DNA of 63,818 nucleotides, counting the filler, from Barthelona sp. PAP020 (taxonomy: Eukaryota): assembly GCA_040182905.1 (NCBI GenBank). It is 3 parts of 3 records of this genome, joined end to end, with 100 filler letters (N's around TTAATTAATTAA, not from the genome) between each part and the next. Parts side by side here need not be neighbours in the genome. Positions count along the whole stretch, not along the records: positions 42,681 to 63,818 come from JARQWU010000185.1; 2 more parts are not named here. One strand, 5' to 3'. Of the stretch, positions 1 through 63,818 are shown one piece after another. How positions within the stretch are numbered: position 1 is the stretch's first letter; every line of letters starts with the position of its first letter. Both the position numbers and the translations under genes were made by a program. The notes below the pieces were generated by a model that did not search any database, had not been told where the DNA came from, and saw only the letters and a program-made list of their open reading frames with translations.

Positions 1-1
1 G

Positions 2-97
2 CATGTGAGTGAAGATTCTGTCAGAATGTACACTGAATTTCCTCAAAAAACAATTTTTACTTCATTAATTCATCCCATTGATCCTCTTGCGGTTTAA
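2..97 (+). CDS. Probable 3' end of an unidentified gene truncated by the window edge
   Basis: Open frame from base 2 (HVSEDSVRMYTEFPQKTIFTSLIHPIDPLAV*) ends at TAA 95-97; no recognisable motif. Confidence 0.4.
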   Translation, partial: HVSEDSVRMYTEFPQKTIFTSLIHPIDPLAV

Positions 98-160
98 GTG
101 TTTGCAATTGTAAAGCTTGGTAGATTTTTTTTTTTGTATTTTCTTCCGTATATTGTCAAA

Positions 161-994
161 ATGTTACAACCTATTGGTTCAGAAATGTTTAGAAAAACGA
201 AATTTCCAATAATTTTTTTATTATTATTTCTTTTGTCAATATTTTTTTCAATATGTTTTTATTATTTAAGTTTTGACACAAATTCAAAGGATTCTTTTAT
301 TTTGATATCATTTATTGTGTATGTGTTCAGTAATTTATTATATTCGCTCCTTAATTTCCCACAAATTTTTGGTTCCACCAATTTTACTGGTTTTCATAAT
401 TGTATTATATTGTTTGGTTTGCAATGTTTATCAATTTTTTACTTTTTAAGGGGTGTTATTGATGAAACATATCATTTTTTCAACATTATTTCTTTTGTTG
501 TTTGTTATTTGTTGTGGATTGTAAATATCAGCTTTTTAAATGAAGAATATGCAGTTACTTCGAGAAGAATACCCAATAGAGGTTTGGCTTTTTTGGTATT
601 TATTCACAGTTTGAATATTATGGAACTTGTCTTGAAAGCTTTTTGTTTATCAAAAGGCGCTTATACAAATGAAGAAATTAAGATACTGTTTTTGTTCAAT
701 ATTATTTTTGTGCTGGTGTTTTGTCTATGGCTTTGGTCAATTCAGATATACGAAACAGGGAATGTTCCCAATTATTTATTAATTTTATTTGTTCTTTGTC
801 CTATTGTACAAACTATTCTTTCTTATATGTCACCTGTGGGCAAAGTCTATAACAATCTCACAATCATTCTTAGTCTTCACTTGGTTGCTTTTGCAATTAC
901 TTTTGCGGTTGGTTTCTTTATTTTAATGGTCATTCTTTCTTTTTTGACTTTCTGTTACATGCGAAGAAACAGTGAGAATAATTATTACATATGA
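161..994 (+). CDS. Polytopic membrane protein of unknown function
   Basis: Long ORF with about 8 hydrophobic segments. The first in-frame ATG is at 161; the ORF track start at 98 is a GTG. Confidence 0.6.
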   Translation: MLQPIGSEMFRKTKFPIIFLLLFLLSIFFSICFYYLSFDTNSKDSFILISFIVYVFSNLLYSLLNFPQIFGSTNFTGFHNCIILFGLQCLSIFYFLRGVIDETYHFFNIISFVVCYLLWIVNISFLNEEYAVTSRRIPNRGLAFLVFIHSLNIMELVLKAFCLSKGAYTNEEIKILFLFNIIFVLVFCLWLWSIQIYETGNVPNYLLILFVLCPIVQTILSYMSPVGKVYNNLTIILSLHLVAFAITFAVGFFILMVILSFLTFCYMRRNSENNYYI

Positions 995-1222
995 TTTATT
1001 TAAATTACCACGCAATATCATATTTAACGGCAAATGATTTAAAGTCATTGTAAATTGTTTTTTAGTCTTTTTTTTTTTTTTTTTGAACATAATTGTTGTG
1101 TAAAAGAATGAATGAATCTGTTCAATATACGATAATGTTTATTTATGTTTGTTTTTTGAATTTAAGTGATAGAAAGGAAGTAAATATTTTCACTTCAAAA
1201 AATCTTTTCCAATACTCTTGAT

Positions 1223-1825
1223 ATGAAAACAAAAACAGTTTTTAAGGTTGTCTTGGTTGGTGCAGCTAGTGTTGGAAAAACATCATTAATGAATAGATTT
1301 TTGAGAAATCAATTTGTTGAAAAAATTCCACAAACAATCGGTGTTAATCATGGATCTACTTATTTAGTCATATCAGATAGGAATGTTAGAATGCAAATTT
1401 GGGATTGTGCAGGAAGTGAACGATTTCGTTCGATTGCTCGTGTGTATTTCAGAGATACACATGGTGTGATTATTGTATATAACGTTAATGATCCAACCTC
1501 ATTTGAAGCTGTTTCTTCAGTTTTGGAGGAAGTACGAAATATTTGCAATTCGAATTGTGTTGTGTTTTTGGTTGGCAATCAAAAAGATAACAATGATGAA
1601 CCTATTGTGTCCACACAAAGAGCAAAGTTATTTGCTGAGGAAAAGGGGCTGGTTTTTATGGAAACTTCTGCTGCTACGGGAAAAAATGTTCATGATTTGT
1701 TTGAAAGTGTTGCTCTTGATATTTATAAAAAAACGATAAATGGTGATTTAAAGCCCTTTTCAATGCCAAGCGGTGTTGAATCCGAAATAATTGAAGAAGA
1801 AGCTTCGAAAGGATGTTCATGTTGA
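1223..1825 (+). CDS. Divergent Rab GTPase (Rab2/4/14-like)
   Basis: G1 GAASVGKT, effector TIGV, G3 WDCAGSE, RFRSI, G4 GNQKD, G5 ETSA, C-terminal CSC prenylation motif. Confidence 0.9.
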   Translation: MKTKTVFKVVLVGAASVGKTSLMNRFLRNQFVEKIPQTIGVNHGSTYLVISDRNVRMQIWDCAGSERFRSIARVYFRDTHGVIIVYNVNDPTSFEAVSSVLEEVRNICNSNCVVFLVGNQKDNNDEPIVSTQRAKLFAEEKGLVFMETSAATGKNVHDLFESVALDIYKKTINGDLKPFSMPSGVESEIIEEEASKGCSC

Positions 1826-2051
1826 AAATTGTTATATAGTCTTTGGTAAAATTGTTGTTTTATTTTTTTTACAGAAATTGGCAATGTTACTGTTTTGCTT
1901 TAACTGTTTGTTAAAGAAAATTTGGAAGTGGTTTGTTGAAATTTTCTTGGATATTTTAAAAAACAAAAAAGAATTTTCTTTTTTAAATATTTACAAAAAA
2001 AACAATTGAAAAAGAAATCAATCTTTGATGATTCACTTTTAGCATGAAAAC

Positions 2052-5000
2052 TTATTGCAACTCAAGTCTCACACAATTATCCACTGCAAACAGAACTTTA
2101 CGGCGTAATTCTTCTTTTGAAGAATAAGCAGGAAGATTTAAAGAAAAGAAACATGTGCTTGCCGTGGGTAAATCATTTGAGTAATCTTTCATCACAATTC
2201 TGAAACTAACTTGACCTTTTGAAGGTAACCTTGATCTGGCATATGTAAATCTAATGAAATTAGAACGTTGTTGAGGTGTACACTCTCTAAGAACTTCAAA
2301 TAACCATTTAATAGCGGGAATTCTCATAGGATCGCTTGCTAAATGATGATTAGCAACATATAACAAAGACTCTAATTTGTCAACATCATAATCTGCTTCA
2401 CCACTATACAAGATTTCTAACTCCTGAGGAGTCATTAAAAAAATAGATCCTGCTGGTAATACTGTTGTAAAACCTCTTTGAATAGCATTAATTGCCTCAC
2501 TAAATTGCGAAAAGTATGTAGCTGTCACCTTTTCAAAAAATTCAATTCTGTTTTTAAAGGTGAGCTTTTTGTTTGAACCATCTTCCACAATTTCACATGT
2601 TGAACCGTCAATTCTTGAGTATGTCATATATTTACCCAAAACTATTTCTTCAAACATCTCTTGGGTTAATTCCTTATCGTTTGGTCCTACGTTTGTATCA
2701 ATATAATGGAGAATTTGATATAGACTCAGATCTATATCCTTTATCTCATGGTAAGTGACTTTTGTGCCTGTTAATAGCTTCCAGAATAAAGAACAAAAAA
2801 CGAAGTCCAATAAATGATTGGTGAACCTTATTGATGCCAACAACATTCCTATTGCTTCAAAATCATTGGTATTCTTGTAAGCTGGATTGATCATTATTTT
2901 ACCTTCCTTATCAACACCTAAACGAGCATTTGGAGTACGTATCAAAGGTTGAGATAAGTCGTCATTGGACCATTCTTTACAGAGATTTGAAATTACATCA
3001 CTATAAGGACCACCAGCATCAACACCTTCTTCTTCAAAAAATTTAACGACAAATGGTCGATTAACATATCTCCAATGATCAACCTTAATACGTCTTGCAA
3101 TACCAAAGAAATGATGCCCGTAATTACCCTGAGTACGGTTAAGTTGCATTCTAGCACGCTTATTATTAGGTATGCCTTCAGTAACGATGTAATGTTTGAT
3201 TTGGTTGGATAAAAGAGCTTGTTTGACATTACTGGATAATACATCACGTAAATCAAACAACAAAGAGGCAATGTTATTCTCTTTAGCACTATTTTCATAT
3301 TTAGAAGCTGCAGCAGCCAATTTTTCAAATTCAGAAGTACTGATAAAAACACTCAATACAGTACTGACATAATCAATATGCAAAGCAACTTCTAACCAGT
3401 TCTGTAATGTTTCTGTTGAGTAAGTTGAAAACATTGGGAAATAACGGTGCATATCATTATCACCCAACACAATTCTCTTGGGTCTCAAAGAATGTGCCAC
3501 GGTAGAAACATCAACTCTGTAACTACTTACGCTTTCCCTATTGCAAGGTCTAAATCTCCTTGGATGATAGTCTTCCTTGAAAACAATATTATGCAAACAA
3601 CAAGAATTATCTTCACCAAATCTGTATAAACCAAGAAGGAAATCACGACTGATAGACTCATTTTGCAAAAAGTACTGATAATCGTCACATATTTGCTGGA
3701 AATTTGCATCTTGATATAATTGATTGAACTTGTTTTCGACAATCTGTAAATCTGGAGTTGGGTCATTGATTAAAGGAATAGCATAGATTCTCAAACCCCA
3801 TCCATTTTTAAAGCTATCAGATCTAAACCTGAAATCAACGGCAGAATGATTCACAACTAAAACATTGGGAAACTTATTCCCTGCATAGGAAAAGAGATTG
3901 GTGCTTCCACTTCTCAGTTCAAAAACATGACTGCTGCTGGAATTGTTGGGGGTAACATGCGTGCTACATTGCTCATCAAAGATCAACAAGATACCATTAC
4001 AATTAGAAAAGGAGATAGTTCCTTCGTACAGCAAATTATTTTCATAATTGTGACTTGTTTCGATCACTAAATAATCTCTCATAATGGGATGATACGATTG
4101 TTCATATATTTGAAGAATTGTTTGATGGTCCAATTTTTTATCAATAGACAATTTCTTCAAGGACAAATGCAAGGATGACATCATTTCAAAGAAGATAGTC
4201 TGGAAACTACCACTTATCTTACTGCCTAGAATATTTAACATGGAGTATTGACTCAAAATACTCTCAAACAGGTTAGATTTAATCTTGGGAATGAAGATAT
4301 TGTCTTTTTGAGCAAAGAAATCTTTGACAAAGTAAATAAGTTTATCTTTCAGGTTACTTTCAAGGGTTTGTTTGACTTTAATAATACTTTGATTGTTAGT
4401 CATTTCAAACCTCAAATCAGGAGGTATCTCTTCAGGAAATAGATTTCTGAGTTTAAGATTTGTGATGATTTGGAAAATCTTTTGTTTTAATGAATCAATA
4501 ACAGGCAAACAAATAGAATTACGTGCATTAATAATCATCAATTGATTGAAGATCTTTGTCAATATGGTGTTAAAGAATAGATCCATTGGCTTATTCAATA
4601 TTTCCCTTGGTTTGACATTGGATACTCTTTTCAAATAAGAATCACAAAAACACTCTAAAATGAACAAACCAAACTCAAAATCATAAGTATGTGATACATC
4701 CGCAGCAATTGGGAAAATAATAGCTTCAAAACCCCATGGTTTTGCAGCATCTCTGTTAGGATCCCCTGGAATGAACGACACTCTAAAATTGGGAGATGGT
4801 ATGTACAATTGAGGGAAATGATCACCCCAACAATATGCAAAAGGAATCAAATTATTTTGCTCATCAAATAGTTCAACACAAAAACAATCTTTTTCACTCA
4901 GTGTTTTACATCTGGGATCGAATCGTATCACATAACTAGAAATATTTCCTTTCACATTGTTGAATGAAGCAGGAGAAAAATTGGAACTCATTTGTCTATT

Positions 5001-8000
5001 GGCTTCATATGGATGCTTTGAGTGTAAAGCAATTCCAGAAGGAAATGCTGGATTTTGATGTTTGAAGATGTTCTGTAACGTAGAACTCAATCCTTTTAAC
5101 AATCTGAAATCATTAGAGGGTAAGATGTAATTATACACCAAATCTTTAAAGGCGTCTAATGAAGTTTTCGAGGTGTACAAACTGAGATTTCCATTATACC
5201 TGGATTGCCAATACCTTCCCATTGACTTTGGGAAAAAATATGATGGTTTCAAGACGCAAGCCATGCGATCAGTGAATAAATGAAGTAACATACCAATGAA
5301 ACGATATCTGTCACTGAAAATATTTAAATATTTGGAGACCAAATGTTTTCTTGATATTGTCTCTTGTTTAATTATATTGGGAAATTGTGCTAAAAATTGT
5401 GTCCATATTGATTTGGCTAAAGTGATACTGACTGAACCTAAATATAGCATAAAATCATCAGTTAATTCATGATAATTAAAGTATGTGCTTAATTCATGCT
5501 TTGGTCTATCATGAACTCTGAATAAATCATCCTCAAACTTGAAAAAGCCCCATTCAGTGTATTGATGTATTTGCAAACAACTATACTGCTTATTAGTATC
5601 TTTAATGGTCATGATCACCCTACCACGCATATCTTCATCGAGATCCAAAAACTCAGCATCCTTGAATGTCTCTAACATCATTTCACTTGTTTCAGGATTT
5701 GCTAATTCAATCCTATACATACTGTTTTCAATTTTTTGTCTTAAAATACCATATAAACCGTGATAACAGTAAGCATTTGAGGTGAATTGATGCAAATTCA
5801 TCAGAGATTTAGAATATATCAAATTTTTATCAATAGCCACAGAGCGGTTTATTTTGATATTACCCTTTGTAGGTTTTTCAGGACGGTTTAACATTAATTG
5901 ATCATCAATAAAGACTTCCTTGCTTCTTATACGAGAAACAAATTCAGGATTTCCAGAATCACTGTAAGGCTCAGCTAATAAAGCACGATCACCCGATCTT
6001 AACAAGAAATTTTCCCAACTAGAAGTGGCAAGACGAAAACGATTAACAGCATTGGTTTGTTGATGGGCTTCAGCGTGGGAAATACCTTTAAATAATGCAT
6101 GAATACCTATATGACGAGATAATTGGAAAATAACGTTCCATAAAGACTTATACTTCTTATTTTCATTCGAAAACAACGTGTTAGCAACTTCATTGTCAAA
6201 CTTTCCAATGTTTACCAAAAAATTGTTCAAAAAGTTTAATCCAATGTGTCTCAAAGTCAACAATTGTAATAATAAATGTTTTTGATAGTTCATTAGAGGT
6301 AACTTTAAGACTTTGTTCTCACCATAATAGTAGTTTTTGACATAATCAATTTGACTTATTTTAGAAGCAGGAGGTGAAAAGAAACTGTCAAACCCATTAA
6401 CATTTTGACAAATATTTGTCAAAATGTCAAAAATTCTGAATCTTTCCAGTTCAACAATACCCAATTCAAACTTGGGTGATTCCATAGTTGATACAATCAT
6501 AAATTTTTCAACGTCAATAATTTCATCTGATGACCAATTATTTGATTTGATGCTAGCTTTTTTAATAATAGATGCTTTCATACAACAATCATATGCTAAA
6601 ACAATCCCTTCCTCATAATGATGGTTATATAAATAATCAAGGTCATTCTCTTTCACTTGATAAATAATAGTATCTCCAACACTTGGTTCAAAAGACGATT
6701 CTGTTAGTATTTGAAATACGACGATGAATCTACACAGATTTGCATCATTGATTCGTAAAGTCAATTCAGAAATATCATTTTCATTGCTATAACGATCTAA
6801 CCCAATGATTTTCTTCAAAAAATCATGAATGTTCAATTCGTCAAAGGTTTGCTGTTCATTATTGAATTTTGTTTTGTAAATATTCCAAAACTCTAAATAA
6901 AAATGATCACTAATGACATTTTGAACTTCTTCAATCAAAGAAATATCCAAAATTTGTTGAAATTTCTTTGTTAAGATTTGATCCACATTTTGATTCTTTA
7001 ATTCACTGTTAGAAACATGCACATGATAAAACAAAGCCTTTAAAAGTCTAACTGCACATTTAGTTAATGATTTGAAATAACTTTGTGCTAAAACAACACT
7101 ATATTCATAGTTATTTCTATTTTTATTCATTTTAAACAATGGTAAGAAAGAGAAAAGAACTTTCTCATCATCATTTGCTGGAATTCTTGCAAAATCAATA
7201 TCCAAAGGTGAATTATACATGGTACAACCATAATCTAACAACAAATCAATAATATTTTCAAATTCTGCAATTTCACAACTATATTTTAACAGTATGATGT
7301 TTAAATTTCTAAATGCCGTACGTTGAATAGACGGAGAACTGGCGCTCAATAACAATAAATGTACCCAAATCATTTCTTTAGTAATTACAGGTTTAGTCAC
7401 TGAAACAATTGAAGAAAACGTTTGTAAAAAGTGTAATGTTGATTTAGAAAAGGTTATGGCACAAACTGATCTGTTCTTAATCATACTTGTCATTTCTAAG
7501 GATTCAACATCACTTTTAATTTTATTTATCTCAAAAGATTCAGATAAATAATTTCTGAAGATATTTAAACTGGTACATTGTTGATTTAATTGCAGAATAT
7601 TGGCACAAACAGTTAACAAATCATTCATAACCAAATCAATACATATTGATGTCATATCTGGTTGTAAAATACATGTAGTAGCCAAAGTAGCTTTCAAATG
7701 ACTGTGCAATAGGTCCAAAATACCATTATAGTCTTTATATTTCTTCTTCCATAACTCTAATTCTTCATAATATTTCTTCAATTCTTCTTGAGCTTGTTTA
7801 ATATATTTTGGATGGTTGGTTTGCTCCAATTGAATCAAACGACTTGGATCCATTGTAGGCATTTCTTTATCAACTGAATATAAGGTGATTAAAGAATTGA
7901 TGATTGAAACAACGTTAATTTCATCTGAAAATAAAAATTTAGTTGTTTCCCCAAAAATACTAGGTAACAAGATCGGCAAACTATTAACAACAATAGCTGT

Positions 8001-11000
8001 ATGACCTTTATCAAGTAAAGAGATATTTCTCAAAACATTTGAAACATTCTTGATCAACTCAAATAATATTTCTTCCAACTGATGTTTTGAATGTTGATTT
8101 AAACTTAGGCCATAGCTTAAGTCATAATTTAAACAATTTTCAATCAAATTTGAAGGTAATATCCAACGATCTAATAAAGTCGGAAATAATTGTGGAGTAT
8201 TTGGAAACATTGCTTTTCCCTTAAGATTTAATCGACTAAATGTTCTAGATAACATGGTTAATACTTGAATTAAATCTCCTTCTACCTTATTAGTCTCATT
8301 TTCCAATAACAATTGATTATAAATCAATAATCCTGAAATTCTACCATCAAAACAATTGGAAATTTCAGCAAAATACTTTTCAATTACATCAAAATTTAAA
8401 GTAAAATCATTAATCATGCTAAAAATTTGATCAAACAAAATCAACACATTACCCAATTGAATTTCAATCTGTTGGAATTCAAAAAATTTGGAAAACTTTT
8501 GCACTTCTAAAACTTGATCAAATAAGGTGGTTGTTATATCCATACTCTCAGAAAATCCAACACTATCTCCAAAACAATCACATTGATAAATATATTGTAC
8601 CTTCTTTTGTAATTCAGCAATCAAATCAATCAAAATTTCTTTTGGTTTACGCTTTAAAGTGTCGTTTTGCTTCAAATGAGCTAAATTAGGTACAAAATTA
8701 TCAACCAAACTATCAATACAACATAGAATCAGATTAAAAATACTGTTCTTCAAAGTAGGGTTTTTGATATCAAAGAATTCCTCAATGTTATTGAACAAAT
8801 GTAAAGGACTATTTGAATCAGAAGGTAAATGATAAATAAATAACAGAAAACCACTTAATTTCATCAAAAAAAAGGCAAATTGTTCAGTTTTTTTCAATTG
8901 AATCTTAGGTTGAAATTCCGTATCCAAATATTTACAAATGTTGACAAATAACGAAAAATTTAAATTTGAACTGTGTTTTTCTTTCACAATATTTAAACCA
9001 TCTTTTAACTGAATCTTTTGATCATTTAAATAAAGCTCAAAAAATTCTTCTAATAATTGAAACATAAAAGGTAAATTTTTAAAAGAATTGTGTTTTATCA
9101 TTGGAGAATTTTTGGAATTCTCAACTCTAAAAACAGGTGATAAATGTACTTCCTGTAATGGTACATTGTCAATTTGTACTGAAGCAATTTCACAAATCAA
9201 ATCTGTAATCAAACGAATTTGATGATTCATCTTTGAAGGGAAGACCTTATCATCATTATTCTTTGTACCAAACCCTTTAATTTCAATATTAATTTGACCT
9301 CTTTTAAATTTTGAATTGGATGGATTACTTACAAATTTTATCAAAAAATGAGATTGAGCAAAAGTTAGAATTTCAGGAAATTCACCATTTTCAAATCGTT
9401 TTAATTCATAACCATCAACATAGATTGAGATATAATCTCGATTTTGAATTTCACAATCATTGAATTTCAATTCAAAGTAATCAACGTCAACATTAGAATA
9501 TTCTTTTTCATAAGTAACATCTTGTTTATAAGTATTTTCTTTGCTTCTTCTGTTTTTGAAAGAATTTGGCAATTGAAATTTTTCAGACAAAGTTTCAATA
9601 ATTTTATTAGTTTCAAAAATATTATTATTGTTTTCAGGTAAACAATTCAGATCAAAAGCGCCTTCATTGTAATAATTTTGTTGTTGATAGATCAAAACTT
9701 TTTTCAAAAGAAACAATGTTCCAGCAAAAGGATTTAAAATTTCTGGGAAATTTTTCAAAACAATTTCAAAATTCAAATGTTTTAAAAACAACAAAATTCT
9801 GAGAAAATGTTGATGAAAAACTTGATAAATTCGTTTTAAATTATTTTTTGATTGATTTTCTCTAGCAAAAGCATCTTCAGCAAATTTATTTGAATAAAAA
9901 TCAAAAATCTTGAAAATAAATAATAAACAACGTTTTAACATGATTAAGTCAATTTGTTCATTATCATGATTTCTTAAATTAGAAAATTGTTCAAATAATT
10001 GTCTGAATATTATAGATTCAATGATTGGATCATCCATTCTATCAAATAAAGAAGGTAAATAATTATCTGGTAAATCTGTAATCATTTGACTAAAATGATT
10101 AGGAAATTGTAACATTAAAGAAGATAAACTATCAGAAAAAGGTCTATATTTTGAATCAAAACATTTTTTCACTAAATCACATGTTAATTCAGTTAATTTT
10201 GTATTAATTAAAAAAACAGGAAAACAATTACCTAAAACTAAGATTAATTGATTGAAAATAGAATTTCTTAACAAAATTTTTTTCTTTTTTTCTTCTTCTT
10301 CAATATTGTCATCAAAGTTAAAATTTATCAATTCAAGATAAATTTTAATAATTTTAGCAATTATATCAAAACTATTTGAATGAAATGATCTTTTAGCAGC
10401 AGCAAAAAAATATATACTCTTACAAAAATATTCATTGATTAGTAAAAATCGTTTTAAATACTGAATATCATTGAAATCTTTGGTAAATATCAAAGAATAT
10501 AAAGCTAAATAATCATCACAATAAGTTACAGATAACAATCGAAATTTATTATCAATATATACGCAAGGCTCTAATAATAGGCTATAAGGTTGTTCATATA
10601 AGCTTAAATTCATAGAATATAACAATTGAATATCTAACTTCATCTCTGTTGATTTAAATTCTTCTTCATTGATTAAGGAAGATACATAATAATCTAACGA
10701 ACTTAAACAAAGAATATTCGTTGAACTTTCAACTTGTATCAACAAAGGAATACCAACCAAAGTATCATTGCGTACACAAGGAATTCTAATAGTCAAATTT
10801 TCAATATCTAACATGATAAAATGTGTGGAACCAATTATTGAAACCAAATTTCCATTCAGTTTATTTATTGATGTCACAATTAAAGGAGAAAAAGCTTTTA
10901 ATATTGTATCATTCATTTCAAAATTGTTAGTTGGTGAATTGAGCGAATACTGTAATCTCATGGATTTGTTGACAACTAAAACTATCTCAAATTTTTCAGT

Positions 11001-12317
11001 CCAAATAACATTAATTGTTTGGGTATTAACAGTACTAGGCAAGTTAAATGTAAATAAAGGGGTAAAACCAGTAAAAGGATCAAAAGATATAACGTTATTA
11101 TTGACAACAACATAAAAAAAACGGCTATCAGAACCAATTGCTTTGATACAATGTTCTTGACATAAAAATCTTAAAAATTTGTGAACTTTCAAATTTTCAT
11201 ACTTTAAACCGTCAAAATTATATGCTTCAATACATTGTTCATCTTCAAATTCCGTTAAAACAAAGATATTCTGACAGCACACAGTGAACATTTCAATTTC
11301 TTTCTCAATATCAAAATATCCTTTATAATAAGGTAATAGTTGATCACCTATTGCTTGATAGACATAAAATCGGTTTCTTTTTACTTCATCTTGATTAAAA
11401 AAGAAAGAGTTTGAAAAAATGCCATTTTCAGCCATTAAATTAGTCTCATCACCAATATCTATCGAACTGATCATTAATTGCATGTGACTCATCACTTCAA
11501 GTTGATCATCAGAATCATCAAATGTTTGAACAATCTTGGATATTAATGCATACAAATCAACGTTGATCCCATCAACTGAAAAACATTTTTGTAAGAAACA
11601 AAAGAATGGTTCAATGGAATCAATCTTTGATAGAAAGACAATCAATTTTGCTACTAACTCTTCATTGATGTCTCTCTGAATCAACATTTCAAATATATCA
11701 AGCACAGAAGCCCACAAAGATCTTGGAAATTTATCAGGAATATTTGACAACCCATTTTCAAAAAATCTAAACAGGTTGACTATCTGTATCTCATCATTTT
11801 TATCGTATAAATCCAATTGCCTTTTCATAAATTCTAAAAAGGAAAAACCAAAGAAATTTTTGGCAGTTTTTTCATCATTTTCTTCCAATAAATATTGAGG
11901 TTTTATTAAATTTACATCATTACACTCATCAAACGCAGAAATCTTTTGTTCTATTTCAGGTAAAGAAAACATACATAATTTGTCTAATTTTTCACTGAGT
12001 CTACTTTGCACATATAATATTCTTCCAAAATTATCATGAGCTAAATGTCCATTAGATATTAATCTACTATATTGATTCAATACCATTTGTGAATTTTCAT
12101 GAATTAATGAATATAATAATTCATTTGCATTGGGTAAATCATTTAAATCTTTCAATTGAGTGGGAAGTTTTTGTAATTCTTGAAAATGATTCAATAATTT
12201 GTTAATCATAGATGGTGAATAAAATACCTCCGAATAAATCATTGAATCCATCTCCAAAGACTTCCAAAAATCTTCTTCAGGATTAACGGAATGTTCGAGG
12301 TCAGGAGTTTCACTCAT
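2052..12317 (-). CDS. Giant HECT-domain E3 ubiquitin ligase (~3420 aa)
   Basis: C-terminal HECT domain (EEGVDAGGPY, FIRFTYARSRLP, LPTASTCFFSLNLPAYSSKEELRRKV with the catalytic Cys). Intronless ORF; ATG at 12317, alternative ATG at 12338. Confidence 0.92.
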   Translation of the reverse strand: MSETPDLEHSVNPEEDFWKSLEMDSMIYSEVFYSPSMINKLLNHFQELQKLPTQLKDLNDLPNANELLYSLIHENSQMVLNQYSRLISNGHLAHDNFGRILYVQSRLSEKLDKLCMFSLPEIEQKISAFDECNDVNLIKPQYLLEENDEKTAKNFFGFSFLEFMKRQLDLYDKNDEIQIVNLFRFFENGLSNIPDKFPRSLWASVLDIFEMLIQRDINEELVAKLIVFLSKIDSIEPFFCFLQKCFSVDGINVDLYALISKIVQTFDDSDDQLEVMSHMQLMISSIDIGDETNLMAENGIFSNSFFFNQDEVKRNRFYVYQAIGDQLLPYYKGYFDIEKEIEMFTVCCQNIFVLTEFEDEQCIEAYNFDGLKYENLKVHKFLRFLCQEHCIKAIGSDSRFFYVVVNNNVISFDPFTGFTPLFTFNLPSTVNTQTINVIWTEKFEIVLVVNKSMRLQYSLNSPTNNFEMNDTILKAFSPLIVTSINKLNGNLVSIIGSTHFIMLDIENLTIRIPCVRNDTLVGIPLLIQVESSTNILCLSSLDYYVSSLINEEEFKSTEMKLDIQLLYSMNLSLYEQPYSLLLEPCVYIDNKFRLLSVTYCDDYLALYSLIFTKDFNDIQYLKRFLLINEYFCKSIYFFAAAKRSFHSNSFDIIAKIIKIYLELINFNFDDNIEEEEKKKKILLRNSIFNQLILVLGNCFPVFLINTKLTELTCDLVKKCFDSKYRPFSDSLSSLMLQFPNHFSQMITDLPDNYLPSLFDRMDDPIIESIIFRQLFEQFSNLRNHDNEQIDLIMLKRCLLFIFKIFDFYSNKFAEDAFARENQSKNNLKRIYQVFHQHFLRILLFLKHLNFEIVLKNFPEILNPFAGTLFLLKKVLIYQQQNYYNEGAFDLNCLPENNNNIFETNKIIETLSEKFQLPNSFKNRRSKENTYKQDVTYEKEYSNVDVDYFELKFNDCEIQNRDYISIYVDGYELKRFENGEFPEILTFAQSHFLIKFVSNPSNSKFKRGQINIEIKGFGTKNNDDKVFPSKMNHQIRLITDLICEIASVQIDNVPLQEVHLSPVFRVENSKNSPMIKHNSFKNLPFMFQLLEEFFELYLNDQKIQLKDGLNIVKEKHSSNLNFSLFVNICKYLDTEFQPKIQLKKTEQFAFFLMKLSGFLLFIYHLPSDSNSPLHLFNNIEEFFDIKNPTLKNSIFNLILCCIDSLVDNFVPNLAHLKQNDTLKRKPKEILIDLIAELQKKVQYIYQCDCFGDSVGFSESMDITTTLFDQVLEVQKFSKFFEFQQIEIQLGNVLILFDQIFSMINDFTLNFDVIEKYFAEISNCFDGRISGLLIYNQLLLENETNKVEGDLIQVLTMLSRTFSRLNLKGKAMFPNTPQLFPTLLDRWILPSNLIENCLNYDLSYGLSLNQHSKHQLEEILFELIKNVSNVLRNISLLDKGHTAIVVNSLPILLPSIFGETTKFLFSDEINVVSIINSLITLYSVDKEMPTMDPSRLIQLEQTNHPKYIKQAQEELKKYYEELELWKKKYKDYNGILDLLHSHLKATLATTCILQPDMTSICIDLVMNDLLTVCANILQLNQQCTSLNIFRNYLSESFEINKIKSDVESLEMTSMIKNRSVCAITFSKSTLHFLQTFSSIVSVTKPVITKEMIWVHLLLLSASSPSIQRTAFRNLNIILLKYSCEIAEFENIIDLLLDYGCTMYNSPLDIDFARIPANDDEKVLFSFLPLFKMNKNRNNYEYSVVLAQSYFKSLTKCAVRLLKALFYHVHVSNSELKNQNVDQILTKKFQQILDISLIEEVQNVISDHFYLEFWNIYKTKFNNEQQTFDELNIHDFLKKIIGLDRYSNENDISELTLRINDANLCRFIVVFQILTESSFEPSVGDTIIYQVKENDLDYLYNHHYEEGIVLAYDCCMKASIIKKASIKSNNWSSDEIIDVEKFMIVSTMESPKFELGIVELERFRIFDILTNICQNVNGFDSFFSPPASKISQIDYVKNYYYGENKVLKLPLMNYQKHLLLQLLTLRHIGLNFLNNFLVNIGKFDNEVANTLFSNENKKYKSLWNVIFQLSRHIGIHALFKGISHAEAHQQTNAVNRFRLATSSWENFLLRSGDRALLAEPYSDSGNPEFVSRIRSKEVFIDDQLMLNRPEKPTKGNIKINRSVAIDKNLIYSKSLMNLHQFTSNAYCYHGLYGILRQKIENSMYRIELANPETSEMMLETFKDAEFLDLDEDMRGRVIMTIKDTNKQYSCLQIHQYTEWGFFKFEDDLFRVHDRPKHELSTYFNYHELTDDFMLYLGSVSITLAKSIWTQFLAQFPNIIKQETISRKHLVSKYLNIFSDRYRFIGMLLHLFTDRMACVLKPSYFFPKSMGRYWQSRYNGNLSLYTSKTSLDAFKDLVYNYILPSNDFRLLKGLSSTLQNIFKHQNPAFPSGIALHSKHPYEANRQMSSNFSPASFNNVKGNISSYVIRFDPRCKTLSEKDCFCVELFDEQNNLIPFAYCWGDHFPQLYIPSPNFRVSFIPGDPNRDAAKPWGFEAIIFPIAADVSHTYDFEFGLFILECFCDSYLKRVSNVKPREILNKPMDLFFNTILTKIFNQLMIINARNSICLPVIDSLKQKIFQIITNLKLRNLFPEEIPPDLRFEMTNNQSIIKVKQTLESNLKDKLIYFVKDFFAQKDNIFIPKIKSNLFESILSQYSMLNILGSKISGSFQTIFFEMMSSLHLSLKKLSIDKKLDHQTILQIYEQSYHPIMRDYLVIETSHNYENNLLYEGTISFSNCNGILLIFDEQCSTHVTPNNSSSSHVFELRSGSTNLFSYAGNKFPNVLVVNHSAVDFRFRSDSFKNGWGLRIYAIPLINDPTPDLQIVENKFNQLYQDANFQQICDDYQYFLQNESISRDFLLGLYRFGEDNSCCLHNIVFKEDYHPRRFRPCNRESVSSYRVDVSTVAHSLRPKRIVLGDNDMHRYFPMFSTYSTETLQNWLEVALHIDYVSTVLSVFISTSEFEKLAAAASKYENSAKENNIASLLFDLRDVLSSNVKQALLSNQIKHYIVTEGIPNNKRARMQLNRTQGNYGHHFFGIARRIKVDHWRYVNRPFVVKFFEEEGVDAGGPYSDVISNLCKEWSNDDLSQPLIRTPNARLGVDKEGKIMINPAYKNTNDFEAIGMLLASIRFTNHLLDFVFCSLFWKLLTGTKVTYHEIKDIDLSLYQILHYIDTNVGPNDKELTQEMFEEIVLGKYMTYSRIDGSTCEIVEDGSNKKLTFKNRIEFFEKVTATYFSQFSEAINAIQRGFTTVLPAGSIFLMTPQELEILYSGEADYDVDKLESLLYVANHHLASDPMRIPAIKWLFEVLRECTPQQRSNFIRFTYARSRLPSKGQVSFRIVMKDYSNDLPTASTCFFSLNLPAYSSKEELRRKVLFAVDNCVRLELQ

Positions 12318-12383
12318 AAAAACAATTATTGATGTCATGGACACAATTTTTTTTTTAATCAGACATTTTTATCTCTTTAAAAA

Positions 12384-12902
12384 ATGTCATTAAATCCTTC
12401 GATTATGGGTGTAGTTGTATCAACCCGCACAGAAATTCTTTTTGTTAAATTATTTGATGATTTTAAGAAAAAGCACGATGATTTGGAAGCAGCTATGAAA
12501 GAATTAATTGACACACCAAGAAATCGTACTGGTTTAATTCAATTTAGAGAATTTCCTTGTTCTTTTGTACATGATAACAATTTATATTATTTCATCATTG
12601 GTAATACTAATGAAAATGAAATACTTTTACGAAATATAAATCAAACACTTGTGTCAGCTTTCAAAGAATTGTGTGAAGTTGAAACCATGGATTCTGAAGA
12701 ATTTGGTCCATATTCATGGAGTTTTTTAAAAATTGTTGAAGAAATGTTTGATAATGGTTTATTGTTAACATTAGATTCATCAGTTATTGCATACAGGGCA
12801 TCTTTACAAGAAGATGTTAACGAGACTCCATTAGCTGATATTTCATTGGGTAAAGCAATGAAAATTGGAGCAAAAAGATTGGTTGGGTGGTTTTCCAGGT
12901 GA
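12384..12902 (+). CDS. COPZ: Coatomer zeta subunit (longin/adaptor small-chain fold)
   Basis: NENEILL...IVEEMFDNGLLLTLD and the C-terminal ETPLADISLGKAM resemble zeta-COP; 172 aa. Confidence 0.72.
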   Translation: MSLNPSIMGVVVSTRTEILFVKLFDDFKKKHDDLEAAMKELIDTPRNRTGLIQFREFPCSFVHDNNLYYFIIGNTNENEILLRNINQTLVSAFKELCEVETMDSEEFGPYSWSFLKIVEEMFDNGLLLTLDSSVIAYRASLQEDVNETPLADISLGKAMKIGAKRLVGWFSR

Positions 12903-12970
12903 GTAAAGAAATCCTTTTTTTTCAAATTTTTTTTTTTCAATTTTGATGAATAATAGAAAATAGTTTAAAT

Positions 12971-13483
12971 ATGCAGCCACTATTACCATCATTACCTCAA
13001 AAAATCAATGATTTGGGTCCTGGTTATTACGAATATGAGAGATCTGATAATTACAAGAAGAAACATTCTCCTCATATTCCATTTGCTTCATCTCCCCGTG
13101 TTCTTCATGACATCAATAGCAATCCAAGTGTTGGTCAATATAAAGTTAAAGATATTTCAACACCGTCATCCAACAAAAGAGATTTGCAATATACTTCCAA
13201 ACGGTTTGATGATGTTAAAGCAAATCCAGATTATGCTGTTCAAAGACCAAAATGGACAGTTAATAATAAGGCACCAATTACCAATACTAAAAGATTTATT
13301 GAAACTCCTCAAATGAAAAATCCAGGAGTTGGAGAATACAATTGGGAAAGAACAATGAAGTCCTCTCCCAAAACTGCTACAATTCCAAAAAGTTCACGTT
13401 TTTTGGATCCTGTTGTTGATAAGACTATTAATGCGAATCGTAACAGATTAAAAAATAAGACTTCGAAATATTCTAGGTATTAA
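12971..13483 (+). CDS. PGP/SHIPPO-repeat protein (ODF3/STPG-like flagellar protein)
   Basis: Three repeats LGPGYY, NPSVGQY and NPGVGEY, each followed by a S/T-x-R-F/V motif. Confidence 0.7.
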   Translation: MQPLLPSLPQKINDLGPGYYEYERSDNYKKKHSPHIPFASSPRVLHDINSNPSVGQYKVKDISTPSSNKRDLQYTSKRFDDVKANPDYAVQRPKWTVNNKAPITNTKRFIETPQMKNPGVGEYNWERTMKSSPKTATIPKSSRFLDPVVDKTINANRNRLKNKTSKYSRY

Positions 13484-13677
13484 TTTTATCATGTTTGTAT
13501 TTCATAAATTAGACCTTTCACAAAACGTTTTTCTTTTTTAATCAATGAAAAAGAGGTCTATTGACAACAGTTGGTTTGTCATTTTTGAATATTCTTTGTT
13601 ACTCTTTTAACTTGAAACTCTTTAAGTTTCTCTCAACTGAAAAATAAGAAGAAAAAAAAAAAAGTTCAAAAAGTTCT

Positions 13678-16600
13678 TTACAAAATTATTTTTTCCAATT
13701 CAATATCTTTTTCATCCTCAATAATCTTCTTTGGACGACCATTTGATCTGGGTGTCATAATTGGTCTGGCTATTCTGGGACTTTTTACAGCAATATTGTG
13801 CAAATGTTTTTTTCGTCTTTGTTGTTCGCGTTGCTCTTCCAATCTTTCCGAAATTCGATCCTCAACCATCATCAGTTGAAGCTCTTTTTGTCTTGCAACA
13901 TTCTGTTTGATAAAATCCTGATGATTTCTCCGAATTTCCTGTGATTTTTGTACAGATGTCTTTAGAATTGTTGATTTCTTTAATCGAACAAAAGAATCTT
14001 CAAAAATACTTTCAACTTTCTGTTTGTTCGATCTTGAAGTGTTTAACACATTTTCTTTTTCTCTTTGCATATTTATTCTTCTAGATAAATTTCGACGTCT
14101 TGATAATTCTTCAGCTTTTCTAATTTCAAGTTCTGAAGTCCAACTTTCATCTTCAGCACTTTGCATCAACTTCATTTCTTCCAAAGCTCTTTGCATATGT
14201 TGTGCTTTTTGTTTTCTTTTTTTTCTTAAATCATCAATGCGTTGCTTATCTTTCGCTGTTTCTTGCTTTTTGATAAATTCCAACTTCTTTTGTTGTTGTT
14301 CAAGTACTTCACTCCTTCTTTCTCTGTCTTGTTCGATATATTTATCCTGACGTTTCAAAAAATCTGTCAACCACTCCTTATTAATTGGTTTTGAATCTCT
14401 TTTTGCCTTGGTTTTCTCAATGGTATCTTCTTTTGGAGATTCAAATTTCATATTTTGAACTTCTTCATGTTGTTTTTGTCTTTTTTGTTCTTTAATTTCT
14501 CTTGTTTTCTCATATTCAACATCTTGTCTTTTTTTCATCTCTTCAATATCTTCCTCATGTTTTTGATATGCTTTGTATCTCTTTCTTTGTCTTGATACAA
14601 TAGATCTGCTAAATTCTTTCCACTCACTGTTCAAAGCTTTTTCCATTCTTAATTTTCCCTTATCTGCTGAAGATGCACTAGTTTTTCTTCTTGAATCTAA
14701 TCGAGGTTGAGTTCGATTCCAATCCTCATGATGAAGCAAAGCCAATTCTCGTTCTTGACAACCAATTTCAAATTGTTTGAGAACACTTTTCATCGTTATT
14801 TCTTCTTCTGTTAATTCTTCTTCTAATTTATCTAAAACGTGCAAGTTATCAAAATCAGATAATTTCCCAAAACTTTGTTTACCATCCCATTGAAACTCAA
14901 CAGCACAATCATCAGGATCAAACGTCAAAGGTTCAGGTTTGGACAATATATCTCTGTATTTATCTCTTGATTGTTTGGTAGTGTTGAATTTTAAAGCAAC
15001 TTTTTTGCGATGTTTTTCTAAATTTTGCTTTATCTTCTCCTCTTTAATAATTTTCTGAAGATTTTTGGTTTCTGTCAACTCCAAATCATCCATTCTGGTT
15101 TTTTCAATATTTTTAATTGTATCTTTTGCCTTATTCAAAAAGAACTCAGCTCTTTTTTGTTTATCAATAGCATCTTCATGATACATTTCAGTTATCACAC
15201 TTGCTTTGATATGATTCTTAATTTCAACCAAAGCACCTTTTAAGTAAATATCTGAAGAAAATTTCAATGGCAAACTTAACGGTTTAGTCTCACGTTTGCT
15301 TCGAAATTCTAACATATCGAAAAAAGGGACAATAACACCTTGTTCTACAATCCCATCCATTGGTTCCAACAATTCAAAAATAGAATATGGTGTAATAACA
15401 TTATAATTGACCTGAAGATTCATTAAAATAACAAATGGAACATAATTGATAGAACCTTTCATATAATTTGAAATGTAATCAAAATGATCATTCTTAGGTT
15501 GACCAGATTTTGATCTCAATTTTGTTAAAATAATTGAAATTGAATCTGAAATGTGAGAATCTGATTCAGACTCCATGGAATTGGATTCTTCTGTCAAAAA
15601 TGTACTTCCAGATATCTTTGGTGTTTGAACTTTAGCAAAAGAACTAGATTTTGAATAAAATAAGATTCTTATAAACAAATCTATCACCATTGAATTGTTA
15701 ATAAAGTTAATTTGCATCAAACACTGTAAAAATTCATCCAATCTATCTTGTACAAGGATTAAATGAATATAATTCAAACAAATAAGTGCAATGAGATGAT
15801 TAATGTATGGATTGAGTTCAAATTTGACAAAAAAATCAAAAATTTCTAAAACAATTTCTTCATTTGATAAAAATTGTTCATTTTTCAATAAAATATACAA
15901 ATAATACATCTCAGCCTTCCCTAATATTTTGGATTTATACATTATATACCTTAAACTTTGGATAATCCAACTACACAATTGTCCGTTACTGGTTTCTACA
16001 AAAGCATTGTATATCATTAATTTTGCATTCAGAATTGAATTTTCCTTTTGTACATTGAACAGTGAATCCAATAAAAACAATATTTCCAAAAGTGTAGCAA
16101 AAAAACTAGCGCCATAAATACTTTGAGAATATTCAAATTTGATCAACAAATCAATTAGTACACGAACAGAATAATTAATAGAAGGAATATTCTTCACATC
16201 ACAAAAGACAATTAAAGATCCTCGAATCATTTCCAACAAACGCATGATATACATGGAATCAAACTCTTCAAGGTCATTTCGCACAGCTTCTAAAACCTTA
16301 AGAGAACATTGAGTTATATTAATTCTACATTCAATAGACATATTTGAATTGTATATTTCTCCAAACGTCGATACAACAGAAGGAACAATGGTTTTTAAAA
16401 TTAAGGTATGAAATTGATTATTTTCCAATAGATAAGGCAAAAGTTCTGTCAAAACGGAAACAAACATAATCTCACTAGCCAAATGACTTCCTATCAAATT
16501 AATAATAGATTCTAAACATTCTTGTGATTGACATAACCAAGTTGCCAATGTAATCAAGCACAACTTACGAACTTTTTGCTCAGTAGAATCAAAATATAAA

Positions 16601-17442
16601 GCCAGAATCAAATACGGAAACTTTGACTTTTCAATTACAGCCTTGCAATGTATAATCATAAAGTTTATGCTTTCTAAACACACAAATTGAATATCTTTGC
16701 TAACCCCACATAAACCACTTGAAAAAAAATCATAAAGAAATCCATTACAACTTTGATCTTGTAACGATACGTAATAATCTGTTAAATTTTGTTGTAATAA
16801 CTTCAAAAATGCTAAAGATTCATCACCATTCTGTAACCAGTGCTTTAATTGAAGAGGATGATCACAAAAGAATTCTAAAGCACTGGGTGAATCACAGTCA
16901 TATGCTTTCATGTAGCTAAAGATAAGCATATCAAACAAGGTTTTAATATCTTCAAATCTCAAAGTTTCAAACTTTTGGGGTGTGAAAGAAAAAATGGATT
17001 GATTCTTCTCTCTAATCTTCTCAACAGGAAATCTAACTGTTTCCTGTCTAATCATAGATTTATGAAATTTTACATAAATTTCGTTCATTAAATCAACAAT
17101 AATATCTAAATCCCCATTTGCAATTAATTTTAATAAATCATCACTAATTTCAATGCGAAACATTCCCAATAATATGTCTTTGATTCGATTCCAATTGAAA
17201 ATAACAGCACTTGTAGTATTCAAAGGTTTGATTTTTGGTAAAGCGGTGCTTTGAAAGTGATATTCATTGTTGATTGCATATAAATGATCCCATAATAATG
17301 TGCCTATCAAAAAAGGTTGATACAATTCATCTCTTACACTATAAAATTGGATTGAACTTTCTACAATATCATCATCGGTAATGACATTTGTGGTCTTAAA
17401 CCAATCGACTATTCGTAGTGGCAAATTAAATGGCATGACCAA
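13678..17442 (-). CDS. Large hypothetical protein: possible N-terminal calponin-homology-like region, helical middle, C-terminal coiled coil
   Basis: 1254-aa ORF. FNWNRI...LIANGDLDIIVDLMNEIY resembles the CH_2 domains of ciliary proteins; the last ~450 aa are K/E/R/Q-rich. Confidence 0.55.
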   Translation of the reverse strand: MVMPFNLPLRIVDWFKTTNVITDDDIVESSIQFYSVRDELYQPFLIGTLLWDHLYAINNEYHFQSTALPKIKPLNTTSAVIFNWNRIKDILLGMFRIEISDDLLKLIANGDLDIIVDLMNEIYVKFHKSMIRQETVRFPVEKIREKNQSIFSFTPQKFETLRFEDIKTLFDMLIFSYMKAYDCDSPSALEFFCDHPLQLKHWLQNGDESLAFLKLLQQNLTDYYVSLQDQSCNGFLYDFFSSGLCGVSKDIQFVCLESINFMIIHCKAVIEKSKFPYLILALYFDSTEQKVRKLCLITLATWLCQSQECLESIINLIGSHLASEIMFVSVLTELLPYLLENNQFHTLILKTIVPSVVSTFGEIYNSNMSIECRINITQCSLKVLEAVRNDLEEFDSMYIMRLLEMIRGSLIVFCDVKNIPSINYSVRVLIDLLIKFEYSQSIYGASFFATLLEILFLLDSLFNVQKENSILNAKLMIYNAFVETSNGQLCSWIIQSLRYIMYKSKILGKAEMYYLYILLKNEQFLSNEEIVLEIFDFFVKFELNPYINHLIALICLNYIHLILVQDRLDEFLQCLMQINFINNSMVIDLFIRILFYSKSSSFAKVQTPKISGSTFLTEESNSMESESDSHISDSISIILTKLRSKSGQPKNDHFDYISNYMKGSINYVPFVILMNLQVNYNVITPYSIFELLEPMDGIVEQGVIVPFFDMLEFRSKRETKPLSLPLKFSSDIYLKGALVEIKNHIKASVITEMYHEDAIDKQKRAEFFLNKAKDTIKNIEKTRMDDLELTETKNLQKIIKEEKIKQNLEKHRKKVALKFNTTKQSRDKYRDILSKPEPLTFDPDDCAVEFQWDGKQSFGKLSDFDNLHVLDKLEEELTEEEITMKSVLKQFEIGCQERELALLHHEDWNRTQPRLDSRRKTSASSADKGKLRMEKALNSEWKEFSRSIVSRQRKRYKAYQKHEEDIEEMKKRQDVEYEKTREIKEQKRQKQHEEVQNMKFESPKEDTIEKTKAKRDSKPINKEWLTDFLKRQDKYIEQDRERRSEVLEQQQKKLEFIKKQETAKDKQRIDDLRKKRKQKAQHMQRALEEMKLMQSAEDESWTSELEIRKAEELSRRRNLSRRINMQREKENVLNTSRSNKQKVESIFEDSFVRLKKSTILKTSVQKSQEIRRNHQDFIKQNVARQKELQLMMVEDRISERLEEQREQQRRKKHLHNIAVKSPRIARPIMTPRSNGRPKKIIEDEKDIELEKIIL

Positions 17443-17593
17443 TTACTAATAAATAAAATAGTTATTTGAAAAAATGTTTATGTTTTATTCAAAAACTATG
17501 TTGCTTTTGAGCTATCACGCGTAAAACTTTCCTAATGAAAACATAAAAAACGTGAAAAGATTTATTAGAAGGAACGCAAATTGCCGTTGAAAA

Positions 17594-18529
17594 CTAAAAT
17601 AGGAATTCACAGTTCTCTTTCAGTGTTTTTAAACTCAATCTTGATTTCAAAAACACTTCAAGTGAAGCAACAATATCTCCATTGTCAACAAATTCTTTAA
17701 CACCAAAGTTGGTTGTTGATTCATCCATAATATGATTAATTCTCATATCATCAAAATTCTCACCACCTTTTGCCTTCAAATATGTATTTGCAAAACAAGT
17801 TGCTCTTGAAAAACGCATCACTTCATCAATGGTAATATTGGACTCAACATTTTCAATTATCCCACTAAATTCATAAAAACTCAAACTATTAATACTTAAA
17901 CCATTAGAGCATCGAATTTGTAATCGTAAATCCAATCCCAAACCAATACCTGGATAAATATTTTGATCAATAACCAGTTTTTCTTTTTCAAATAACTCTG
18001 TATTTACAGCAAAAGTCAGCACTTTTTTGTCTGCAGTGACAAAATCAGCACCTTCTGTCATCAAATTTTTCACTTTTTTAAGAGTACCGGGAACAAATCT
18101 TGTATTGACGGAAGCAACTATATACCAAGAAGGCAATTCTAAATACAAAGAGAGATGTTGAGTCAAACTGGTGGCAGAATTGTCAAGGATTTTTACTTCA
18201 AAGATTTCCTTGGCCTTTTCAATGATACAATTTATGCTTTTGTCATGAATATTCCCAATAACATCAATTGAATTAATTGGATGATCAATTGACTTCAATA
18301 ATGTGTACAACCCAAAGGGATTTATTTCAGTATCAATAATCATTTTTGGTATCGGATCTAAATCATCTGAAAATTTGTAATCATTGGGATTAAAACTGTA
18401 TTTTTTGGAGCAAAGGTCTAATCTATCAAGTGGTAATTCATTTGTGGGTGGGGCAATCATTCTTAATCTAATCATACCGAAAACGACCATAATTACAGTA
18501 AAAGTGAACAATGGATAAATAATTTTCAT
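17594..18529 (-). CDS. Type II membrane protein, degenerate glycosyltransferase (GT-A/GT2-like)
   Basis: N-terminal TM anchor (MKIIYPLFTFTVIMVVFGMI), IPKMII...LLKSIDHPI, DQNIYPG, YLKAKGG. The ORF-track start overlaps the kinase gene, so ATG 18529 is preferred. Confidence 0.5.
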   Translation of the reverse strand: MKIIYPLFTFTVIMVVFGMIRLRMIAPPTNELPLDRLDLCSKKYSFNPNDYKFSDDLDPIPKMIIDTEINPFGLYTLLKSIDHPINSIDVIGNIHDKSINCIIEKAKEIFEVKILDNSATSLTQHLSLYLELPSWYIVASVNTRFVPGTLKKVKNLMTEGADFVTADKKVLTFAVNTELFEKEKLVIDQNIYPGIGLGLDLRLQIRCSNGLSINSLSFYEFSGIIENVESNITIDEVMRFSRATCFANTYLKAKGGENFDDMRINHIMDESTTNFGVKEFVDNGDIVASLEVFLKSRLSLKTLKENCEFLF

Positions 18530-18703
18530 GTTGTACTTGCCCAAAATAAATAAAATAACCAAACTAAAAAGAGAAAGATTTTTTATTGTTACATTTAATT
18601 CTTTACTTATCATATTAATCTTGTAAATATAGAACACGAAAATAAAATTCAATATAAAAAAAAAATCATGTAAGGTTTTTTTTCTTGTTATGACACCAAC
18701 ATA

Positions 18704-20593
18704 ATGGGATGTTTTGGTAGCAAAGAAACAATTGAGATAATTGATGATCAACAAAACGATACAATTTACAATAAAACTTCGAAAGATCACGATAAGATGG
18801 ATAATAATTTCCATAATAAGGAACCGATGGCTGAACAAAATCAAATGATCGATAACGAAAACATCAATATTAACAAAAGTCCTTATTCTGATTCAAATCA
18901 CAATTCTGAGTTGATGAGTCAAGATAGGATTAATTTAGAAAAATTTGATTCTAATAGTGAAAATAATAATTTTCAAGAACATTCAATCAATGATGATCTT
19001 GGAGAATCTAATTTTGGACCTGGTTTAACCCGCACCTCTAATTATGCGAAGGAATTTTCTTACAGTGATGAATCAGAACTTGAAGAAGATATTGATGATC
19101 AGTTTCAGTCAGATGTTTGGTCACCCCAATCTATGTTTTCATCAAACAGTAATGCTGATTTTTTTGGTGGTACTACTTTGAATGCCTATGTTTTTGTTCG
19201 AGAATTGGGAGAAGGTTCATTTGGAAAAGTAAGATTAGTGCAACATCGTGAAACAAAGGAATATTATTCTATGAAGCAAATTTCCAAAGGCAAATTAATG
19301 AAACAAGGACGCTTTAGCCAAAATAACCCTTGGAAGGATTTGGAAAGAGAAATAGCTATTATGAAGAAATTGAATCATCCAAATGTTCTTTCTTTAAAAA
19401 ATGTTTTTGACACGAATGAATATGTATTTTTGTTGACTGAATATGTTGATGGAGGTTCATTAATGGAGGCCCTTTCGCCTTTAAGTGATGATGATGATGA
19501 ATTGGCTTGTTTAAATTCAATGAAACCTTTGGATCCCATGAATCTGTGGCAAGTTGTAAGAGGCATTGTTTCGGGTTTGAAATATATTCATTCGCAAGGA
19601 ATTGTTCACCGAGATATCAAGCCAGCAAATATTTTGGTCAAATTATGCAAACCTACTGTTATGATATCTCCTGAAATTGAAGATGAAATTAAAGGAAGTG
19701 AATCAAACGATAGCATTGAATCACTTCCTTTAAAATTGACAACAGTAAAACTTGCTGATTTTGGGGTTTCACAAGATTTGCTTGGAACAAATGGAAACGT
19801 TGAAGATTCTAAGGGTACCCCTGTATTTGAAGCTCCTGAAATTGCGTCTGGTCAAAATAATGACATTAATGGCTTTGATGTTGATATTTGGGCATTAGGT
19901 GTCACTGTATATTGTTTAGCTATCGGTAAATTACCATTTTATCATGCAAACCTGTTTACAATCATGCAAAAAATTGTTGGAGAGGATCCTGAAATCCCAC
20001 CAGATTTAGAAGTCAATTTAGATGATTTTATCAGGGGTTTGTTACAGAAAGATCCAAAAGAACGATTGAAGATTGATGAAATTTGTGAACATCCTTACAT
20101 TACGGCAAATGGAGAAATGCCTCTGGATTCTCATTTCGGTGAGATAATCATTGATTCTGATGATGTTTCTAATGCTGTAACCAAGTTAACTGATGAAGAC
20201 GTGCTGTTGTATCGAAAAATTGAAAGAAGATTGTCTACCATCGGTGATATAACGAAAAATCAATTATTAAATAGAAGAAGGTGGTCAACAGCTAATGCCA
20301 ATATGGCCAATTTTTATGTTCCTTTCGATTTGCAAGATAATGATGATGATTACAATTTCACCGAAATTGATGATTCAGATGTTGATGATTCTTTCTTAGA
20401 CCCTGTTCCTGAGGGTGGATTTGATCAGTTCACTTCAACTAATATTTTCCAACAGGAAATTGTTCCGGAAGAAGAATATTATGAGGATGAGTATTCAAAC
20501 GAAAATAATGAAAATGACGACGATTGTTTTTTTGAAGATGAAGCAGATTATTTTGATTATGAAAAAAAAATAGAAACAACCGCAAACCAATAG
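18704..20593 (+). CDS. Ser/Thr kinase, CaMKK/SAK1-like, with N-acylation signal
   Basis: GEGSFGKV, EIAIMKKLNHPN, HRDIKPANIL, DFG, GTPVFEAPE, DIWALGVT. N-terminus MGCFGS (G2 myristoylation, C3 palmitoylation); acidic tail. Confidence 0.88.
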   Translation: MGCFGSKETIEIIDDQQNDTIYNKTSKDHDKMDNNFHNKEPMAEQNQMIDNENININKSPYSDSNHNSELMSQDRINLEKFDSNSENNNFQEHSINDDLGESNFGPGLTRTSNYAKEFSYSDESELEEDIDDQFQSDVWSPQSMFSSNSNADFFGGTTLNAYVFVRELGEGSFGKVRLVQHRETKEYYSMKQISKGKLMKQGRFSQNNPWKDLEREIAIMKKLNHPNVLSLKNVFDTNEYVFLLTEYVDGGSLMEALSPLSDDDDELACLNSMKPLDPMNLWQVVRGIVSGLKYIHSQGIVHRDIKPANILVKLCKPTVMISPEIEDEIKGSESNDSIESLPLKLTTVKLADFGVSQDLLGTNGNVEDSKGTPVFEAPEIASGQNNDINGFDVDIWALGVTVYCLAIGKLPFYHANLFTIMQKIVGEDPEIPPDLEVNLDDFIRGLLQKDPKERLKIDEICEHPYITANGEMPLDSHFGEIIIDSDDVSNAVTKLTDEDVLLYRKIERRLSTIGDITKNQLLNRRRWSTANANMANFYVPFDLQDNDDDYNFTEIDDSDVDDSFLDPVPEGGFDQFTSTNIFQQEIVPEEEYYEDEYSNENNENDDDCFFEDEADYFDYEKKIETTANQ

Positions 20594-20743
20594 AAGAAAA
20601 TTAGGGCATGTATAAAAATATTTAATCGATCTTGTCAAGGGCTTTTTGTAAATTTATTATTTGACTTTTTTTTTCTTCAAATTTATCTTTTTATCAATAA
20701 AAAACTGAATTACTATTATGATTGAATATATAATTGCTATAAA

Positions 20744-20842
20744 GGTCTCAGAGAATGGAATTATCAACAAAACGTTGGTGGGTTTGAAGACAAAGTCAAG
20801 CTTTGCCTTAACCAACTTCAGCTCCAGTGGACATCACAGACC
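20744..20842 (-). ncRNA. Candidate box C/D snoRNA
   Basis: Minus strand reads GGTC-T-GTGATGT...CTGA...CTGA-GACC: a 4-bp terminal stem, a box C variant, an internal D' and a terminal box D in kink-turn register. It is a GC-richer island in AT-rich intergenic DNA. Confidence 0.55.
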
Positions 20843-21167
20843 AAGAGTCCATTTAAGATTTCAAAATTATCATCAAAACGACAACAAAATTGTCCAACAA
20901 AAACTTCCTCAAAGATTTTTTTTTGCAAATTCAAAAGTTTTATCTTTTTTTGATCTCCAAATCTTTTTTTATATTGAAAGAAAATTTACTTCCAATTCAA
21001 CAGATCAAAGATAATAACAAAAAAAGTAGCATTTTTCTATTTTTTTTTGTCTGGCTTCATTTCAAGAAAATTTTTATTTGAAACTATTATCAACCTGAAT
21101 GAATTCTATATTTGTTTTTAATCAATTTTTCCAGTTTTTTTTTTTCATCAATTCAATCGAACTTTCA

Positions 21168-21358
21168 ATGCAAAGTTTGCATGAACTTGAAAGTATTTTA
21201 GAAGCATGTACACAACAAAACGATGATAATCAACAACAGTACAAACCAATATTTTTATCGATTCTAAATGCTGCGAAAGCATCTGACACTTTACATGACC
21301 GATTATTTGCCGATAAAGAAACAAGTCATAAAAAGAGTCATAAAAATAAAGGCCAAGT
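21168..21358 (+). CDS. 5' fragment of a hypothetical protein, truncated at contig end
   Basis: ATG at 21168 (MQSLHELESILEAC...) stays open into the N spacer. Confidence 0.45.
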
Positions 21359-21458
21359 NNNNNNNNNNNNNNNNNNNNNNNNNNNNNNNNNNNNNNNNNN
21401 NNTTAATTAATTAANNNNNNNNNNNNNNNNNNNNNNNNNNNNNNNNNNNNNNNNNNNN
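21359..21458. other. Artificial contig-joining spacer
   Basis: 44 N + TTAATTAATTAA (stops in all six frames, 21403-21414) + 44 N = 100 nt. Confidence 0.97.
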
Positions 21459-21623
21459 CAAGAATTACTCGATAAATACAAATTAAAAGAAACACAATTG
21501 CCCAGAATCAGAAAAGATGATCCAGTTACCAAATTCTTTGGTTTGCAACCAGGCGATGTTTTCAAGATTTTGAGAAAATCCGAAACTGCTGGTAGATATG
21601 TCACATATAGACTTGTTGTTTAA
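21459..21623 (+). CDS. RPB5: RNA polymerase I/II/III shared subunit RPB5, C-terminal fragment (missed by the ORF track)
   Basis: Translates [54 protein letters not shown], the conserved RPB5 C-terminus; the 5' part is lost at the contig start. Confidence 0.95.
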
Positions 21624-21740
21624 TGCGAATAAAGAATTGAAAAATAAATAGTTAGTTCATGAATTTTTTATTGTTTTTTGCCATTGTTTTGAATCATCAA
21701 ACTGCTTTGCGACGCTTTTTAGATGGAAAGAAAGAAACTT

Positions 21741-22349
21741 TTACGTGAGTGGAATAGCTCCTGTTTCTTCAGTTTCTGTTAACATTCTGTGCTCTGAATA
21801 ACCTTTCTGGGGAAGGAAAATCTTAAATTTATTCACAATCACCTTCAAAAATGGTTGAGTTTTTCTTTTTTCCTCAGTCATTGAAGGCAACAACTCAGTT
21901 GTAGTACTAGAAGATATAAAAATCTCCAAAGGAACTAAAAATACAGTCAAAAATAACAATGAGAAAGTCATTAAATAAGTAAATTTATGAGTATTCCTGA
22001 AATGACTCAATAAAGCAAAACCATTAAAAACACATAGAATAGAGACTCCTAATGTTTGATTATCCAGTGAAAGAAAAGGAAACGTGTCTTTCACATATTT
22101 ATAACAACAAAATAGTTCAATAAACACACACAAAGAAAGAAAGACATTAATTCCAGCAATCATCAACAACAAAGTAAATCCAGCAGATGCATATATCGAA
22201 TACTTAATTACAAGCTTGGAGTATCGAGAATAGTCTTCAGCTAAAATAGAAACAAAATACGATCCAAACGCAAATACCACACCGACTATTAAAACAACAA
22301 CAATTATCGCTGCAAAAATCAAATAAGATTGCAAAACCGCTAAAACCAT
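21741..22349 (-). CDS. Erv26/Svp26/TEX261 ER cargo adaptor
   Basis: FGSYFVSILAEDYSRYSKLVIKY, FPFLSL, LVPLEIFISSS...LP; 4-5 TM segments. Confidence 0.7.
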   Translation of the reverse strand: MVLAVLQSYLIFAAIIVVVLIVGVVFAFGSYFVSILAEDYSRYSKLVIKYSIYASAGFTLLLMIAGINVFLSLCVFIELFCCYKYVKDTFPFLSLDNQTLGVSILCVFNGFALLSHFRNTHKFTYLMTFSLLFLTVFLVPLEIFISSSTTTELLPSMTEEKRKTQPFLKVIVNKFKIFLPQKGYSEHRMLTETEETGAIPLT

Positions 22350-22388
22350 CAACAAATTTTGAAGAAAAAAATTATTCTACATTTATTT

Positions 22389-22973
22389 TTAAGGACTAAA
22401 AAACTGAGGTGTGTAACTGGGCAAAGAATATTTATTTGATAAAGTGGGTGAATAATCTGAATTTTGGGATGGTTGAAAATCCTCAATATGAAAATTCTTA
22501 AGATCAATTTTATTTCGATTTTGAGTATATTGTTGTCGATTGGCAATGAAATGTTTATAAAAAGGCAAATCCAATGAATTGTATATTTCTTCAAGTGGTT
22601 TTTTTTTGAATTTTTCATTTAAAACTCGACTTTTTTCTTTAACATTTTGTTTATGGGAAATCTTTGAATCATCAGAAGATATTACAGTTTTTTTACTCTT
22701 GTTAAATGAAATATTGTTCTTTTTTTTTTTCATTGGGATTTTTTTTTTGAGTTTTTCAACATCAACATTTTCTACTAACATTTTATTTTGTTTTATCAAT
22801 TTTTTAAAGGATGAACTTGAGATTACTGGTATATTATTCAAGTTACTATGACTAAATGATAAATTTTGATTGGAAAAATTGTCATTGTTTCGTACGGGAG
22901 TTGCTTCAACATTTAGTCTTCTTTTAGATTTTCTTTCAGGAGATGTAGAAAAGAATTTTGAAGGAGAATTCAT
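22389..22973 (-). CDS. Hypothetical basic low-complexity protein
   Basis: 194-aa ATG-initiated ORF, K/N/S-rich with several S/T-P sites; no recognisable domain. Confidence 0.55.
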   Translation of the reverse strand: MNSPSKFFSTSPERKSKRRLNVEATPVRNNDNFSNQNLSFSHSNLNNIPVISSSSFKKLIKQNKMLVENVDVEKLKKKIPMKKKKNNISFNKSKKTVISSDDSKISHKQNVKEKSRVLNEKFKKKPLEEIYNSLDLPFYKHFIANRQQYTQNRNKIDLKNFHIEDFQPSQNSDYSPTLSNKYSLPSYTPQFFSP

Positions 22974-23173
22974 TGAAAAGCATAATAAAAAAGTCTTCTT
23001 TAATATTTTTGTTTATTGACACAATAATATTGTATATTTAATATTTTTAAGATATTTTTAATAAAGAATTGAACAAAAAATCATTTATGAAATATATCCA
23101 TCAAAAGTCTACTTGACATCAAGTGATAGATCTTTTGGGCGGTCTAATTTTTTCCTTTTTATGAAACATTATA

Positions 23174-25658
23174 ATGGATTCTGAGGCGATCTTTCCAGTT
23201 GATTTAACCTCTAAATTAGAAATTTCGAAAGAAGAAAGAGTAATTATATTAATTTAATGAAAACTAACAAAATTAATAGTTTTATGAATTATCTGAGAAA
23301 GAATATCTAATATTACAAGAAAATAGTTCACATTTTGGTGCTGATTGTAATGAATCAATGATATATAGTGTTTCATTGTATTTGGGCTTTTTGAATACAA
23401 TAATTGAAAAACCTGACTATTTTGAAGAAAAAAAAGTGTTTATTACACCAATAAATATATTTATTGCAGCGGGATTAAAAAAAACAATGCAAATTAAAGA
23501 TATTTTCAAACTATGTTATCGTCGATTTGAATTAAAAGATTTTCCTTTAAATATTGATAAAGATACAATTAAATTACATGAAAGTCAATTGATTCTTAGT
23601 TGTTTGTTGTATAGTAAGTTAGATTTGATATTAAAAGATATTTTGATTGAAACAGATAAGATTAAGGAAAGTTTAAAACAAAATGTGTGGATTTTGTTCA
23701 ATTATTTGAGATTATGTAAAAATGTAGATCTTTTAATAGAAAGTATTGATTTGGTCCAAAATTATCGATATTTGGTCAGTTTATTGTTGCTATTATGTAA
23801 ATATATGAACATAAAACATGAAATTGATATGAATGGTTTATTATTGGATGAAATAGAGATGGTTATTTTGAAACTTGTTAATGATGGTGAAATTATCGTT
23901 CATTTGGACTTAAATTTTGCCAATGATTCTACCACGATAGAACAAGATTTGACAAGGTTGGATGAAACAACAGGGGAAATCAATATTGTGTATGAAGAAT
24001 TGTTGAGGGAAGAATACACCCTTCAGAAAAATATAATTATCGATCAAAGATTGGTACCATTGATTATCAATAGCAACACAAAAATATTGCAGTCCCCTAC
24101 GTATCGTCAACATACGAGTTACATGTTAACACCTCTATCCTTCGGTATGGCTTCTGAAAATTGGTTGATTAAATTACTAAGCTGTAGAAATTCAAACAGT
24201 TTAGATGCACTATTGAAGAGTTATTCCCTTGACATAGAAGATAGAGATTTGATCAAACGTTGGTTCAACCAAATTTGTACCAAGGTTGGTAAAAATATCC
24301 GACATCGTGAGAGCATAATTGAAGGGCTTTTTTTGTTAATTATTGAACGTACTGTTGATTATGAAATTAAACGACTGGAAAGTCAAGGGAAAAATTTGAT
24401 TATCCGAGAATTTGTATGTTGTAAAGATTTGATGTATAGTCTGTTGTCTTTAACTTTAATCATTATTGGTATATGTCATTCAGTATCTAATCTTTCATAT
24501 TACCAATTGAAAAGTAGGTACACAATTGATCCTCTTGATCTTTTGAAGACAATTGACAATTTTTTCAAGATATTTCCTGATATAATTTTGAATTTGAAAG
24601 TTGAGTTGCATAAATTGATGGTTGATTTGATCAAAAGAGAAGTTTTTTTGGAAAATTCCAAAATTTTTAAATTTATGAAAATTTTGAATGACAACAATGG
24701 GAATTGTACCAATGGCACATATGATCACACAGAAGAAATTAAAAGTGAGCAACTTGAATTCGATGTTGAAAATACACCTCCATCGAAATCAAATGTAAAC
24801 AGTGCTTTTTCAAAGGTTCATCCTATCAAAGAGACAAATGAATTACAAGTACAAAAACAAAAACAAAAAAATTTAAAAAACATTAATTTGCAGGCAATAC
24901 ATTCATCTGTGTATTATTTTTTCTATTCGTTTCAGAAACACTGTTCAAAAGTCATTGTAGAATTGTTAGATGTGTTAATCAACAATAAAAAGCAGTTGGA
25001 AATGTATTACAAACAGATCATGAAAGTTTTAGTTGAAATATTTACAAATAATTTTGATTTGTTTAAAAACAGACACTTACACACAATATTATTGTGCTGT
25101 GTGTATATCACCATCAGAGCCAATAAAGTTGAAGAAACTTTTACTAACATTGTCAAATCGTACAAAAGCATCCCTTCATTTGATGTTGGATTGGACGTTT
25201 ATCGGTCAATCAATCTTAATGATGGTGAATTCGGTGATATCATCAAGTTTTACAACAATAATTTCGTACCTATTTGTCAAATAATGGTGAAACAAATCGT
25301 AGAATCTTCTCTCAAATTAAAAGTACCTGCTTTTGATTTCAAATCTTCAAATGAACAGGCAAACAAAAAAAAATCATACAACAATAATTCGGAATACCCT
25401 CATTATGTTGCACCAACATCAACTCCAATAAAAAAATTATCAGCAAATATGAGTATCGGTTTTGGGAATTCAAGAAACCTTGTTAATGATGTTTTATCTC
25501 CTTCAACAATATTGAGTTGTAGTCTTTCAATAGCTCCTTCTAGACATCCGGTATTTAATACAATCGGTGTAAATAATAATAAAAAAATAAATAAACATGA
25601 ATCAAAACGAGTTTCCTTTAATAAAGAAGAAGACAAAAAGAAAGAACCGGTTTTATGA
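23174..25658 (+). CDS. RBR: Retinoblastoma-family pocket protein (exons 23174-23239 and 23280-25658)
   Basis: Pocket B motifs LFKNRHLHTILLCCVY and GDIIKFYNNNFV; pocket A-like IDPLDLLKTIDNF. A 40-nt GT..ACTAAC..AG intron joins the upstream ATG in frame. Confidence 0.82.
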
Positions 25659-25930
25659 ACTTGTGAATTTTGAATTTGTATCTTAAGATATATATATATA
25701 AATAATATAAATAGTATGATTTTATTGTTTGTAACCTCTTTCAAAAAGAAAAATTAAAATTAAAAATGCAAAATTAAACAGAAATACCTATTTTATTTGG
25801 AGGTAACAGTTAATATCATGATAAAAATCATAAAAAATACTGTGAAGTACGGAGTTTTCAAAAATAACCACAGAAAAATGTGTGTTCCAAGATATGAAGG
25901 TATCTTTTTTTTCATTTTGTTTTGCATCAA

Positions 25931-27328
25931 ATGAGTGCTCAGTTCAGAGAAAATGCAATTAGACTTACGCAAGAAGCTATTGCTGCAGATAATCAAACCA
26001 ATTTACCTGTTGCCAGAGAAAAATACAATATGGCAGCTCAATATTTTTTAGAAGCCATTAAAAGTTTATAATTTTACATATTTTTATCAATTTGACTAAT
26101 ATTTTTAGGAGAAAAGAACAAAAATTTAAAACAAGTCATGGCACAAAAAGTTGACAAAGTCATGACACGAATTCAAGAAATTGATGTTGAAATCAGTAAG
26201 GGTCAAAAGAAAGTACCTGTTGGTGGACCTAAAAAAAAAAATAAAAAAGACAACAAAAAGAATAATGGTAAAAGCAACAATGATGATCAAGATGATGATG
26301 ATGAAGAAGAAGAAGAAGATGAAGAAACACAACGTTTAACTGACATGTTATCAGATGCTATCTTACAAGAAAAACCAAATATTAAATGGGAAGATGTTGC
26401 CGGTTTAGAATTGGTCAAAAGCACCTTAAGAGAAGCTGTTATTTTGCCCGCCAGGTTTCCTCAATTTTATCAAGATGTTGAACCTTGGAAAGGCATCTTG
26501 TTATATGGACCTCCCGGTACAGGTAAGTCATATCTTGCTAAGGCGGTAGCTACCGAATGTGATGCAACATTCTTTTCAGTTACTGCATCTACATTGATGT
26601 CTAGATGGCAAGGTGAATCTGAAAAACTTGTGAAAGGATTATTCGATTTGGCCGCTAAAAAGTCACCTTCTATTATTTTTATTGATGAAATTGATTCATT
26701 ATGTGGATCCAGATCTGAAAATGATTCTGAATCATCTAGAAGAGTCAAGAATGAATTTTTGGTCCGAATGAATGGTGTTGGATCAGATATGGAAGGTGTC
26801 TTAATGTTGGCTGCTACAAATTTACCATGGCAATTAGATAGTGCTATGAGAAGACGTTTTCCCAAGAAGATTTTGATTCCCCTTCCTGATTTTGAAGCAA
26901 GACTAGCAATGTTCAAAATTCACACTAGAAAGGTCGAAACTTCCCTTACAGAAGAAGACTTTGTTAATTTAGCCAATTGTACAGATGGTTACTCAGGTTC
27001 AGACATTTCTCAAGTTTGTGATGAAGCCCTTTATGGACCTATCAGAGATGTTCAAAGTGCAGCGTTTTTCAAATATGTTAATCAACAACATCCACAAACT
27101 AAGGAAATGGGTGAATGGATAGTTCCTTGTGGAAGAAGAGATGCTGGAGCTTTTGAAAAGAATCTTTATGAATTCGAAAAAGAAGAAAGCGCCAAAGTCA
27201 TCAAGCCTGCTGTTTGCTTCAGACATTTCCAGAGTGCTCTTGGTAAACAAAAAAGTTCTGTTTCACATGGAGATCTTGCTCAATATGATCAATGGACTGC
27301 TGAATTTGGTATGGATGGTTCTGCCTAA
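25931..27328 (+). CDS. VPS4: Vps4-like MIT-AAA ATPase (exons 25931-26063 and 26109-27328)
   Basis: Splicing out a 45-nt intron restores the MIT domain (AIRLTQEAIAAD...EAIKREKN). Walker A GPPGTGKS, Walker B IIFIDEID, SRH LDSAMRRRF, Vps4_C ending WTAEFG. Confidence 0.88.
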
Positions 27329-27614
27329 GGTGATTTTTTTTTTGATTGCTTTCTTCGGGTTTTTGACATTTAATTACTCCCTGTTTTTCAAATATTTTTC
27401 CTTTTGTACACTGTTGATAAAAAACTTAAAATATTTTTCTTGTTTAAAAAGGATTCAGACAATTTACAGTGAAAGAAAAAAAATTGGGAACCCTTGTCAG
27501 AAAGTTTCTTTTTCTGTTCATTGTAACAACTAACAAAAAAGACTATTCACCTATTTACAATACTTTCATCTACTTACATGTGTAACAATTAATTTATCAT
27601 TTCTTCTTTAAAAC

Positions 27615-30600
27615 TTAGTATGATTCGAAAATCCAACGACCTTCACGTTCATACTCTTCAATGCGATTTGAAGCTGAAGTCTCATCAAAATCACCATAAA
27701 TTGTCAAAGCTTTCACAACTGCTGTTCTGATATTACTTGGTATTCTGCCAGCAGGACCACAATACAAAAATGAACCAGCATCATTTTCCATTACGTCAAA
27801 TAGGATTTTTGGGTTTTCAATCATTCTATCTGTAATATACACCTTCTTTTTAGGGTTTTCACGAGAAAAAGCATAAAAAACAGTAATTATTCCATTTTCC
27901 TCCCAACTTTTCCATTCGTCAGCCAGAAGGAAATCTTTGTTTGAATAACGACATCCCAAAAACAAATACATTTGTCCAATATTCTCTTGTGGTTTTGCTT
28001 GTACCCTTAGTATTTCTTTATCTTGGGCAAAACCTCGAAAAGGAGCTATCCCCGTACCAAGACCACATGCAATAAACGGTTTCGTTTTATCTAAAGGTGG
28101 AACTAAAGGAGATTCACGAATAAATATGGGAACAAGTACTTCCCCACCATATGGTTCCACTTCTTCCAACCAACCAGTTGCTAACCCAGTGACAATTTTT
28201 CCAGACTTCGTCTTGTGTGAAACGATACCAATCAAAAGTTCCAAACATTGTGGATGCATGAGATTAGACGAAGCAATGGAATAAAGTCGAGGTGTAATTA
28301 AAGGTATCATTTCAACCAAATAGTGTAACGGTGGACGACATGATGGATATCGGATTAAAACATCAAGAAAATTAGTTCCAAACATTATCCTGTCTTCAGC
28401 TAATTTATCAGATCCCGCCTTTGAACCCAAAAATGCTAACTCTTCCCGTTCTTGCAAATTTGTAGCAAATGGCGCTAATTTTTTATAATAATCTCGACCA
28501 GCCAGACTATAAAAATCCAAGTAAAAAGTGGCTAATTGTCTCACAGTCATTGGCTTGGATAATGCCTCAATTTCACAAGTAGCACCAATAGGCTCAACAA
28601 CAAAAGTTACATCTGGGTCTGATCCATACCATGTCAAAAACATTTCCACTCTTTCTTTTTTATTTCCTGGCCAAATTCCTACATGCCAGCCAGTCTTATA
28701 TTTAATACCAGTTCCATGCAAATCCAATGTGATAAACCGTGAATCTTGCTCATAATCAATTGGAGTAATTCTCCTGTTTTCTATCATACGAACAAAAGTA
28801 CAACCTGGAGGTGGCGGTCCTCGAGGATCAGAAATTGGAGCAGTAAGAACACATCTATACTGAGGATTAGGTATTCCAAGAGGAATTCCCTCTTCAACAC
28901 CCAATATTTCCATGAATGAATCTGCAAAAGGTTGAAACGCAACATCAAAACCTTGAATGTGCTTTTCATCAGCAATACCTCGATCAAGTATTGGTGAAGC
29001 CCCTTTAGATAACATAACATCCCAAAACATTGCACCTGCTTTGTTGAAATTCTCACCATAAGCAGAAGAACCTATTCCAAACACTGCAAAGTTCACTCCT
29101 TTTAAAACATCATCATCTAATACATTAATGGACTCATAGAACTCAATACCCATGGGAGGTATATCACCCATACCATACGTACAAGTCATTAAAACAACAT
29201 TCAAATACTTTTTAAGCTCAATAGCGGTAATAGTATCCATTGGTTTCAAAACTGTATTGGCACCTCCAGAAGATAGTTTTTGTGCCAATGATTTTGCAAA
29301 ACCCGTGGTATTTCCAGTTACAGTCGCATATGTAATCAAAATTGAATCGCTATCAACTTCAGAAGAATAACCTGTAAAGGTTGTGGAATGTTTGGTAAAT
29401 GAAGATGATCTATCGGTGTAAGTGGTGTGTAATGCATGATGGGCCTTTTCACTACCCGGTTTTCCCAACCATTCGGTATATATAGCTTGAACTTCCAAGT
29501 TTTTATGTGAAACGCGAATTTTCGAGAATTCATCAATCTTATAAATAGCTTCAGAACGTTTCTTCAAAATGTTGTTATCCAAAGACTTCGATTGACCTCC
29601 TCCTCCAATACATCCTCCAGGACAGGCCATCACTTCAATAAAATGAAACATTTCACCAATTTCTTCAATTGCATGACGTTTCAATAACTTTTGGGCAGAA
29701 GTAATTCCTCCACAAATAGCCACTTTGATTTCTATATTTATCCCATCCTTCAAAGTCAATGGGATATTGGCGAACCTAATACCATAATAACCACGACATT
29801 GTTGAAGTTTAACATTATTGAGTTCTTCTCCAGTCAAAAAATAATAAGCGGTCCTCAATGCAGCCTCCATAACACCTCCGGATGCACCAAAAATTACTCC
29901 CGCACCAGAAGATTCACCCAAAGTTGAATCAAAGGATTTTTTGAAGTTATTCAACTTTCCAAGATCAATATTCTGGGTTCTTAACATCTTTCCTAATTCC
30001 CTTGTGGTAAGTACACAATCGATATCATACATATGATTCTGAGATAATTCAACTCGTTTACATTCCTGTTTCTTTGCAGTACAGGGCATAATTGCAACAG
30101 AAAAGATGTTTTCTGGTTTAATATTCATTTTATCAGCCCAATAAGTCTTAATAATGGTACCAAGCATTCCCATTGGTGATTTGCATGTAGATAAATATGG
30201 TATTAAATCAGGACGACGTTTTTCAACAAAGTTAATCCAAGATGGACAGCAAGAGGTAAACAAGGGCAAAGGAGCAGCTTTGTCTTTTGGATCAACAATA
30301 TTGTCTGTGATCCGTTGGATCAACTCAGTGGCTTCTTCCATAATGGTCAAATCCGCTGTTAAATTGGTATCAAACACATAATTAAAGCCTAAGGCACGGA
30401 GACTTTGAACCAAAAGATCAGTGTTAATTTCACCTGGAAGTTGCCCCAATTCTTCCCCTATAGTAACACGTACAGCTGGCGCTGTTTGCACCACAACAAC
30501 TTTTCTGGAACTCATTGCTTCATACACTTTGTCAATATCATCAACAACAGAAATAGCACCTACAGGACAATACGAAGCACACTGTCCGCATGCAATACAA

Positions 30601-31220
30601 GCTAGATCATCAAGGCTTTCTCCACCTTTTAATCCCACAATACAACGTTCTCCAAGTTCATCAATCTCAGTTTTCATTTGTAATATGTTCATACTTTGCA
30701 TGTCATTACATGCTCGAACACAACGTGTGCAACCAACACAAAGAGAAGTATCAATACGAATAGCGCCATTGTTATCTTGATTCACATCTCCCCAATTTAG
30801 CAAAGCATCGAATTCATTATTGACAACGCTTTCATTTGAACGATGACGAGTATTATTTTGCATTTTCCTTAAAGCTTCTGTTGCAGCTAAACGAACTTTG
30901 GGTGTGTTTGTATGAATACGCATTCCTTCTTTTATTGCAGAACAACAAGAAAGAAACAATTCCTTTTCTCCTTCAACTTCAACAACGCATACACGACATC
31001 GCCCAGCAGGCTTTAATTTAGGATGATGACATAAGGCCGGAACAAAATTTCCAGTTAAATGACAAGCTTCATATATGGATAAAGCAATTGGAACTTCAAA
31101 ATCGTTACCATTAATATTAATAACTATCTTTTCACCATCAATATCATCAACAACATTTCGAACCGTTGATGCACTGCTAATTGCTCTATTGGAATATCTT
31201 TTTTGAGCCAAATATGACAT
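27615..31220 (-). CDS. hydA: [FeFe]-hydrogenase fused to flavodoxin and FAD/NADPH reductase domains (HydA-CPR/CysJ-type fusion)
   Basis: 2Fe-2S (LCHH..GRCRVC..SC); 2x4Fe-4S (CVGCTRCVRAC, CIACGQCASYCP); H-cluster L1 TSCCPSW, L2 MPCTAKKQE, L3 EVMACPGGCIGGGGQ; flavodoxin YATVTGNT; FNR motifs RLYSIASS, GTGIAPFRGF, GCR, FSRE..KVY, terminal aromatic Y. Confidence 0.96.
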   Translation of the reverse strand: MSYLAQKRYSNRAISSASTVRNVVDDIDGEKIVININGNDFEVPIALSIYEACHLTGNFVPALCHHPKLKPAGRCRVCVVEVEGEKELFLSCCSAIKEGMRIHTNTPKVRLAATEALRKMQNNTRHRSNESVVNNEFDALLNWGDVNQDNNGAIRIDTSLCVGCTRCVRACNDMQSMNILQMKTEIDELGERCIVGLKGGESLDDLACIACGQCASYCPVGAISVVDDIDKVYEAMSSRKVVVVQTAPAVRVTIGEELGQLPGEINTDLLVQSLRALGFNYVFDTNLTADLTIMEEATELIQRITDNIVDPKDKAAPLPLFTSCCPSWINFVEKRRPDLIPYLSTCKSPMGMLGTIIKTYWADKMNIKPENIFSVAIMPCTAKKQECKRVELSQNHMYDIDCVLTTRELGKMLRTQNIDLGKLNNFKKSFDSTLGESSGAGVIFGASGGVMEAALRTAYYFLTGEELNNVKLQQCRGYYGIRFANIPLTLKDGINIEIKVAICGGITSAQKLLKRHAIEEIGEMFHFIEVMACPGGCIGGGGQSKSLDNNILKKRSEAIYKIDEFSKIRVSHKNLEVQAIYTEWLGKPGSEKAHHALHTTYTDRSSSFTKHSTTFTGYSSEVDSDSILITYATVTGNTTGFAKSLAQKLSSGGANTVLKPMDTITAIELKKYLNVVLMTCTYGMGDIPPMGIEFYESINVLDDDVLKGVNFAVFGIGSSAYGENFNKAGAMFWDVMLSKGASPILDRGIADEKHIQGFDVAFQPFADSFMEILGVEEGIPLGIPNPQYRCVLTAPISDPRGPPPPGCTFVRMIENRRITPIDYEQDSRFITLDLHGTGIKYKTGWHVGIWPGNKKERVEMFLTWYGSDPDVTFVVEPIGATCEIEALSKPMTVRQLATFYLDFYSLAGRDYYKKLAPFATNLQEREELAFLGSKAGSDKLAEDRIMFGTNFLDVLIRYPSCRPPLHYLVEMIPLITPRLYSIASSNLMHPQCLELLIGIVSHKTKSGKIVTGLATGWLEEVEPYGGEVLVPIFIRESPLVPPLDKTKPFIACGLGTGIAPFRGFAQDKEILRVQAKPQENIGQMYLFLGCRYSNKDFLLADEWKSWEENGIITVFYAFSRENPKKKVYITDRMIENPKILFDVMENDAGSFLYCGPAGRIPSNIRTAVVKALTIYGDFDETSASNRIEEYEREGRWIFESY

Positions 31221-31536
31221 AAACAGAAAGCACTATAGGCTAATTAAAAATATAACGAAGAATTTATTATTTTAACAGTGATTTGAAATAATAAAACTAA
31301 ACACAAAATTTCTAAATTAACCATAAATTACAATTCAACAGCACAGATAATCTCTTTGAAAAAACATAAAAAATTGTGAGACAAAAAACAAAAAAATGAA
31401 AAAAACGATTTTGTCTCTTTCTTCAAGAAGGTTTATTTTTCGCTGTTAAAAAGAAAATCAAATAAAAAACTCAGTATTTAAAAAAAAAATTATAAAAAAA
31501 CCCAACGAAATTTCTCTGAATCACATTTATTTCAAC

Positions 31537-33465
31537 TTAATTTGAACCAAAAAGATATGTTGTACACAACATATGAACAGCAACTGAAGCTGCATAACCA
31601 ATTAAAATCATCCATGAATATTTAAGATGAGCTTTAAAGGTAAAAATACCTCTTGCAGCTCCCATCAAAGCAACACCTGCTGCAGATCCCATAGCCAACA
31701 TAGAACCTCCACAACCAGTTGTTAGTGTGACTAACAGCCAATTTCCAACATCCATGGAAGGATTCATCTCCAAAACAGAAAACATACAGGGAATGTTGTC
31801 AAGAACAGCAGATACCACACCAACAATCACATTGGCAACCCAAGGCTCTAAAGAACTGTAAAGAATGGAAGCCAACTTTTGCAAATAACCAAAAGTAGCC
31901 AAACCACCAATTGACATAATAATTGCATAGAAGAATAGAAGTGTATCCCACTCTGTTTTAGCTCCAAGGACATTTCTAAACATGTCAAAGGGTTCAAAGG
32001 TATTACCTTCAGCAACACGATAACCATGTGCAGCAAGACGAGCTTTTGAAATTGTGGTCCTCTTATTAATCAATTTCTCATACTTACGAATGTACCAAGA
32101 AAGAATAGACAATAAACCAAAACCGAAAAACATCGTAACAGCAGTTGGAATATGGAAAAAGTTGAACCCACACACAACCATCGCAATAGTGGATAAGAAC
32201 AAAACAGCAGTTGGAATAGCTCCAGGCATCAAATGTGCAGCGGGGTTAACAGCAACTGTATGTTGAGGGATTGTCTTGGGAATCTTTAAAGACATAAGAA
32301 AGGCTGGTAACAACCAATTAACCAAACAAGGAATAATCAATCGGAGGAATTGTAAGAATTCGAGCTTTCCTGCTTGCCACACCATCAAAGTGGTGATATC
32401 ACCGAATGGGGAAAAAGCCCCACCAGCGTTAGCAGCCACAACAATGTTTGCACAACTGATCAAAACAAATATATCATCGTCTTGACGCTCTTTCTTGATC
32501 TTTTCAAAGGTTTGGTCACGTATCACTTTGTTATCGAATGCCTTATATTTACCTTTGTTGGAAGGTTCATCAAACAATTCTTCTCTAGAATCAATTGCTG
32601 CAACCAATTTTTTTGCATCAAACTTACGTGGAGTCAAACATTCAGGACTAGAAGACTCATCAATCATTACATCAACATCAATCGCCAACATATCCTTGTC
32701 AGAACTAATCTCCAAACTTCCCAAATCATCTTCATGCTCACTGCTTATACCAATTTCTGGAATAGATACAATAACATCCATTTCAGTGGTGTTTACCACA
32801 CCACGTTCTTCATAAATCTTTCTAATATCAACACTAGGCCTTCCGTATTCATCCAATTGATAAATTTCAGGTTCAACATTTCCATCTGCTTGTCGAATAA
32901 ATTCCTGTCTAAACATTTCTGCCAATATCAAATTATCTTCATCATCAGATTCTAATTCTTCTTCTAAATCTGAAATAACAGAAAGGTCTTCATCAATAAC
33001 AACACCACCAACTGAACATACAACTGTTCCCATAACTAAAGCAGTGGTTAAGTTATCAGCAATAGGTCCAATGATAAAGGCTAATAAACCAGTTACCCAG
33101 AATAAATTTCTTTTGTGAAAACGTTTGTTCACTAAATATGCTTTCAAAGCTTCAAAAACACCACGATCTTCCATAGTAGCCACAAAACTCATAGCCGCCA
33201 GTACAAACAAGAATATATCTGTAAATTCTAATAAATATTCATGTGCAGCATGTGCAACAAGAGAAGTAGTTTCACCATCAACCAATACAGTTTCATCTCT
33301 CATGGCGATTCCTGCTAAAATCCAAATCAAACCAGTGACAACCAAAAGAGGTTTGGATTTTCTAATCTTTAATTCTTCTTCAAAAATTGCCATGACAATT
33401 CCCATCAAAAAAAGTAACACACTTATGAGACCTAATGGATGACTAACATATGAACTTCCAGACAT
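31537..33465 (-). CDS. nhaD: NhaD-type Na+/H+ antiporter with a large acidic insertion
   Basis: EE.LKIRKSKP, PIADNLTTAL, NIVVAANAGGAFSPFGDITTLMVWQAG, EWDTLLFF, SAVLDNIP, GGSMLAMGSAAGVALMG. Confidence 0.9.
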   Translation of the reverse strand: MSGSSYVSHPLGLISVLLFLMGIVMAIFEEELKIRKSKPLLVVTGLIWILAGIAMRDETVLVDGETTSLVAHAAHEYLLEFTDIFLFVLAAMSFVATMEDRGVFEALKAYLVNKRFHKRNLFWVTGLLAFIIGPIADNLTTALVMGTVVCSVGGVVIDEDLSVISDLEEELESDDEDNLILAEMFRQEFIRQADGNVEPEIYQLDEYGRPSVDIRKIYEERGVVNTTEMDVIVSIPEIGISSEHEDDLGSLEISSDKDMLAIDVDVMIDESSSPECLTPRKFDAKKLVAAIDSREELFDEPSNKGKYKAFDNKVIRDQTFEKIKKERQDDDIFVLISCANIVVAANAGGAFSPFGDITTLMVWQAGKLEFLQFLRLIIPCLVNWLLPAFLMSLKIPKTIPQHTVAVNPAAHLMPGAIPTAVLFLSTIAMVVCGFNFFHIPTAVTMFFGFGLLSILSWYIRKYEKLINKRTTISKARLAAHGYRVAEGNTFEPFDMFRNVLGAKTEWDTLLFFYAIIMSIGGLATFGYLQKLASILYSSLEPWVANVIVGVVSAVLDNIPCMFSVLEMNPSMDVGNWLLVTLTTGCGGSMLAMGSAAGVALMGAARGIFTFKAHLKYSWMILIGYAASVAVHMLCTTYLFGSN

Positions 33466-33827
33466 ATGGGAAAAAAAAATAAAATATCCCCAGTTTCATT
33501 TTTCCCATTATTGGCAAAATCAATCTTTAATTATTTCTGCTTTTAACAATAATATTTTATTCTATTACACTGTATACTAATTTCCATCTTTAAAATTTGA
33601 TGATTTGGAAAAAATCATTATGGATTTCTTTCAACAAGTCTTCATTAAAACAGCTTTTTAATGTAAAAAATTGTTTTTTTTTGTCTTTATTTTGTTGTTG
33701 TTTGCAAAAAATGGTAAAAATTTTGAAAATCAAAAAGAAAAGCAACCAAGTTCACTTCCTTTTCTGGCAATTGAGGTTTTCAATACAAAAATAAAACACC
33801 TTTAACAGGTAAAATTACACTTTACAT

Positions 33828-34140
33828 TTAACCGGAGCGGAAAAGGAGGAAAGCAAGTTGTCCAATGTAGAAATAAATGAAATTGTTAGTTTCGTGAGTG
33901 ATGTAAGAACCAAAAGCACGACCAACAATGCAATGCCATGTAGGATCATATTTTCTATCGAAGTCACGTTTAATATGACCAGCAATATCCTTTTCAATAG
34001 TATACTTGGAGATAGCAACGTTAGCAGTATCAATGGCATCTTGTTGCATGTCTTCAGACATATCGGCGTTTTTAACTTCAAGTTAGAATAACCAAACAAT
34101 TAATAATAATAATACTTATAGCTTTGTGTTGTGTTGACAT
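33828..34140 (-). CDS. DYNLL: Dynein light chain LC8 (exons 34140-34116 and 34075-33828)
   Basis: After removal of a 40-nt intron: [24 protein letters not shown]...[18 protein letters not shown]...LLFRSG. Confidence 0.95.
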
Positions 34141-34502
34141 TTTAAATAATTGTTAATATATCAAATGAAAAAAGTCCAATAAGATATTCAAATTCAAAAA
34201 ATCGAATTCGAGATGCCTTTCGACTTTTTGTTAGAAATTTCAATTTCACCAATAAAACCAAATTAAAATAAATTTAATTGCATATTTTAGAAGGTTATTT
34301 AAAATTTATGACCAAATTGAAAAGAAATTTATGATTGTTTAACAAACTTAATCTTTCTTTTTTCATCTGATTTATCAGATAAAAAGATAATTGAAGGATC
34401 AGACCATACATCAAATGGTTAATGTAATGCAAAATAAATAAAATTAAATAATCATTTATTGTGTTGTTCTTTGTTTAATCTTCTCTACTAATCTCTTTAT
34501 AT

Positions 34503-36239
34503 CTACTTAAAAGTACGTTTACCATTTCTAAATTCCTTCAAAATCTTAATATTATTACCATATTTAGATTTTTTATATAGACTTGAATTACGTCGTTTTG
34601 AATTGAAACTATTTGCCCTCTGTTTTCCATTGTTTGACCTATTATTCCGCTCAGACTTGTTTCTTTTATTTACATTTGGCAATACTTTTCTAATACTTAC
34701 TAATTGTCTAATGATATTAAGCGTTTCAGTTAAATCACACAATAAATAATCGTCTTTTGAATACTTTATCGATGAAATATCGGTATATTCTTCAAAACGA
34801 TCGTAATCAAACAAAGACATCGTTTGGATATTGTCATTTTCAATTTCTACAGACTCTTTCTGATAGCTTCTCATTATCTCTGCAATTGTCTTAGTTTTTT
34901 CAACAAATATAGATCCAGTAAGATCTTCTTCCTCTTGCAAATCATCATCAGAAGTGGATGAATAAGAATCTTTAAATAACACCAAGGGCTTTGTGTTTGA
35001 CTCATAAAGTTGATCTTCAATATCAGAACCTTCCAAATCATAATACCAACGTCCAGGCATTAAAACAGAGATATCGACATAGCTCCAAACATTATAAAAA
35101 AACAAGTCAAGAAGCTCTATTGAAGAAAAATAATGCACATTGTTATTTTGATTCATATTATAAATGTTATTGAGTAAATTCAAAGCAACACCAGCTACAG
35201 ATTGAATTCTGTGAAAATTGCTCTCAGAAACACTACGACCAATGTTATTCGAAAGATTAATGGGGTCTAAAACATTGAAAGATTTTAAAAAGAAAGTATG
35301 ATTCTTATTTAAAGCCTCCTTTCTGGGACGATATGAATACTTAAAGCACAACATCCGTAATCCATTGTATAAAGTACGACGAACAACAGCACTTTTTTCA
35401 CAAAAATTTTCAAACACTTTTGGAATAGTTTTATGTTCAACAGTAGTGATTCTAAGCATTTCATTGTTTTCTACTGAACCAAGAACAGTCAAAGCATGTG
35501 TCTTCCAAGGAAAATTCTTTAAAACATGAAGAAATAAATACAAAGCTTGAAAAGGTGTTTCAATTGGATGAATATTTTCAGAAAATACAAAAATATAGGT
35601 CAAAATCCCTTGTAAACAATAAGTAGATAACAACCCATTATTTCCACCCAATATTTTCGATTGATACATACACCAACCCTTAATTAAAATAGTGGACTTC
35701 TTAAACAAGTGATTCTTTCCTATTAATCTATCCATTTCTTCCAAAAATGTGATTGTGAACAACCCTTGAAACTGATTAATTGTGATGTCAACTTGATAAT
35801 CATTAACAATCAGTTTTAAAACGGGAACATCTGCACGCACTAACTCGACTTCTTGAATAAAAATAGTAGGATAACTGTAGTTATAACTGTTCATACACCT
35901 TATAAATTCCTTTTCTAATTTAATCAATAATTCTAAAGGACTACAATTGCAATCCGAACAGTCACAACCAACATCAATATCACCATCAGGTAAAAACGTT
36001 CTTAACTTAACACTACCATACAAAAAACATTTTGAATTAATTGTTTCATTAACTATATTCTTAATGAACTTAAAAATTGATAATCTATGACGAATCGCTC
36101 TTTCAGAAGGTTGTAAAGCCCGAACCAACTCATCAAAACGATGCAATAAATTAGTTGATTCATCTGGTATTGGAATATCCAATAAATCAGTGAACATTTG
36201 AATGTAATTTTCTTCCATATTATTTTTGTCTGTTTTCAT
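34503..36239 (-). CDS. Non-canonical poly(A) polymerase / terminal nucleotidyltransferase (Pol beta superfamily)
   Basis: YGSVKLRTFLPDGDID catalytic motif, ADVPVLK, VDIT, IGKNHLFKKSTILIKGWC, DPINLSNNIGRSVS. Confidence 0.85.
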   Translation of the reverse strand: MKTDKNNMEENYIQMFTDLLDIPIPDESTNLLHRFDELVRALQPSERAIRHRLSIFKFIKNIVNETINSKCFLYGSVKLRTFLPDGDIDVGCDCSDCNCSPLELLIKLEKEFIRCMNSYNYSYPTIFIQEVELVRADVPVLKLIVNDYQVDITINQFQGLFTITFLEEMDRLIGKNHLFKKSTILIKGWCMYQSKILGGNNGLLSTYCLQGILTYIFVFSENIHPIETPFQALYLFLHVLKNFPWKTHALTVLGSVENNEMLRITTVEHKTIPKVFENFCEKSAVVRRTLYNGLRMLCFKYSYRPRKEALNKNHTFFLKSFNVLDPINLSNNIGRSVSESNFHRIQSVAGVALNLLNNIYNMNQNNNVHYFSSIELLDLFFYNVWSYVDISVLMPGRWYYDLEGSDIEDQLYESNTKPLVLFKDSYSSTSDDDLQEEEDLTGSIFVEKTKTIAEIMRSYQKESVEIENDNIQTMSLFDYDRFEEYTDISSIKYSKDDYLLCDLTETLNIIRQLVSIRKVLPNVNKRNKSERNNRSNNGKQRANSFNSKRRNSSLYKKSKYGNNIKILKEFRNGKRTFK

Positions 36240-36407
36240 AACATATTAATAAAGTTAATAATATTGCTTATTAATAATGTAAGATAAAAAGGAAAAATTA
36301 AAAAAAATTAACTTAAAAAAGGAAAAAGTAAAAGTGAAAGAAAAAAAAATGTAAAAAAAAATGAAGGTCAGATAGTGGACATTTTATCAGAATACATGAA
36401 AAATTAA

Positions 36408-39368
36408 ATGCAAAATGATTTTCAAATACAAACATGTGTATCTTTAGCTATTCAAAACATTTACAAACAAACAAAAGATTCCAAAAAATCACTCTCGCTT
36501 ATCAGGCTTTTCATTGATAATCAACAATTTTTGAATAATGTTGAAGAAATAGATAATATATTGTATGAATTAAGCATGATGTTAAAAACAAGACCTGAAT
36601 CAAATTCTGAAGATCCCAATTCTATATCGATAAATTTTATAACTTTTGAGACAGTATTAAACTATATTGATGTTTGTTTAAAGAATTTAAAACCCGAACA
36701 ACATGATATATCTTTATGTTTAGGTTGCTTTTTGTGTTTGGTGCAATTAATACAAAATTTTAATGAAAATTCATGGTTGAATTTTTCTGAGGAAATATTA
36801 ATATTTTTATTGAATTTTTTGAATTTTTCATCAAATATTCATTCTTTTACTGAAAATAATGATGAAATTGACATGGATTTGATTCAATTGATTCCTAGAT
36901 ATATTATTGGAATTTTTCAACGATTTTTTATTCAATTAAACAGATTTGATCTTTCAAACAGTACTAAGATCATTATTGTTACTAATGTTTTTGAATTTTA
37001 TGAAAAATTTTTGAAGATAAATCTTGAATTTTTATTATACTGTTGTCCTGGAATTATATCTCTTGTTACATTAAGTTTAATGAAAGCGTACAGAATTCAA
37101 AAAAAGAGTAAAAGTGTAACTGTAAGGTTATTAATTTTTTGGTGTGATATTGTTGGTTTTTTCTTTTCAAAAGAACATTATGAAGCATATAATAAATATT
37201 TAACTGGATATATTTTGAGACATGATGGAAAAGAACCTATAAGTGAAAGAGATCAACGTTCATTTGAAATTCGATTGAAAGAAGGGATAAAAGTTGGTAA
37301 TAATTTCAAATGGTTTAGTTATTTTGATGATGCTTTAGCAAATGGTCTTCCTTTGCTTGAAAAAATCACCAATGATATGAATTTTATCCCTGACGTATTG
37401 GAAATGCTTGACAATGTTAATTTTGAAATGATTGATCTGTTTAATAAGAGTAAATTATTGTTACACTCTTTTTTAGAACCTTTACAACAATTTGCTATTG
37501 AAATAATGATTCATTGTAAAATTAACAACATTAATATCAATACTAACATTGCAACTAACACTTTCAAAAAACTTCTTGAAAATTCAAAATATTGCAAAAG
37601 TTCAAAAAGTTTAATCAAAAGATTGGAAAAACTTATTCAATACATTGATGTTAATGATATATTTTTGATACCTAAAACTAAACCATTTGAACAAAGTTTT
37701 TTCGATCTCTTAATTAGAATAATTATCAAAGATGTAGTTATTGAGAGTGGAATGAATGAATTAAAGACAAAAACTTTTTTTTCTTCTTCTTCTTCTTTTC
37801 ATTCTTCTGGTTATCAACCGATAAGTATTGTTGATCCTTTAACATGTTTACCTTTTGATGAGACTTTGATACCTAATTGTCACAGCATATTGAAATGTAT
37901 TAGATGTCTAGCAAATAGGTTGTTTTCAACTGTAAATAGTGTTGAATATACTTTAGCTTCAACAATATTTTTTAATGTATTAACTAAAACACTTGTAGAT
38001 GCTGATTCAAATGTATTTGTCGGTATCTTATTAATTTGTTCTGGTATACTACAAGGAATAAGTCATCAAGATAATAGGTTAAAAATTTTGATTGGTGAAG
38101 TAGTAGAATCGATAAAAAATGCTATAGAACAAAAGAAAATGATCTTTAACATATGGTTTATTGATGTTTTTTGTCATTTTTGTATCGTTGCGTTTGATAA
38201 ATATTCTATCCTTACTATTAACAAATGTTTTCCCATTTTAATGAATATTTTAGGTCAAGGTAAATATGATGGTTATGTTATGAAAGTTTTTGCTATTTTA
38301 GCTTATCTTGATAATCATAAAACTGTAAATTCGTTCTTTTGCAAATACATTGATATAATAATGTTGCCTTTAACTAATCAATTGAAATATCTTCGTGTAC
38401 AAAAGGAAAAATCATCAAATGAACAGATCCAATGGATTATCTATGGATTTTGTGATTTTTTAAGAATGATTCGTAAAGAAGAATTTGCCTTGGTTGATAC
38501 AAAATTGATCAATATTTTGAGTGAAATCATTAGTGAAACTACGTCTCAAATAGTGTTTAATCCAACTTATATTTTGGTTTTTATTGATATAATAACCTAT
38601 TCAATTGAAATTCTTATCAAAACATATGATATTCAACCAATAGATGTTGAAACCAGAAGAATAAAAGAGGAAACAGAAGGAATTGTAAACAACGAAGATG
38701 AAGATATTTACAATGAAACGTATTTAATTCATAAACCGTTGACAACGATAATCTCCACTGTTATTCAAGTATTTATGCCATATTGGGCAGCAGATGATCT
38801 TCTTTTGGCTAATAAATCTTTGAAATTATTCTCAACTTGTGTTCATATCTTGAGTCATGCCGCACCAACTGTTTTATTACCTCAAATCAGTCAAATCTGG
38901 AATGCTTTTATTCTACGTTTAAATGATGATCGTAAGGAAATTATTATGGTTGTTTTGAGATCATTAAACATGATCATGTTGTGTTGTGGGACTTTTATTC
39001 TCGATACAAATAGATTTCAAACCGATATTTTAAATAAATTAGCTAATTTCATCACTCCTTTATCTGTTTGGACTTTAGATCAGCATGTTACAAAGATCAT
39101 TGTTCATATTGTTCAAACAACAGTGAATAACGAACGAATGTTTTTCTTTATTAGCCAGAAAATTGACTTATTGAATGATTTCAAAGCTTTAATTACACAT
39201 GTGAGAAGGCAAAAAGATTTAGAGAAGACCATTATCAATGATATGGATATGTTAATTTTAAATGATGCTTTTCAGATGTTTTCAAGGGTGAAAGCAAGTG
39301 AAAAAAATGATTCTCTTGAAAATGAAGAAATCGAAGAAGTTGATTGTGATGATCATGACTTTTCTTGA
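36408..39368 (+). CDS. TTI1: TTI1-like HEAT-repeat protein (TTT co-chaperone of PIKKs)
   Basis: CPGIISLV, LLPQISQIWNAFILRL and CGTFI..RFQTDIL match TTI1 conserved blocks; ~990 aa. Confidence 0.65.
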   Translation: MQNDFQIQTCVSLAIQNIYKQTKDSKKSLSLIRLFIDNQQFLNNVEEIDNILYELSMMLKTRPESNSEDPNSISINFITFETVLNYIDVCLKNLKPEQHDISLCLGCFLCLVQLIQNFNENSWLNFSEEILIFLLNFLNFSSNIHSFTENNDEIDMDLIQLIPRYIIGIFQRFFIQLNRFDLSNSTKIIIVTNVFEFYEKFLKINLEFLLYCCPGIISLVTLSLMKAYRIQKKSKSVTVRLLIFWCDIVGFFFSKEHYEAYNKYLTGYILRHDGKEPISERDQRSFEIRLKEGIKVGNNFKWFSYFDDALANGLPLLEKITNDMNFIPDVLEMLDNVNFEMIDLFNKSKLLLHSFLEPLQQFAIEIMIHCKINNININTNIATNTFKKLLENSKYCKSSKSLIKRLEKLIQYIDVNDIFLIPKTKPFEQSFFDLLIRIIIKDVVIESGMNELKTKTFFSSSSSFHSSGYQPISIVDPLTCLPFDETLIPNCHSILKCIRCLANRLFSTVNSVEYTLASTIFFNVLTKTLVDADSNVFVGILLICSGILQGISHQDNRLKILIGEVVESIKNAIEQKKMIFNIWFIDVFCHFCIVAFDKYSILTINKCFPILMNILGQGKYDGYVMKVFAILAYLDNHKTVNSFFCKYIDIIMLPLTNQLKYLRVQKEKSSNEQIQWIIYGFCDFLRMIRKEEFALVDTKLINILSEIISETTSQIVFNPTYILVFIDIITYSIEILIKTYDIQPIDVETRRIKEETEGIVNNEDEDIYNETYLIHKPLTTIISTVIQVFMPYWAADDLLLANKSLKLFSTCVHILSHAAPTVLLPQISQIWNAFILRLNDDRKEIIMVVLRSLNMIMLCCGTFILDTNRFQTDILNKLANFITPLSVWTLDQHVTKIIVHIVQTTVNNERMFFFISQKIDLLNDFKALITHVRRQKDLEKTIINDMDMLILNDAFQMFSRVKASEKNDSLENEEIEEVDCDDHDFS

Positions 39369-39703
39369 AAGATTCTTCGAAAGTTATTAAGGGGCAAAAT
39401 ATTGGCATGATTCAATGAAAGTTTATTCATAATATTTGAATATTTGGAAAGGATTTTGTGATTTAGATGTTGATTAATGTTTAATCCCAAAATTAGTGTT
39501 TCAAAAAGGTAAAATCAGAATTGGTTGTTTTTTTTTTTGTTTCCCATCTCTTTTAATAAAGTTGATAAAAGAATTAAAATAATACCTATTCAAAAAAAAA
39601 AGGAAAAACTGTTTCAAATAGGTGTTCCTCCTTTTTTGTCTGCTCATTTTGTCGAAGTTACTTCACCACAAATTTTTAACAATTTTCTATTGAAATTTTA
39701 TTG

Positions 39704-40243
39704 ATGATTTATATAATTCATGGAGAAGTTAACAGTGGAAAAACAACGAAAGCTCTAGAAATCGCTAATAATTCAATTTCAAAAGGTATTATTAGTGATA
39801 AAGTTTTTATTTTAAATGAAAGTAACCAAAATACTTTGTTAGGATATGATTTAATTGATATAGAAAACAGAAATGTTAAATGTCCATTTATTCGACTTAT
39901 TTCTCACATATCTTCGAATCCAAATTGGAATGAAATTATTCAATTGGGCAAAAGATTTTCGTTTTCACAAAATGGGATTTTTTTTCTTGAACAAATCGTT
40001 GAAAAATTTATTCAGTCTTTTGATGATTGTAAAACTTTTATAATTGATGAAATTGGTCGTTTAGAATTTCAAAAAAAAATTGGATTTTCTTCTTGCTTTG
40101 CTAAGTTATTAACTTTTGAAAATTTACATCATTCAGACATGCAATTATATGTTTGTGTTAGAACAGAATATGTACAAGATGTTATAGAGTCCTTCAATTT
40201 AATTGTTGATGAATTTATTGATGTTTATCAACTAAATAAATAA
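39704..40243 (+). CDS. THEP1/NTPase_1-family P-loop nucleoside triphosphatase
   Basis: IYIIHGEVNSGKTT, GYDLIDI, FIIDEIGRLE, VCVR; 179 aa. Confidence 0.78.
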   Translation: MIYIIHGEVNSGKTTKALEIANNSISKGIISDKVFILNESNQNTLLGYDLIDIENRNVKCPFIRLISHISSNPNWNEIIQLGKRFSFSQNGIFFLEQIVEKFIQSFDDCKTFIIDEIGRLEFQKKIGFSSCFAKLLTFENLHHSDMQLYVCVRTEYVQDVIESFNLIVDEFIDVYQLNK

Positions 40244-40470
40244 CAAACCACTTTTTTATTTGATGATTGTTTTTTTATCAATTTGGCTCAAATTATTAAA
40301 AATGAAAAAATATTTTTGCGTATCAAACAACTAAATTGAAAATTCACCAAGCAAATAACAACTAATAATAACTACGTGTCAATAAAAGATAATTATAACA
40401 AATATCCAAGACTATATTTCAAAGAAGAAAAGTCTTGGAAAGAATACAAATATTTTTTTAATTTCAAACA

Positions 40471-41874
40471 ATGCTTTGTTCTCCCTGTGAATGGATCAGA
40501 ACAGTATTTTCTGGAATAATAGCTGTTCCATGCTATCTTTTTATCATGGCATATTGTCTTTTCCCATCAGTCATTCCAATTGACCTCTTATCTCAAGTGT
40601 ATTTCAATAACGTTTTAAGAATTTTGATAATTGTTGGATGTGCATTTCCTTTAATTTTATCTTTGACTCTTTTTATATTAGTAAGCTCCAGTTCTGAAGC
40701 AGGTGAACATAAATGTTCGAATTTCAGTCTTATTACTGATATACTTGTTTTAGGTGCAGCTGGCTTTGTATTTTATGCACAGCCTAGGTATTTCCCTTTT
40801 TGGGCTTTTATTATTCTTTTTCTCATTAAAATGGGGGTAACCTTTTGTGACCCTACATTTAAATTTTTAAATAATATTAAGTCTGAAGAAGGAGCAAATA
40901 AATACATGGTTGATGTTATGCATTTGCCCCCTTATCTTACTTTCCATGTTGAAGCGTATCACTATGAAACCAGACACCGTACTGTTCATTATACTGATAG
41001 CAATGGTAGATCTCATACACGTCATGAAACTTATCAGGAAAAAGTTGTTACTCTTCGTCGTTCTGAAAACTACGAATATAAGTTTTGGAATGATGTTTCG
41101 GAGCCCACCCAATTTGCTGTGCCTCAATTTCAAGAAATATTAAAGATAGAAATTAGCAATAATATCACTGCTGCTGACACTGAAACTATGAATCACTATC
41201 AACGTGAGTGGGATAACTTTCATCAAAGATACCGAAATGCTGATGTGCATGTTGATTTCAATCAATATAAGGGAATTTCGAATCTGCCTACTGACTCGTT
41301 ATTAGCTTTCTTAGATGTCAACAATAAACCAGAAATGTTATCTGTTGTTCCATTTGTGTTACTTTGTATTACTCCTTGGCAAAGTTCATTTGGCTTATGG
41401 TTGGATAGAATATCTTATCATGAACCAAGAGTCTTTTCGAAGCAATTTTCTCAATATCAAAAATTGGAGCCAAAAACGAGAGTTCAAGAAATCGAATGGA
41501 TTAAACAAGGTTCAACTGGTGGTTTTATTAATTCTTTCTGGTACAACGGATTTAGAACCAACGTTAATGAAACTGCGTTTTCTCCTATGTTTTCTGATAG
41601 TTATAATAATGGATATGCTAATTCTAATGCCGTTGTAAGTCCGGTTATTCAACCAAATGTTCAAACTTATCAACAAATGCCTATTGATGTTAATAACAAT
41701 GTTAATGTCAATATGAATATGAACGGTATCTACGATACTAATAACCAGGTCTATGCACCTTCAACAAATGTGAACGAAGCATATCAACAAGAATATCAAC
41801 CTGGTACAAAAGAAGATTTCAATAATTATAATAACAACATGAACTATTCTCAGCCTAGTTCTAATACCTATTAG
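40471..41874 (+). CDS. TMEM151-like membrane protein
   Basis: N-terminal TM segments, then PPYLTFHVEAYHYETRHRTV...ETYQEKVVT...YKFWNDVS; N/Q/Y-rich tail. Confidence 0.7.
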   Translation: MLCSPCEWIRTVFSGIIAVPCYLFIMAYCLFPSVIPIDLLSQVYFNNVLRILIIVGCAFPLILSLTLFILVSSSSEAGEHKCSNFSLITDILVLGAAGFVFYAQPRYFPFWAFIILFLIKMGVTFCDPTFKFLNNIKSEEGANKYMVDVMHLPPYLTFHVEAYHYETRHRTVHYTDSNGRSHTRHETYQEKVVTLRRSENYEYKFWNDVSEPTQFAVPQFQEILKIEISNNITAADTETMNHYQREWDNFHQRYRNADVHVDFNQYKGISNLPTDSLLAFLDVNNKPEMLSVVPFVLLCITPWQSSFGLWLDRISYHEPRVFSKQFSQYQKLEPKTRVQEIEWIKQGSTGGFINSFWYNGFRTNVNETAFSPMFSDSYNNGYANSNAVVSPVIQPNVQTYQQMPIDVNNNVNVNMNMNGIYDTNNQVYAPSTNVNEAYQQEYQPGTKEDFNNYNNNMNYSQPSSNTY

Positions 41875-42348
41875 TAAATAACCCCCATTTTTTATTCGTC
41901 ATTTTTGAAAATTTTTTTCATTTGTTTTATTAAGACTGTTGATTAAGTTGTGAAAGGTCTATTTATTTTACAAAAGAATGGACATTGAAAACTTATTCAA
42001 AAAAAATTTTTTGGGCACTCAGGACGGGTTTGAAATTTAAATTTGTCGCTTAAGTATAAAAAATTGAAAATTTTCTTGTCTACTTGTTGTTGTGTTTGAT
42101 AATAATAAAATTAAAAATTGGTCCAGTTGTGAAACAACTATATTTATTTACAAAGAAAGTAAACTCAGAAAACTCATTCAAGCAAATTTCAATCAAAATC
42201 CTGGGGGGAATTGAGGGACTGAAATGTAATTTGAACGATCAAATAGGAGAATTTCGAAGAAATTCGTCATTCCAATTCTTTTGTATTTTTGCAAAAGCAA
42301 AATTTTAAAGTTTAAACTTTACCTTAGAAAATCTAAAGTTTTTCAACA

Positions 42349-42580
42349 GATCAATCGGGCCTTAAAAGCCTTTAACCAAGTGAACACTATTCTTTTTATT
42401 AGATATTTATGAGGTATGAGTTGTTCAGTGAACAACGAAACGAGTTAGCTTAAGGTTTGGGGAAAACTCACGTGGATTCACATGCCCAAGTAACTTAAAA
42501 AATTGGACCTAAAGGTGGTCAAGAAACAACAAATAAACGAAGTGATATTTGATGACCTCTTTATATCTCCAATAAATTCC
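42349..42580 (+). ncRNA. Candidate structured RNA (U3 snoRNA-like), truncated by gap
   Basis: Long-range stem 42395-42415/42555-42576 closes an ATGA/TTGATGA kink-turn-like motif. GATCAATCGGG is complementary to the conserved SSU rRNA 5' end. Confidence 0.35.
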
Positions 42581-42680
42581 NNNNNNNNNNNNNNNNNNNN
42601 NNNNNNNNNNNNNNNNNNNNNNNNTTAATTAATTAANNNNNNNNNNNNNNNNNNNNNNNNNNNNNNNNNNNNNNNNNNNN
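42581..42680. other. Artificial contig-joining spacer
   Basis: 44 N + TTAATTAATTAA (42625-42636) + 44 N. Confidence 0.97.
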
Positions 42681-45263
42681 AGGATTCTTTGAAGGTTTAC
42701 CATCAACCATACGAGGACGGTCTGAACTAGCCCAATATCTGTCAATATCGATATCTAAAATTTCTTTTTGACGTTCTTGGTCCTCAAATGAACGGGAACG
42801 AGAAGAATCCATGAAATCTTGGTTGGTTCTAGACACAGCAACTTCGGCAACATTCTTGATACGCTTCTGCATATTTTTTGTGTATTCATGATAAGCCATA
42901 CCATTTTCCATGGTAGTAATAGCATCTTCAAGAGTAAGAGGTTCATAATTGGCAAAGAAAACATTTTCTCCACCAGGACCATAACCAGCAAGATCACGTT
43001 CAGCTTCAAAATCAAATCCACGATGAATAGCCTCATCAGGACGTTGGAAGAAACGATACTCAACATTCTTAAGCATTTTAACTGAATGATGATTAGTTTC
43101 AGGGTCACGAAGATCATCAGCAACTTGGTCTTTAATCCAATGAGTAGGAATTGTGGCACTGACAGATATATCGTCTTCTAACTGGATTTTCTTGGCAGGT
43201 TCAAAATCTTGACGTGTTTTAAAAGTACGCCAATTGTTCGTATGAGGAGCAAAACCAACACGAGCATAATTAGCGTGAATAGTACGGTTCTTAAACTTAA
43301 GTTCGTGACCAGGCATGCCATTGATCATATCAACAGAAAACTCCTTACGCCAATCATCTCCCATCTCAGTGTCATATAAATGCTTGAGGAGAATTGCCAA
43401 AGAAGTAACATGATCAGGAATCTTGCTCAACCAACGATTATAAGAATCAGAGAAAAGACCAGGTGAAACTGTAAGAAGTTTGATTACAGAACCAAGAGAA
43501 CGTTGAGGATCTAAAAATTGGCGGGTATCTTCAGCGGGACGACCAGGAAGGAAACGTTTGTTGAAATCATGGTTGACAATGGAATAAACCATGTCGAAAT
43601 CATGTTCAAAATTCTGCACATAGAAAGGCTTTCTAATGATAGCATTTGTAAGAGGTTTGGAAAGTTCGGATTTTCCACCTCCAGAAACTGTACATGGTTT
43701 GTGAGCAACAACACCTTCAGAAGCAGTACCAACCAAATGCCAAGAGGGTTCTGATGAAAGATGGACCTTATATCCAGTTGGTAAAATATAAGTAACACGT
43801 TCCAACAATTTGAGCTCTGTTGGTTTGCCGTCAGGACGAGTCCAAGTAATTTTTTGTTCCAGAACTGAAAAAACAGCTCTTCTGGGCAAATAAATAATGT
43901 CTTTGTGTCTGATATCAGTTGCATAACCTTCAGGATGAACAATACACTGTCCGGCCAAAAGACGACAAACATCATCAAAGTTAAGACCATTATCAGGTAT
44001 TTTTCCCTTATCAACAAAAGTTTGCAAATCAAAATCATAACCTAACCCATAACGAGGGATACAGAGAGCACCACCAGCATGTTCTTCTTCTGAAACACCA
44101 GAAAGGTTACAAGCATAAGAAATCATTGTCTTAATCTCTTTTTTAGCATATCCAAAGTAATTATCTGCAATAATCGTCACAACTACACCTTTTTCATCAC
44201 GTGCGGTAAGTTTAAACGGCTGACCATTATGATACTTTTCATCTTCATGTTCCCAACACATACCAACAGACTTTTGGTATTCTGTGGCTTCAGAAATATG
44301 AGGAAGGCCTAAATCTTTCTTTTTTAAATCTCTACAATGTGGTGCAAGAATAACAAAACCAGTATGGCCAGACCAGCCATTAATATCGCGTGCAGCATCA
44401 TTAGAAGAATTGAAAGGATCACCACCATTACCGAAAATTGATTCAACAAAGTCCAAAGAAGCCATAAGTCCACAAGGACACATAAAACGAATTTCCATTG
44501 AACGTGCATCAAGTTTTCCTTCAACACCGGGAGTTACAGGAACACGGCACAAAATTGCTGCAAAAAGATTATCAACAGAGGGATCGTATGGAAGTTGAAA
44601 GAGATCAGTTGGGGGGTTAAAGGCAGCGTGAAGCATTTTTCCAAAAGCTTCTTTTGGAACCAAAATTTTATCATCTGCCTTAGGAAGACCACCATCAACA
44701 ACATGGAACACATTTTTTGTAGTACGACGATCATTTTGAGGATTATGCAATACTCCTTGTTGGAATAATCTGTAAGAATCAATGTGTTCTGAATTCCACT
44801 CATCAGTAACATTAGAAACAGATAAAATTCTTGACATTCCATAACGATCTAATTCTAAAACATTTGTAGGCATTTTAACATTAGTTTTCATTTTATCTTG
44901 AACATCTTCCAAATATTGATTGACCCAATCTTGAATACGCATTCCAATAGGAGGAAGAGGTTGAATATCCTTAGATCTACTGAACCAATTTTCAAGTAAG
45001 CCACCAATAAAATGAAGATTTTCGGAAGATTGTCTTTGATGTCCATGAGCAGCAAGTTTAATTTCAATATATCTTTTTAAATCACGTTGAGTACGTTCCA
45101 TTTTTGCACCTTTAATTCCATAACCAAGTTTTAATCTTAAATCTTCCCAATTAAAAGGACGTGATTCAATGAAAGCACAATCTGTCATGTTCTTGAAAAC
45201 AGAATGCATATCAGGATTACTTTCAACCATAGGAGGTGAAGCAGACAAGTCAGAGCTGGACAT
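42681..45263 (-). CDS. PPi-dependent phosphoenolpyruvate carboxykinase (PEP carboxytransphosphorylase), 3' truncated
   Basis: QGVLHNPQNDRRTTKNVFHV, DFVESIFGNGGDP, IADNYFGYAKKEIKT, EEEHAGGA, HKPCTVSGGGKSELSK, EYRFFQRPDEAIHRG, PRMVDGKPSKNP; 861 codons visible. Confidence 0.92.
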
Positions 45264-45533
45264 AAAATATAATAATGCGTTCTGTAAAATGTTTGTATCT
45301 CAACAAACTCAGATGAAAATTATCTTTAAATTTTAACTAGTTACATATCAATACCTTTTCAACCTCTAACATCACATAAAATGCAATAAAACGTGAAAAA
45401 ATTTATTATGAAAGTAAATTCAACAAAATTCAAATGAGAATTACCTTCGACAATGATTGAATTATTAATTGCTTTAACATCAAAACATAACAATTGATCA
45501 AAAATATTGATACAAAGAAAAAATTGATACATT

Positions 45534-47408
45534 TTACAGAGATAATGAAACATTTTGATGTTCCCTCAAAGATTTTTCAAAAGTAGTCTTTAACAATTTA
45601 TATCGCATTAAAATACCATCTAAAGTTGAATTTGCGTAACTACCAATAATTTCTACAGCTTTTACTCCTTTGTTTCTGCATTCTGGACAAGGACATTTGC
45701 CATTCTTTCTACTTATGGCTAAAAGATCAGTCCAACAAGTTTTGCAGTAATTATGCCCACAAGGAATAACTGTTATTGGTTCTCTCAACAAGTTCTTACA
45801 ATACAAACAACTTAAATCCATTTCCATATCTGTGTTAACTTGAAATACAGTATTCAAATTTGATAAAACCATTTCCTTTACATTCTTTAAATTGCTGAAC
45901 ACAAGGCTATTCAGATGATCATCTAACAGTTGTTTAGCATTGGACAAAGACTCAGACACTGAAATATTTTCAGTCTCCAAAGCATCTTTCGCCAAATTTA
46001 AATCATCACGCTCGTTCAACAATTCAGCGTTTAATTCATCGTTTTGAGCTAAACGTTTTTCCAATGCTTCAATACTTTCTTTTACTATTTTTCTTTGTTC
46101 CAACAGTTCATTATTCTGTTCATTCAAGTATTTTGCTTCATTTATCACAGTTATTGAATTAATTAACTCCATTTCCAACCCAATGCACTTCGCTTTTGTG
46201 ATATCAATCTCTTTTTGCAAATCTTGACATTGGCCTCTTAATACCAACTCAATCTTATTGTCTTCGAGTTCTGTTAATCGTTTCTTTGCCCTTTCAATCT
46301 TTCTACCCCAAATTTTTTCCTCATTGTTGAAACGCTCGTTCAAATTGGCATTTATTTCGCGGTATTCGACAACTTTCTGGTTTATTTCAAATACATGATC
46401 ATTAAGCTTTGCAATTATTCGTTCACTATCTATCTTCTCATTTTCTAACCGTTTTATCCATTGAACACGAACATTTTCTACCGTATTTGCTAAATCCTTC
46501 TTTTCGGATTGAAATTGACGCGCTTTTTCTTTCCATTCCTTTATATTCTTTATAATTAAACTTGTTTGTTCTTTAAAATTTTTGTTTTTCGCCTCTAATC
46601 CGATTTCTTCATCTTCAAATTCTTTTATTTGTTCTTTTAGTTCATTAGAAATCCCAATTAATCTCGAAATCTCAACTTTTAATACATTACAGGCAGCTTC
46701 TTTTTCCTCAATAAATTTTTTTCTCTCCCGTTCAAAAATCTCTTCGTCTATTTGCTCATTTTCAAAATCATGAATTTTCTTTTCAAATTCTTCAGCTGTT
46801 ATGTTCAATAAACGATTCTTTCGATCAGTTTCAGCTGTTTTCACACTCATATCTTTGACAAATTTCTTTAAATTTTGTAATTTCTCTTCAGCATCCTGTA
46901 ATTTACTTTGTAAGGAATCGTATTCCAATTTTGAAGCTTGAATATCATTCAACTCCTTCACTAAAATGCTAATATGTGATTTGAAATCATTTTCCCCATT
47001 ACATAACTTCACGTTCGTCTCCTTCAATTCAATATTCTTCACGTTCACCATTTTAAAATTCCGAACAAAGGTTTGAATAATTATCTCTCGATGATTCAAT
47101 TCCTCATCCAGTATATCAACTTTCTTTTTCAAATTTGAAATTATTTTTTGATCATCTTTAGATAATTCTTGTAAATTGGAAAATGAACGATTGTGAATCA
47201 AAAGATGAGATTTTTCTTCTTTTTCCAATTCTTTATTTCGATACATTTGATTTGGACTTTCTTCTCTATTTACTGTCATGTCATAATTTTGTAATTGTAT
47301 TAAATCTACTTGTTTCTTTTGTGTTTTATTTCGAAACTCTTCTACCAAACTCCTTAGTTTTGTACTTTGGCTACCTGGTTTTGTTTTGTAACGATAACGT
47401 TCATTCAT
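45534..47408 (-). CDS. Coiled-coil protein with a C-terminal RING-HC finger (putative E3 ligase)
   Basis: CLYC...PCGHNYCKTC...CPEC follows a long heptad-rich region; first ATG at 47408. Confidence 0.8.
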   Translation of the reverse strand: MNERYRYKTKPGSQSTKLRSLVEEFRNKTQKKQVDLIQLQNYDMTVNREESPNQMYRNKELEKEEKSHLLIHNRSFSNLQELSKDDQKIISNLKKKVDILDEELNHREIIIQTFVRNFKMVNVKNIELKETNVKLCNGENDFKSHISILVKELNDIQASKLEYDSLQSKLQDAEEKLQNLKKFVKDMSVKTAETDRKNRLLNITAEEFEKKIHDFENEQIDEEIFERERKKFIEEKEAACNVLKVEISRLIGISNELKEQIKEFEDEEIGLEAKNKNFKEQTSLIIKNIKEWKEKARQFQSEKKDLANTVENVRVQWIKRLENEKIDSERIIAKLNDHVFEINQKVVEYREINANLNERFNNEEKIWGRKIERAKKRLTELEDNKIELVLRGQCQDLQKEIDITKAKCIGLEMELINSITVINEAKYLNEQNNELLEQRKIVKESIEALEKRLAQNDELNAELLNERDDLNLAKDALETENISVSESLSNAKQLLDDHLNSLVFSNLKNVKEMVLSNLNTVFQVNTDMEMDLSCLYCKNLLREPITVIPCGHNYCKTCWTDLLAISRKNGKCPCPECRNKGVKAVEIIGSYANSTLDGILMRYKLLKTTFEKSLREHQNVSLSL

Positions 47409-47685
47409 AACATAGTTTAAATTAATAATCAACAAATAAATTATTGTTTTTTTTACCACTTCAAAAACTTTTTCTAAAACTTTATTAAATATTAATTATG
47501 TTAAGCAAGACACTTATTATAAGTTAATATCGTTTTCTTTGTAAAAATCAAAAGATTTAATCTTTTATTTGCAACAAGAGTATGGCAATTAATAAAAATT
47601 AATTGGGAAATTATAGTCTTTCTACAAAGAAAGAATCAACAATTGAATAAAATAAAAGACTAACTATTAATGTTTATAACCGTGT

Positions 47686-49740
47686 TTAATATTTTTTGCG
47701 TTTTGCAAATTTAGCTAATTGTTTTTCCCTCAATGACATCTTTCTAATTTTTTTGAATCTTCGGGAATGACGCAACATCTGAATGTTCTTTCCTCTGCTC
47801 TTTTCTTTGTTGGTAGAAACTGCAGTTGATCTCAACGATTTCTTTTTAGCCAAACCATACAACTGTTTCTCACCTCTTCCAGCCCTCATATGTGCGATTC
47901 TTTCTTCTTTGCTTTGTTTCTTCTTGAAACCATCAAGAAGAGCATCTGGATTAAGGAACAGTCCTTCATCATCAGATTGAACTTGAATTTCATCATCATT
48001 GTCTTCCATTTCTTCCTCTTCCTCTTCTACTTCTACTTCTTCAACGTCTTCATCATCTTCCATTTCATTTTCATCATCATCTTCTTCTTCTTCCTCATAT
48101 TCTTCTTGATCTTCGATTTCTTCATCTTCTTCCTTTTCGTCCACATCATCAATAATAGGAACAAGAGGATCTCGTTTAACGTCATTGGCTACAAGACCTG
48201 GAGGAATATGACTTCTGGTCGAGTATTCTTCATTTGCTAATTCTTCCTCAAGTTCTTCCTGTTCACGTATTGCTTCATCATCAGTGATGAAATCTTTACC
48301 AATAAACCCACCAGAGAAAAGCTCATCATCATCTTCAATCTTTCGGGCATTTCCTCTGAATTTAGGGGTTAACAAATCAGGATTAACTTCACGATAAAGA
48401 TTAATGATACCCTTAGCAGCGTTTGCAACAGGACGAGATTGTTTAAAACGAACAAACAAACACAAATCTTCCAAAATAGATGCATCAATAGCTGTGGGGC
48501 ACCTTGCACATATTCCTCTGATTGTGTTCAATCCAAGAACGATTTGTTCTGGTTCATTGGACTCAAGAACAAATTTATCACGAACAGCATACACAAGTTC
48601 TTCAGCAATATTCTCAGGAGTACTATCAATAATAGACTGAATAATAAAAGTCAATATCTTTGTAATTTCGGGATTGCTGGGTATAATATATCTTTGGGCA
48701 ATAGAGTAAAACTTTGGAATCGGTATTTGCTCCAAATAGATTATTCGAGAGACCAAATTCAAAATTCTTAATTTGACATGGAATTTAAAACCACCAGAAT
48801 GAAAGTTTTTAAGCAAATTATCACAAAATTTGCCAGGATTAATGATTTGTTGCATAGCAAGGAAGTTTGATCCTCCAACCTTGACACCTCCTTCCAATTG
48901 TCTTTGTAAACGTTTCAATTTACTCTTTTGTCGTTGGACTTCTCTAAGATGTTTAGATTTATTTAACATACCCCCACGATTTTTGTTCATTTTCACAAAC
49001 TCTGCAGCGGTTTTCATATTTTCAACCATACTCTCCTCAGCTTCATCATCATAGTCATGAACAGCATCATCCAAAAAAAAATCAAGAGAAGGAACAACTA
49101 ATTGAGTGTCGTTACGAAGTGCTCCGTACGCAATCATGTTCACAATACGATCTGTTTGCCAAATATGAGTCTGATAGCATTTTATCAAGGTCAATAAAGC
49201 CATACGAGCAACTTTAACATTAGACGATTTGAGAGAAGCAAAAAGCAAGTCTTGGAGGTGGGTCTTAATATGTTTGGAAACTCGAGACTTGTGAAGTCTT
49301 TTGATATCATTATAAATGAAAGAAGATATCAAAGTACGTAATCTTTTGTCCTCATTAGTAAGCATACGCAAGAAAATCTTATGAACCTGAATAGGGGCTA
49401 ATTGATCATGTGTTCGCAATAAAATAACAGTTTTTGTCAAAGCCAATCGTAATTCGTTATCTAAACCATGAAATTCCATCTCTAATATGTTTAAAACATC
49501 ATTAGAAAAGTTACAACCAGTAATTTCAAATTCAACACCTTTTTTTTTCACTTTTGTGTAGTAATGACAGGTTGCACCCATAAAACTTAATAATTCAAAT
49601 AAAGCTTCTTTTCGCACATTGGGATTTTGTCTGACCAAATCAATTAATGATTTAAAATGTTCATATTGTTGAAAAAAATCATCACGGTGTGCTTCTGGAT
49701 TACGTTTGATCGAATTTTGCAAAGTATCAAGGGTTGGCAT
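47686..49740 (-). CDS. SDA1: Pre-60S ribosome biogenesis factor SDA1
   Basis: LDTLQNSIKRNPEAHRDDFFQQYEHF, GLNTIRGICARCP, AAKGIINLYREVNPDLL..KFRG, STNKEKSRGKN. Confidence 0.92.
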   Translation of the reverse strand: MPTLDTLQNSIKRNPEAHRDDFFQQYEHFKSLIDLVRQNPNVRKEALFELLSFMGATCHYYTKVKKKGVEFEITGCNFSNDVLNILEMEFHGLDNELRLALTKTVILLRTHDQLAPIQVHKIFLRMLTNEDKRLRTLISSFIYNDIKRLHKSRVSKHIKTHLQDLLFASLKSSNVKVARMALLTLIKCYQTHIWQTDRIVNMIAYGALRNDTQLVVPSLDFFLDDAVHDYDDEAEESMVENMKTAAEFVKMNKNRGGMLNKSKHLREVQRQKSKLKRLQRQLEGGVKVGGSNFLAMQQIINPGKFCDNLLKNFHSGGFKFHVKLRILNLVSRIIYLEQIPIPKFYSIAQRYIIPSNPEITKILTFIIQSIIDSTPENIAEELVYAVRDKFVLESNEPEQIVLGLNTIRGICARCPTAIDASILEDLCLFVRFKQSRPVANAAKGIINLYREVNPDLLTPKFRGNARKIEDDDELFSGGFIGKDFITDDEAIREQEELEEELANEEYSTRSHIPPGLVANDVKRDPLVPIIDDVDEKEEDEEIEDQEEYEEEEEDDDENEMEDDEDVEEVEVEEEEEEMEDNDDEIQVQSDDEGLFLNPDALLDGFKKKQSKEERIAHMRAGRGEKQLYGLAKKKSLRSTAVSTNKEKSRGKNIQMLRHSRRFKKIRKMSLREKQLAKFAKRKKY

Positions 49741-49777
49741 GATGATAAAAATAATAAAAACTCACTTTTACAAATTT

Positions 49778-50359
49778 ATGAATTATTCTCCAAATCCATT
49801 AATACAAGTAGGTGTAATCCATTCTAGTGATGGTTCATGTTATTTGGAAATGGGAGGATCCCAAGTTTGTGTTTCTGTTTATGGTCCTCATCCAAATACA
49901 TTTTCTTCTAGTCCTATTTTGTCATATAATCTTCAAATTAAAAACTCTCCATTTGAAACGAATGATTGTGAACAATTTTTAACTCCGATCAAAGGCATTT
50001 TAGATGGCTTGATCAAGGAGAACATACTATTGAATTCTGAATTGACTATTTTGTTTGATGTTATCAAAACAGATAAAAATATATTTGCAGCTTTAACTAC
50101 GGCATTATCAATAGCGTTGTATGATTCTAAAATTGAACAAAATGACATATTAACAAGTTGTTATGTTGAAGATAGTGAAGGTAGAGGTTTGAATATATGC
50201 TATTTACAAAATAATGATTCAATATTATTTTGCAAAATGGAAAGTGATTCAAGCAGTTTAATAGAGTTGAAAGAATTAATGTGTCATTCAATATCATATT
50301 GTAAAAAACTTTATCCAATATATTCTGAACAATTAGAGGAGTTAACTGCAAATACATAA
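49778..50359 (+). CDS. RNA exosome RNase PH-fold subunit (Rrp41/Mtr3/Rrp46 class)
   Basis: GVIHSSDGSCYLEMGGSQVCVSVYGP and AALTTALSIALYDSKI; ATG at 49778 avoids overlap with SDA1. Confidence 0.78.
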   Translation: MNYSPNPLIQVGVIHSSDGSCYLEMGGSQVCVSVYGPHPNTFSSSPILSYNLQIKNSPFETNDCEQFLTPIKGILDGLIKENILLNSELTILFDVIKTDKNIFAALTTALSIALYDSKIEQNDILTSCYVEDSEGRGLNICYLQNNDSILFCKMESDSSSLIELKELMCHSISYCKKLYPIYSEQLEELTANT

Positions 50360-50402
50360 ATTATTTGTTCTTTTTTAACATTTGTTGTTTTAATATTTTT
50401 TA

Positions 50403-52070
50403 ATGTCGAGTCAATATCGAACGAGTGTTATTCCTTGGATTGATTGGGAGGAATGGAACACGATATACCAATCTCTGAGTTTCTCAACAACATCAAAATC
50501 CATAAATGAAGATGGTTCAAGGATATTAAGGCTTTGGGAAATACGCAAGGGATGTCCTCCTGTTATTGAAGCTAGTACACATTTATTTTCTTCACCTTTA
50601 AATGAGAATGAAAAGGAAAGTTTACAATATCGATTATACATGAGTGCTGCATGCGTTAGATTAGTTAATTCATTCGCTACTTCATTACGAAAGAATGGTG
50701 AAACGGGTAGTATTATGGATATTAGTATTAGAGCCGGTATACCATCATATTTTGTTGATTTTCGTCATCAAATTAGTCATCAAGCAATCCCCTCTGTATC
50801 AGCATTAAAATTGTTTCAATCTGATGCCATTAATTTAATATACAAGAATTATTGGAAAACTCAAAATATACACCTGTTAAAGAAGTTTAAGATTGTTACA
50901 AACCATGCCAAGAATATTTTAAAACGATTGTACAAAAATTTATCGGTTGATCAACACATGAACAAGTTGATTGAAATTTTGACTCCCAATTTCTATGCCA
51001 GTGTTGTTTGTCCGGTTATTTTGTCTTTTTGTTTGAAAGTTTCATGCAAAAGACGGTTGGCTATTATACTCAGAAGGTTCTTATCTTTTCTTCAACCTGC
51101 TTTGTCTACATGTCAGGGAACATTAGCGTTATATCTATGTGATAGTTATATTCCGGTTGATGATGAACAACAAAAGGAAATTGCAAACAAAAAAAATTTG
51201 CAATTATTAAAATTTTTGCTACTTGAGCACATTTGCAATTCTAACATTCCAGATAACGGGTTGCCATATTTACCGTTATGTTCTTGTCAAAAGTGTGACA
51301 CTGCTCCTTTGGATAGAAAAGACAAAAGATACAAATATATTCCTAAAAGAGCCACATTATCCAAATATGCAGAACCTGCTCTTTCATTGCTATTTTACCG
51401 ACCTTGTCAAGATACTTTTTGGTTGCTGAATCGACTTCCTCTTGAGGATCCCATTTATGTTTCCAGATTGACACTGTTGAGCATATTAGAAGAAAAACAC
51501 CAAATTAATTTGTTGCTTTCAAGTGAAAAGACAAATGGAAAGAACATTGGAAAGAATAGGATTGTTGAAGAAGAGCAAATAGCTTCTGATGATGCGAATA
51601 GTGTGTCTGAAGAAGAAGATAGTTCTGATGAAGACAGTTTTACCAATGATTTGAGTGACCAAGAAGAAAAAAAAGAAGAGGAAGAAGAGGAAGAAGAGAA
51701 TCAGGAGAAAGAATTGGAGGAAGAAAGAATTGATTTTGCTATCAACGAAATAAACCCAAATATATCAGATAAAGACAGAAGTTGGCATGTTATCAAGCTT
51801 CCATCTTATTTACCATGGGGAGTTTCATCGGCACAAGAATTAGTCAAAGATTTCAGAGATTTTGGAATCAAAACAAGTACAAAGGAAACAAATAATGCAG
51901 AATATTCAGATTCAGATGAAGAGTTTGAGTCAAATACTGACATGGAGGAAACTATCATGTCAAATGACATAAATGATGATTATCACAGCGATTGGATGAA
52001 TCCAAACTGTTTTGACACACTATTTTCAGATGGATTTTTCGCTAATGTGTTGTGTAATGGTTATCAATGA
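50403..52070 (+). CDS. LAS1: LAS1 HEPN endoribonuclease (ITS2 C2 cleavage)
   Basis: VIPWIDWEEW, WEIRKGCPPVIEAS, RLYMSAACVRLVN, GIPSYFVDFRHQISHQAIPS (HEPN RxxxxH intact). Confidence 0.9.
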   Translation: MSSQYRTSVIPWIDWEEWNTIYQSLSFSTTSKSINEDGSRILRLWEIRKGCPPVIEASTHLFSSPLNENEKESLQYRLYMSAACVRLVNSFATSLRKNGETGSIMDISIRAGIPSYFVDFRHQISHQAIPSVSALKLFQSDAINLIYKNYWKTQNIHLLKKFKIVTNHAKNILKRLYKNLSVDQHMNKLIEILTPNFYASVVCPVILSFCLKVSCKRRLAIILRRFLSFLQPALSTCQGTLALYLCDSYIPVDDEQQKEIANKKNLQLLKFLLLEHICNSNIPDNGLPYLPLCSCQKCDTAPLDRKDKRYKYIPKRATLSKYAEPALSLLFYRPCQDTFWLLNRLPLEDPIYVSRLTLLSILEEKHQINLLLSSEKTNGKNIGKNRIVEEEQIASDDANSVSEEEDSSDEDSFTNDLSDQEEKKEEEEEEEENQEKELEEERIDFAINEINPNISDKDRSWHVIKLPSYLPWGVSSAQELVKDFRDFGIKTSTKETNNAEYSDSDEEFESNTDMEETIMSNDINDDYHSDWMNPNCFDTLFSDGFFANVLCNGYQ

Positions 52071-52429
52071 ATTATTCAACAGAATTATATTTCACCCTAG
52101 CAAAGCTGACGGATTTCACTTGAAAGAGAATATAAATGTGTTTAAGGTTTCTTCTTACAATTTGTAATTTTAATGGGTATTAAAATTGAAAAGCTCATGT
52201 AATAACACTGGAATTGTAAGAATTGTAAGAATTTGGATACAACTATACAGAAACAAGTCAACAAAGAATATCAAAATCCTACAAAGAGAACATAAGTGGA
52301 GACATTAAAGTGAATCAAGGGGCTAAAGGAAAGTATTACACTTTTCTTTAAATACCTGCCCAATCTAAACCGGAAGCATTTCTTTTTTTTTTTAAGAGTG
52401 TTCTGAAACATCCACGCAAAACGACTCAG

Positions 52430-52844
52430 TTGCAAATACCCCCCTACTCTAACCGAGAACAATAAAGATCTTTTGAGCTGGTACAGCGAAATTTTCAACA
52501 TCTGAACATATCCAACTCGTACAAGTTTCAATATTTGCACGGAAGGAAAGTAACAGTTTACACCAGAGCTCCATCAAAGTGGAAGGGAAATTTGGCAAGT
52601 CGTAAAGGTTTCAAAAGTTTCAATTTATTTACATTTTAATTTGTTGTTGTAATAGTCCGGTTTCGCAAAATTTTTTAATTTTTTTAATGTTATTTAATAT
52701 AAGAGGGAAAGAAAGATCACACTGCTAACATCTCAACCACAACCCCCCACACCTAAGAGTTGGATATAAACTGTTCAGAATTTATTGTTGAAATTGCCCT
52801 TTCGTAACGTGAATTTTTAAATATTGATTAAATTTAATTTGCAA
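52430..52844 (-). ncRNA. Candidate large structured non-coding RNA of unknown class
   Basis: 26 consecutive nt (52493-52518) pair with 52757-52793 across two bulges. Nested G-U-containing helices form only on the minus strand. No credible ORF. Confidence 0.4.
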
Positions 52845-52881
52845 AGACTCGATCCTTTTACCCGCGAAACAAAATAGAAAA

Positions 52882-52955
52882 CACCGGTACTGGGACTCGA
52901 ACCCAGAATCCTCAGATTAGAAGTCTAATACCCTATCCAATTAGGCTATACCGGC
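52882..52955 (-). tRNA. trnR-UCU: tRNA-Arg (anticodon UCU), intronless
   Basis: GCCGGTA/TACCGGT acceptor stem, D loop with GG and A20, anticodon arm TTAGA-CTTCTAA-TCTGA, T arm CTGGG-TTCGAGT-CCCAG, followed by T-runs. Confidence 0.96.
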
Positions 52956-53396
52956 CTTACCATCTATTCTCCTTGTTTCAATTTCAAAATTCTGGTTTTG
53001 TCAACAAAACTTCCCTTTCAGTGATTTGATTTGCTCATTTATTTCAAAATGAATTTTCAACTCATTTAAACCGAAAATTTTCATTTTCAAAATGGAATAT
53101 TTGTAAGTAAAAAAAAATTAATTTCTTCATTTTTATTTGTTTTGTATCTGATTGGAGGTAAATAACCGAAAAATGGAAGGAAAAATGGAAAAAAATATGT
53201 AATTCATTCTTTTTACATTATTGTCCATTTTTACTAAACCTGTTACTGTTTTTTTATGATAGAAAATGTTAATTTTATTCTATTTTATATGTTGAAAAGA
53301 ATGAATTATTAGTTTTATCAGAACATTTCTGAATTTCTTTTTATTATAATATAACCTTGAAATTGATTTTTTTTTGGGCTATAATACTTTTTTTTA

Positions 53397-54944
53397 ATGT
53401 CATTCCACTCAAAGTTTGCTAATTTATGGAATATTAATTTTTCCATTTTTGTTGTTGGAGAAGCATTATCTTCCTTGGGAGATATGTTTTCTGTTGTCGC
53501 TTTACCATTAGTTGTATTAATGTTAAATAACAATGCGATGATATTAAGTTTTGTTTTGGCTTTTTTGGGGATTCCTCGTTTATTAGTGATGTTATTTGGT
53601 GGCGGAAATATTGGAGATTACTTTGGACCCAGAAAAATTATTATTTTTGCCAATGGTGTTCGATGTGTTATTACTTTTGCTTTTGTTTTTTGCATGTTTT
53701 TTAAAATTTTAAATTTAATGATAATTTGTGGGTATTGCATTATATATGGGATGATGAGTGCCTTGTTTTTAACATCATCGTCTTCTATGACGCCATTCTT
53801 AAGTATTCCAGAAAATTATAGTTCTGCAAATACAATCTCTAACATGCTGTTGGGGTTAACGGTTATGCTAGGTCCCTTATTAGGAGCTCTTATTATTGGT
53901 CAAGATGATAGAAGCAATAATGTGGATTTTGGAGTTCTTATTTGGTGCTTTTTGATAGATGCAATCACCTTCAGTTTTTCAGTTGTTTCTTGTTTCATAA
54001 TTGATGTGTTGACAAAGGAGCAAATTGAAGAATTGAAAGTGCTTTTTGATGGTAAAGACAAAGAGGTTGAAATACCTATTGACGAGGACATTGGAGTTTC
54101 AGGTATGGAATCAGTAAATGAAGATGTTGATGTTGATCTTTGCGTCTCCTCTGATAAAGAGAATACGGACAAGGAAATTTCTCATGATGATGTTGATATA
54201 AAGATATTTGAGGACCAGAACAAAACATCTGAGATTGTAAATGATCAAAATAGTACATCAGATATAACAGAGGATCATAACAAGATATTCAACCAATTTC
54301 TTTTGTTGAAATCAAATTCTGCACTTTCCTTCATCATCTTGACGGAGCTCATTTACAATTTATGCTTCATGGGTGTAATATATGTTGCTTTACCATATTA
54401 TTCTGAAAATATTTGGAGGTCTTCATCTTCATATCCATATATTATGGCAGTATTTGGTGGTTTCAGTATGGTTGGATCTTTCCTAGCATCTGTTTTGCCA
54501 CTGCTAAATCAATTTTGGCTAGGAAAAATCGTTATTTTATTTTGCTCTATTTCTGCCATTTTAATCATAGTTTTTTCATTCGTTCTTGAAAAATGGTGGG
54601 TTGTTATGATATTATATGGTATTTGTGCCTGTATTTATGGTGTTGAACATATTAATGTTTTAGTCTGGATTCAATTCATTACTCCCCCTTCACAATTGGC
54701 TATTACAATGAACTTATTTTATTTGGTTTCAACTGGTATCATTCCTATCAGTGATTTGCTTGTTGGTTTATTGTTGAAAGTTAATCATGGTATTGCTTTT
54801 GCAGGTACATTGTTGTTTTTCCCCTTTATATTATGCTTTTTTCACAAAGGTTTTAAAGAAATAGGGTTATCTAATGAACAAATTGAACGTTTAAAGGAAC
54901 AGAAAAAAAAAAAGGATGAAAAAGCTGTTGAAGAAAACAATTAA
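53397..54944 (+). CDS. MFS transporter (DHA3/MFS_3-like) with an acidic central loop
   Basis: NFSIFVVGEALSSLGD..SVVALP, GDYFGPRKI (motif A), LGPLLGALI, FLIDAITF; about 12 TM segments. Confidence 0.85.
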   Translation: MSFHSKFANLWNINFSIFVVGEALSSLGDMFSVVALPLVVLMLNNNAMILSFVLAFLGIPRLLVMLFGGGNIGDYFGPRKIIIFANGVRCVITFAFVFCMFFKILNLMIICGYCIIYGMMSALFLTSSSSMTPFLSIPENYSSANTISNMLLGLTVMLGPLLGALIIGQDDRSNNVDFGVLIWCFLIDAITFSFSVVSCFIIDVLTKEQIEELKVLFDGKDKEVEIPIDEDIGVSGMESVNEDVDVDLCVSSDKENTDKEISHDDVDIKIFEDQNKTSEIVNDQNSTSDITEDHNKIFNQFLLLKSNSALSFIILTELIYNLCFMGVIYVALPYYSENIWRSSSSYPYIMAVFGGFSMVGSFLASVLPLLNQFWLGKIVILFCSISAILIIVFSFVLEKWWVVMILYGICACIYGVEHINVLVWIQFITPPSQLAITMNLFYLVSTGIIPISDLLVGLLLKVNHGIAFAGTLLFFPFILCFFHKGFKEIGLSNEQIERLKEQKKKKDEKAVEENN

Positions 54945-55183
54945 TTATAAAGACCTTTCATGCATTTATTTAATTGATTATGTAAGTTGTCAGTCTTTCT
55001 TCAATGAAGAAATTCATAAAATAATTAAGGGAATTTTTTTTTTTTAAATTGTATTCATTTATCCCTTAAATGGTTTTAAAATTCAAATAATTATTAATTA
55101 ATTTAATAAAATCGTTTTTTCAACAGGAAAAAAAAATACTTTCCATTTTTGAGTTTTTTTTTTCAAATTTTTAATATTCACAA

Positions 55184-57596
55184 ATGACAAATAGTGGAAA
55201 TGAATCTGAAAATCCAATTGATGTATATAATATATTTTTATTTATTAAAAAACTAATTATTTTAGCCTGTTATTGATAATTCAGAAATGCGATCTGAAAG
55301 TAATTCACCACAGCCCAGCATAATGTCACAAAAATCAGATGTTGAAGTAATTCCACCTGAAGATTCATTATCCAGAACCAGCAGTACTGCGTCTCGACAA
55401 AGAGCTAAAAGTCTTGCAGCACGTCGAACAAAAATCCAAAAAACTCGATTATCTAAACGAATGAGTTCTTTAGTACCTGAATTAACTGAAGATTTGAATT
55501 CTCCTTCACCACCTCTTTTGCATGAAGAAACTTCCACATCTGGGCATATTTCTTCCATTGAAGATGATATAATGGATGAACATGTTGAAATGAATGTTGA
55601 AACTAAGGAGGAAGAGGTAGAAGTAGATTCGGATGTTGATGATGGTTATGACTATGACGAGTTGATGATTTCAATCAACAAGATTAATCTTGACACTGCA
55701 CCTGAAGCTCATACTACTTTGAAATTTATAAAGAGTCTTCAAAATTCTTCAAGTACCACTTCTATTGCAGCAGTTTTATCTTTTTTAGAAGAGGCTCCCC
55801 TTTCTAATCCAAAAGCTCAATTAGCACTGTTAGAATATGGTGGAATTGAGTTATTGATTCAACTATTGCAGGTAAAATCACTGCGAACTCAAATATCCAT
55901 TTGTAAAATCCTTATCAATGTTGCTGTTCATCCTTTAATTCAAGCCAGAGTTTCTAAAATACTTATCACAACGAAGGAAGAAGAAAAAAGTGCATTCACG
56001 TTGCTTAAAGAGTTGTTACCGGTAAATAAACAACAAATCTTAAGACAAAGTCAAGATGAATTGCTGGAAAACTTGGAATTATGGAGGGTTGCTTTGGAAG
56101 CTTTGGGAGCATTATGTATGAATAATGCAGCAAACAGACGTTTGCTGAGATCCACAAATACCCTGACAAAGATTATTTCGCTTCTTGGACTTCCATTCTT
56201 GTTTGTTGATTTTGGTAACAAAACTATGATCGAACGTGACAATTTGATCTTCAATACATGTGGATCTGCTGCATTTGCTCTTTGGATGTCCAGTAAGAAT
56301 TCCAAGAACCGCAGCTTGATTTATGATGGTCGTGGTTTGTGTACATTATGTAAGCTTCTCAAACTAGTCAGTGACAAAGAAATTGATTCGAAAGTTATTG
56401 TGAACATATTAGGGTGTTTGATGCAAAATGCTAAGGATGATTATGTTAGAAATGTATTTGCAAGATCAAATATTATTGAACATGTTATTAATTATCTAAA
56501 ATATGACAATGAAAGTGTTAGATCAATGGGAGCTGGTAGCTTATACGCGTTGTTACATTCTCAGGAACTGAGAAGTGAGTTTCGAGATTTGGATGGGTTA
56601 ATTCCATTAGTAGAATTGCTCGGACGTACTAAAGAAGAAACTGCCCTTTCCAATGTTGTAGGAGCATTATGCGAGGCAGCTAGGGATTCAGAAACTTCAG
56701 AGCAATTGGTTAAGCGTAATGCTATTCCTCAATTAGTTAGGCTTCTTCAACAAGACCAATATTCCAACATTGTAAAGATCCGTGTTTCCGCTACCCTACA
56801 AAACCTTGCTAAGATACCAGCTGGATCAAAAGCTATTCGTAACGCCAACGGTTTACCCATCCTAGTTAAGTTATTGATGTCAACAGACTATCAATTATTA
56901 GCTAACGTTACCGGAGCCCTTTGGCAATGTGGTTTGGATGGTGAATCTGCTAAAATAATTTCTGATTTGGATGGTATACGTCTTATTTGGTCACATTTAA
57001 AATCGAAGCATCATATTGTCCAGGCAAATGCTGCAGGAGCCATTGTTCCATTGTTATCATCCGCTGAAAATGTAGAGATCGTTGGAAGAAGCTTTGTTGG
57101 TGGACTTGAAATGCTCATATCTTTGTTAACCAGTGATTCTAACGATGTCTTAGCTAACACTTGTGCTGCAGTAGCAAGAATTGCTACAAACACTGAGAAT
57201 TTGAAGGTAATCACTGAAGATGGTATTGTTCCATTGTTAACCGCATTAGTGCATACCATTGATAACAATGTTAAAAAGAATTTAACAGATGCTATTGCTT
57301 CAGTTTGTAGATTACCTGAGAATCGTGTCATATTTGGACAATTAGGGGCAATTGAGCCATTGGTTGAATTTTTAAAATGTGACGATGAAGCTGTTCATGA
57401 ATCAACAGCCAAAGCATTTGTTGAATTGAGTAAATCGGCACCTAACTCATATGTACTACGTAAATCAGGTGCGGTAAATTATTTAGTGAAAATGATTGGT
57501 ACTCACAATGATAACTTACAGAATTATTGTGCAGAAACCGTTCAATACATTCGGAGACATCATATTACATGGTGTGAATCAAACAATATTCATTGA
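55184..57596 (+). CDS. ARMC4: Armadillo-repeat outer dynein arm docking protein ARMC4/ODAD2 (exons 55184-55222 and 55266-57596)
   Basis: GIRLIWSHLK, RSFVGGLE, ENLKVITEDGIV, NRVIFG..AIEPLV match ARMC4. A 43-nt GT..ACTAAT..AG intron joins the upstream ATG in frame. Confidence 0.85.
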
Positions 57597-57810
57597 TTTA
57601 TTTACGATGAACACATATAGATGATTTTTAGTTAATTGTGTAGTCCATATTTTTTTTAATGTAAAATTTTTTTTCATTTTGTTGTTAAAAGGAATTTGTC
57701 AAAAGTTTATTTTTTCTTTTTGTGCTCAATGTATGGATCCATTTACTCTTTAAAAAAAAAAATTAAAAAAAAAAATTGTCAATTGGTTCTTTTCATTGAC
57801 TTTTATCGAA

Positions 57811-58719
57811 ATGGCAGCCGTAGATCGATGGTTAGAATTAGCATACGACTGCAAATTGTTTCCAGAAACTGATTTTCGATTATTATGTCAATATGTCAGC
57901 TCACTTTTGCGTGAAGAACCATGTGTATTGGACTTAAAATCATCTATTGTAATAGTTGGAGATATTCATGGTCAATTCTATGATTTAAGAAATATGTTTG
58001 AAATTGTAGGCTGTCCTCCTCATAAACAATATCTATTTTTGGGAGATTATGTGGATAGGGGAAGATATTCCATGGAAACGATCACATTGTTATTAGTCTA
58101 TAAGGCAAAATATCCAGATAGAATTCATTTGTTGAGAGGTAATCATGAATCAAGACAAATAACCCAGCTGTATGGGTTTTATGAAGAAACTCTAAAAAAA
58201 TACGGTTCTAGTTTACCATGGCGTTTATTGATGAATGTTTTTGATTTGTTTCCAATTGCTTGTGTTATTGATAAAAGTGTTTTTGGGGTACACGGTGGTT
58301 TATCCCCAGAGATATCAATGGTTGAACAGATACGTACTTTAGAACGAGTTCAAGAAATTCCTTATGATGGTCCTTTTTCTGACCTTGTTTGGAGTGACCC
58401 CATGAATATTAAAACATGGGAAAGGTCTGTTAGAGGAGCTGGTTTTTATTTCGGAAGCGAAATCGTCAGTAAATTTTGTCATCTTAATGACCTTCAATTG
58501 ATAGTTAGAGCACATCAAGTTGCTCAAGATGGGTTTCAAACGTGGTTTGATCATGAAAAACTAGTCACTGTATGGTCAGCACCTAATTATATGTACAAAC
58601 AAGGGAATTTAGCTGCTGTTTTGGAGATTGATGAATATCAACAACAAAATTATAGACTTTTTGATGCTGTTCCTGATGAAAAGAGGAAAATTCCTGAGAA
58701 GCATTCATATTTGATGTAA
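57811..58719 (+). CDS. PP2A-family Ser/Thr phosphatase catalytic subunit (PP4/PP6-like)
   Basis: GDIHGQ, GDYVDRG, LRGNHESRQIT, HGGLSP, RAHQ, VTVWSAPNY. Confidence 0.92.
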   Translation: MAAVDRWLELAYDCKLFPETDFRLLCQYVSSLLREEPCVLDLKSSIVIVGDIHGQFYDLRNMFEIVGCPPHKQYLFLGDYVDRGRYSMETITLLLVYKAKYPDRIHLLRGNHESRQITQLYGFYEETLKKYGSSLPWRLLMNVFDLFPIACVIDKSVFGVHGGLSPEISMVEQIRTLERVQEIPYDGPFSDLVWSDPMNIKTWERSVRGAGFYFGSEIVSKFCHLNDLQLIVRAHQVAQDGFQTWFDHEKLVTVWSAPNYMYKQGNLAAVLEIDEYQQQNYRLFDAVPDEKRKIPEKHSYLM

Positions 58720-59065
58720 AATTCTTTGAGTTTGTTATTATTTTAACTTTATCATTGAATCAGATGATCCTTTTTGAAAAATTGCATAAAATTGAAGCTT
58801 ACTTGTTTTTTGAAAAATGAATTGAGAAATTTGAGATTAAAATAAAGTATGAAAAAAAAACTGTAAAACTATGTCAAAGTTCGCAAATATTTTTATTTAA
58901 AGCATGAAAATACAAAAAAATTGAAAATTGTGCAATAAAAAATTGACAAATGAGTTGGAAGGAGATAACAAACAATTCTTCATCTATCTTTTTTATACCT
59001 ATTTGAACATTCATGTTCAACAAGTGTTTATTTAATATAATAATTTGAACCAAAACTAAGATAAT

Positions 59066-59959
59066 ATGGGTCCTTTATCTTCAAAACCTGACAGCAAAAA
59101 AACAGAAACTAGTCATTATTTGTCTGATGTTGATAATATGTCAGATAGTTCTTCAGAAGAAGAAGAAGAAAATTGTCTGTTAGATCCAGAAAATGGTGTT
59201 GCCGTCACTTTTCAATGGAACGATGGTGGTTCTCAAGTATATGTTGCTGGTACATTTACTAATTGGGATGAAAATCCTATTAGGTTGTATTTGACACCAA
59301 ATGGAATTCATGAAAGAGTGTTATATTTGACACCAGGAAATTATAGCTACAAATATATTGTTGACACTGAATGGTGTTTTTCAAAAAACCAACCATTGAT
59401 TAAAGATCCTTTGGGTACAATTTTGAATTTTGTCGAAGTTACAGCTCGCAATAAGGAGAATTCAACAAAGAAGATTTTTGGGCGAGATGAACCTAAAGAC
59501 CTTGAAAAAATTAGTTATGAAGATGTTCCGCCTGTTCCTCATGCACTTTCTAGGTTAATTTTAAATGTACCTCAATCCCATCCTGATGATCCTTTGTTAC
59601 TTCCCCTTCCAAATCATGTGAGTTTAAATCACTTGATGAGTAGACCTCGTCGTTTAGATATGGTTGTGTTGGGAATGAATTCTAGATTTGAGGGAAAGTT
59701 TGTAACAACTGTATTGTATCAGCCCATGTCAACTGTAATTAAAAATAGACGTTTAAAAGAACAGATAGATAGAAGAAGAAGGAAAAAAATTGTCGATGAT
59801 TTTACAAAACATAGAGGACATTATCCTGCCATAGAATTGGCAAATAATGTTGATTATATGCCTACAATTGTTGATGATGATTCTACAACGGATAAAACAA
59901 ATGTTGAATATTCGATCACCATTGAGAAAAATGAATCTGATTTTTCTGAAAAACAGTAA
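59066..59959 (+). CDS. PRKAB: AMPK/SNF1 beta subunit
   Basis: MG N-terminus, CBM48 (VYVAGTFTNW, YKYIVDTEW), ASC domain (LLPLPNHVSLNHL...KFVTTVLYQP). Confidence 0.9.
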   Translation: MGPLSSKPDSKKTETSHYLSDVDNMSDSSSEEEEENCLLDPENGVAVTFQWNDGGSQVYVAGTFTNWDENPIRLYLTPNGIHERVLYLTPGNYSYKYIVDTEWCFSKNQPLIKDPLGTILNFVEVTARNKENSTKKIFGRDEPKDLEKISYEDVPPVPHALSRLILNVPQSHPDDPLLLPLPNHVSLNHLMSRPRRLDMVVLGMNSRFEGKFVTTVLYQPMSTVIKNRRLKEQIDRRRRKKIVDDFTKHRGHYPAIELANNVDYMPTIVDDDSTTDKTNVEYSITIEKNESDFSEKQ

Positions 59960-60078
59960 ACAAATTTTTGCCTTTATTTTTTTTTTAATTCTTTTTAAAT
60001 CAGCTTATTATTATTTTAGATTGATTGATATAAATAAATGAAAACTAAGTTAATTGTAAATTTTTTTTTTCCTATGAT

Positions 60079-61530
60079 ATGGACATTGAAAATGATGAAA
60101 AGAATGTAGAGTATTCTTATAATAGCGAAAATGAATTGATAACATTTGAAATTTTTGATTTACCTTCATCATTGATTCAAACAATGGATTATTATAATTT
60201 TAAATATCCGACAAAACAACAATTAAATATTATACCCAAAATATTGAGTCATAAGTCCATAATGTTTCAAACTGCAAGTGGCACTGGTAAATCTTTATGT
60301 TTTGCCATTCCTTCTATTATCAATTATTTGAATGATTTGGATACCATTATAATTTGTCCAACACGAGAGTTGTCAAGACAACATCTTTCTACAATAAGAA
60401 AATTGAGTCAATCAATTTCTGGTGTAAATTGTCAATTATTTATTGGAGGTGAGTCATATCAGGACGATATTTTAAAACTCCCTTGCAATATTATGATTGC
60501 AACACCGGGTAGATTTTTACAATTGATGAAAGATGATAATATTAGATTTAGAGATAATTTTCTGTTTATTTTTGATGAATTTGATTTTTTAATTAAAAAT
60601 GAAATGTTTGACGAAAGTTTTGAAGTTTTTTTGAAAAAATTTCAACAATTTTCACCTCAATGTATTTTTTGTTCTGCTACATCCCAGAGTGTCTCAAATA
60701 TGAGTTTATTTGAACAGTTCAATGTGGAGGTTGTTGAATATGAAAGAACAAATGTAAACTTATCGATATTTCATTCTTTGATCAACTGTATTGATGACTA
60801 TGATGAAATTTTGACTAAAACTTTGGAAATATTGGAAAAGATTCAAATTACTCAGTGCATTATCTTTTCTAATGACAATACTTTTGCTCCCATTTTGATG
60901 GAGTTTTTGAATAGCAAGGGTTATAAATCTGCATGTATTTCAGGCAAATTGAATCAAGATCAGAGAAAAGAGATAGTCAGAAATTTTGAAACTTACGATA
61001 CAAATGTTTTGATCTCCACAGATTTATGCGCAAGAGGGCTTGATTTTCGGGTAATAAACACTGTCATATCTATTGGTTTGCCATATGATAAGGATACACT
61101 TGTTCACCGTTTGGGCAGAACTGGTCGATTTGATGATAAAGGTTTGGGAATTTTGTTGGTTGATTCAACTCAGTTTGAAACGATTTCGAAAAAATGGAAA
61201 GTTCAGTCAGTTAACCTTGGAGATGATATTTCAAAAAATTTATATCACCAGAGCGTTTCCGACTTTGCAAGAGAGCGTTTAAATTTTCCAAAAGATAGTC
61301 AATTCAAGAAAGAACCAGTTTTGGAACAAAAAATTGTCCAAAGTCACAAACCAGTTAAACCTTTTGAAATGCCTGCAATGACACCAGAAAATGTTAGAAT
61401 CAATTATCAGACTTTGTTAGTTTCCGTTCCTGTTTGCAGTTGTTGTGGTAAACCTATAAATGCGGTTATTAATGTACCAAAAATTGATTATACCAGAGAA
61501 TTTGTTTATTTTGACGGTTCAAACAAATAA
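60079..61530 (+). CDS. DEAD-box RNA helicase, DDX20/Gemin3-like
   Basis: Q motif YPTKQQ, SGTGKS, PTREL, TPGR, DEFD, SAT, QCIIFSN, ISGKLNQDQR, STDLCARGLD, HRLGRTGRF. Confidence 0.85.
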   Translation: MDIENDEKNVEYSYNSENELITFEIFDLPSSLIQTMDYYNFKYPTKQQLNIIPKILSHKSIMFQTASGTGKSLCFAIPSIINYLNDLDTIIICPTRELSRQHLSTIRKLSQSISGVNCQLFIGGESYQDDILKLPCNIMIATPGRFLQLMKDDNIRFRDNFLFIFDEFDFLIKNEMFDESFEVFLKKFQQFSPQCIFCSATSQSVSNMSLFEQFNVEVVEYERTNVNLSIFHSLINCIDDYDEILTKTLEILEKIQITQCIIFSNDNTFAPILMEFLNSKGYKSACISGKLNQDQRKEIVRNFETYDTNVLISTDLCARGLDFRVINTVISIGLPYDKDTLVHRLGRTGRFDDKGLGILLVDSTQFETISKKWKVQSVNLGDDISKNLYHQSVSDFARERLNFPKDSQFKKEPVLEQKIVQSHKPVKPFEMPAMTPENVRINYQTLLVSVPVCSCCGKPINAVINVPKIDYTREFVYFDGSNK

Positions 61531-61817
61531 TAAATTTGCATTTGTTTAAGAATGTATTTTTTTTGATAAAATTCTTATTTTATTGTTTATTGGTTTATTG
61601 AGTTTCTGTTTTTACTGACAAAGAAAAGATATCAAATTATGAAGTGGTTCTTCTGACAAATTCCAAATCTCTTTTCTTTTTTGTTTAACATAGTATATTT
61701 ATTGGGATGTCAAAAATGTAAAATTGCTGAAGAGTAATGTTTGGTCTTTTTAAATCATTTATTCAGATATAAGAGAATTTTATGATCAAATAACATATTA
61801 TAATCCATTTAAACCAG

Positions 61818-63521
61818 ATGAACACAGACACAAATGCATCGAATAATGAAATGAATGATGAATTTATAAATTTTTCCGAAAACCGACAAGACAGTATCCA
61901 ACCAAATTTTAATGGTAATATTTTACCTGATTCTGAAAAAAAAAAGGGGAAATATTTGGGTATTGATGTTAGCACTCAAAGTTTGAGTGCAATTATCATT
62001 GATTTAGATGGTGATGAAATTATTCTCAATCAAAGTGTAAATTATGATACCGATCTTAACAATTTTGAAGGTTTGCATGGAATTTTACCTAATGAAAATC
62101 CTTTGATCAAATATTGCAATCCATTGATGTGGGTGGCTGCTTTGGAGAAAATTTTGGTCAAAATAAATGAAAGTGGGTTTGATTTGTCAACAATCGCAGG
62201 AGTTTGTGGTTCATGTCAGCAACACGGATCTGTCTATTTGAATGGTTCTTTTAATGATACTTTATTGACATGCAATACTGCAACACCGTTAATTGAACAA
62301 TTAATTGGCTGTTTAAGTCGTTCAATATCCCCAATTTGGATGGACAGTTCGACTACAGCAGAATGTCATGAGATAACTGATGCAATTGGTGGTTCCATAG
62401 TCATGAGCAACATTACTGGTTCTATTGCTACTGAAAGGTTTACTGGTCCTCAAATACGTAAGTTTTATAAAGAACAATCGGAGGCTTACAAAACAACAGA
62501 GCGTATTCATCTAATAAGTTCTTTTTTATCGAGTATTTTTATCGGAAGTGATGCACCATTAGATTTTGGGGATGCTTCTGGAATGAACCTTTTTAGTTTG
62601 GAAACTTTATCGTGGGATGAGAAATTGGTTGAAATAACAGCGCCTGATCTTCTTTCAAAGTTACCCAATGTGGTTTCAAATGATACTATTATTGGCAATG
62701 TTTCTTCGTATTTTATTGAAAAATATGGCTTTAAAGCAGGTACAAAAGTTGTGGTTTGGTCTGGTGATAATCCTTGCAGTTTAGTTGGTATGGGCGCTAC
62801 AAAACCAGGAACTGCTGTTATTAGTCTTGGAACCAGTGATACTTTCTTTGCTTCAATGAGTTCTGTAACTTGTACTGAACACTCAGGACACATTTTTGGA
62901 AATCCTGGTGGTGGATTCATGACCCTCATTTGTTTTAAAAATGGTTCTTTAGCTAGAGAAAAAATCCTTCAAAAATATCACTTTGATTTTGAAGGACTTT
63001 CCTTGGCTATTGAAAAAACAGAAACTTTAAGTGAAAAGAAGTTTATTTTTCCTTTCTTTGAACCTGAAATAACCCCAAGAATTTTGAAACCAAAAATGGT
63101 CATTTCTTCTATTGAAACTCCTGCACTGACGTTTTCTATCGATGATTTTCTTTCTTCAAATTCTATTTTGAAATCTTTTGTGGAAACTCAAATTTTAAAC
63201 ATATATTTACACACAAAATGGATCAACAAGTCATTAAATACAATTCGCGTGACAGGTGGAGGATCAAATAACATTGGCATCATTCAAATTATTTCAAATG
63301 TCTTTGGTCTCCCAGTTGAACAAATTTCAATCAAAAATTCTGCGGCTTTAGGTGCTTCATTAATTGCAGCAAAAAATGTGGCCAATCTCAATTGGATTGA
63401 TTTGGAAACAAAATTTTGCTCTTCTTCCAATACCATTCTTCCTGATTTCATTGCACATACAGATTATTTGTTTGCCGTGAATCAATTACAAATGGCTTTG
63501 AACACACATTTTGAATTTTGA
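61818..63521 (+). CDS. xylB: Xylulokinase (FGGY carbohydrate kinase)
   Basis: YLGIDVSTQS, GSCQQHGSVY, SPIWMDSST, ERFTGPQIRK, GDNPCSL, ISLGTSDT, CFKNGSLARE, VTGGGS. Confidence 0.88.
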   Translation: MNTDTNASNNEMNDEFINFSENRQDSIQPNFNGNILPDSEKKKGKYLGIDVSTQSLSAIIIDLDGDEIILNQSVNYDTDLNNFEGLHGILPNENPLIKYCNPLMWVAALEKILVKINESGFDLSTIAGVCGSCQQHGSVYLNGSFNDTLLTCNTATPLIEQLIGCLSRSISPIWMDSSTTAECHEITDAIGGSIVMSNITGSIATERFTGPQIRKFYKEQSEAYKTTERIHLISSFLSSIFIGSDAPLDFGDASGMNLFSLETLSWDEKLVEITAPDLLSKLPNVVSNDTIIGNVSSYFIEKYGFKAGTKVVVWSGDNPCSLVGMGATKPGTAVISLGTSDTFFASMSSVTCTEHSGHIFGNPGGGFMTLICFKNGSLAREKILQKYHFDFEGLSLAIEKTETLSEKKFIFPFFEPEITPRILKPKMVISSIETPALTFSIDDFLSSNSILKSFVETQILNIYLHTKWINKSLNTIRVTGGGSNNIGIIQIISNVFGLPVEQISIKNSAALGASLIAAKNVANLNWIDLETKFCSSSNTILPDFIAHTDYLFAVNQLQMALNTHFEF

Positions 63522-63686
63522 AATTTTTCTATTTCCCAAATGTTTTTTTTGTTTTACTGACTTTAAAAAGTTTCTCATTGTTACTGAACAAAATTTTTGC
63601 CCTATTCAAATTGGAAACTCCATTCTTTTCTCATTCAGAAGGTTCTTGCCCTACATCACAAGTGTTCGTAGCAAAGCGGACAGATT

Positions 63687-63818
63687 TCACCCAAAAGACA
63701 AAATAAACATTGTTCTAGGTTCTATTCTTGCACTTCTGATTGTTAAATATGATCCAATACATATACAATAATTTATAATAAGAATAAGAACGTTACACAA
63801 GCTGTAAGTATAGTAAAA
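63687..63818 (-). CDS. Possible 3' end of a membrane-protein gene running off the window
   Basis: Open hydrophobic frame FYYTYSLCNVLILIINYCICIG...SFG* from the window edge. Confidence 0.3.
   Translation of the reverse strand, partial: FYYTYSLCNVLILIINYCICIGSYLTIRSARIEPRTMFILSFG

What the first reader, a model, noticed from the sequence alone, without database searches (positions are those of the whole stretch)
52430..52844. Unannotated ~400-nt element with extensive long-range pairing immediately downstream of tRNA-Arg
This is the longest ORF-free stretch in a very dense contig. Seen: TTTCAACA-TCTGAACA-TATCCAACTC (52493-52518) is the exact complement of GAGTTGGATA (52757-66), TGTTCAGA (52772-79) and TGTTGAAA (52786-93), giving 26 bp with 5- and 6-nt one-sided bulges. 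An outer TTGCAAAT/ATTTGCAA pair lies at 52430-37/52837-44. Nested inner helices GTGTGGGGGG/CCTTCCGTGC and TAGCAGT/ACTGTTA form only on the minus strand via G-U pairs, the same strand as the tRNA ~40 nt upstream. The core holds U-rich and A-rich tracts. Inference: a structured ncRNA (divergent telomerase, RNase P/MRP or SRP RNA, or a new class), possibly tRNA-linked. I found no canonical CUAACCCU template, P4 motif or SRP helix-8 motif.
Basis: partly seen in the sequence, partly recalled or inferred. Interest (0 to 1): 0.7.

Follow-up and report, generated by a model that had tools for sequence, protein, structure and literature searches.

The report
Candidate non-coding RNA beside protist tRNA
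Next to a tRNA gene in a compact anaerobic protist genome lies a roughly 450-base non-coding stretch whose two ends are complementary over 26 bases; it is likely a non-coding RNA gene, but it matches no known RNA family, and its strand, expression and job are untested.

Summary
The pairings are there as described. The 26-bp bulged arm is the best chain of perfect helices in the window. It beats local shuffles (0-3 of 1000) but only partly beats window-wide ones (1 of 150 to 11 of 30). Whole-element folding energy is no better than shuffles (z +0.5 and +0.15). The stretch is non-coding and GC-raised (33% vs 22%), in a barthelonid metamonad. It also holds a duplicated 30-nt module and a B-box-like T-arm. 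Rfam, P/MRP, SRP, snRNA, template and pseudoknot tests found nothing. No relatives, reads or genome were available. Best reading: one non-coding RNA gene, probably on the plus strand, acting as a protein-bound scaffold (0.4). Telomerase RNA is the boldest reading (0.1). Rivals: decayed duplication or mobile relic, long UTR with chance pairing, tRNA-linked Pol III RNA.

The parts
52415..52437 (.). left arm of outer closing helix (core 52430-52437, weaker extension to 52415)
   Evidence: core pair probability 0.84 plus, 0.89 minus when 52410-52870 is folded; lost in longer spans
52486..52518 (.). left, contiguous arm of the long bulged helix (26 WC pairs from 52493; 6 more from 52486 on plus)
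   Evidence: 32-pair duplex, -33.8 kcal/mol on plus
52519..52756 (.). 238-nt enclosed region, less structured than its shuffles; purine-rich then U-rich then C/A-rich on plus
   Evidence: z +2.16/+2.33; no pseudoknot above chance
52519..52540 (.). small hairpin next to the long helix
   Evidence: probability 0.76-0.96 plus, 0.84-0.90 minus
52638..52669 (.). copy 1 of a ~30-nt duplicated module followed by a U-rich tract
   Evidence: 0 of 200 block shuffles; 24 of 32 columns identical, 0 of 1000
52757..52805 (.). right arm of the long helix with bulges of 5, 6 and 6 nt
52779..52808 (.). copy 2 of the duplicated module, 141 nt from copy 1, overlapping the right arm
52837..52866 (.). right arm of outer closing helix
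52842..52858 (-). B-box consensus match (GWTCRANNC at 52854-52846) in a 4-bp T-arm-like hairpin, 27 nt after the tRNA
   Evidence: 28 consensus matches in the window, this one and the tRNA's own are the only two with a stem of 4 or more; chance in the first 100 nt 1.5%
52871..52881 (-). two T4 runs directly after the tRNA, likely its Pol III terminator
   Evidence: function inferred
52882..52955 (-). tRNA-Arg(TCT), intact
   Evidence: 63.9 bits
52383..52393 (+). T11 run upstream of the element on plus (A11 downstream on minus)
   Evidence: T-runs are typical of sense-strand gene flanks here
50403..52070 (+). Las1-like gene, left neighbour
   Evidence: PF04031, E 5e-28
53397..54944 (+). MFS transporter gene, right neighbour beyond the tRNA
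   Evidence: PF07690

Best explanation
The non-coding stretch 52415-52870 is likely a single non-coding RNA gene, probably read on the plus strand by RNA polymerase II, whose transcript would be closed by a short terminal helix and a 26-32-bp bulged arm and would hold a loose 238-nt loop open for proteins. It would work as a flexible ribonucleoprotein scaffold, the way telomerase RNA cores and some snRNAs do, and not as a compact ribozyme or SRP RNA. Shown: the pairing, the non-coding character, the raised GC, the duplicated module. Inferred: transcription, strand, polymerase, protein binding, and any function.
For: Non-coding: frame asymmetry 3.8-9.2 in 12 of 12 windows, below the CDS 10th percentile of 14.0 (n=109) and the gap median of 9.9 (n=50); no Pfam hit under E 0.1 for 12 of 12 open frames; no homolog of the longest frame. 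Not ordinary spacer: GC 32.8% vs 21.8% in 4813 nt of 18 other gaps, and no A5 run in 811 nt vs 62 in those gaps. Arm better than local chance. Plus strand: the arm keeps probability 0.92-0.99 in 4 of 4 spans folded on plus but forms in only 2 of 4 on minus; the fourth segment forms only on plus; T-runs without A-runs are the sense-strand pattern here (T8+ in 10 of 28 3' flanks, A8+ in 0 of 28). Rfam models are reported to miss most Spironucleus snRNAs (PMC6679479 section 10), so the Rfam blank is weak evidence against an RNA in this lineage.
Against: Folding energy equals shuffles. The arm is ordinary by alignment score, and is reached in 11 of 30 loose window-wide shuffles. All 26 pairs are Watson-Crick and strand-neutral, as in DNA inverted repeats; no covariation data exist. 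The duplicated module is as significant as the helix and overlaps it, which suits a decayed duplication. The B-box and the absence of T5 on minus favour the other strand. No defining feature of any known RNA class was found. A second long, GC-raised non-coding gap exists at 41875-42580, so such gaps are not unique.
Confidence: 0.4

Rival explanations
1. Decayed duplication or mobile-element relic parked downstream of a tRNA gene; the arm and the repeated module would be leftovers of inversion and duplication events, with no RNA function.
For: Duplicated 30-nt module at 141-nt spacing; arms differ only by insertions; a dispersed 65-nt repeat lies in the same gap; A11 closes the stretch on the tRNA strand; retrotransposons target the region downstream of tRNA genes in compact dictyostelid genomes (PMC5006619, passages).
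Against: No target-site duplication longer than a 6-mer; no second copy of the arm or module in the 64-kb window; no transposase or RT remnant (best hit E 0.12); a related barthelonid genome is 4.5% repetitive (PMC11316075 section 6).
Confidence: 0.2
2. Long 3' UTR or read-through zone of Las1 on the plus strand; the arm would be a chance or minor UTR fold and the tRNA gene would stop the polymerase.
For: T-run bias matches sense-strand 3' flanks; MFE at shuffle level; arm reached by 5 of 76 windows in duplex energy.
Against: GC is 11 points above other gaps, which include UTRs; other gaps between convergent genes are mostly 45-290 nt; arm and module both beat local shuffles.
Confidence: 0.2
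3. Minus-strand Pol III RNA linked to the tRNA: made by read-through of, or re-initiation behind, tRNA-Arg and released by tRNA 3' processing.
For: No T5 on minus for 1434 nt, second longest such stretch in the window; B-box/T-arm match 27 nt after the tRNA; precedent of RUF70 and tRNA-5S dicistrons in Yarrowia (PMC2566860, passages).
Against: Two T4 runs directly after the tRNA, three more inside the element, no T5 terminator after it; no A-box placed for the B-box; inner helices absent; A5 is also scarce in plus-strand 3' flanks (11 in 2090 nt).
Confidence: 0.13
4. A spliced unit: a small gene or intron-containing RNA with 43-44-nt introns at 52660-52703 and 52804-52846, or one long intron folded back by the arm as in Giardia, Spironucleus and Trichomonas.
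For: Both AT-rich tracts start with GT, end in AAG, carry TTAAT 10 and 13 nt from the end and match the 40-45-nt size of three introns seen in the window; long introns of these relatives fold to bring splice sites together (PMC6679479, passages).
Against: The three introns seen have CTAA(T/C), not TTAAT; the 8 candidate introns gave no spliced ATG frame of 55 aa or more; no coding signal.
Confidence: 0.07

Closest known systems
Telomerase RNA template/pseudoknot core
   Same: A long-range helix closing a loosely folded core; U-rich then purine-rich tracts on plus; size (recalled) in range; little primary-sequence conservation, so Rfam can miss it.
   Different: No pseudoknot above chance and no template beyond chance; no match to TTAGGG or TAGGG templates; best match to the Barthelona PCE repeat is 6 of 10, reached in 68% of shuffles.
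Giardia GlsR28 and other unassigned fornicate ncRNAs (PMC3510501)
   Same: Intergenic, structured, not assignable to a class, in the sister lineage.
   Different: The Giardia 12-nt 3' processing motif is absent from the gap; sequences were not compared; GlsR28 has expression data, this has none.
tRNA-linked Pol III RNAs (Yarrowia RUF70, tRNA-5S; PMC2566860)
   Same: Lies just 3' of a tRNA gene on its strand with no T5 between.
   Different: T4 runs directly follow the tRNA; about 450 nt, not 70-120; no T-tract end.
tRNA-targeted retroelements (Dictyostelium TRE3, Skipper-2; PMC5006619)
   Same: Position downstream of a tRNA gene in a compact genome; A-run at the far end.
   Different: No ORF remnant, LTR, target-site duplication or second copy found.
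U4 snRNA (resemblance recalled from memory)
   Same: On plus, 52704-52808 reads UGCUAA, a C-rich strand, a small hairpin and an Sm-like U-rich site in U4 order.
   Different: No Rfam U4 match on that stretch, no kink-turn by eye, Sm-like site is interrupted, U6 partner unknown.

Membership tests
Telomerase RNA | template of about 1.5 telomere repeats, single-stranded | tested here: inconclusive
   The host's repeat is unknown. 26 template-like strings vs 24.7 in shuffles; no TTAGGG/TAGGG template; 6 of 10 at best to the PCE repeat.
Telomerase RNA | pseudoknot 3' of the template | tested here: not met
   Best H-type candidate matched or beaten by 57 of 60 (plus) and 59 of 60 (minus) shuffles; crude search, single sequence.
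Telomerase RNA | helix closing the template/pseudoknot core, and template boundary element (PMC8287931 passages) | tested here: inconclusive
   A closing arm and an adjacent hairpin exist, but without a template their role cannot be assigned.
Telomerase RNA | binds TERT and templates repeats | not testable with these tools
   needs experiment
RNase P / MRP RNA | P4 pseudoknot with CR-I and CR-V | tested here: not met
   No P4-like pair on either strand with a relaxed, recalled pattern; no Rfam match. Giardia and Trichomonas P/MRP keep these regions (PMC3228867 passages).
SRP RNA | helix 8 symmetric loop with GNRA tetraloop | tested here: not met
   Recalled pattern absent on both strands; no Rfam match.
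Spliceosomal snRNA (U1, U2, U4, U5, U6) | ACAGAGA, GUAGUA, ACUUAC, U5 loop in a stem, canonical Sm site, U4 kink-turn | tested here: not met
   ACAGAG, GTAGTA absent; ATACCTG (52352) and CCTTTTAC (52854) occur without their structural context; no canonical Sm site inside the element; Rfam blank. Caveat: fornicate snRNAs are very divergent.
Box C/D snoRNA, U3 | box C (RUGAUGA) paired with box D | tested here: not met
   No box C on either strand.
MITE / foldback / SINE | target-site duplication and many dispersed copies | tested here: inconclusive
   No TSD beyond a 6-mer and single copy in 64 kb; whole genome not held.
Dicistronic tRNA-ncRNA | no terminator after the tRNA, T-tract after the second RNA | tested here: not met
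   T4 directly after the tRNA, no T5 after the element; whether T4 terminates in this organism is untested.
Protein-coding gene | codon-phase signal, ATG frame, homologs | tested here: not met

The most novel reading that the evidence does not exclude
This is the telomerase RNA of a barthelonid, the first from Metamonada that I could find. On the plus strand the order is closing arm, boundary hairpin (52519-52540), 13-nt template (52554-52566, predicting the 10-nt repeat GGTGTAAACT), U-rich and purine-rich tracts, closing arm. It would explain how this genus came to odd 10-nt telomeres. A new RNP-scaffold class with a duplicated protein-binding module is the alternative bold reading.
Probability: 0.1. 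Interest if true: 0.8.

Novelty: new variant of a known kind. Interest (0 to 1): 0.38.

Why it matters
Housekeeping RNAs of metamonads are so divergent that profile searches miss them, and I found no metamonad telomerase RNA in the papers searched (PMC10999387 section 6; PMC12133305 term search). A barthelonid has a 10-nt telomere repeat whose significance its describers call unknown (PMC11316075). A real RNA here would give an entry point to these RNAs, and the template reading is testable in minutes on existing genomic reads. If it is a relic or a UTR, it matters little.

Tried and rejected
No whole genome held. No sequencing run was listed, which is no evidence on expression. Metagenome scan with an 18-mer gave 26 loci; 26 of 26 match over 18-20 nt only and none encodes a neighbour gene, so chance. 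Las1 relatives: none in genome or viral contigs. Two-arm pattern: 0 in viral contigs. Phage blastn: 5 records at E 0.8. Rfam: only the tRNA above threshold in 8 searches. Earlier findings: 5 look-ups, nothing (the first on the genome). Bacterial promoter/terminator scan at chance and not apt. Relaxed ARAGORN gave only implausible intron-spanning calls. Rejected readings: RNase P/MRP, SRP, U3/C-D snoRNA, U1/U2/U5/U6, SECIS (by eye), coding micro-gene, a 210-nt minus-strand RNA ending at the first T4 (z +0.23). My notebook gives 9 of 30 for the loose window-wide test; the correct count is 11 of 30. Supplements of PMC11316075 were searched for five terms; one scanned file could not be read and might bear on telomeres.

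Full report
Host and setting. The window is a gene-dense, 30% GC eukaryotic contig with an iron hydrogenase-flavodoxin-reductase fusion. A window phosphatase is 100% identical to one EukProt protein and 57% or less to the other 119 listed. Cluster members of the Las1-like protein are labelled Barthelona sp. PAP020, a metamonad genus sister to Fornicata (PMC11316075, passages and section 6). Three introns of 40-45 nt with CTAA(T/C) 11-13 nt from the end were picked by eye from 34 candidates. The element lies between Las1 (plus, ends 52070) and tRNA-Arg (minus, 52882-52955).

The observation. The 26 pairs, both bulges and the outer 8-bp pair are as stated. A fourth 6-bp segment after another 6-nt bulge on the same arm is possible on plus only. 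How far the arm exceeds chance depends on the measure, and the favourable measure was designed after seeing it. Chain of perfect helices: rank 1 in the window, 0 of 2000 and 5 of 2000 local shuffles, 11 of 30 window-wide; strict version 1 of 150; 50-nt block shuffles 2, 3 and 0 of 1000. Gapped alignment score: 61 of 300, 25 of 200, 34 of 200. Duplex energy: 5 of 76 windows as good. Whole-element MFE: 66 and 55 of 100 shuffles fold as well; the arm-bounded span gives 2 of 60 (minus) and 7 of 60 (plus), the interior 60 of 60. The two inner helices have probability 0.0. So the arm is probably real, and the rest is loose.

It is not coding and not ordinary spacer. Frame asymmetry is below the CDS 10th percentile in 12 of 12 windows. 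Twelve open frames have no Pfam hit under E 0.1, the longest has no homolog, two ATG frames are not in the protein collection, and 8 candidate introns give no spliced frame of 55 aa. GC is 32.8% against 21.8% in 18 other gaps, and the 811-nt stretch has no A5 run on plus against 62 in 4813 nt.

A 30-nt module occurs twice, 141 nt apart (52638-52669, 52779-52808), each followed by a U-rich tract; 0 of 200 block shuffles and 0 of 1000 pairwise shuffles reach it, the flanks do not align, and no third copy is in the window. Copy 2 overlaps the right arm; the copy 1 region pairs with the left arm far less well (-11.3 vs -33.8 kcal/mol). A B-box consensus (definition in PMC2566860) sits 27 nt after the tRNA in a T-arm-like hairpin. 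Two AT-rich tracts of 43-44 nt look like weak introns.

Strand. For plus: the arm is stable in 4 of 4 spans (2 of 4 on minus), the fourth segment, and the T-run bias of sense-strand flanks. For minus: no T5 for 1434 nt, the B-box, and a better outer extension. Against tRNA read-through: T4 twice at the tRNA end, three times inside, no T5 at the far end. I lean to plus; it is not settled.

Known classes. Rfam gave only the tRNA above threshold in 8 searches. That is weak evidence in this lineage, since even custom models found only U2 among Spironucleus snRNAs (PMC6679479 section 10). Motif tests, with patterns recalled from memory, found no P4, SRP helix 8, box C, ACAGAGA or GUAGUA. Giardia and Trichomonas P/MRP RNAs are about 190-250 nt and keep CR-I and CR-V (PMC3228867 passages). 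For telomerase RNA, template-like strings and pseudoknots are at chance level, and the host's telomere repeat is not given in PMC11316075. A U4-like order of motifs at 52704-52808 is a recalled resemblance that Rfam did not support. No family membership is claimed.

Mechanism. The anatomy, a firm closing arm around a loose loop with a repeated short module, fits an RNA that is held together at its ends and bound by proteins in the middle. I put this at 0.4, a relic at 0.2, a Las1 UTR with chance pairing at 0.2, a tRNA-linked Pol III RNA at 0.13 and a spliced unit at 0.07. Everything past the sequence pattern is inferred: no genome, reads or homologous locus was available.

Papers seen. PMC11316075: passages, section 6, supplement term search. 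PMC10999387: passages and section 6. PMC3510501: passages and section 14. PMC6679479: passages and section 10. PMC3228867, PMC13184271, PMC8287931, PMC12133305, PMC5006619, PMC2566860: passages only. Searches listed nothing on barthelonid non-coding RNAs or a metamonad telomerase RNA; the library lacks most subscription papers.

Verdict. A real but modest long-range arm in an unexplained non-coding gap of a very compact genome. Worth a cheap check on existing reads, but not yet a discovery. Interest 0.38.

Noticed in passing
window 52098-52162 and 63669-63735 (both plus): A 65-nt dispersed repeat, 76% identical (E 7e-6), the only intergenic repeat in the window, with sharp ends. Both copies begin with a Pol III A-box match; the second has a B-box-like stretch 49 nt on. 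Likely decayed tRNA-like units or a short SINE. No shared fold, no match in genome or viral contigs.
   Followed up: partly
window 41875-42580: A second long, GC-raised, non-coding gap between convergent genes, with many small hairpins; 42090-42580 folds better than 30 of 30 shuffles on minus (z -2.7). No Rfam hit under E 2.8. A better-folding ncRNA candidate than the present element.
   Followed up: partly
window 52145-52230 and 52315-52365: Two local hairpins in the same gap that beat 100 of 100 shuffles (z -2.5 to -3.7, picked after a scan); with T11 behind them they could be another plus-strand RNA, though the whole 52098-52391 span gives only z -1.3.
   Followed up: partly
window 34150-34502 (minus): AT-rich gap upstream of the dynein light chain gene folds better than 30 of 30 shuffles (z -3.6).
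   Followed up: no
window 47686-52070: Three ribosome-biogenesis genes side by side: SDA1, an RNase PH exosome subunit and Las1.
   Followed up: no
window 27615-31220 (minus): [FeFe]-hydrogenase fused to flavodoxin, FAD- and NAD-binding domains.
   Followed up: no
P0123 vs window 52040-52070: A transcript-derived Las1 isoform ends in five residues not encoded anywhere in the window: misassembly, distant exon or trans-splicing.
   Followed up: partly
window 33850-34140 (minus): Unlisted dynein light chain-like gene (identified by eye) with a 40-nt intron at 34115-34076 fills the second-longest gap.
   Followed up: partly
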